This document shows positions 1 to 32,000 of a stretch of 32,000 bases of DNA, one piece after another. The DNA lies in assembly GCA_048886185.1 (NCBI GenBank), contig JBHLKY010000016.1:1-32000 (forward strand), written 5' to 3'. The notes beneath the pieces were generated by a model. That model worked only from the letters and a program-made list of their open reading frames with translations. It ran no database searches and had not been told where the DNA came from. The position numbers and the translations under genes are program-made. How positions within the stretch are numbered: the stretch's first letter is position 1; every line of letters starts with the position of its first letter. This DNA comes from Candidatus Hermodarchaeota archaeon (GTDB lineage Archaea > Asgardarchaeota > Heimdallarchaeia > Hodarchaeales > Hodarchaeaceae).

Positions 1-149
1 AATATCTCGGGCAAGAAACAATGTATCTACCTCATCAAACGAATACTTATTCGCACCTCGATTATATTGAGCGTAGATCGGTTCTAATCTCAAATTATAG
101 TAATCACCATAGTAATAAAGTCGAATAGTAAGCGATCGGGTTTTAACAC

Positions 150-339
150 TTATTTTATCACAAATATGATGATAAACACACCGACTAACGTAAGTACTCC
201 CCCTCCAATACCTAATACGATTATCGTATTTTCCTCGGTAGTTAATCCTGTTTGGAAATGCAATACTTGTATAAATAAACCAACCAATAGACATGGGAGT
301 CCAAATACCACAACATGTGCTATTCAATCGTTTCAACAT
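150..339 (-). pseudogene. Small two-TM membrane protein, apparently interrupted by a 1-nt insertion near 324 (or intact from GTG at 311, 53 aa)
   Basis: Not in ORF track. Minus strand reads ATG TTG AAA CGA TTG A ATA GCA CAT GTT GTG.. Removing one A gives MLKRLIAHVVVFGLPCLLVGLFIQVLHFQTGLTTEENTIIVLGIGGGVLTLVGVFIIIFVIK* (62 aa, two hydrophobic helices, TAA at 150-152). Lies directly downstream of the permease. Confidence 0.4.
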
Positions 340-388
340 TGATTAGACAGATGTTTAAAAATTCTCTCCCGTTTATTTGATGTTTCTC

Positions 389-1780
389 TTAAAGAATTCC
401 AAATGTTGAGAGGGCAATTAGATAAATTGTACCTATTAGAAGATGAAGAAAACCTAGCAGAGCACCTACCTTAAGAAATTGTACAAATGTGATTTCTGCC
501 CCTTCCCGATTGGACAGATTAATTGCGAGGATATTTGCAGGACTTCCAATTGGAAGAATATATCCTCCCAGGTTCACAGCGATAACTAATGTCCACCATT
601 GGATTGAACCGATGATACCAGCATTTTGAAGATCAAAGAAAACAGGAGCTAACGCAGCTGAGATTGGAATATTGTCAACAACGGCTGAGATTGCGCCTAT
701 TCCGAATGAGATGAAGGGGAGTGAGAAAATAAGAGGAAGCTCAAGAAATGGAGTTAGAAGTTCTCCTAGAAGTTCCAATAAATAGAGAATTTCAATTGAA
801 CCGACTAAGATGAAAAGTCCGATAATAAAATAGACTGAGATCCATTCTACATCTCTGAAAATTTCTTTTGGGTGCATTCCTGAGAAAAGGAGTAAACCTG
901 CAGCTATCAGCAGTGCAATTTCAGCAGCTTTTAAGTTCAGAACACTGCCAAAGATAAATCCCATTACCAATACAAACAACCCCACTATTACCACATAAAA
1001 TGTTCTTTTATCTTCAACGAGGACATTTGGGTCTAGTAGGAAAATCTCTTTGACCAAGGTGGTAGGGGGATCCGAAAATGTCTTTTTTGCCGTAAGATAG
1101 TAAATAGGTAGAGCTGTAGCAAATAACATAAGACTTAGAGGCCCCATTACTATTAAAAAGTCGAGAAATGTTGCACCGCTCTTATCTGCTAAAACTATGT
1201 TCGGAATACTCCCTACCAAGGATGGAATTGATGCAAAATTAGCAGTAATTGCTTCTACAATGAGAGTAGGCCGAAAGTCAAATTCAAGAATCTTATATAT
1301 TTCAACTGTTAGTGGTGCGATTATTAACATAGTAGTGATGACATCAAATACGAAACTGATGATAAAGGTGAGCATGGATAATGAGAGTAGTAATGTTTTC
1401 GGATTTCCTTTTGTGAATCGGACAATTATGATGCTAATATACTGGAAAAGGCCTGAACGGCTTGAGATTATCGTGATAATCATCATTGCGGTGATAAAAA
1501 GGAGTGTGTTCCATTCAACTCTTGAGACAATAGTATGGAATGTTGTTACTTCACCTTGGTATTCCCACTCTGTAACAATCAATAAAATTGAAATAATACT
1601 GGCTCCCAGAAGAGCTGAGATTGGTCTATGTAATTTCTCTGTAGAAATCAGAATATAGGTTCCTACGAAGATTATCAGACCAATCAATTGCACAGGATGT
1701 AAAGCGATAACCAAACCACCCGAAATAGTGTTTTCATTTAATCTCCTATATAGAATGGACGACTTAAGCGATTCCAGCAT
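389..1780 (-). CDS. ArsB/NhaD (ion transporter superfamily, SLC13/P-protein-like) permease
   Basis: About 11-12 hydrophobic segments; motifs VEWNTLLF, VGSIPNI, SAVVDNIP, LPIGSPAN typical of ArsB/NhaD permeases. Start moved from the ORF-track 1885 to ATG at 1780; the true start may be further downstream. Substrate unknown. Confidence 0.8.
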   Translation of the reverse strand: MLESLKSSILYRRLNENTISGGLVIALHPVQLIGLIIFVGTYILISTEKLHRPISALLGASIISILLIVTEWEYQGEVTTFHTIVSRVEWNTLLFITAMMIITIISSRSGLFQYISIIIVRFTKGNPKTLLLSLSMLTFIISFVFDVITTMLIIAPLTVEIYKILEFDFRPTLIVEAITANFASIPSLVGSIPNIVLADKSGATFLDFLIVMGPLSLMLFATALPIYYLTAKKTFSDPPTTLVKEIFLLDPNVLVEDKRTFYVVIVGLFVLVMGFIFGSVLNLKAAEIALLIAAGLLLFSGMHPKEIFRDVEWISVYFIIGLFILVGSIEILYLLELLGELLTPFLELPLIFSLPFISFGIGAISAVVDNIPISAALAPVFFDLQNAGIIGSIQWWTLVIAVNLGGYILPIGSPANILAINLSNREGAEITFVQFLKVGALLGFLHLLIGTIYLIALSTFGIL

Positions 1781-2035
1781 GAAGGCTTGTTGATACAAGC
1801 AAAGGATATTAACATTATAAAGACAATTATATGCTATATGAAAACTTTCAATAATTGATAAAGATATGACATTCCAATAAGTCAAAAGGAATGGAATTCC
1901 TCATATGAATCACGATAAACTTTTTTTTACATAACATTCATGTTTGACGTTAGCAATACATTATAGTTAAAGAATTGATTTAAATGATTAATTGTAATTA
2001 TCATTGAAAATCATTCTCATCAGAGTTGTTTTCAA

Positions 2036-3448
2036 ATGGAAGAAATTATTCATACTGAAATTGCCATCCTAGGGGGTGGCCCTGCAGGGTACGTGGCAGC
2101 TATTAGAGCATCTCAATTAAAAGCAAAAGGTATTGTATTGATTGAAAAAGGCCAGATTGGAGGCACTTGTCTTAATCGAGGGTGTATTCCTACAAAAGTG
2201 TTCGTTGAGTCTGCAAAACGATGTAAGGCTCTAAGAGAAATGTCTCGGTTTGGATTGCAGTCTGAGTATCTCGGGGTCGATTTTTCTAGTATTCAAAAGA
2301 GAAAAAACATGATTGTTCGACGTCTTGGGAAAGGGATCGATTATTTGTTAGAGAATGGTAATGTTCGTGTGCTAAATGGAGAAGGAAGATTCATTGATCC
2401 TCACACTATCTTTGTAACAGCAATAGATAAACAATACCGTGTTTCTGCTGAAAAGATAATAATAACAACTGGGAGTAAACCCTTTTTTGTTCCTATCCCT
2501 GGAATCGACGGTGCAAAAGTCCTAACAAGTGAAAAATTACTTGAATTACAACAAATTCCTGAGAGCTTGATCGTGATTGGTGGAGGCGCGATCGGTGGAG
2601 AGTTTGCATGTGTTTTTAGATGCTTTGAGGAGACAGATGTCACTATTGTTGAAATGCTTCCACGTTTAATCCCAATGGAAGACCCTGATCTCAGTGCGGA
2701 ACTTGAAGCTTCATTTAAAAGAACTGGAATCAAAGTTCATACCAGTTCTCGTGTCACCCGCATCTCAGATACCCCTGTTGGTAGAAAAAGAGTAACTTTT
2801 ATTGATGCTGAAAAAAACGAACGAAATATTGAGGCTGATTATATCTTGGTGTCAATCGGCCGAGCTCCAGAGATGAGTCGATTGAATCTTGATAAGATAG
2901 GAATTGAACATGATCGTGGAATTATTGTCAACACAAAGATGGAAACTAATATTCCTGGAATCTATGCTGCTGGTGATGTAGTTCAAGGAGTACCATCACC
3001 AATGTTGGCGTACACTGCATCTCATGAGGGAGAAGTAGCTGTCGAAAATGCGTTGGGTCATGAAACTGAAATGAGTTATCACGCTATTCCTACAACAATA
3101 TTTACCAATCCTGAGATTGCTTCTGTGGGATTGTCTGAGGAGAAAGCGAGAGAAAAGTATAGTGAGATCCTTATTGGGAAGTTTCCTTTTCAGGGAAATG
3201 GTAGAGCAGTTATTTCTGGCCAAAATCGTGGATTTGTAAAGGTAATTCTTGATGCTGAAAGTACTGAAATAGTAGGTGTACATATTATTGGTCCTAATGC
3301 GACCGAGTTAATCGCAGAAGGTGCCTTAGCAGTTGGTAACCATATGAAGGCAGAGGATATTATTAAAATCGAACACTCACATCCAGTATATTATGAAACG
3401 ATCAAAGAAGCAGTCCTTTGTGCTCTAGGCCGAGCTATTCATACATAA
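2036..3448 (+). CDS. lpdA: Dihydrolipoamide dehydrogenase (E3 / glycine cleavage L protein)
   Basis: FAD motif GGGPAG, redox disulfide GGTCLNRGCIP, NAD motif GGGAIGGE, YAAGD, C-terminal HPVYYE His-Glu pair; 470 aa. Confidence 0.93.
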   Translation: MEEIIHTEIAILGGGPAGYVAAIRASQLKAKGIVLIEKGQIGGTCLNRGCIPTKVFVESAKRCKALREMSRFGLQSEYLGVDFSSIQKRKNMIVRRLGKGIDYLLENGNVRVLNGEGRFIDPHTIFVTAIDKQYRVSAEKIIITTGSKPFFVPIPGIDGAKVLTSEKLLELQQIPESLIVIGGGAIGGEFACVFRCFEETDVTIVEMLPRLIPMEDPDLSAELEASFKRTGIKVHTSSRVTRISDTPVGRKRVTFIDAEKNERNIEADYILVSIGRAPEMSRLNLDKIGIEHDRGIIVNTKMETNIPGIYAAGDVVQGVPSPMLAYTASHEGEVAVENALGHETEMSYHAIPTTIFTNPEIASVGLSEEKAREKYSEILIGKFPFQGNGRAVISGQNRGFVKVILDAESTEIVGVHIIGPNATELIAEGALAVGNHMKAEDIIKIEHSHPVYYETIKEAVLCALGRAIHT

Positions 3449-3491
3449 TTGTTTTTTACTTTAGTGTCATGAGTGATGTTCTTCCCCCAAC

Positions 3492-5510
3492 TCACTTTTT
3501 TCTTTCAATTACCTTAGGAGTTCTCTTCATATTTGGATTTTCTAGCTCTATGATCATATCTCGTATTTCTGCAGCTTTTTCAAACTCAAGATTCTTCGCA
3601 GCTAGCTGCATTTCCTCTTTTAAGGCCTTAAGATACTCTGGAAGATCTTCTGCTGAGATTTTCTGGTGTTTGATATTCGTAAAGGATGTTTGTAACTCAA
3701 TGAGTGGAGATCTTACCTCTTTGATTATTGTTTGTGGGGATATCCCCATTTTTTCATTATAATCTAGTTGCTTACGACGACGTCTTTTGGTTTCAGCAAT
3801 CGCCATTTCCATGGATTCAGATATTTTGTCTGCATAGAAAACTACTCGCCCATTTACATTTCGAGCGGCACGACCAATGGTTTGTATAAGAGATTGTTCA
3901 TTTCTAAGAAATCCTTGTTTATCTGCATCTAGAATCGCAACCAAAGAAACTTCTGGTAAGTCGAGTCCCTCTCGTAAAAGATTGATTCCAACAAGAACAT
4001 CGAACTCCCCTAATCTTAATGATCGCAAAATATCAGTTCTTTCCAGCGTTTTTATCTCTGAATGCAAATAACGTGCTTTTATATCTATTTCATCAAGATA
4101 ATCTGCAAGATTTTCAGCCATTCGTTTGGTTAGGGTAGTTACTAGTGTACGTTCTTTTCGTTCTGTTGTTTGACGTATTTCGCTTATTAGATCATCAATC
4201 GGATTCTCAAGTTTTATCTTTACTTCAATCTCTGGATCAACTAGTCCTGTAGGGCGAATTATTTGCTCTATTACACCTTCTTTTGCACTTTTTTTCAGAG
4301 CATATGGGCCTGGTGTTGCACTCACAAAGATAGTCAGTCCCATTCGAGCTTCAAATTCTCTAAAAGTAAGAGGTCGATGATCAAAAGCAGAGGGTAATCG
4401 AAATCCATAATCTACCAGGTTCTTTTTTCGAGAAAAATCTCCTTCTCTCATCCCTCCAATTTGGGGGATTGTCATGTGAGACTCGTCAATGATGAGAAGA
4501 TAGTCTTTAGGAAAAAAATCCATCAATGTTGAAGGAGGTTCTCCTTCAGCTCGCATATCGAAGTATCGAGAATAATTTTCTATACCTGGGCAATAACCAA
4601 TCTCTTCTAAAAGTTCTAAATCATACAATGTACGTTGTTGTAGTCTGTGGGCTTCAATTATCTTATTTTGTTGTCTTAATTCTTTGAGTCGAAGTCTTAA
4701 TTCTTCTCGGATACTACTAAGTGCCGCTCTAAGTTCTTCTTTAGGCCTGACATAATGCTTTGCAGGGAAAACGATAACACGATTGAGTTCAACTAAAGTT
4801 TTACCCGAAATAGGGTGAATCTGGGAAATTCGATCTACCTCATCACCAAAAAGCTCAATTCTCACTGCAACCTTTTCTTCATAAGTTGGCCAGACATCAA
4901 TCGTGTCTCCCCGTATCCGGATTTTCCCTCGTAATAATGCTTGATCACGTTCATACTGAATATCAATTAGTCTAGAAAGAATCATCTTTTTAGATATACT
5001 CATACCTTTTTCTACAAATAGACTCATGCTCTTATACGTCTCAGGTGACCCAAGGCCATAAATGCAGCTGACACTTGCAATTACTATCACATCATCGCGT
5101 ACAAGAAGGCTTCTTGTTGTTGAAGCCCTCATCTTCTCTATCTCTTCATTAATATTAAAATCCTTTTCAATATAGCGATCTGTGGTTGGAAGGTATGCTT
5201 CAGGCTGATAATAATCATAGTACGAGACGAAGTACTCTACAGCGTTATGAGGGAAATACTCTTTGAACTCCTGATACAATTGTGCAGCAAGGGTTTTGTT
5301 ATGAGAGATAACTAAGGTGGGTTTCTGGACTGTTTCAATGACATTCGCAATAGTAAAAGTTTTCCCGCTACCAGTGACTCCTAAAAGAGTTTGGTTCTTT
5401 GCATTCTTTTCCTTTATACCTTGCACAAGTTTTTCAATGGCTGATATTTGGTCGCCACGTGGCTCATAGGGAGATATTAGTTGAAATTCTGGCAGAATTA
5501 TTCTCTCCAA
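3492..5510 (-). CDS. uvrB: Excinuclease ABC subunit B
   Basis: GVTGSGKT Walker A, YYDYYQPEAY beta-hairpin, DESH, GINLLREGLDLPEV, QTIGRAARN, C-terminal UVR coil (AAKNLEFEKAAEIRD); TTG start. Confidence 0.97.
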   Translation of the reverse strand: MERIILPEFQLISPYEPRGDQISAIEKLVQGIKEKNAKNQTLLGVTGSGKTFTIANVIETVQKPTLVISHNKTLAAQLYQEFKEYFPHNAVEYFVSYYDYYQPEAYLPTTDRYIEKDFNINEEIEKMRASTTRSLLVRDDVIVIASVSCIYGLGSPETYKSMSLFVEKGMSISKKMILSRLIDIQYERDQALLRGKIRIRGDTIDVWPTYEEKVAVRIELFGDEVDRISQIHPISGKTLVELNRVIVFPAKHYVRPKEELRAALSSIREELRLRLKELRQQNKIIEAHRLQQRTLYDLELLEEIGYCPGIENYSRYFDMRAEGEPPSTLMDFFPKDYLLIIDESHMTIPQIGGMREGDFSRKKNLVDYGFRLPSAFDHRPLTFREFEARMGLTIFVSATPGPYALKKSAKEGVIEQIIRPTGLVDPEIEVKIKLENPIDDLISEIRQTTERKERTLVTTLTKRMAENLADYLDEIDIKARYLHSEIKTLERTDILRSLRLGEFDVLVGINLLREGLDLPEVSLVAILDADKQGFLRNEQSLIQTIGRAARNVNGRVVFYADKISESMEMAIAETKRRRRKQLDYNEKMGISPQTIIKEVRSPLIELQTSFTNIKHQKISAEDLPEYLKALKEEMQLAAKNLEFEKAAEIRDMIIELENPNMKRTPKVIERKK

Positions 5511-5702
5511 CTTGAAGCTGTTGGTTTTTCTTAACTTACTCCTGCTTAATTCAGATTCATAAATGACTGCTTTGGGGTAAATTCGGTTTCGGTTACTATT
5601 TGATTATATCAATTAGTTTTTAAATGACATTTCTTTTTGATTGTCACAATATAGAGACAGTAGAGTGACTCCGGCGATTAATGCCAAATACGAGGTTCCA
5701 GT

Positions 5703-6377
5703 GTGTTTGATCGTGATATACGTGTAACGGTATTAGGAAATACAGGCGTGGGGAAGACAACGTTAATTAACAGGATGACGGGGACAGATGTTCACAAAGT
5801 TGTAAGTAAAAAGACTTTAGAAATTAATATCGAGGAAAAGAAAATCAAATTGAAGAGTTCTGAAGCATACCCTTGGTATTCACCTGAAAAACATCGAAAT
5901 TATCGAATAATTGCAATAGATAACCCAGGTGACTTCAAGCTCCGTCGTAAATGGCGTGAGGCAATGCGAAAGTTTAAAACTGATGGTATGCTCTTCCTAC
6001 TTGATCCTGAACAATCTGTTGAGGTACAACGGGTAGCAATGGAGGACAGCTATAACTATTTTCTGGATTCACTTCATTTAAAGCCAGAAAAAGCTGATAA
6101 AAAAGCGAGAGAGACTAAATATATATTCCATTTCGTTGTTAATAAATGTGATCGATTTTTACAAGAGAAAAAAGATAAGAACACATTTAGAATGAGCTCT
6201 TCTGTTAAAGAAAAAGCAGTAGACTTTCTAAGTCGCTTTGGGCCTACAATGGATGAATTTAAGATTACATTTCCTCTCTCAAGATTTGGGATTTCTTATA
6301 TCTCCGCTCTTTATAGTCCCTACAAAGATTTAGACAAGTTGTTTGAAATCCTTAAAGTTTATATTTATCAGACATAA
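5703..6377 (+). CDS. Divergent small GTPase (Ras superfamily; Arf/SR-beta-like features)
   Basis: G1 GNTGVGKT, G3 DNPG, G4 NKCD, G5-like ISAL; helix LRRKW followed by GMLFLLD resembles Arf-type switch II/beta4. GAGGT ribosome site before GTG. Confidence 0.8.
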   Translation: MFDRDIRVTVLGNTGVGKTTLINRMTGTDVHKVVSKKTLEINIEEKKIKLKSSEAYPWYSPEKHRNYRIIAIDNPGDFKLRRKWREAMRKFKTDGMLFLLDPEQSVEVQRVAMEDSYNYFLDSLHLKPEKADKKARETKYIFHFVVNKCDRFLQEKKDKNTFRMSSSVKEKAVDFLSRFGPTMDEFKITFPLSRFGISYISALYSPYKDLDKLFEILKVYIYQT

Positions 6378-6389
6378 AAATAATTAAAT

Positions 6390-7214
6390 CTATAGTCTAA
6401 TTCTATTTAAATCAACTAATAATCCAATCTTTTCAGCAATTTGCTCTGAATCTATTTTCATAGGCTTTATCTTTAGTTCAATACTTTTCTTTTGTATATT
6501 GAGGTCAAGATATTCTTTCATTGAATTAAGTATGCGTATTTTTCGTAGTATTGGAGAAAATATGCTGAAAGATAAGTGTTGATGGTCTGAAACCTCTTTG
6601 GCTTGACTGAGGAGAATCGTTAACAGATCATCATGAAGTCTGAAGAATCTGGGAAAGTCACGAGAAAAAGTTCCAATAATTGAATTGGTTTCTTCAGTTC
6701 GTTTGTGTATGGAGGCAACAAATCTTCTTTTGAAGGGGATAAAGACATTTTCATCAAAAGTTGTAATTGTGGTGTTCATGGTGTCCTCAATAGACATTGA
6801 TCTTCTATAGAATTCTTCGTAGATGGAGTCAGGAAGCATTCTTAATTTATAGAAACCTGAATCAAATTGTTTCATTGTGAACGGGAGGATTTTTCCAAAA
6901 ATAAAATCTATTAGTAAATCCTCTTTTCTTTTTCCATCAATTGAAAAGCAAATTTCCGTCATCCCCTCACAAAGACGATGAAATAATTGAAATGCATCCA
7001 TCTTCACATAAGACGGTAATTCTGTCATCACCCCTGTTCCCTCCTGTGGATGCAGGACTAGGAAATTAGTGGTTAGGCTATTGACTTTATATTGAATTAG
7101 ATTTGAGGAGATTTCAAAATAGCCCCTTTTAGTGACGATTACCTGTTTCTTCCCTTCAATTTTAAAAGGGGGACACATTATGAAGAAGTGTGTTGTATTC
7201 GTCAAATAACTCAC
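6390..7214 (-). CDS. Hypothetical protein
   Basis: 274-codon ORF with no recognised motif. A GGAGG site precedes GTG/ATG at 7031/7028, so the real protein may be about 212 aa. Confidence 0.65.
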   Translation of the reverse strand: MSYLTNTTHFFIMCPPFKIEGKKQVIVTKRGYFEISSNLIQYKVNSLTTNFLVLHPQEGTGVMTELPSYVKMDAFQLFHRLCEGMTEICFSIDGKRKEDLLIDFIFGKILPFTMKQFDSGFYKLRMLPDSIYEEFYRRSMSIEDTMNTTITTFDENVFIPFKRRFVASIHKRTEETNSIIGTFSRDFPRFFRLHDDLLTILLSQAKEVSDHQHLSFSIFSPILRKIRILNSMKEYLDLNIQKKSIELKIKPMKIDSEQIAEKIGLLVDLNRIRL

Positions 7215-7336
7215 CTTGTATCAGAATTAAAGAACATAAGTTATATTTTTTTTAATTCTTTTTGCCAGTATCTGTAGTTTTAAGTTATATCTTTTTCAAA
7301 TGTTAATATAATTACTGGCCATTCGTCCTGACTAGG

Positions 7337-10300
7337 GTGAAAGCAATGACTAAAGACATTCATACAAAAGATCCCATCCCAAATATAACTAAACATCAAG
7401 CCACACAAATGGAAAACATGGAAGTTCTATATCCCAATACTGTCCAAATGACGAAAATTCGGGAAATACAACCTACTTTAGAAGATTCTAGACGACTTGC
7501 TAATTGTGTGAATGAATGGTCAGACGATGACAGCTGGGGTGGGGGATTTGGTACTACTGAATTCACTGGAGAGAGAATACTCAAAGAATGGTTTGCAACA
7601 AAGCTAACAAGGCGAATGGTTGTTGATGAGCAAGGAATTATCCAAGGATATTGTTCTATTGATGATCATTGGACTGATCAAGATGCAATGTATGCTGAGC
7701 TGTTAGGAGTTCGTCCATCTCAGCAGAAAAAGGGTTTCGGGAAAGCTTTGTTATTAAAAGCTGTTGAAACAGCAACTCAATATGGTAAACGACGTTTAGA
7801 TCTACATACATGGGCTGGAAACCTTCGTGCGGTTCCTGTTTATAAAAAAACAGGTTTTATGTGGCGTCCTAAAACTTCTGTACTGATGGAAAATTTTATT
7901 CCTGCAATCCTGAACACAGCTTTTTTCAGACCATTTTTCAGTCAAAATGAATGGTACCAGTCACGTGAACTTACCGTAACCCAAAAACCAGATAAATATG
8001 AAACTAAAGGTATAAAATCCTATTTTTATCGTTTTATACAAGATGATCAAAATTCCTTAACTGTGTATGTAGATCGTCACGTTAAAGAGATCTCAGGATT
8101 CTCTTATGTTGTTAATGGGGAAGAACTTTTTGTACAGCTAGTCCCCAATCTACATGAAGTATTCTTTGGAATTGATTCGACTAGAGCTGAACTAAGAATT
8201 AAGAACCTTTCTCAAAGGCCTATTATAATTAAAGGTAGCTTTACTTTTTTCAAAGGTATTAATACGGTTTCCATTGAATCAATACATGAAGTTGTTAAAG
8301 CTAAATCTGAAAAACAGATCTCTATTGATGTTAAACTAAACCCAAGGGTTGAAACTTATATTCCAGATCAAAAACCTTGGAAACGAACCGATTGTCGTCT
8401 TTATGGGAACCTCGAAATAGACAGCAAAGAAGTTCAATTAGCAGTAGGATGGGTTCCCAAACAATCTTTGCAAGTAATAATGAGTAACCCCTCTGCTTAC
8501 TTCGGAAGACATAAAAAACAGATAGTTATTCCTGTGGGATTTCGTAACATTATGGATCGTTCATTTGATGGACGGGCCGAAATCACTGGAGAAGGGTTAC
8601 CTATTCCTCATGAAGTTAGAATTGACTCTTTAAAACCTGGTGATGCTATTGAAACTCGAGTAAAGATTCCAAGACCAAAAGAATCGACAGTTACAGCATG
8701 GAGATGGAATATCAAATTATATCAACAGAAATCTGATGGAGAATCAGCTCTTCCTTCAATAATTCGGCATATTAGTTGTTACACTAAAGTGGGTGCTGTT
8801 GCTTATATTAATCCTCATAAAGCAGCAGTAATCGAAAATGAACAGATTCGATTTGAATTTAGCCTAAATGAGACAAATGAACTACATACTATAATATCGA
8901 AGGATGTGGGGGAATTTAGATTTATGACTTTTGGGATAAACATTGGTAAACCGTTTCCAGCCGAATCTTCTGAGTTTTGGAGGCTTGATCGGCCATATAA
9001 AATCATACATCGTGACTCCGGGATTTCTTTTAAGCAAGAGATGCTAAGCGAAGTCGAAAAACCAGGATTACATGTTACAAGGTGGATCCATGTTGACGCT
9101 GGGAAACCATTTATCTCATGTAATTACGAGATGACAAATACTTCTAATCTCACAATAAAAAATATCGCTATTCGTCATTGGAGTTCTTGGAGAACTCCAA
9201 GAATTTTGATAGGAAAATATACACTACCACTTAAGTCTGGCTGGCTTGTTTCAGATGATCCTGAATTCAATGATAATTTCGATTTTCCTCAAAATGCTGA
9301 TGAGTATGCTGAATCATGGTTAACAAAAGAGAATACGCTTGGTTTTGGATGTGGACTTATTTGGGATTCCTCTGAGGTTGAATCAATTCATGGAAATCCG
9401 TTTAATGGGCCAATAATAGATACTAGAACCTATAAGCTACAGCCAGGAGAATCAATCACCTTGGGAAACTTTACATGGGTTTTTGGAAGGTCGATCGTTA
9501 GCTTAACTCGTAACATCTGGTTGAATGAGTTTAATGATAACAAAACTTCCCCTATTGAAGAAACCACAATCGAATATTGTAATTTTCCTCTTGAAATCCG
9601 TTTTGGGCAAGGCCTAACAATTCCTGAGGTGACAAAGAATCCATTGCCAAGTCTAAATTGGATAGATTTGGATTCCACTACTGTTCCATTAGAAATCTTT
9701 TATTACATTCACCGTGAAACGCCAATAGAAGCCCAAATTGATCTCGAAAGTACTTTATGGGATTCTCCACTTCAATGGAAGACAAAGCTTGAAGCTAGAA
9801 ATAAACCATTCCTAAAAGAAATCTTACTAGATAAGCATTCAGATTCCCAAATTATTACTTTCAATGGGAAAATCCATCTCCCTTATACTTCTCGTCCTTT
9901 TTCTGGGGCAGTTATTCCTTTTAAGAGTTCAGGAAAAGTAACACTTGAAAGAATCGGTGGAAGTTGGCTTTTCTCAAACAATTTGTTGTCTTTTCAAACG
10001 AGTGCGACCCATGGTGCAAGTTTGTACTCAGGCAAAATCTTGAACAGAGAAGAGTTGTTTTTCTCACGTTTTCCTAACAGGGAATCTTTTGTGTGGTTCA
10101 AACGATTTATTGGCGGATTTCATCCTTTTATCAAGCCTTTATATGATTGGGATTGGTTAGAATTTCTTGATAATGTTTGGATTGGCCCTACTCTTGTTAA
10201 AAAAGATGATTGGTTTTGTTTGACTTATCAACTGAACTCTCCAGTCAATGATTTCCGTTTGAAGGACATTGCTTGTAAAATTACTTACTATACTCGGTTT

Positions 10301-10732
10301 GAAAGCCCATTAGTTTGGGCCCGGCTTTCATTCAAAAATAACTCAGGTATTTTTGCATCAATTGAAGCTGGTTTCCTTCTTTTCCTGAAACCAATTCATG
10401 AACTATTAACGAAACGCCATAACATGATTTGGACCTATTCCAAGACTGAAAAAGAACGTATACTAAATACCCTTCCACCTGATAATTGGGTAATTGCATC
10501 CTTCGGAGATGAGAAGGAAAAAGTTATCATGATTTCACCTGATCCAAAAATCACCTTAAATGGGGATTATATGAATGCCAATGAATATTGCCATCTAGCT
10601 TGTCATGATAGCTTTAAACTCGCTCAGGGAGTAACTAGAGCTATTGATGTAATACTCCTTTTTATTAATAAGAATACATATGAAGACATTTTCCCCTTAT
10701 TTAACCAGAGGCGTGAATTTACCCCTAAGTAA
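7337..10732 (+). CDS. Large multidomain protein with N-terminal GNAT acetyltransferase domain
   Basis: Acetyl-CoA motif A LGVRPSQQKKGFGKALL and motif B GNLRAVPVYKKTGF in the first ~180 aa; remaining ~950 aa rich in beta-strand patterns. Likely start is ATG 7346 after GGGTG. Confidence 0.8.
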   Translation: MKAMTKDIHTKDPIPNITKHQATQMENMEVLYPNTVQMTKIREIQPTLEDSRRLANCVNEWSDDDSWGGGFGTTEFTGERILKEWFATKLTRRMVVDEQGIIQGYCSIDDHWTDQDAMYAELLGVRPSQQKKGFGKALLLKAVETATQYGKRRLDLHTWAGNLRAVPVYKKTGFMWRPKTSVLMENFIPAILNTAFFRPFFSQNEWYQSRELTVTQKPDKYETKGIKSYFYRFIQDDQNSLTVYVDRHVKEISGFSYVVNGEELFVQLVPNLHEVFFGIDSTRAELRIKNLSQRPIIIKGSFTFFKGINTVSIESIHEVVKAKSEKQISIDVKLNPRVETYIPDQKPWKRTDCRLYGNLEIDSKEVQLAVGWVPKQSLQVIMSNPSAYFGRHKKQIVIPVGFRNIMDRSFDGRAEITGEGLPIPHEVRIDSLKPGDAIETRVKIPRPKESTVTAWRWNIKLYQQKSDGESALPSIIRHISCYTKVGAVAYINPHKAAVIENEQIRFEFSLNETNELHTIISKDVGEFRFMTFGINIGKPFPAESSEFWRLDRPYKIIHRDSGISFKQEMLSEVEKPGLHVTRWIHVDAGKPFISCNYEMTNTSNLTIKNIAIRHWSSWRTPRILIGKYTLPLKSGWLVSDDPEFNDNFDFPQNADEYAESWLTKENTLGFGCGLIWDSSEVESIHGNPFNGPIIDTRTYKLQPGESITLGNFTWVFGRSIVSLTRNIWLNEFNDNKTSPIEETTIEYCNFPLEIRFGQGLTIPEVTKNPLPSLNWIDLDSTTVPLEIFYYIHRETPIEAQIDLESTLWDSPLQWKTKLEARNKPFLKEILLDKHSDSQIITFNGKIHLPYTSRPFSGAVIPFKSSGKVTLERIGGSWLFSNNLLSFQTSATHGASLYSGKILNREELFFSRFPNRESFVWFKRFIGGFHPFIKPLYDWDWLEFLDNVWIGPTLVKKDDWFCLTYQLNSPVNDFRLKDIACKITYYTRFESPLVWARLSFKNNSGIFASIEAGFLLFLKPIHELLTKRHNMIWTYSKTEKERILNTLPPDNWVIASFGDEKEKVIMISPDPKITLNGDYMNANEYCHLACHDSFKLAQGVTRAIDVILLFINKNTYEDIFPLFNQRREFTPK

Positions 10733-10931
10733 TTCAGAGATGATTAAATCTGATGTACAGCTCAAAGAAGAATTTGTTCAGATAAAAATCCCTTCTCTCT
10801 TCTCCATAATCCCCCCAATGTAAAATTTTACTAAAAAATCACCTAAAGGACATTTGGTGATATTCAAAAGTGCTATCTTACGTTTAATCCTAAAGGATTA
10901 CATTTAAGCAAATGTGTTGTAACAAAAGTTA

Positions 10932-12776
10932 ATGAGTAGAATGCCAACTGAGGTCTCTGGTCTCGATTCTATCTTAAGTACATTACCACCTCAGCCCGGA
11001 GTCTATCTCATGTTAAATGAAAAAAACAAAGTTATCTATATTGGAGCAACTTCGAACCTAAAAAAACGAGTGGCTTCATATTTTGGGAAAGATTTACCCG
11101 ATCCTAAAACAAGACGATTAGTATCAAAAATTCGATCAATCGATTATGAGATCCATAAGGATACTAGTAGTGCTTTTCTAAGGGAGCGAGAATTGATTAG
11201 AATTCATTCACCACGTTTTAATATGGATTGGAAAGATGATAAGTCTTACCCTATGATACGAATTACTGCTCCTTCGGAAAAGGAATATTTTTCTCGGTTA
11301 TTCATTGTCCGAAGCATTACAGATCCCAACGATTGGTATTTTGGCAGGAAAAAAGATGTCAAAGCGCTTCGTGCTTCAATTAGATCTCTCCGTAGGATTT
11401 TCCCTATTGCTAATAAGAGCTATTGTTTTCGTACAAAAAAAGAATGTCTTGATTATTCCATACATCGATGCTCCGCTCCATGTGTCAGAAAAATTTCAAT
11501 TGAAGAGTATCAACATATAGTTGATCAATTTGTCTTATTTCTTCAAGGCAAAAAAAAGGATTTATTGGAATTATTATACGAAAAGATGGATCAAGCTGCA
11601 AATGAATTAAATTTTGAGGTTGCTGCCATACTCCGCGATCGTATTAGCCAAATTGAAAGCATAATAGAATCTCAACAGGAATATTCTCAGCCCAGAGATA
11701 AAGATGTGATTATTCTCCTTGAAGATTCAAACTATTATCAATCCATAATCTTCTGGATTCGTGATGACATCATAGTTCACGTTGAAACACGCTTTTTGGG
11801 CAGGCTGGAAAAACTACCAGAATCAGAGATCTTCAAGTCAATGATTACACATTATTACTTTCAAACAGATTTTATACCTTCTATTATCGAAATTTCTTGT
11901 GACTTAGTAGAAGAATTAGATATTTTAGAGATTTGGCTATCTAAAAAACAGGGAAGAAGTGTTAAAATCAATGTTAACCCATCCATACCTGGCATTTCTA
12001 ACTTCAAGAAACATATCTCCAGCTCACAGATGGATCTAGGTGAAAAAGTTCGATCGATTCACAAAAATGAGGAAATCAAAAAAGATGCCCTTCTTGAACT
12101 TCAACGTTATATTGGGCTAACAAATTTACCCCGACGAATAGAAACCTATGATATCTCTAATATTCAAGGTACTCTTCCTGTGGGATCTATGGCGGTTTTT
12201 CATGATGGAGTGCCAATCAAATCCCAATATCGTCGTTTTAAAATTAAATCTGTTGAACCTGAACCCAATGACGTTGCTATGTTACAAGAGGTGCTAAATA
12301 GGAGATTCAAACATGATGATTCTCAGTTTGCTGCTTCTTTACCAGATTTATTACTAGTAGATGGAGGAAAACCTCAAGTCAACGCTGTTTTTAAAATCTT
12401 ACAAACATATAATTGTAAAATCCCAGTCATTAGTCTCGCAAAAAAAGAAGAAAAGGTCTTTTTGCCTTTGCAGCAAAAGCCTATTCCAATTCCCCAAGAT
12501 AGTGCAGCGCTACGCTTACTTAAGCAATGTCGTGACGAAGCTCATCGCTTCGCTATTGCATATCACCGAAAACGGAGACTTTTACAACCAAGATCTCAAC
12601 TGGATAGAATCGAAGGTGTTGGTCCAAAACGCAGAAATGCTCTACTACAACATTTTGGAGATTTATCTCGAATTCAAGAAGCAACTGTTGATGAACTGTG
12701 TCAAGTTGAAGGAATCAGTCAAGCACTTGCAGAACGGATTCATTTATTCTTTGTTACAAAACAATCACAGAATTAG
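10932..12776 (+). CDS. uvrC: Excinuclease ABC subunit C
   Basis: GIY-YIG (PGVYLM..IYIG..NLKKRVASYF), KDDKSYP, four-Cys cluster (CFRTKKECLDYSIHRCSAPC), UVR coil, RNase H-like DISN/DGG/RDEAHRFA, two HhH motifs. Confidence 0.96.
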   Translation: MSRMPTEVSGLDSILSTLPPQPGVYLMLNEKNKVIYIGATSNLKKRVASYFGKDLPDPKTRRLVSKIRSIDYEIHKDTSSAFLRERELIRIHSPRFNMDWKDDKSYPMIRITAPSEKEYFSRLFIVRSITDPNDWYFGRKKDVKALRASIRSLRRIFPIANKSYCFRTKKECLDYSIHRCSAPCVRKISIEEYQHIVDQFVLFLQGKKKDLLELLYEKMDQAANELNFEVAAILRDRISQIESIIESQQEYSQPRDKDVIILLEDSNYYQSIIFWIRDDIIVHVETRFLGRLEKLPESEIFKSMITHYYFQTDFIPSIIEISCDLVEELDILEIWLSKKQGRSVKINVNPSIPGISNFKKHISSSQMDLGEKVRSIHKNEEIKKDALLELQRYIGLTNLPRRIETYDISNIQGTLPVGSMAVFHDGVPIKSQYRRFKIKSVEPEPNDVAMLQEVLNRRFKHDDSQFAASLPDLLLVDGGKPQVNAVFKILQTYNCKIPVISLAKKEEKVFLPLQQKPIPIPQDSAALRLLKQCRDEAHRFAIAYHRKRRLLQPRSQLDRIEGVGPKRRNALLQHFGDLSRIQEATVDELCQVEGISQALAERIHLFFVTKQSQN

Positions 12777-12787
12777 GAGAGGTATTT

Positions 12788-15466
12788 TCATTCGGGTTTC
12801 TCGATTTTGGTGATTTGTGCCCCTAATTGACGGATAGTCTCTTTGATTGTTGTTTCTAGTATAGTCTCAGGAATTATTTTATCGCATTTGATATCTAATT
12901 TTAGCTGAATTGAAATGTTCGCATTTCTTGATTCTAGTGGTTTGAGAACTCCACGATAAAAAGCTGGGAGAGACTTGGATTTAAGCTCATCAACCTCTAA
13001 AGAGAGGGAAAATATCTCCTGGGGTTTAATTTTGGTTTTAAGAATGTTAAAATCCGATGGAAGAGCTTTTTTTAGGTCCTTAGGAATAATGCTTTCTTTT
13101 AATTGGGAGTTGTTCCTAATATAATCAGTAATTGCCGTTGCAACTTCTTTAACAATCAAATATTCATCTGATGTAAATTTAACTTGTGCAGGAGTAAGTT
13201 TATTTGAAAAAAAGAATAAATTATTTTGTATCTTATTATTTCTTACTGTTGCTTTAGCGAAAGCTCCTTCCTCGACTCCCCAGCAGATGGCTTGTTTTAT
13301 TGTATCAACAGATTCAATCTTAAATAAATTCAAATTGATAAAAAATTGTAGAAGTACTTCCTGCGTTGAAACCCATTGATTTATGTTTAGAAACAATTCC
13401 TTTAGCTTACGATAATGGAGTTTAGATACAATATATTCGCGTGCAAGTAGTTCACTCTTGAACCATTTTGTTAGAGGTTCATATTTAGCCTTGGGTAATC
13501 CCAATGATATAGTGTGGGTTCCATCATAGAGTTGTGAATATGTTTTCCTGATGCTGAATGATAATGCATTTGCAATTCTTTTTTGTTGCTTAATGATTTC
13601 TGTAATGATATAATATTGCCTTTTTTCACTTATTTTGCTAGCTCTTTCCTGTAATTCATTTAACGCGAGTTTAGTCTGTACAAGACTTTTTAATTCTTTA
13701 AGATGCGATTTATCTGGTATTGCAAAAATTAACGTGTTTTTATTTCTGCGGAATGTATTTCCTCTTATATCAAGCCATTTTCTTAGAGATTTTCTTGGAG
13801 TAGAGGGATGAACAAACACAATTTTTAGCTCATTGTCATCTGGGATATCTCTTGATGAATTCGGCCAAATTATAGTTCTGAGTTCCTTCCCACAGTGTTG
13901 GTTAATCTCCAATCTTAATTCTTCTTCGAAGTCTTCTTGGAACAATTCCTTAAGGTCTTGAATTTGTCTATTTAAATTTGGTTCATGACAAAAATAATAA
14001 CGTCCATCATTATTGTGTAGAAAATGGAGAGATCCATTTAGTTTGTCAAGAATCTCTTTAATTAGTGAGATTGGAATCTGGGGTTTCATTATATTTATTT
14101 TCAATTCTGAGAGTGTTATTCCCCTTAGATTCTCACCTTGGTTGAATGAGGACAAGAAAATCGTCCTTGACATCCCCGATGCTAAATTATTCCATTCAGG
14201 ATGAAGTTTATCAAGAGAAACAGATTTTGATTCCAAGCCAATTATGTCTGACCCAACTATTGACTCAAATTGAGGTTCGACATGTCTTAGGAATTCATTT
14301 TTTATGCTGGTCTCCCGAAAATTAACATTCATAAGTTGAACTAAATCTAATTCTTCTTTGGAAGACCATAAATCAGCTAATACTCGTGTTAATATTCTTA
14401 GAATAGCTCTTGTCCCCTGAAATGATGTAAAACTGCTCCATTTATCATAAAGTATGTCAATGAATTCAGGATGAAATGGATATGAATCTTTCATGCGTTT
14501 AATAAAACTTGGATCTTGGACCCGTTCAGGAAATAGGTTTCTCCTTTTTTGGTACATTTGTATATACTTTGATATTATTTCATCTCGCTTTTCTTGTAGA
14601 AGAACCTTATCTATCAACCTTTTTATGATTAATTGATAAATATCATCCCGATCAACCGGTGTTTCGGTTGTTTCCAATCTTCCAAGGATTTGGTTTATCC
14701 TATTAACAACATCAAGCGGCGTCTCTGAAAAATCTTCATATTGATGAACTGGGAGAGTTATTATCAACAATCCTCGAGAAAGTGAGGAGATTGCTTCTGT
14801 TAATTCTTGAAGGAATATTAATGTTTGAGTTCCAAGATTTGATTCATTCACAGATACTGCTCGGGCTTTAACAATATATTCAGCGATTTCATCAAGCAAA
14901 ATAAGAAATGGCTCATGTTTTCTAAGAAACTTACACATTTTCTCCTTCCCAGGTGTAATACGATTTTCATCATTAGCTTTAAAGTCGTTATATCCATTAG
15001 TTCCTGCGATTTGGTGTGCTATATCTCCCCAAATTGTGCGGATACATATATTATTTTCTTTTCTCCCCTCTAACGGATTTAAATTCGTTCCGACAATTGT
15101 AGCTACTTTGGATTGAATAGGAGATAAATTTTTTGAAAAAAAATCAGTTAGTTTGGTTCCACTTGTAGTATAATGGTATATTGCGATTAAGGCGTGTGTT
15201 TTTCCTCCTCCGAAGGGTGTTTGTAGTTTAATTATTCCACTACCTTCTGCATTATGAAGTTTTGTCCAAATATTGTTAAGAAGACGAACTAATCCTCTTG
15301 TAAGATAGGTTTTTTGAAAGAACATCACTGGATCAGAGTACTCTAAGGGGGGAGATTGATGGATTACATTGCTTAAATCAGGTACAAACCAACTTTCCTT
15401 AATCTGACCTGATCTGATCATACTATTAGGAATTACTATTTCATACCAGTTCGTATCTGGTTTCAT
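12788..15466 (-). CDS. DUF499-family AAA+ ATPase (BrxC/ORC-related)
   Basis: N-terminus W..VIP..I.SG..ES.F..DL, EY.DP..FF.KTYLT.GL, Walker A LQTPFGGGKTH, Walker B LILLDEI, SYPFHP, QGTRAILR; 892 aa with an intact C-terminus. Confidence 0.85.
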   Translation of the reverse strand: MKPDTNWYEIVIPNSMIRSGQIKESWFVPDLSNVIHQSPPLEYSDPVMFFQKTYLTRGLVRLLNNIWTKLHNAEGSGIIKLQTPFGGGKTHALIAIYHYTTSGTKLTDFFSKNLSPIQSKVATIVGTNLNPLEGRKENNICIRTIWGDIAHQIAGTNGYNDFKANDENRITPGKEKMCKFLRKHEPFLILLDEIAEYIVKARAVSVNESNLGTQTLIFLQELTEAISSLSRGLLIITLPVHQYEDFSETPLDVVNRINQILGRLETTETPVDRDDIYQLIIKRLIDKVLLQEKRDEIISKYIQMYQKRRNLFPERVQDPSFIKRMKDSYPFHPEFIDILYDKWSSFTSFQGTRAILRILTRVLADLWSSKEELDLVQLMNVNFRETSIKNEFLRHVEPQFESIVGSDIIGLESKSVSLDKLHPEWNNLASGMSRTIFLSSFNQGENLRGITLSELKINIMKPQIPISLIKEILDKLNGSLHFLHNNDGRYYFCHEPNLNRQIQDLKELFQEDFEEELRLEINQHCGKELRTIIWPNSSRDIPDDNELKIVFVHPSTPRKSLRKWLDIRGNTFRRNKNTLIFAIPDKSHLKELKSLVQTKLALNELQERASKISEKRQYYIITEIIKQQKRIANALSFSIRKTYSQLYDGTHTISLGLPKAKYEPLTKWFKSELLAREYIVSKLHYRKLKELFLNINQWVSTQEVLLQFFINLNLFKIESVDTIKQAICWGVEEGAFAKATVRNNKIQNNLFFFSNKLTPAQVKFTSDEYLIVKEVATAITDYIRNNSQLKESIIPKDLKKALPSDFNILKTKIKPQEIFSLSLEVDELKSKSLPAFYRGVLKPLESRNANISIQLKLDIKCDKIIPETILETTIKETIRQLGAQITKIEKPE

Positions 15467-15598
15467 AGACTATCATCTCATTGAAACGAAAATACTCTAG
15501 TGATTACATTATTTCCTTGATTTATATGGGATCGTGCTTGAAAACAGCTATGCAATGATTTTTGAAGAGTTGAGATATAGTTCTTTCGGGTATAAATC

Positions 15599-15790
15599 TT
15601 GAAGAAAATTACTAAAAAGATTGTGAAGGGTGCTTCTAAAGAGGCTTTAAATGTTACAACTAGAGCTGTAGGAGGAGCTGCAGCAGATATAGCAAAGGAG
15701 TCAATCAAAGAAGAGCTAGAGAGGAGTGGGGTGACTGAGATGGTCAAAGATAAAATTCAAAGAACAACTAAAAAATTTATTGAAAAATAA
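15599..15790 (+). CDS. Small basic/amphipathic helical hypothetical protein (63 aa)
   Basis: TTG-start ORF with protein-like K/E/A composition, co-directional with the downstream hydrolase gene. Confidence 0.55.
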   Translation: MKKITKKIVKGASKEALNVTTRAVGGAAADIAKESIKEELERSGVTEMVKDKIQRTTKKFIEK

Positions 15791-15863
15791 ATGTCACACC
15801 AAGCAAATAATCTTTAATAGTCAAAATAGAGAGCCTCTAATGATACTTAGCTCATAGTAATGT

Positions 15864-17234
15864 ATGAGGATGTCTGAGAACTTGTCAAAAGAGATAAAAG
15901 CAGAATGGTTAGCTACCTATCATGAAGGAGATTCACGCATTCGTGATAAACGCCATGGAGTGTTACGACTCAATACGGAAAAACGAAGAATCGAATTCGC
16001 TGTTCAAACAGCAGAATCTTCCCCAATAATTATTGTAAACTATCCAATTGAACAACTTCGTGATGTCATTATTATAGATAAACGTCAAAAAATGAAAAAA
16101 AGACTTTTTCTCCAAATAGAGCTGGGGGAACCTCCTCATGAGATGACTCCTCTTTTCTCATTTAGTTTAGCTGATATTAAAGCTGTAAAAACTGAGATTC
16201 TTGAATTTAAAAAGGAAGTTCAGGCAATCCAGATCAGTGATGATGAACATTCAGAAACAGATGTTATTCAAACGTTCGCTCAGCTCCTGATGACACCTAT
16301 AGAGCAATTCCAACAATTCCTAGGAGATATTACATCTCGACTAAGATTGTTAAGCTCTAAACCTAGAGAAGTTACAAAAACCGTTTTATCACCATTAGAG
16401 CCAAAATATCCTTATCAAATCCAGAAAACGGAAATTAATGGTCGAAAAGTAAGTTTTTATAGTACTTCGTATTCTCATCCCACTGTTCTATTATTTCTAT
16501 CCCCTATTGGAGGAAAAATAGAAGATTTTTATCCTTTAATATCATCATTGCTCGGAAAATATCAATTATTTATTGTGGGGGTCAGAGGATTCATTCAACC
16601 AATTGAACAGGATGCAATGTTTACATTAAAAGATTATGTACAAGACCTGAAAGACTTTTTAGAATATCTTGGGTCAGAGAAAGAAATTGTACTGGCAGCT
16701 CATTCTCTATTTTCGGCGATCATTTTAGAGGAGTTCTTGAATTCTAAATATTCAAATATAAGAAAATACATTCTAATTTCTGGTGCTCATCGTGCTCCTG
16801 ATAATTTCAGGAATGGCGTCAAACTCCTCCCACCAACTCAGATATGGGGATCATTCAGAGGACAGGTGAAAAAGCTTGCTCCAAAGATACTTTACTCTAA
16901 GGATACCGAGAGAAGTATTATTGATCCATTTATTCAACATGCTTTCAGTATCCCTGATCAAGTCTATTATGAAATATTCAAAGATTTCTTACCACGAGAT
17001 TATACTAAAAAGATCCAATCACTATCAAAACCTCTATTAGTAATCTGGGGGAATAAGGATCAATTCATACCGAGGAACTTGAAAGAGGAGATGATAAAAT
17101 GTGCCCCTTCCGATCTTTTCACTCATAAAGAGATTTCAGGCAGTCATATGGCTATTCTGGAAGAATCAAACGTGGTTGCTCGTGAAATCAACAAATTTAT
17201 GGATCAAAAATGGAGTCAAATTAAAATTGAATAG
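15864..17234 (+). CDS. Alpha/beta-hydrolase-fold protein with N-terminal beta-rich (PH-like) extension
   Basis: C-terminal ~260 aa follow the hydrolase pattern: DLKDFLEYLG, elbow AHSLF, LLVIWGNKDQFIP (Asp), GSHMAILE (His). Confidence 0.8.
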   Translation: MRMSENLSKEIKAEWLATYHEGDSRIRDKRHGVLRLNTEKRRIEFAVQTAESSPIIIVNYPIEQLRDVIIIDKRQKMKKRLFLQIELGEPPHEMTPLFSFSLADIKAVKTEILEFKKEVQAIQISDDEHSETDVIQTFAQLLMTPIEQFQQFLGDITSRLRLLSSKPREVTKTVLSPLEPKYPYQIQKTEINGRKVSFYSTSYSHPTVLLFLSPIGGKIEDFYPLISSLLGKYQLFIVGVRGFIQPIEQDAMFTLKDYVQDLKDFLEYLGSEKEIVLAAHSLFSAIILEEFLNSKYSNIRKYILISGAHRAPDNFRNGVKLLPPTQIWGSFRGQVKKLAPKILYSKDTERSIIDPFIQHAFSIPDQVYYEIFKDFLPRDYTKKIQSLSKPLLVIWGNKDQFIPRNLKEEMIKCAPSDLFTHKEISGSHMAILEESNVVAREINKFMDQKWSQIKIE

Positions 17235-17553
17235 TTCTCAAGAGTATAAAACATTCACAGTACAGTTTGCCGACAAATCAATTTGGAATGATTTCAAGGA
17301 AGATCTGAAAGCAACACTCAACGATAATGAAATCAAATTCCAGTATTCAGAAAAAACTCCAACATTCTATGTATTTTATAAAAGTGATAGAATTAAAATA
17401 AAAGTGCTTTGGGAGGAGGAAATACTATGTTTTGTATTACAGGCGGAAACTAGTGTCAATTCGGAGCAGATAGCTGTTTGTAGAGACATTTATGATCTTT
17501 TAATTCTTTTTGAGGGAGAATTAATTGATGGTGATTCCCCTTATAACTGGTAA
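17227..17553 (+). CDS. Hypothetical protein (108 aa), overlaps the hydrolase stop by 8 nt
   Basis: Same frame as ORF 17101..17553. TTG at 17227 follows a GGAG site and overlaps the upstream stop, which suggests translational coupling. Confidence 0.65.
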   Translation: MNSSQEYKTFTVQFADKSIWNDFKEDLKATLNDNEIKFQYSEKTPTFYVFYKSDRIKIKVLWEEEILCFVLQAETSVNSEQIAVCRDIYDLLILFEGELIDGDSPYNW

Positions 17554-17561
17554 GATGGATT

Positions 17562-17732
17562 TTAAGTCCCATAGTTTTTTTCTAACTGCTTTATGAATTC
17601 TTTTAGAAAGGTATAGAATGGGCGTAATTTACCTTGTTCCCACTCCTGAGCAATTTTTCGATACATTTCTCCGTCAAGAGTAAGCTGGAGTCCTTTTCCA
17701 GTATCTTTTACAGATATTCCTGATTCTGCCAA
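17562..17732 (-). CDS. Small hypothetical protein (56 aa), absent from ORF track
   Basis: GGAG then TTG; MAESGISVKDTGKGLQLTLDGEMYRKIAQEWEQGKLRPFYTFLKEFIKQLEKNYGT*, TAA at 17562-17564; fills the gap convergent to the 108-aa gene. Confidence 0.65.
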   Translation of the reverse strand: MAESGISVKDTGKGLQLTLDGEMYRKIAQEWEQGKLRPFYTFLKEFIKQLEKNYGT

Positions 17733-17935
17733 TTTTATCTCTCCAAACCGATGGTATGATCTCGTTATTCAGATTTACCCTTATAATAATTAATACTTCT
17801 TAAGCCTTCCTTTTAGATAGAAATTATTAGAAGTTTTCTATGTTATTTTAACTGTATTTAATGCATTAAAGAGATAAAAATCAATGCAATTGAGAATAGT
17901 TCTTATTTTAATTATATATTCAAGGATCTTTTATT

Positions 17936-17950
17936 AAAAAAGAAAGAGGA
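17936..17950 (-). terminator. Candidate oligo-T terminator of por operon
   Basis: Minus strand reads TCCTCTTTCTTTTTT 14-28 nt after the porB stop; archaeal terminators are T-rich. Confidence 0.35.
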
Positions 17951-17963
17951 TTGATGAGAAAGG

Positions 17964-18929
17964 TTAGAATCCAGCTTTCCTTAGTAATTCTTCCCAGCGG
18001 GTATCGACATCTTCCTGAAACTTGGTAATAAGATCTGTTCGTTCTTTGGGTCTGAATAGATGTCTCCATCGCCCTTCTTTTTTTAGAAATTCTACAATTG
18101 GTATTTTCTTGGAAGGATCCTTGGCAATGCGTTCACTAGGGCGACTGAGAATGTATTCACCCTCAATAACAGCATATAATGGGTGTAAACATGTTTCTAC
18201 TGCCATCTTGACATATTCAATCGATTTAGCTGGATCGAATCGTTGTCCTCGATTACATGAAGCCTCTACATGAAGAAATGCAGGGCCATCGACATCAAGT
18301 CCAGCTCTAACTTTCGCAACTAAATCTGCTGGGTACCCTGGGGCTGCTGTGGCCACAAAAGGGATCCTATGGGCAACCATGATTTCTGTAATAGGTTTTC
18401 TAAATTGAGTTTTACCAGGAATAACTGAACCCGCGGGGGAAGTAGTAGTGGAGGCGCTGAATGGGGTACCACCAGATCGTTGGATTCCAGTGTTCATGTA
18501 TGCGCCGTTGTCATATAAGATATAGAGGAGATCATGTCCTCTTTCAAAAGCTCCAGAGATCGCCTGAATTCCAATATCGTAAGTACCACCATCTCCACCA
18601 AAGATTACTAAATCAGTTTTTCCTTCTTTGTATGTACCTTTTTTTGACATGGCTTTGATTGCTGCTTCTACACCACTAGCGACAGCTGCAGAGTTCTCGA
18701 ATGCAACATGAAGCCAGGGAACTTCCCAAGCGGAGAAAGGATAGATAGTTGAGGCAACCTCGAGACATCCTGTTGAGTTAAAAATCATCGTGGGGCGATT
18801 GAAAGCCATAGTTACTTGTCGGGCCATAGAACCAGCTGCACATCCAGCACAGAGGCGATGACCACCCGTAAAGTATGTGGGTTTGTCTAGTAAATCTTTC
18901 AGTTTATATTTTGGAATTTCGATTGACAT
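17964..18929 (-). CDS. porB: Pyruvate/2-oxoacid:ferredoxin oxidoreductase beta subunit (TPP-binding)
   Basis: GHRLCAGC, TGCLEV, GGDGGTYDIG, YDNGAYMNTGIQRS. Start set at ATG 18929 after GGAGGT. Confidence 0.93.
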   Translation of the reverse strand: MSIEIPKYKLKDLLDKPTYFTGGHRLCAGCAAGSMARQVTMAFNRPTMIFNSTGCLEVASTIYPFSAWEVPWLHVAFENSAAVASGVEAAIKAMSKKGTYKEGKTDLVIFGGDGGTYDIGIQAISGAFERGHDLLYILYDNGAYMNTGIQRSGGTPFSASTTTSPAGSVIPGKTQFRKPITEIMVAHRIPFVATAAPGYPADLVAKVRAGLDVDGPAFLHVEASCNRGQRFDPAKSIEYVKMAVETCLHPLYAVIEGEYILSRPSERIAKDPSKKIPIVEFLKKEGRWRHLFRPKERTDLITKFQEDVDTRWEELLRKAGF

Positions 18930-18942
18930 GATATTACCTCCT

Positions 18943-20118
18943 TTATTCACGGACTCCCCACCAAAATATCGGTAGGTTCCTATCTTCATTGAAAGCCTTT
19001 ATTGCCCTGTTGTACATCCCATGATAACCCCCAATGAGAGTATCACGCCCACCAAGGCCAATTGTGTATTCTGCAATTAAAGGAGAAACACCACTGCCAT
19101 AAAGTGCTGATTTGATATCTTGACTTAAGATACCACCAGGTCCACCAAAAGAATGAGCTCGTTCAATTGTAATTAATCCTTTAAGGTTTGTGCAAAGTTT
19201 CACTATTTCATCACCCCAGAAAGGACGGTAGACTCGAATTTTTATTAATCCAACCTTTTCACCTTTCGTACGGAGTTCATCCACAGTTGTTCTTGCATTA
19301 CCTGCGGAGGATCCCATTGTAATAAAAGCATATTCAGCATCCTCCATCATATAAGACTCCACAGGCTTATATTTCCGTCCTGTGAAATTTTCCCATTCAT
19401 CAAATACTTCTAAAATAATTTTTCTTGACCTTTCTTGGGCATCCTTAATTTGAGCTCGTGCTTCCATATAATAATCTTGTAAATGGAGAAGACCAATACT
19501 CATAGGTTTATTAATATCTAATTTAAAATCCGACTTTCTATCACCACCTAGGAACCTCATTGCTTCATCACGAGAAATTTCTTCAATTCCTTCAATGGCA
19601 TGTGATAGAATGAATCCATCGAGACCCACTGCCACTGGTAATAAGACATCAGGATGTTCTCCAATCTTGAATGCCATGATAGTTTGATCATGAGCTTCCT
19701 GATTATCTTCACAGAATAAGCTGATCCAACCAGAATCTCGAAAGAGCATTTGGTCAGTCATTTCACCATGGATATTAATTGGTCCACTAATTGCCCGATT
19801 TGCAAGTGCCATGACAATGGGGGTACGTGAAGATGCTGCGATGAAGACTATTTCGTACATAAGCATTAAACCTGCGCTTGCAGTACTTGTGAAAACACGA
19901 GCACCAACAGAACTAGCTCCGACACAAGCAGACATGGCACTGTGTTCTGATTCGACTGTAACAAACTCAGTATCAACCTCACCATTAGCAACAAAATCTG
20001 CGAATCGTTCCACAATAATTGTTTGAGGAGTGATGGGGTAAGCTGCAACAACATCAGGGTTAACCGCTTTTGCAGCAATGGCTACTGCATCATCTCCTGT
20101 AACAGCAATTCTTGCCAT
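18943..20118 (-). CDS. porA: Pyruvate/2-oxoacid:ferredoxin oxidoreductase alpha subunit
   Basis: VAAYPITPQT, VESEHSAMS, TASAGL, MALANRA, GLGGRD. Confidence 0.93.
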   Translation of the reverse strand: MARIAVTGDDAVAIAAKAVNPDVVAAYPITPQTIIVERFADFVANGEVDTEFVTVESEHSAMSACVGASSVGARVFTSTASAGLMLMYEIVFIAASSRTPIVMALANRAISGPINIHGEMTDQMLFRDSGWISLFCEDNQEAHDQTIMAFKIGEHPDVLLPVAVGLDGFILSHAIEGIEEISRDEAMRFLGGDRKSDFKLDINKPMSIGLLHLQDYYMEARAQIKDAQERSRKIILEVFDEWENFTGRKYKPVESYMMEDAEYAFITMGSSAGNARTTVDELRTKGEKVGLIKIRVYRPFWGDEIVKLCTNLKGLITIERAHSFGGPGGILSQDIKSALYGSGVSPLIAEYTIGLGGRDTLIGGYHGMYNRAIKAFNEDRNLPIFWWGVRE

Positions 20119-20466
20119 TTAGAGATCCTCCATGATGATAGCTTTTTCTCCTTTTCTACCAGGACATTCGTTTGCACAAACACCACAGCCTTTACAATAG
20201 AATAAATCAAACATCGGGCGATGTTTACCATCATCACCTACTTCCATTGTAATTGCACTATCTGGGCAGAGAAAATAACATTCTAAGCAAGAGATACAAT
20301 TTTCAGCAATTAGAACAGGGCGTTGAGCAGCCCAATCACCAGTACGAAAGAATTTTGCACTCCCTGCAGGTGTACTTCCCGCAATAGGTAATTTTTTGTA
20401 TCCCCATTTTTCTTTCACCCATTGTTTGAATTCATCATCTGAAACATCTGTTGGAAGAACAGGCAT
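20119..20466 (-). CDS. porD: 2-oxoacid:ferredoxin oxidoreductase delta subunit (2x[4Fe-4S])
   Basis: TGDW..RPV, CISCLECYFLCP and CKGCGVCANECP ferredoxin motifs; stop abuts porA ATG. Confidence 0.92.
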   Translation of the reverse strand: MPVLPTDVSDDEFKQWVKEKWGYKKLPIAGSTPAGSAKFFRTGDWAAQRPVLIAENCISCLECYFLCPDSAITMEVGDDGKHRPMFDLFYCKGCGVCANECPGRKGEKAIIMEDL

Positions 20467-21038
20467 TAATTTTTCACCTCATTAAAAGAACGATCAACAG
20501 CATTTACATTTTTCCTAGCTGGTTCTTCTCTGAATCGAGCCATTATAGCTTTTTTGACCGAATCGAGTGTTATGATCTTATTACTAGTTCGATTGACCAG
20601 AGCTCCTAGAATTGCTGTGTTCGTTTGCTTAATCCCAATCTCCTCCGCTGCGATTCTAGTGGCATCAATAGTAGCAAACTGAGCATCAGGACGGGAGTTT
20701 TTCAGATTTATTACTCCCTCTGAATTCGGATCATCGGTATTAATGATGACGAGTCCTCCTTCCTTAAGGCCTGAAAGTACATCAACTTGACCCAATAATG
20801 TTGGATCCTGCACAATGACAATATCTGGTTCATAGATTTCAGTCTTTACATAGAACCGTTCATCAGAGATGCGAGCAAATGCGGCAATGGGGGCGCCAGA
20901 TCTCTCTGGGCCAAACGATGGAAATGCATGGACAAATTTGTTCTCAAGAAGGGCGGCTTCAGCAATCAAATACGAACTTGTCATTACTCCTTGTCCCCCT
21001 CTACCATGTAAACGTATATCAATAATATCTGTTGTCAA
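20466..21038 (-). CDS. porG: 2-oxoacid:ferredoxin oxidoreductase gamma subunit
   Basis: IRLHGRGGQG, AFPSFGPERSGAP, IVQDPTL, NTAILGAL; TAATG overlap with porD; order gamma-delta-alpha-beta. Confidence 0.93.
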   Translation of the reverse strand: MTTDIIDIRLHGRGGQGVMTSSYLIAEAALLENKFVHAFPSFGPERSGAPIAAFARISDERFYVKTEIYEPDIVIVQDPTLLGQVDVLSGLKEGGLVIINTDDPNSEGVINLKNSRPDAQFATIDATRIAAEEIGIKQTNTAILGALVNRTSNKIITLDSVKKAIMARFREEPARKNVNAVDRSFNEVKN

Positions 21039-21277
21039 AACAAGTACAACTCCTAGTCTTTTTTGGTTAACTGATTAAAAAATTCTATTTTACTAGGCAA
21101 TTCCCTCTAATTCGTGAACATTTTTAGTTATCTTGCATAACAATGGTTAAGAATTGTGAAAAGAAGTTATTTGGAAAGTCCTAAATAAACATTAAAACAA
21201 AATTAATTTAATGGTTCTAGAACTATCTGATCGTTGAAAGAAAATGAATTCTTAAGAAGTTAATGAGGTTCTTTTTG

Positions 21278-21820
21278 TTGCAGAATGAGTGGGTCTTGAA
21301 AATCTGTTCTGCTGGATCCTATCAAGTCGGTAAAACCAGCCTGATCCGCCGATATGCAGAAGGAAAATTCATTTATGATTATTTACCAACAATTGGTGTG
21401 GACATCACAACAAAAAGAGTAACTATTGATAACCAAAATGTTAAGCTTGTCCTTGTCGACACTGCGGGGGAAGAATATTTTGGGCGCATTCGCAAGACAT
21501 ATTTTGAAGGTGCGTTCAGTTGTATCATTGTTTTTGATATCACTCGTCACGAGACATTTGAGGAGCTAGATCGTTGGATTTCCGATTTTAGAAGTGTTGC
21601 TGGAGAAGATGCTGCTATCACAATAGTAGGAAATAAGAATGATTTAGAAGATCTTCGTAATGTGACATATCAACAAGGAAAGAAGTTTGCAGATCAATAC
21701 AAAGTGCCATTTTACGAATGTTCAGCTAAACTGGGGGGAGATGTAATCCCAAAAATTTACGAAAATCTAATTCGGAAATATCTCAGAACATTACAGGAGA
21801 ACGAGGCATTGGGTGATTAA
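21278..21820 (+). CDS. Rab-like small GTPase, paralog 1 (switch II DTAGEE)
   Basis: GSYQVGKT, PTIGVD, DTAGEE, YFEGA, VFDIT, GNKND, ECSAK. TTG 21278 (after GAGGT) aligns exactly with the Met of paralog 2; ORF track starts at 21263. Confidence 0.92.
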   Translation: MQNEWVLKICSAGSYQVGKTSLIRRYAEGKFIYDYLPTIGVDITTKRVTIDNQNVKLVLVDTAGEEYFGRIRKTYFEGAFSCIIVFDITRHETFEELDRWISDFRSVAGEDAAITIVGNKNDLEDLRNVTYQQGKKFADQYKVPFYECSAKLGGDVIPKIYENLIRKYLRTLQENEALGD

Positions 21821-22022
21821 TTTTTCGCTTATCTATTCCAATAAACTCTCTCACAAGTTCAAAGTTCCTCTTTCAATAGAAATCAAGAGGTTAAAGAAAG
21901 GAAAATATAATATATATATTGGTGTAAAACACATAAAGAAGATATTTTTTGTGAGAAAAATACCAAAATCTAGGTTAAGTACTACAGAATTTTGTATATT
22001 CGGATAAATAAGGGGTATATTA

Positions 22023-22553
22023 ATGAGTGATGATTTAATTTTAAAGATCTGTTCTGCTGGGTCTTATGGAGTGGGTAAAACAAGCCTTATCCGACGTTAT
22101 GCTGAAAATAAGTTTTCTTCAAGCTATACACCCACCATTGGTGTAGACATCACAACAAAGCGAGTGACAGTAAATAACCATAAAATCAAACTTCTTTTAA
22201 TTGATACAGCGGGACAGGAGTATTTTGGCAAGATTCGAAAATACTATTTTGAGGGAGCTTTTAGCTGCATAGTTGTTTACGATATTACAAGGTATGATTC
22301 ATTCTCTGATCTCGACCGATGGATTACTGATTTTAAAAGCGTAGTTGGAGAAAAAGCACTGATAGCAATTATAGGAAATAAAAGTGATTTAGAAGAATTA
22401 CGGACAGTACAAAGTGAGGAAGGACGAAACTATGCAGAAAAGCACGGATTTCCTTTCTACGAGTGTTCTGCAAAACTTGGAGGAGAAGTTATTCCCAAAT
22501 TATACACTGATCTCGTTCATCAATATCTTTTTTCCTTAGGAGAAGTAGATTGA
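22023..22553 (+). CDS. Rab-like small GTPase, paralog 2 (switch II DTAGQE)
   Basis: GSYGVGKT, PTIGVD, DTAGQE, YFEGA, VYDIT, GNKSD, ECSAK; colinear with paralog 1. Confidence 0.93.
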   Translation: MSDDLILKICSAGSYGVGKTSLIRRYAENKFSSSYTPTIGVDITTKRVTVNNHKIKLLLIDTAGQEYFGKIRKYYFEGAFSCIVVYDITRYDSFSDLDRWITDFKSVVGEKALIAIIGNKSDLEELRTVQSEEGRNYAEKHGFPFYECSAKLGGEVIPKLYTDLVHQYLFSLGEVD

Positions 22554-22609
22554 TACTTATTACAAGAAGTATAACCTAAGACACCTGAAAATAACCTCGA
22601 TGAATGCCC

Positions 22610-23881
22610 TCATTCTTCCTCGGGTAGAACGAAATCAGGTACAGTCTTAGGGAGGGTAGATTCAGTGTTGTCAAATTTTTTAAGATCGTTTATATTTACG
22701 TTTAATTCCACTTTAGACTCTTCTGATTCAGTGGGTTCATCGTCTACGGTTTCCACATCACCTTTTTCAGGTTCCTGAGGAGATTCATCTTCTGCAGGTT
22801 CCACTCCAACCTCAAATTCCTCAGGAGACTCAAATTCTTCAGATTCAGTCTTAATCTCCTCTACTGATTCTTTGTCTACTGTTATTTCTTCTGCTGGTTT
22901 CTTTTCCGCTTCATTTTCTCCCTTGTCTTCGGCCTCTTCTATTTCCTCCTCTTCCTCCTCTTCTTCCACATCACCCATTAAGCGCTTCAGACGCCACAGC
23001 ATTTGGAGCTTCAGGCGTCGACTTTCATCATCAAAACCGAAATCATTAGCAAATTTCGGTGTTGTCGTATAAGATGTTGATCGTGCGCGGTCTTCCCCTA
23101 TAACGTACCCCCTATTTTCCAAATCTCGGCATATCTCAGTTATTTTTACTGGGCCGATACCTCGGATTATTTTCTTTACCAATGCTAAGGAGATAGGTTG
23201 TCGATACGCAATTTCTGTAATAACACGTCGTTCTTCTTCTGTCATGAATTTTTCAGGAAAAAACTCGTGGAAGAACTCGTGATAGATTGGATTGAGCTGG
23301 AGCACCCATCGATCTCTTGAAATTTCTTCAATAACAATTGGAGAAGTCCGCTTTCTTTGGCGTGAGAGTTTTCTTATGGTCCGTTTTACAAGAGGTGATT
23401 CTTCTTGTAGACTCTCAATGAGTTCATCTGCGTGTATTGGTCTTCCAATAGAAAACAAAGCACCCTCGATTCGTTCCTCTAGGCTGATGGGCACGAGCTT
23501 TATTGGAGCTATAATGGCTGTATCAAGTTTGGTTTGAACAGGAAGTTGAGCTTTTAAGAGTTCAGGTGATATGAAGCTGTTTATTGACACCTCAGATTCA
23601 ACTATTGCCCCTGCGAAGGGAAGAAAATCTAGAATGGGTTCTAGTATCGCGGGTTCCTCGGGAATTGGTTCTGAGATTACTTTGGGAAGTGTGGCGAATT
23701 GTTCTTCAAATGGAGTTTCTGTGGTAGTATAGACTTCTATTGATTGCATCTGCGATTCTTCTTGAGTTTCCTGTGATATTTCCGCAGCTGGAGTAATTAT
23801 ATCACTTTTAGTGTCTACTTCCTCCTCTATAGTTTTTTCCTTCTTCTTATCTTTCTTTCTTCGACGGAAAAGACGAAACAT
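22610..23881 (-). CDS. scpB: ScpB/kite-family protein with long N-terminal and acidic C-terminal extensions
   Basis: Core aa ~134-302: IEGALFSIGRPI, EIAYRQPIS..IRG, YTTTPKFANDFG, the tandem wHTH pattern of ScpB. Confidence 0.85.
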   Translation of the reverse strand: MFRLFRRRKKDKKKEKTIEEEVDTKSDIITPAAEISQETQEESQMQSIEVYTTTETPFEEQFATLPKVISEPIPEEPAILEPILDFLPFAGAIVESEVSINSFISPELLKAQLPVQTKLDTAIIAPIKLVPISLEERIEGALFSIGRPIHADELIESLQEESPLVKRTIRKLSRQRKRTSPIVIEEISRDRWVLQLNPIYHEFFHEFFPEKFMTEEERRVITEIAYRQPISLALVKKIIRGIGPVKITEICRDLENRGYVIGEDRARSTSYTTTPKFANDFGFDDESRRLKLQMLWRLKRLMGDVEEEEEEEEIEEAEDKGENEAEKKPAEEITVDKESVEEIKTESEEFESPEEFEVGVEPAEDESPQEPEKGDVETVDDEPTESEESKVELNVNINDLKKFDNTESTLPKTVPDFVLPEEE

Positions 23882-23897
23882 GGGTTATCACAGATTT

Positions 23898-24461
23898 TTA
23901 ATCTTCATACTGAAGTTGACGGAGAGCGTAGTCTTTTAGTCCTTTTCGAATAGCAATTTTGGTTCTCTCTGATTCAACTGGTAATTTGAACAAATGGAGA
24001 AAATCCTCTGTTACATTAATCACATTTCTTTTCCCCTTAGGAGTAATAGTTATCAGATTCATTGCTTTTAATTCTTCTAAGTCATCCTTAGCCCTTGTTC
24101 CAAGAATTTTCTGGAGTTTACTCGGTGTAACCTGTTCCTCTAGAACGTACTCCTTGAAAGCAACGAGACTCAGTACCTTTAATAGGTGTCTAGGAACCTC
24201 TGAACGTTTAATAAATGGCCAATGTAAATGAGCCGCTACCTCCTCTCTTAGTCTTAATTGAACGGTATGGTCATCCGTACGGAAAATAGTGTAAGCTGTT
24301 TTTTGATCAAGATGAACGTCAATAATTTTCTCAATAAGACGTTCTACTTCTCCTTCATCTTTCTGAATAAGTTCTGCTAGCTCGGTATAGCTCATTGGCC
24401 TATCAAATAGGTATAACGCTGCCTCTATAACATTTTTTTCTTTTAAAGCTTTAATCTCCAT
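23898..24461 (-). CDS. scpB: Second, compact and divergent ScpB/kite-family protein
   Basis: VIEAALYLFDRPMSYTELAELI, LKVLSLVAFKE..VT, VTEDFLHLFKL match the ScpB pattern; 187 aa; 16 nt upstream of the other scpB. Confidence 0.8.
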   Translation of the reverse strand: MEIKALKEKNVIEAALYLFDRPMSYTELAELIQKDEGEVERLIEKIIDVHLDQKTAYTIFRTDDHTVQLRLREEVAAHLHWPFIKRSEVPRHLLKVLSLVAFKEYVLEEQVTPSKLQKILGTRAKDDLEELKAMNLITITPKGKRNVINVTEDFLHLFKLPVESERTKIAIRKGLKDYALRQLQYED

Positions 24462-24585
24462 TGCTAGATCCGAGTCCGAGGAAAAGAATAATCCATTTTT
24501 AAAGTCGAGGAGCTATGGCTTTATATTCATTTTTCAATATTATCCATTCTTCATAAATCATTTCTGTTTGATCATTTTGTTGAAT

Positions 24586-24604
24586 GAAAAACTTAATTTA
24601 TACT
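24586..24604 (+). promoter_or_regulatory. Candidate BRE/TATA for the TrmB-like gene within the divergent scpB/trmB intergenic region
   Basis: GAAAAACTTAATTTATACT: purine run followed by TTTATA (24597-24602), about 70 nt before the ATG. The region is AT-rich, so chance matches are likely. Confidence 0.3.
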
Positions 24605-24673
24605 AAGGCTGTATGAAACTAAAAGTGTTGGAAAATTATTCATAAATAAAGAAATTTCTTTGGAAGTGAGATA

Positions 24674-27076
24674 ATGGCTAGTCTAGGATTAGAATCTCTT
24701 GATTTAGATCTTCAAGAGTCGAAAGTATATATCACCCTCCTCGCTTTGGGTCCGCTTTCACTTGGTGAAATTATAAAATATGCTGAATTCTCATCAGCTG
24801 ACGTATTCAAAGCCCTTGAGGGGTTACAGAGTAAGGGTTATATCCACCAAATTCCAGGAATAACTGACCGATATAATGCGATGCTTCCTTTCAATGATTT
24901 AAAAGCATCGACTAATACAACTATTTCACAGATGGAGCAGCTTGCTTCTCAACTTGATGATCATATTGCACAGAGGTTGGAGATCATTTTGGGGAAGTTA
25001 CGCGAAGAATCTCAGAAAATGAGTGCAGGAATTGAAACAGCACGAACTGCAATTGGTCAGGTAGAAATGAAAGGCGAGAGTGAAATTGAAGAAAGAATCG
25101 CAAGATATGCTCTTGAAGTAGAGCAGGGGACTGATCAGACAAAAAGTGACATTATTAAAACATTTGAAATGAAACAAAGCGATCATGAGGCATTAACATC
25201 AAATCTAAAGTCAAATTCACAACAAAAAATAAATGAAATAGGTGCAAAATTTCAGGAAATTAATCAACAATTCCTCGACAAGTATCAGGCGGGAATCGTT
25301 GAATTAGAAACTTCTGAGTCTCAACGAAATCAGAATTTAACCAACACAGCTGAAACTTTAATTTCACAATCCCAAGAATCCTTTTCCCAAGGCATTCAGA
25401 ATGTTAATCTATCAATGACTACCACAGGACAGACGTTGTTCCAATCAATTGATGAAAGAAACGAAAAATTGAGTACACACATAACTAACGTTTCAAATGA
25501 GATGGCCAATACTGTTGCTGAAGTAAGTAGTCAAGGTCAAGAAAAAATTATTGCATCTCTTGGTTTATGTAATGAGAGATTTCAACAACAGCTTGAAGCA
25601 AGTAAACAGAATGCCATGGCAGCTTTTACTTCCACACGAGATGAGCTCAAATCAAAAGCTGTAGAGAGAACAGAAAACTTGCAGCAGCAGTTAAGTGAAA
25701 CTTTAGTAACTACTCAGAACCAGATTATTGAGATGTTACAACAAGCACAGGAAACACTGACAACAAAGGTGAAAGAAGCCAGGAACCTGTTAGAAACCTC
25801 CCTTGGAGAGTTCACAGAGGCAGTTAAAATACAAACAGATAGTGATATGCAACAAGTAATTGTCAATACTGAATCAACCTTTGGTGGGCTCACTCAAGAT
25901 ACTCAATCCACATATGAGCAAACTCATAACCAAGTTGAAGCTGCTTTCAACGAAATGACGTCTAATGCAAAGGGAAAATCAGAGGAGATCAAAGGAGCCG
26001 CTATAGTCGAATTAAATTCAGTTGTTGAAACCTTAAAAGCTGAAATCACATCACAATTAAACCAGTTCAAGCAAATATTATCCCCTCAAGCACAATTTTT
26101 GAAAGATGAACTTACTAAATTTCAAACTGAACTTACAACTTCACGAACTCAAGCAGTAGAGACATTCAAAACTATGATGGCAGATTTCAAATCATCTGTC
26201 AGTGTAAAACACCAAGAAGTCGAAAACCTAGCTACTCAAGAGACTAACGCTTTATTAGAGAATATAAGTCAATTTATAGAATCCCTAAATGAGCAAATAA
26301 AGGAATATGACAGGAAATTCAATACTACACTAACCGAATCGGCTGTAAAAGGGTCAGAGAAACTCATTGTTCATACACGAGAGCTCCAAGAAAAAATGGT
26401 TTCATTAGTGAATGAAATGAGTAAAAACGCCACCGATCAACTCACTGCTACTAGTGAGATGATTTCTACAGGAATTCAGGCGGAAATCACTACATTGGAG
26501 GCAGAACTAAAAGATTATTCCACTAAATTTTATGAGGTGACACAGCGAAATGAGGATGTATTCAAAAACTACTTATTTTCGTTGGAAAAGCTATCTTCTC
26601 TAGTAACTGATACAAAGTATCCTGAGGTTCAAACAGCTCCGATTGTTTCACGGGAGGCTGTATTAAACTATTTGCAAAACATGTTCTCGAGGATGAAAGG
26701 AGGTATGACTTTACTCATTCCTCAAGCAAATGATATTCCGCTTGAACAGATTCTCGAAACAAAAAATCATCAAAGAATCAATTTAGTATCAGTCATTGAT
26801 CCGAACACACACACTGATCTATTGAAAAAACTATTCTCAAAACCAAATGTCCGGATTCGAAAGGTCGATATTGCCAAGTTTGAGGATGTCGAGAAATACA
26901 TTGCCGCGGATCGAGATGGTGAAGAGGTTCTGATTGGGATTACGGAGGATCAAGGAGAAACAGTCGCTATCGCCAGTTTTTCCGACTCATTTGTCACTTT
27001 AATGGGAAAAATCGTTCTTGGGGATTACTTCCTCGCCCGCTCCATAGAAATTAATCGTGCAGAAGTTGGAATGTAA
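24674..27076 (+). CDS. TrmB-family wHTH protein with ~570-aa helical/coiled-coil insert and C-terminal TrmB effector-like (PLD-fold-like) domain
   Basis: aa 1-72 ESKVYITLLALGPLSLGEI..VFKALEGLQSKGYI..RY is TrmB wHTH-like; aa 73-646 helical with one Pro; aa ~652-800 alpha/beta domain (SREAVLNYLQNM..MTLLIP..IAADRDGEEVLIG). Confidence 0.75.
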   Translation: MASLGLESLDLDLQESKVYITLLALGPLSLGEIIKYAEFSSADVFKALEGLQSKGYIHQIPGITDRYNAMLPFNDLKASTNTTISQMEQLASQLDDHIAQRLEIILGKLREESQKMSAGIETARTAIGQVEMKGESEIEERIARYALEVEQGTDQTKSDIIKTFEMKQSDHEALTSNLKSNSQQKINEIGAKFQEINQQFLDKYQAGIVELETSESQRNQNLTNTAETLISQSQESFSQGIQNVNLSMTTTGQTLFQSIDERNEKLSTHITNVSNEMANTVAEVSSQGQEKIIASLGLCNERFQQQLEASKQNAMAAFTSTRDELKSKAVERTENLQQQLSETLVTTQNQIIEMLQQAQETLTTKVKEARNLLETSLGEFTEAVKIQTDSDMQQVIVNTESTFGGLTQDTQSTYEQTHNQVEAAFNEMTSNAKGKSEEIKGAAIVELNSVVETLKAEITSQLNQFKQILSPQAQFLKDELTKFQTELTTSRTQAVETFKTMMADFKSSVSVKHQEVENLATQETNALLENISQFIESLNEQIKEYDRKFNTTLTESAVKGSEKLIVHTRELQEKMVSLVNEMSKNATDQLTATSEMISTGIQAEITTLEAELKDYSTKFYEVTQRNEDVFKNYLFSLEKLSSLVTDTKYPEVQTAPIVSREAVLNYLQNMFSRMKGGMTLLIPQANDIPLEQILETKNHQRINLVSVIDPNTHTDLLKKLFSKPNVRIRKVDIAKFEDVEKYIAADRDGEEVLIGITEDQGETVAIASFSDSFVTLMGKIVLGDYFLARSIEINRAEVGM

Positions 27077-27080
27077 TTCC

Positions 27081-32000: not shown

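What the first reader, a model, noticed from the sequence alone, without database searches (positions are those of the whole stretch)
22610..24461. Two divergent scpB paralogs in one operon: a heterodimeric kite as in eukaryotic Nse1-Nse3
Seen: adjacent co-directional genes 16 nt apart, both with the tandem-wHTH ScpB pattern but highly diverged (only one keeps AY.QP and TT..F..FG; the other has an inserted EYVLEEQ loop). Established: bacterial ScpB and MukE are homodimers, whereas Smc5/6 uses the Nse1-Nse3 heterodimer. Inference: an asymmetric kite pair on one kleisin. Archaeal kite duplications may already be noted in SMC-evolution studies; I cannot verify this here.
Basis: partly seen in the sequence, partly recalled or inferred. 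Interest (0 to 1): 0.75.

Follow-up and report, generated by a model that had tools for sequence, protein, structure and literature searches.

The report
Paired ScpB subunits in Hodarchaeales SMC locus
An Asgard archaeon of the order Hodarchaeales carries two adjacent, very different ScpB ("kite") genes beside its only SMC chromosome-folding genes, where other prokaryotes have one; they probably pair with each other, like Nse1-Nse3 of eukaryotic Smc5/6, but the pair arose separately.

Summary
Window 23898-24461 (187 aa, "short") and 22610-23881 (423 aa, "long") are co-directional genes 16 nt apart. Both match Pfam SMC_ScpB above its cut-off, yet they share only 14/35 identities by BLASTP. The genome is a Hodarchaeum-like Heimdallarchaeon. 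It has one SMC, one divergent kleisin and only these two kites.

The pair is found in 19 of 21 genomes of the genus and in both genomes searched from a second family of the order. No genome had one copy alone. Outside the genus the genes form one smc-kleisin-short-long operon. In this genus an opposite-strand TrmB/coiled-coil gene splits it, so "one operon" is not literally true here.

Both kites are under strong purifying selection. A complex prediction supports a short-long dimer through the N-terminal winged helices (ipSAE 0.76, best control 0.00). That interface copies solved ScpB homodimers, so homodimers are not excluded and kleisin binding was not tested.

Both paralogs are ScpB-type and the SMC is condensin/cohesin-type, so this parallels Nse1-Nse3 and is not its ancestor. 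A 2025 preprint table already lists two adjacent "ScpB-like kites" for Heimdall LC_3 without comment. This scan reached the same reading on two other Hodarchaeales genomes.

The parts
27974..31549 (-). SMC ATPase (1191 aa), canonical condensin/cohesin-like type; the only SMC found in the genome
   Evidence: PF02463 E 9e-41. Best solved relatives are Pyrococcus Smc (E 1.8e-101), then SMC4/2/3/1; Smc5 reaches only 3.7e-11. The other SMC_N hits in the genome are two UvrA and one Rad50.
27081..27944 (-). Divergent kleisin (ScpA-like, 287 aa), 30 nt downstream of smc
   Evidence: No Pfam ScpA match. 87 of the 100 nearest named ESM-Atlas clusters carry PF02616; top score 0.94 with 206 shared features. 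Weak profile match to the P. furiosus ScpA C-terminal winged helix, 4i99_C, E 0.085. Conserved next to smc in all relatives.
23898..24461 (-). Short kite (187 aa): derived ScpB paralog, two winged-helix domains plus a C-terminal helix
   Evidence: PF04079 E 1.2e-16. AF2 model pLDDT 81.6. Best fold match is P. yayanosii ScpB 6juv, E 3.8e-11. dN/dS 0.03-0.10.
22610..23881 (-). Long kite (423 aa): the more conservative ScpB paralog, with added disordered tails
   Evidence: PF04079 E 1.6e-17. Core 134-301 folds as two winged helices plus a helix; residues 1-125 and 302-423 have low confidence. Best fold match is 6juv, E 8.6e-12.
22964..23506 (-). ScpB core of the long kite (aa 126-306), used in the complex prediction
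   Evidence: Core dN is 0.14-0.22 against relatives whose synonymous sites are saturated.
23834..23881 (-). Conserved basic N-terminal motif of the long kite (MFRLFRRRKK...)
   Evidence: Conserved in both families of the order (alignment A2). Function unknown.
22613..22963 (-). Acidic, disordered C-terminal tail of the long kite (aa 307-423)
   Evidence: Low pLDDT. Length and sequence vary among orthologs. dN/dS 0.37-0.48.
24519..24537 (-). BRE/TATA-like element about 58 nt upstream of the short-kite ATG; a likely separate promoter for the kite pair in this genus (inferred)
   Evidence: GAAAAAT(G/C)AATATAAA recurs at the same distance in 8 of 13 same-genus loci.
23885..23891 (-). Shine-Dalgarno-like GTGATAA in the 16-nt spacer before the long-kite ATG
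   Evidence: GAGGA, GATGA or GTGAT lies 5-10 nt before the ATG in most orthologs, and the spacer has no promoter-like element. In L081-L084 the genes overlap.

Best explanation
The two genes encode the two halves of a heterodimeric kite for the organism's single Smc-kleisin complex. A ScpB gene duplicated at or before the base of Hodarchaeales. The downstream copy (long) stayed close to canonical Asgard ScpB and gained a basic N-terminal motif and an acidic tail. The upstream copy (short) diverged fast. The two proteins pair through their N-terminal winged-helix domains, in the same way a ScpB homodimer does. Each is then inferred to occupy one of the two non-equivalent kite positions on the kleisin, making the complex asymmetric while the SMC remains a homodimer. 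Shown here: family membership, fold, conservation, co-occurrence, gene order and purifying selection. Predicted here: the short-long interface. Inferred only: kleisin binding, 1:1:1 stoichiometry and a functional division of labour.
For: Both are ScpB by Pfam, by PDB profile search (6juv, E 1e-19 and 1e-20) and by fold.

The genome (96% complete) has only these two kites, one SMC and one kleisin.

Both copies occur in 19 of 21 same-genus genomes and in 2 of 2 genomes of a second family. The two genomes without a match are 71% and 80% complete. No genome has one copy alone.

The order is always kleisin-short-long. In L031, L032, L039 and L082-L085 this is one co-directional smc-kleisin-short-long cluster, with overlapping or near-abutting reading frames.

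The short and long clades show the same internal branching.

Purifying selection: short dN/dS 0.03-0.10; long core dN 0.14-0.22 with synonymous sites saturated.

Canonical single-copy Asgard ScpBs score higher against each paralog's profile (58-111 bits) than the paralogs score against each other (24-34 bits). This fits divergence in two directions from one ancestor.

Complex prediction for short plus long(126-306): score 0.76, best of 3 controls 0.00. That mark was reached by 58 of 80 solved complexes and 2 of 110 mismatched pairs; these counts hold only roughly because my own alignments were used. The runs agree in at least 60% of contacts, and the partner's pLDDT is at least 69. The interface is nWHD to nWHD: short 6-19, 53-57, 71-80 against long 129-144, 175-182, 196-211.
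Against: The predicted interface copies the solved ScpB homodimer interface, so the pass may reflect likeness or memory. It does not show that the heterodimer is preferred over short2 or long2.

The interface residues are similar hydrophobics in both paralogs, so sequence does not exclude homodimers.

Euryarchaeal ScpA and ScpB did not bind in vitro, even when their genes are neighbours (PMC7055376). Kite-kleisin contact in archaea therefore cannot be assumed. Genetics in T. kodakarensis does place Smc, ScpA and ScpB in one pathway (PMC11840125).

In this genus the pair is transcriptionally separated from smc-kleisin.

The tree does not place short and long as sisters, though their union is not rejected (AU p 0.255).
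Confidence: 0.6

Rival explanations
1. Two alternative homodimeric kites. Short2 and long2 each bind the same kleisin, giving two isoforms of the SMC complex with different properties, for example with or without the long kite's charged tails.
For: Solved ScpB proteins, including archaeal 6juv, are homodimers through the nWHD. Both paralogs keep the hydrophobic helix-1 and strand residues of that interface.
Against: Strict 1:1 co-occurrence, fixed gene order and overlapping or SD-coupled reading frames are what obligate partners usually show, not alternatives. The heteromeric model scores 0.76 against a best control of 0.00 (same counts and caveats as above).
Confidence: 0.15
2. One paralog has left the SMC complex. 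Most likely this would be the fast-evolving short copy, or the long copy with its new tails, now acting as a separate winged-helix DNA-binding or regulatory protein that merely stays in the operon.
For: The short kite has lost the AY.QP and TT..F...FG motifs and sits on a long stem in the tree. The long kite gained conserved non-ScpB motifs.
Against: Both are kept next to the kleisin across the order, and neither is ever found alone. Both keep the full tandem winged-helix ScpB fold. The predicted mutual interface is confident.
Confidence: 0.15
3. Neither kite binds the kleisin. As proposed for euryarchaea, Smc-ScpA would be a binary complex, and the ScpB-like dimer would work beside it through DNA or the SMC.
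For: No ScpA-ScpB interaction was seen in vitro for four euryarchaeal pairs, one of them with neighbouring genes (PMC7055376). The kleisin here is too divergent for Pfam ScpA.
Against: The kleisin and short-kite genes overlap by 4 nt in L081-L084. T. kodakarensis genetics puts all three proteins in one pathway, and its authors report unpublished evidence for a ternary complex.
Confidence: 0.1

Closest known systems
Smc-ScpAB of bacteria and archaea (ScpB homodimer on ScpA; PDB 3W6J, 4I98; P. yayanosii ScpB 6JUV)
   Same: Same protein families, same tandem winged-helix fold, same nWHD-nWHD dimer geometry in the model, and the same smc-kleisin-kite gene order.
   Different: There are two old, very different ScpB genes instead of one. 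The long one carries about 125 aa of N-terminal and about 120 aa of acidic C-terminal disordered extensions. The kleisin falls outside Pfam ScpA.
Nse1-Nse3 kite heterodimer on Nse4 in eukaryotic Smc5/6 (PDB 7DG2, 5WY5)
   Same: Two different kite paralogs serving one kleisin (inferred here).
   Different: They are not orthologous. Both proteins here are ScpB-type: Nse1/Nse3 are fold matches at only E about 1e-3 to 4e-3 and give no sequence match. The SMC is condensin/cohesin-like and single. There is no RING and no MAGE domain.
Condensin/cohesin-related cluster of Heimdallarchaeota LC_3 in bioRxiv 10.1101/2024.01.07.573240, Supplementary Table 3
   Same: That table lists an SMC, a kleisin and two adjacent 'ScpB-like kite' genes (MDVS01000047.1_2, _3 and _4;_5), all in one orientation, in a Hodarchaeales genome. 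This is the same four-gene layout as L031, L032 and L082.
   Different: In the parts of the preprint I read, each archaeal complex is described as having one kite, and Asgard kite paralogs are assigned to different complexes. A heterodimer is not proposed. I could not fetch the LC_3 genes to confirm that they are orthologs.
MukE (MukBEF) and JetB (Wadjet) kites
   Same: Tandem winged-helix kite fold; both appear as weaker fold matches.
   Different: They are homodimers, with different SMC and kleisin families and much lower similarity.

Membership tests
ScpB (PF04079), kite of Smc-ScpAB | Significant match to the family profile above its curated cut-off | tested here: met
   Long 64 bits and short 61.2 bits against a 27.4-bit cut-off. 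Profiles hit ScpB 6juv at E 1e-19 and 1e-20.
ScpB (PF04079), kite of Smc-ScpAB | Two tandem winged-helix domains | tested here: met
   AF2 models. Foldseek best matches are ScpB structures.
ScpB (PF04079), kite of Smc-ScpAB | Gene linked to smc and the kleisin gene | tested here: met
   Within 3-7 kb here. Contiguous smc-kleisin-short-long in relatives.
ScpB (PF04079), kite of Smc-ScpAB | Dimerises through the N-terminal winged helix | tested here: inconclusive
   The short-long model scores 0.76 against a best control of 0.00, with an nWHD-nWHD interface. This is a prediction only, and it may reflect likeness to solved homodimers.
ScpB (PF04079), kite of Smc-ScpAB | Homodimeric state (one gene product at both positions) | not tested
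ScpB (PF04079), kite of Smc-ScpAB | Binds the central region of the kleisin | not tested
Archaeal precedents are contradictory.
Nse1/Nse3 (Smc5/6 kites) | Closer in sequence or fold to Nse1/Nse3/MAGE than to ScpB | tested here: not met
   7dg2 and 5hvq match at E 1e-3 to 4e-3, against ScpB at 1e-11. PDB profile searches give no Nse hit.
Nse1/Nse3 (Smc5/6 kites) | Partnered with an Smc5/6-type SMC | tested here: not met
   The SMC matches Pyrococcus Smc at 1.8e-101 and SMC1-4 at 1e-50 to 1e-41, but Smc5 at only 3.7e-11.
Nse1/Nse3 (Smc5/6 kites) | RING domain on one kite | tested here: not met
   ScpB is the only significant Pfam family on either protein.
Kleisin ScpA (PF02616) | Match to the family profile | tested here: not met
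   No hit at E up to 1, in the genome or in 16 orthologs.
Kleisin ScpA (PF02616) | Gene directly downstream of smc, with a C-terminal winged helix like ScpA | tested here: inconclusive
   Position met. 4i99_C (P. furiosus ScpA C-terminal winged helix) matches at only E 0.085. 87 of the 100 nearest named Atlas clusters carry PF02616.

The most novel reading that the evidence does not exclude
Hodarchaeales, among the closest known archaeal relatives of eukaryotes, would have turned the symmetric ScpB2 kite of a condensin/cohesin-type SMC complex into an obligate two-gene heterodimer while the SMC stayed a homodimer. That would be an independent, prokaryotic instance of the symmetric-to-asymmetric step that eukaryotic SMC complexes show in Nse1/Nse3 and in the A/B hawks. 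The long subunit's basic and acidic tails would add a new regulatory or DNA/chromatin-contact function.
Probability: 0.5. Interest if true: 0.7.

Novelty: new variant of a known kind. Interest (0 to 1): 0.55.

Why it matters
All eukaryotic SMC complexes are asymmetric: they have heterodimeric SMCs, and either Nse1/Nse3 or two kinds of hawk proteins. Prokaryotic complexes are taken to be symmetric, with homodimeric kites. A conserved pair of kite genes on the only SMC-kleisin system of Hodarchaeales would show that asymmetry can begin at the kite level in a prokaryote. It would do so in the lineage most often placed next to eukaryotes, and in the condensin/cohesin-type complex, not the Smc5/6-type one. 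It also gives a simple system for asking what each of the two non-equivalent kite positions on a kleisin does. Finally, it qualifies the published scenario in which each archaeal complex has a single kite.

Tried and rejected
- **Related loci with the short-kite alignment:** The long-kite alignment worked.
- **RNA evidence:** no RNA holder was listed for the stretch. Only sediment-metagenome DNA runs hold it, and these are probably the source.
- **Kleisin identity by Pfam, NCBIfam or PDB sequence search:** nothing significant.
- **Is one paralog Nse-like?** Rejected by fold and profile searches.
- **A second SMC complex in this genome?** The other SMC_N hits are two UvrA and Rad50-Mre11, and no third kite was found.
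- **Dating the duplication from the tree:** unresolved. The short clade sits on a long stem, the long clade lies in a polytomy of Asgard ScpBs, and the union of short and long is not rejected (AU p 0.255). No bacterial or eukaryotic outgroup was available.
- **Tandem pairs elsewhere in Asgard:** other genomes with two or three matches that I checked have dispersed copies (G230, G171, G107), or a full gene plus an adjacent cWHD fragment (G162). 112 matches of the phylum scan were not listed, so adjacency was not checked in every genome.
- **Literature on ScpB heterodimers or paralogs:** nothing relevant beyond the two papers cited.
- **Homodimer models and kleisin-kite models:** not run, because the cap is one complex job.

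Full report
**What is there**

On the minus strand the window holds smc (27974-31549, 1191 aa) and a 287-aa gene 30 nt downstream (27081-27944). An 800-aa gene follows on the plus strand (24674-27076). Then, again on the minus strand, come a 187-aa gene (23898-24461, "short") and, 16 nt later, a 423-aa gene (22610-23881, "long").

Both small genes match Pfam SMC_ScpB well above its cut-off: 61 and 64 bits against 27.4. They barely recognise each other. BLASTP gives 14/35 identities, E 7e-4. Their family profiles cross-hit at 24-34 bits.

Two details need correcting.
- **The motif.** The long protein keeps AYRQP and the TT..F...FG motif. The short one has AFKEYV and VTEDFLHLFKL at those places, plus about five extra residues just after. 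This is mainly a substituted motif with a small insertion next to it, not an inserted EYVLEEQ loop.
- **The operon.** In this window the pair is cut off from smc-kleisin by the opposite-strand gene.

**Whose genome**

Record titles of close relatives name Candidatus Hodarchaeota or Heimdallarchaeota. Ca. Hodarchaeum mangrovi is in the same genus group, and isolate S146_22 is in the second family. Ras-family GTPase genes sit next door.

The genome is 4.84 Mb and 96% complete. It has only these two PF04079 matches and no third kite by profiles of either paralog. It has one SMC hinge match. Its other SMC_N matches are two UvrA and a Rad50-Mre11 pair.

The 287-aa protein has no Pfam ScpA match. 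It always follows smc. Its orthologs' profile weakly matches the P. furiosus ScpA C-terminal winged helix (4i99_C, E 0.085). 87 of its 100 nearest named ESM-Atlas clusters carry PF02616. I treat it as a divergent kleisin.

The SMC is canonical: Pyrococcus Smc matches at E 1.8e-101, eukaryotic SMC1-4 at 1e-50 to 1e-41, and Smc5 at only 3.7e-11.

**Conservation**

- **Co-occurrence.** Both copies are present, adjacent and in the order short then long, in 19 of 21 genomes of the genus and in both genomes of a second family. The two genus genomes without a match are 71% and 80% complete. No genome has one copy alone.
- **Gene order.** In the second family (L031, L032), in a more distant type (L039, L082-L084) and in L085, the genes form one co-directional cluster, smc-kleisin-short-long, with overlapping or near-abutting frames. 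L081 has kleisin-short-long with a 4-nt overlap. The opposite-strand TrmB/coiled-coil gene sits between kleisin and kites only in this genus.
- **Promoter and ribosome-binding signals in this genus.** A BRE/TATA-like element recurs about 58 nt upstream of the short gene, and an SD-like motif precedes the long gene. This suggests a separate bicistronic transcript (inferred).
- **Distribution in Asgard.** Among 301 Asgard genomes, most have a single strong ScpB match (E about 1e-33). Two weak tandem matches were seen only in these two families. Other multi-copy genomes that I checked have dispersed copies.
- **Distribution in the global library.** In a library of 1.84 billion representative proteins, the short type has only 4 representatives at E up to 1e-30 and about 10 at up to 1e-20. 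Below that the list merges into ordinary ScpBs.

**Selection and history**

Against same-genus orthologs the short gene has dN/dS 0.03-0.10. The long core has dN 0.14-0.22 with saturated synonymous sites. The long gene's tails evolve faster, with dN/dS 0.13-0.48. Neither copy is decaying.

Canonical single-copy Asgard ScpBs score 58-111 bits against each paralog's profile, more than the paralogs score against each other. In a maximum-likelihood tree the short clade is monophyletic (100/98) on a long stem. The long clade (83/81) sits among canonical Asgard ScpBs. The two clades branch internally in the same order. Holding short and long together as one clade is not rejected (AU p 0.255).

The simplest reading is one duplication at or before the base of Hodarchaeales, followed by unequal divergence. 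The long copy is the conservative one: it keeps the QP, TT..F...FG and C-terminal LK.Q..W helix motifs. The origin is not proven, and no outgroup was available.

**Structure and pairing**

The short model (pLDDT 81.6) and the long core (residues 134-301) are tandem winged helices. Their best solved match is P. yayanosii ScpB, at E 3.8e-11 and 8.6e-12. Bacterial ScpBs come next. Nse1, Nse3/MAGE, MukE and JetB appear only near E 1e-3 to 1e-2. Residues 1-125 and 302-423 of the long protein are predicted to be disordered. They contain a conserved basic N-terminal motif and an acidic tail.

- **Score:** 0.76, best of 3 controls 0.00.
- **Calibration:** the mark was reached by 58 of 80 solved complexes and 2 of 110 mismatched pairs. 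These counts hold only roughly here, because my own alignments were used.
- **Consistency:** the runs agree in at least 60% of contacts, and the partner's pLDDT is at least 69.
- **Interface:** pseudo-symmetric. Helix 1 of each N-terminal winged helix packs on the first strand of the other.

This is the ScpB homodimer mode described for 6JUV. Because such homodimers are solved, the pass shows that the two paralogs can still make a ScpB-type dimer with each other. It does not show that they prefer it to homodimers.

**Caveats from the literature**

Four euryarchaeal ScpA-ScpB pairs did not bind in vitro, one of them encoded by neighbouring genes (PMC7055376). [quoted passage not shown] Kleisin binding here is therefore an inference from gene coupling.

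**What is already known**

The preprint 10.1101/2024.01.07.573240 describes ScpB-like and Nse1/3-like kites of Asgard and TACK archaea as belonging to separate complexes with one kite each. Its Supplementary Table 3 nevertheless lists, for Heimdallarchaeota LC_3 (Hodarchaeales), a condensin/cohesin-related cluster with two adjacent ScpB-like kite genes. For Ca. Hodarchaeum mangrovi it counts only one ScpB-like kite, although both genes lie on that genome's contig (L036/L051). I found no paper that proposes a ScpB heterodimer. Two earlier follow-up reports of this scan, on other Hodarchaeales genomes, reached the same reading.

**Verdict**

- **What it is.** This is a real, conserved feature that is limited to one lineage. 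My best explanation is a heterodimeric ScpB-type kite on a single canonical Smc-kleisin complex (confidence 0.6).
- **Relation to Nse1-Nse3.** It works like Nse1-Nse3 in having two different kites. It is not a member of that family and is not its ancestor.
- **Scores.** New variant of a known kind; interest 0.55.

Noticed in passing
window 24674-27076 (+): An 800-aa protein with an N-terminal TrmB helix-turn-helix (PF01978, E 5.5e-10; weak NCBIfam TrmBL2 match) and a long coiled coil. It lies between kleisin and kites on the opposite strand in every same-genus locus with enough flank, but not in other families. TrmBL2 is the roadblock that positions Smc-ScpAB in T. kodakarensis (PMC11840125), so a functional link to the SMC locus is worth testing.
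   Followed up: partly
window 21263-21820 (+) and 22023-22553 (+): Two tandem Ras-family small GTPase genes (PF00071, E about 1e-47), just downstream of the kite pair on the opposite strand. This is typical Asgard content.
   Followed up: no
window 22610-23881 (-), aa 1-125 and 307-423: The long kite has a conserved basic N-terminus (MFRLFRR...), semi-conserved ETPFEE.F and SFISPE motifs, and a variable acidic tail. The N-terminal motif is also present in the second family, but the L039/L082 type lacks the extension.
   Followed up: partly
L038 (G018:C70) 1627-8304: A same-genus MAG also carries an SMC (1472 aa), kleisin (375 aa) and single ScpB (374 aa) cluster on an 8.6-kb contig. Its kite groups with Lokiarchaeial-type kites in the tree. 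This is either bin contamination or a second SMC complex.
   Followed up: partly
L070 (G162:C11) 922-1281 and 2232-3056: Another Asgard family has a full-length ScpB with an adjacent 119-aa fragment that matches only the C-terminal winged helix. This is a different kind of local ScpB duplication.
   Followed up: no
L076-L078 (G230:C1), a closed 4.36-Mb genome: Three dispersed PF04079 matches (E 6e-34, 8e-19, 3e-6) in one Asgard genome. The kite paralogs here are not tandem, unlike in Hodarchaeales.
   Followed up: partly
window 24519-24537 (-): The BRE/TATA-like element GAAAAAT(G/C)AATATAAA is conserved at about -58 of the short-kite ATG in 8 of 13 genus loci. It lies in the divergent intergenic region shared with the TrmB/coiled-coil gene.
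   Followed up: partly

What the first reader, a model, noticed from the sequence alone, without database searches (positions are those of the whole stretch)
24674..27076. TrmB regulator stretched into a rod: ~570-aa helical insert between DNA-binding and effector domains
Seen: residues 73-646 (nt ~24890-26611) contain a single Pro (aa 471), are rich in Q/E/T/S/N and show by eye an 11-residue hydrophobic period (TQNQIIEMLQQ / AQETLTTKVKE / ARNLLETSLGE / FTEAVKIQTDS). No TM segment. Established: ordinary TrmB proteins have only a short dimerisation helix at this position; hendecad repeats form straight or right-handed coiled coils. Inference: at 0.15 nm per residue this is a rod of ~85 nm, or ~43 nm if folded back, similar to an SMC arm. 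It could bridge distant DNA sites, form filaments, or link the chromosome to another structure under ligand control.
Basis: partly seen in the sequence, partly recalled or inferred. Interest (0 to 1): 0.8.

Follow-up and report, generated by a model that had tools for sequence, protein, structure and literature searches.

The report
Giant folded-back TrmB-like rod protein
An 800-residue protein of Hodarchaeales (Asgard archaea) has the two end domains of the archaeal chromatin protein TrmBL2, joined by a 570-residue helical stalk of strictly fixed length that most likely folds back on itself, and its gene always sits inside the SMC/ScpA/ScpB chromosome-condensation cluster; nobody has described it.

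Summary
ORF 24674-27076 (+) encodes 800 aa: a TrmB winged helix (aa 1-72, Pfam above cut-off), a helical region (aa 73-641) and a C-terminal PLD-like domain. The helical region has one Pro and a single sharp hydropathy period of 3.67 (11/3) that stays in phase for about 570 residues. The C-terminal domain superposes on TrmB/TrmBL2 (Z 14.0, rmsd 2.6 A).

New points:
- The sugar-binding subdomain is absent, so the protein is TrmBL2-type and has no evident effector site.
- Forty orthologues (46-76% identity) have no indel between aa 2 and 711.
- In four robust cases across the superfamily, net length changes lie at 0.46-0.53 of the rod. With the AlphaFold break at aa 355-360, this favours an antiparallel fold-back stalk of about 42 nm over a straight parallel 85-nm rod.
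- The gene lies between scpB and scpA-like/smc in all orthologous loci with enough flank.
- It belongs to a superfamily found so far only in Asgard archaea (660-1860 aa), with four paralogues in this genome.
- The recognition helix carries acidic residues where TrmBL2 has arginines, so DNA binding is unproven.

Function is inferred only. No paper describes it. The scan noted this stretch once before (e1-5455139).

The parts
24674..27076 (+). Whole gene, 800 codons plus stop
   Evidence: More than 60 full-length orthologue clusters of 799-802 aa.
24586..24603 (+). Conserved promoter-like element (BRE/TATA-like AAAACTTAATTTA), about 85 nt upstream of the ATG
   Evidence: Conserved in the upstream regions of 9 orthologous loci. 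Sequence read. Its promoter function is inferred.
24662..24669 (+). Conserved GGAAGTGA ribosome-binding-like motif just upstream of the ATG
24674..24889 (+). aa 1-72: TrmB-type winged helix-turn-helix
   Evidence: Pfam PF01978 39.4 bits against cut-off 25.6. Best PDB sequence hit is TrmBL2, E 7e-7. AlphaFold H14-25, H30-37, H41-53 and wing strands. The recognition helix carries D43 and E49 where TrmBL2 has Arg.
24890..25735 (+). aa 73-354: N-arm, one continuous predicted helix with hendecad register
25391..25471 (+). aa 240-266: conserved island on the N-arm (G240, G252, S258-N263)
25736..25753 (+). aa 355-360: predicted turn (tip) of the stalk, or dyad of an antiparallel dimer
   Evidence: AlphaFold break with pLDDT about 45. 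The 7-residue insertion of the 808-aa orthologues maps to aa 360-374 in 5 of 5 comparisons. Chemoreceptor hairpins align to model residues 198-513.
25754..26596 (+). aa 361-641: C-arm, one continuous predicted helix, same length as the N-arm
25829..25888 (+). aa 386-405: conserved island on the C-arm (QTDSD...TESTFGG)
26084..26086 (+). Pro471, the only proline of the rod, nearly invariant and followed by invariant Q472
26636..27073 (+). aa 655-800: PLD-like alpha/beta domain of TrmB/TrmBL2 type. HKD catalytic residues are absent. Conserved motifs are AADRDGEEV and MGKIVLGDYFLARS.
   Evidence: VIA-align Z 14.0, rmsd 2.6 A over 129 residues with TrmB 2f5t residues 110-243. 3qph gives Z 13.7 and TrmBL2 5bpd Z 13.2. 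Foldseek probability 1.0. Invariant columns.
23898..24461 (-). scpB (187 aa), transcribed divergently from the rod gene across a 212-nt spacer
   Evidence: Pfam SMC_ScpB 61 bits. Adjacent in all orthologous loci with enough flank.
22610..23881 (-). Second, longer scpB paralogue (423 aa, acidic tail)
   Evidence: Pfam SMC_ScpB 64 bits. TIGR00281 58.7 bits, below its cut-off of 89. Synteny.
27081..27944 (-). 287-aa gene convergent with the rod gene (4 nt between the two stops) and directly downstream of smc. Probable but unconfirmed kleisin (ScpA).
   Evidence: By position. Atlas feature score 0.94 to clusters in which 19-25% of members carry PF02616. No Pfam or NCBIfam hit. No PF02616 match anywhere in the 96%-complete genome. 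The AlphaFold model is too poor to use, pLDDT 45.5.
27974..31549 (-). smc (1191 aa)
   Evidence: Pfam SMC_N 140 bits. Adjacent in 13 of 15 loci with enough flank.

Best explanation
This is a TrmBL2-type member of the TrmB family. It has a winged-helix domain and a catalytically dead PLD-like domain, and no sugar-binding subdomain. The short dimerisation helix of ordinary TrmB proteins is replaced by about 570 residues of hendecad (11/3) coiled coil.

The coiled coil is most likely folded back on itself at aa ~357. That gives two equal antiparallel arms of 282 and 281 residues, a stalk of about 42 nm. Both globular domains would sit together at the base, and a moderately conserved tip would lie 42 nm away. 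Two such hairpins probably pair into a four-helix rod, as chemoreceptor cytoplasmic domains do. That would keep two winged helices side by side, as in TrmB/TrmBL2 dimers.

Stalk length is under very strong selection. The stalk therefore acts as a fixed-length spacer or a conformational link between base and tip, not as a floppy linker.

The gene is locked between scpB and scpA-like/smc throughout Hodarchaeales. The likeliest role is therefore as an accessory or adaptor of the SMC-ScpAB complex, or of the nucleoid it organises. Nothing here identifies which end binds what.

Shown here: domain identities, periodicity, length invariance, central location of length changes, synteny, distribution.
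Inferred: hairpin rather than intermolecular antiparallel pairing, dimerisation, any binding to DNA or SMC.

My sub-odds:
- architecture as described: 0.9
- antiparallel arrangement symmetric about aa ~357: 0.8
- intramolecular hairpin: 0.6
- functional link to SMC-ScpAB: 0.4
For: Domains:
- Pfam TrmB wHTH is above cut-off. TrmBL2 is the best PDB sequence hit, E 7e-7.
- The C-terminal domain matches TrmB 2f5t residues 110-243 at Z 14.0, rmsd 2.6 A over 129 residues, and TrmBL2 at Z 13.2. The same domain order is described for TrmB/TrmBL2 in PMC4877046.

Rod:
- One hydropathy peak at 3.67 with power 52, against a shuffle maximum of 15. The phase is coherent over about 570 residues.
- 85 of 86 superfamily members of 600 aa or more peak at 3.63-3.685.

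Length constraint:
- No indel between aa 2 and 711 in 40 orthologues down to 46% identity.
- No rod indels in other orthologous groups at 23-45% identity.

Fold-back:
- The best AlphaFold model (pLDDT 74.6, pTM 0.31) has helices 73-354 and 361-641 with a break at 355-360.
- Its residues 198-513 align with chemoreceptor hairpins: 2ch7 Z 11.2 over 307 residues, 3g67 Z 12.0.
- Single-gap scans place net length changes at the rod centre: +7 at 0.51 in 5 of 5 comparisons, +32 at 0.46-0.49 in 4 of 4, -29 at 0.51 in 3 of 3, and -22 at 0.47-0.53 in 3 of 3.
- Four events within +/-0.04 of the centre have a chance of about 4e-5 under uniform placement (my arithmetic).

Base association (ESMFold2 complex of 2 x aa 1-200 with 2 x aa 520-800):
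- Verdict 'weak support', ipSAE 0.40, best of 3 controls 0.00.
- The mark was reached by 58 of 80 solved complexes and 2 of 110 mismatches. At 0.60 or under it was reached by only 7 of those 80 and by both passing mismatches.
- The runs agree in at least 77% of contacts, and the partner's pLDDT is at least 71.

Context:
- The order ScpB-long, ScpB, rod, ScpA-like, SMC holds in all 15 loci with enough flank.
- The two most divergent loci (40-41% identity) have lost adjacent smc but keep scpB, rod and scpA-like.
Against: - Only one of five AlphaFold models was confident, pTM is 0.31, and the turn itself has pLDDT about 45. Monomer predictions can turn an antiparallel homodimer into a false hairpin.
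- The centre has no Gly or Pro, and the hendecad phase runs through it almost unbroken. The mean shift across 88 family members is -28 degrees. That would also fit a continuous helix.
- The helical structural matches (Z 10-13) are below the level the tool calls meaningful for long helices.
- Mirror symmetry of conservation about i+j=713 vanished after detrending. Covariation was uninformative at Neff 17.
- The complex prediction is only 'weak support'.
- The SMC link rests on synteny within one family of fairly close relatives. Other neighbours (the POR operon, a Ras-like GTPase) are mostly conserved there too.
- In two other families of the class, the nearest rod homologues and scpB lie on different contigs.
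- The three paralogues in this genome are not next to SMC genes.
- The kleisin identity of the 287-aa neighbour is unconfirmed.
Confidence: 0.45

Rival explanations
1. Extended antiparallel dimer, or tetramer of two such pairs. Each chain is one continuous 85-nm helix paired head-to-tail with a second chain. Each end then carries the winged helix of one chain and the PLD-like domain of the other. The rod could bridge two sites 85 nm apart.
For: - It predicts the same central location of length changes.
- There is no helix breaker at the centre, and the hendecad phase is nearly continuous across it in most family members.
- The net length changes (7, 11, 22, 29) are close to whole numbers of 3.67-residue turns (my arithmetic).
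- The weak-support complex of N-base with C-base does not distinguish intra- from intermolecular pairing.
Against: - AlphaFold places a turn at aa 355-360.
- Chemoreceptor hairpins also lack Gly/Pro at their tips and keep their register through them (my knowledge of Tsr/Tar structures, not tested here). The 'no breaker' argument is therefore weak.
- Each end would have a single winged helix, whereas TrmB/TrmBL2 use pairs (PMC4877046).
- The 808-aa orthologues insert a segment ending in Asp-Gly exactly at the centre.
Confidence: 0.22
2. Ordinary autoregulating transcription factor. The winged helix binds the 212-nt divergent promoter region shared with scpB and controls the scpB and smc operons. 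The stalk is only a sensor or oligomerisation device.
For: - The arrangement is divergent with scpB, with separate conserved TATA-like elements about 95 nt apart.
- The TrmB family are regulators, and TrmBL2 is also a global repressor (PMC3031468 abstract).
Against: - No conserved palindrome stood out between the two promoters when I read the aligned upstream regions. I did not run a dedicated repeat or motif search.
- The recognition helix lacks the TrmBL2 arginines and carries conserved D43 and E49. The domain has net charge -4.
- A 570-residue stalk held to exactly the same length over more than 60 orthologue clusters is not explained by this role.
- The paralogues sit in unrelated contexts.
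Confidence: 0.12
3. Lipid- or membrane-surface-binding amphipathic helix of the apolipoprotein / perilipin / LEA type, tethering a winged-helix domain (and its ligand) to a membrane or lipid body.
For: - Weak Pfam similarity to Apolipoprotein A1/A4/E (68 bits, 4 stretches) and faint ApoLp-III hits in relatives.
- An 11/3 periodicity is the hallmark of such helices (established knowledge).
Against: - The Pfam score is below the gathering cut-off of 90.
- There is no Pro punctuation: one Pro in 574 residues.
- The rod is strongly acidic, net -16 per arm, with few Lys/Arg.
- The hydrophobic positions are only 35-66% occupied and rich in Thr/Ser/Gln.
- Lipid-binding 11-mer arrays should tolerate loss or gain of repeats anywhere. 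Here length is invariant and changes occur only at the centre.
Confidence: 0.06
4. Non-DNA-binding structural scaffold. The winged helix has become a protein-binding module, as in ScpB and kleisin winged helices. The family forms cytoskeleton- or matrix-like rods or bundles in Asgard cells, and the SMC neighbourhood is incidental.
For: - The recognition helix is acidic throughout the superfamily: position 42 is E/D in 39 of 77 members and position 49 in 37 of 77.
- Whole-protein pI is 4.8.
- There are four paralogues per genome, and members reach 1860 aa.
- Named members are all Asgard.
Against: - The wing Arg66 (R/K in 73 of 77) and K54 (K/R in 63 of 77) are retained.
- Synteny with scpB/scpA-like survives local rearrangement.
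- No filament-forming feature was identified.
Confidence: 0.15

Closest known systems
TrmBL2 (TK0471 / PF0496), archaeal chromatin protein and global repressor; PDB 5box, 5bpd
   Same: - Same order of homologous parts: TrmB wHTH, then an amphipathic helix, then a PLD-like domain, with no sugar-binding subdomain.
- It is the best PDB sequence hit for the N-terminus (E 7e-7).
- The C-terminal domain matches at Z 13.2.
   Different: - TrmBL2 is 264 aa with a helix of roughly 35 residues. Here the helix region is 570 residues and probably a hairpin.
- The NCBIfam TrmBL2 equivalog scores 23 bits against a cut-off of 530.
- The arginines of the TrmBL2 recognition helix are Asp/Glu here.
- TrmBL2 is from Thermococcales; this protein is from Asgard archaea.
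TrmB / TrmBL1 sugar-sensing regulators (PDB 2f5t, 3qph)
   Same: The wHTH family is the same, and the PLD-like N-subdomain of the effector-binding domain matches at Z 14.0 and 13.7, rmsd 2.5-2.6 A.
   Different: The C-terminal sugar-binding subdomain is absent. Only TrmB residues 110-243 are matched, and the protein ends there. There is no basis for sugar control.
Cytoplasmic signalling hairpin of methyl-accepting chemotaxis proteins (PDB 1qu7, 2ch7, 3g67)
   Same: - Long antiparallel helical hairpin that dimerises into a four-helix bundle.
- Length is invariant within a class, and the register runs through a tip without Gly/Pro (my knowledge).
- The model's residues 198-513 superpose on 2ch7 at Z 11.2 over 307 residues.
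   Different: - There is no sequence relationship: no MCPsignal Pfam hit.
- The repeat is a hendecad, not a heptad.
- The stalk is about twice as long.
- The base domains are a wHTH and a PLD-like fold, not HAMP or transmembrane segments.
- The Z values are below the tool's threshold for helical folds.
Antiparallel coiled-coil arms of SMC, Rad50 and MukB
   Same: - Globular domains are held at the base of an intramolecular antiparallel coiled coil of 40-50 nm.
- Cohesin and condensin arms appear among the structural matches (7ogt_B Z 12.9, 6yvu_B Z 9.8).
- It is encoded next to a real SMC.
   Different: - No ABC ATPase head, and no hinge or zinc hook at the tip.
- rmsd values are 66-100 A, so only the general shape is shared.
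11-mer amphipathic repeat proteins (apolipoprotein A-I/A-IV/E, apolipophorin III, LEA, perilipin)
   Same: The 11/3 hydrophobic period is shared, and there is weak Pfam similarity (68 bits).
   Different: - The score is below the gathering cut-off.
- There is no proline punctuation.
- The rod is acidic.
- Length is fixed, with changes only at the centre.
Peripheral stalk of A/V-type ATPases (right-handed hendecad coiled coil)
   Same: It is the best-known archaeal hendecad coiled coil acting as a stiff rod (PMC3293630, PMC6131620, found).
   Different: That stalk is a parallel heterodimer of about 100 residues with no sequence similarity. NCBIfam gave only a chance-level hit to ATP synthase subunit B' (E 0.014).

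Membership tests
TrmB family (Pfam PF01978 plus the TrmB/TrmBL2 structural architecture) | N-terminal winged helix-turn-helix matching PF01978 above its gathering score | tested here: met
   39.4 bits against cut-off 25.6, aa 6-70. TrmBL2 is the best PDB sequence match, E 7e-7.
TrmB family (Pfam PF01978 plus the TrmB/TrmBL2 structural architecture) | Amphipathic dimerisation helix directly after the wHTH | tested here: inconclusive
   A helix starts at aa 73, as in TrmBL2. It runs for 282 residues and is predicted to be one arm of a hairpin. Self-association got only weak support: ipSAE 0.40 against a best control of 0.00.
TrmB family (Pfam PF01978 plus the TrmB/TrmBL2 structural architecture) | PLD-like domain after the helix | tested here: met
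   Z 14.0, rmsd 2.6 A over 129 residues with TrmB 2f5t residues 110-243. Z 13.7 with 3qph. Foldseek probability 1.0.
TrmB family (Pfam PF01978 plus the TrmB/TrmBL2 structural architecture) | DNA binding through the recognition helix and wing | not testable with these tools
   Sequence only. The wing Arg66 and K54 are conserved. TrmBL2's two recognition-helix arginines align with D43 and E49, and the domain has net charge -4.
Sugar-sensing TrmB / TrmBL1 subgroup | C-terminal sugar-binding subdomain after the PLD-like subdomain | tested here: not met
   The protein ends at aa 800, 5 residues after the stretch that aligns with TrmB 110-243. No Pfam hit to the TrmB C-terminal regulator domain. The role of this subdomain is described in PMC4877046.
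TrmBL2 orthologues (NCBIfam NF041141, equivalog) | Full-length match above the curated cut-off | tested here: not met
   23.1 bits against a cut-off of 530. Only aa 4-77 match.
Apolipoprotein A1/A4/E (Pfam PF01442) | Score above the gathering cut-off | tested here: not met
   68.4 bits against a cut-off of 90.
Apolipoprotein A1/A4/E (Pfam PF01442) | Tandem 11/22-mers punctuated by proline | tested here: not met
   The 11-residue period is present, but there is only one Pro in 574 residues.
Chemoreceptor (MCP) signalling domain | Sequence membership (Pfam MCPsignal) and the conserved tip motif | tested here: not met
   No such Pfam hit at E<=0.01. Only the shape is similar, Z 10-12.
SMC-ScpAB (condensin) complex subunits | Homology to SMC, kleisin (ScpA) or kite (ScpB) | tested here: not met
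   None of these families hit the 800-aa protein. It is only encoded among them.

The most novel reading that the evidence does not exclude
The protein is a previously unrecognised fixed-length accessory subunit of the SMC-ScpAB complex in Hodarchaeales, the closest archaeal relatives of eukaryotes. For example, its 42-nm four-helix stalk could lie along or gauge the roughly 50-nm SMC arm, or its base could recruit the complex to particular chromosomal sites, as ParB does in bacteria. More broadly, the superfamily of winged-helix-plus-hendecad-rod proteins, known so far only from Asgard archaea (four per genome, up to 1860 aa), would be a new class of nucleoid or cell scaffolding proteins.
Probability: 0.15. 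Interest if true: 0.9.

Novelty: new variant of a known kind. Interest (0 to 1): 0.68.

Why it matters
- How archaeal SMC complexes are loaded or positioned is unknown, and Asgard chromatin is being studied for clues to the origin of eukaryotic chromosome organisation.
- This gene is fixed inside the smc/scpA-like/scpB cluster of Hodarchaeales. It combines a chromatin-protein scaffold (TrmBL2 type) with a stalk whose length is held invariant. That makes it a concrete, testable candidate for a new partner of archaeal condensin.
- Independently of function, the family offers very long, phase-coherent hendecad coiled coils (about 570 to more than 1000 residues). It also shows a clear evolutionary signature of an antiparallel stalk, with length changes only at the centre. 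Both are useful for coiled-coil structural biology and protein design.

Tried and rejected
- **Mirror symmetry of conservation about i+j=713.** It was the top of 666 sums in the raw profile (r 0.37, z 3.2). It dropped to fifth after detrending and disappeared after removing the 11/3 component. I do not use it as evidence.
- **Covariation.** Mutual information along anti-diagonals was uninformative, with Neff 17.
- **Internal duplication.** No large-scale internal duplication was found, only lags that are multiples of 11.
- **First single-gap scan.** It used wrong end offsets for some pairs and gave scattered positions. It was redone with optimised offsets. The P0048 (+11) and P0170 (-59) cases stay poorly resolved and are not counted. 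Alignments of the 905-aa group, P0076 and P0164 were too noisy to use.
- **Kleisin identity of the 287-aa neighbour.**
  - No Pfam or NCBIfam hit, and no PDB sequence hit.
  - Its homologues occur only in Hodarchaeales and carry no Pfam domain.
  - The AlphaFold model was too poor for a fold search, pLDDT 45.5.
  - PF02616 was not found anywhere in the genome, even at E<=10.
- **Profile of the C-terminal domain against PDB sequences.** Nothing below E 0.38. The fold had to be recognised by structure.
- **Expression.** No RNA holder was listed for the gene. The four DNA holders are probably the source samples.
- **Apparent gene loss.** The missing gene in one genome of the group is a 100-N scaffold gap.
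- **Literature.** Searches on TrmB + coiled-coil + Asgard, Asgard + SMC/ScpA/ScpB, Asgard + apolipoprotein, and hendecad + archaea found no description of this protein.
- **Distribution outside Asgard archaea.** Not tested.


Full report
**1. The observation**

The ORF at 24674-27076 (+) is open and encodes 800 residues.
- Prolines lie at aa 27, 61, 72, 471, 650 and beyond. The stretch 73-646 therefore holds a single Pro.
- That stretch is 12% Glu, 11% Thr, 10% Gln, 9% Ser and 6% Asn.
- Its Kyte-Doolittle Fourier spectrum has one dominant peak at 3.67 residues (11/3), with power 52. The largest peak in 200 shuffles was 15.4, and there is essentially no power at 3.5.
- On the ortholog-averaged hydropathy profile, the 11/3 phase stays within about 100 degrees from aa 70 to 680.
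- Hydrophobic residues concentrate at five of eleven register positions, with 35-66% occupancy.
- Lags of 11, 22, 33, 44 and 55 are among the best self-similarity lags.
- No window is hydrophobic enough for a membrane helix.

**2. The ends**

*N-terminus.* Pfam places a TrmB winged helix at aa 6-70, at 39.4 bits against a cut-off of 25.6. The best sequence match among solved structures is the chromatin protein TrmBL2, E 7e-7, aa 4-78.

*C-terminus.* No profile library recognises aa 650-800. In the AlphaFold model this part is confident (pLDDT 85-89). It superposes as follows:
- on the PLD-like subdomain of TrmB: 2f5t residues 110-243, Z 14.0, rmsd 2.6 A over 129 residues; 3qph, Z 13.7;
- on TrmBL2: Z 13.2;
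- then on Nuc, FAM83 and PLD enzymes.

The HKD catalytic residues are absent. The equivalent strand reads YIAADRDGEEV, which is invariant or nearly so in the orthologues.

*What is missing.* The protein ends five residues after this subdomain. It therefore lacks the extra sugar-binding domain that TrmB and TrmBL1 have and TrmBL2 lacks (PMC4877046). The architecture is TrmBL2-type. 'Effector control' has no structural basis here.

**3. The rod is folded back, or at least antiparallel and symmetric about its centre**

AlphaFold with 40 orthologues gave its best model at pLDDT 74.6 and pTM 0.31, and the other four models were poorer. It predicts helix 73-354, a break at 355-360 and helix 361-641. 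Residues 198-513 of the model align with chemoreceptor hairpins, and the full arms align with cohesin and condensin arms. These Z values (10-13) are in the range the tool warns is common for long helices.

Independent sequence evidence is stronger.
- Forty orthologues down to 46% identity have no indel at all between aa 2 and 711. More than 60 clusters are 799-802 aa long.
- The same holds in other orthologous groups of the superfamily at 23-45% identity.
- Where related members differ in net rod length, a single-gap scan puts the change at the centre:

| Case | Net change | Position (fraction of rod) | Comparisons |
|---|---|---|---|
| 808-aa orthologues (aa 360-374) | +7 | 0.51 | 5 of 5 |
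| P0068 | +32 | 0.46-0.49 | 4 of 4 |
| P0121 | -29 | 0.51 | 3 of 3 |
| P0112 | -22 | 0.47-0.53 | 3 of 3 |

- Four independent events within +/-0.04 of the centre would occur with probability about 4e-5 if placement were uniform (my arithmetic).

A parallel, in-register 85-nm rod gives no reason for this pattern. A hairpin tip does, and so does the dyad of an antiparallel dimer.

I could not separate the last two.
- The centre lacks Gly/Pro, and the hendecad phase runs through it with only a small systematic shift of about -28 degrees. This fits a continuous helix. From my knowledge of chemoreceptor structures, it is also seen at true hairpin tips.
- A four-chain prediction of the base (2 x aa 1-200 with 2 x aa 520-800) gave 'weak support': ipSAE 0.40 against a best control of 0.00. 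That mark was reached by 58 of 80 solved complexes and 2 of 110 mismatches. At 0.60 or below it was reached by only 7 of those 80 and by both passing mismatches. The runs agree in at least 77% of contacts, and the partner's pLDDT is at least 71.
- Mirror-symmetric conservation and covariation gave nothing robust.

I put the hairpin (about 42 nm) at 0.6, the antiparallel extended pair (about 85 nm) at about 0.2, and other arrangements at the remainder.

**4. DNA binding is not secure**
- In the HMMER alignment, the TrmBL2 recognition helix reads PRTYDVLRSL. This protein has ADVFKALEGL, so the two arginines align with D43 and E49.
- D43 is nearly invariant and E49 is the majority residue in the orthologues.
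- Across 77 superfamily members, position 42 is Glu/Asp in 39 and position 49 in 37. The wing arginine (R66, R/K in 73 of 77) and K54 (K/R in 63 of 77) are kept.
- The domain has net charge -4, each arm -16, and the whole protein has pI 4.8.

The winged helix may bind DNA weakly, differently, or not at all. Winged helices in ScpB and kleisins bind proteins.

**5. Context**

The gene is transcribed divergently from scpB (23898-24461, minus strand) across 212 nt. It converges on a 287-aa gene (27081-27944) that directly follows smc (27974-31549). A second, longer scpB and a Ras-like GTPase lie beyond.
- The order ScpB-long, ScpB, rod, 287-aa gene, SMC is found in every orthologous locus with enough flank. 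That is 15 loci at 40-76% identity for the rod.
- In the two most divergent loci, smc and the GTPase are no longer adjacent, but scpB, the rod and the 287-aa gene stay together.
- The rod evolves faster (40-76%) than SMC (70-88%) or the 287-aa protein (72-88%).
- The 287-aa protein is probably the kleisin. It has the right position, a language-model similarity of 0.94 to clusters partly annotated as ScpA, and no other ScpA match exists in the 96%-complete genome. No profile or usable structure confirms this.
- The synteny argument is limited. All these genomes belong to one family, where other neighbours are mostly conserved too.
- In two other families of the class, the nearest homologues and scpB are on different contigs.
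- The gene has its own conserved promoter-like element (24586-24603) and a GGAAGTGA motif before the ATG.

**6. The family**
- An exhaustive HMMER search found 150 representatives at E<=0.001. Most share the C-terminal domain at the end of proteins of 150-1860 aa. The ones tested also carry the TrmB wHTH and the apolipoprotein-like signal.
- 85 of 86 members of 600 aa or more have their strongest hydropathy period at 3.63-3.685. Powers reach 142 in 1300-aa members.
- This genome has three more such proteins, of 759, 714 and 1396 aa, on other contigs. None is next to SMC genes, and one is next to Ras-like GTPases.
- In a sample of 301 genomes of the phylum, 164 have a match at E<=1e-5. Strict orthologues were seen only in the window's own family, in 18 of 20 genomes. 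One of the two misses is a scaffold gap.
- Every member that carries a source name is from Asgard archaea: Hodarchaeales, Heimdall-, Thor-, Frey- and Sigynarchaeota. I did not search outside the phylum.
- Databases call these proteins 'helix-turn-helix domain-containing', 'sugar-specific transcriptional regulator TrmB' or 'hypothetical'. No paper describing them was found.

**7. Verdict**

It is a TrmBL2-type protein whose dimerisation helix has become a fixed-length, centre-symmetric hendecad stalk. The protein is conserved inside the SMC/ScpB cluster of Hodarchaeales, and it belongs to a large uncharacterised superfamily known so far only from Asgard archaea.

The structural reading (antiparallel stalk, most likely a 42-nm hairpin) is reasonably supported. 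Every functional statement (DNA binding, bridging, partnership with SMC) is inference.

I class it as a new variant of a known kind and rate interest at 0.68.

Noticed in passing
window 22610-24461 (-): Two adjacent, co-directional scpB paralogues of 423 aa and 187 aa both hit Pfam SMC_ScpB. The longer one has a long acidic C-terminal tail. Both are conserved next to the rod gene in all orthologous loci.
   Followed up: partly
window 27081-27944 (-): The 287-aa gene directly downstream of smc has no Pfam or NCBIfam hit, and its homologues occur only in Hodarchaeales. PF02616 (ScpA) is not found anywhere in this 96%-complete genome. If this gene is the kleisin, it is highly divergent. AlphaFold gave pLDDT 45.5, with a C-terminal helix-helix-helix-strand-strand pattern compatible with a winged helix.
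   Followed up: partly
G000:C6:200294-202576 (L022:8295-10577, -); G000:C3:11311-13455 (L023:6312-8456, +); G000:C13:32535-36725 (L024:6536-10726, +): Three paralogues of the rod protein in the same genome, of 759, 714 and 1396 aa. All have the hendecad rod and the C-terminal domain. The 1396-aa one has no detectable TrmB wHTH by Pfam. The 759-aa one is divergent from a cluster that starts with a Ras-like GTPase.
   Followed up: partly
L001:18061-18400 and L002:16497-17666 (-), beyond smc in related genomes: A 389-395-aa gene with faint Apolipoprotein/Baculo_PEP_C hits lies next to two Ras-like GTPase genes, just past smc. It may be another hendecad coiled-coil protein.
   Followed up: no
window 21263-21820 and 22023-22553 (+): Two tandem Ras/Rab-like small GTPase genes lie upstream of the scpB genes. 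The second hits Pfam Ras at 162 bits. A GTPase is conserved at this position in most orthologous loci.
   Followed up: no
L044:5900-6000 (CP070665.1): In this 'chromosome'-level MAG the rod gene is cut by a 100-N scaffold gap that leaves only its last 25 codons. The apparent absence of the gene in that genome is an assembly artefact.
   Followed up: yes
table, genomes of family f3 / genus g7 (e.g. G163:C95, G184:C63, G068:C67, G115:C184, G199:C100, G127:C8): The roughly 750-aa homologues in several genomes of one genus are reported with one TAA inside the match, although the open frame is about 750 aa. This may be read-through of the natural stop by the alignment, or a real in-frame stop.
   Followed up: no
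window 24513-24535: A second conserved AT-rich element (GGCTTTATAT...) lies 55-75 nt upstream of the scpB start on the minus strand. It is probably the scpB TATA box, about 95 nt from the rod gene's own promoter-like element.
   Followed up: partly
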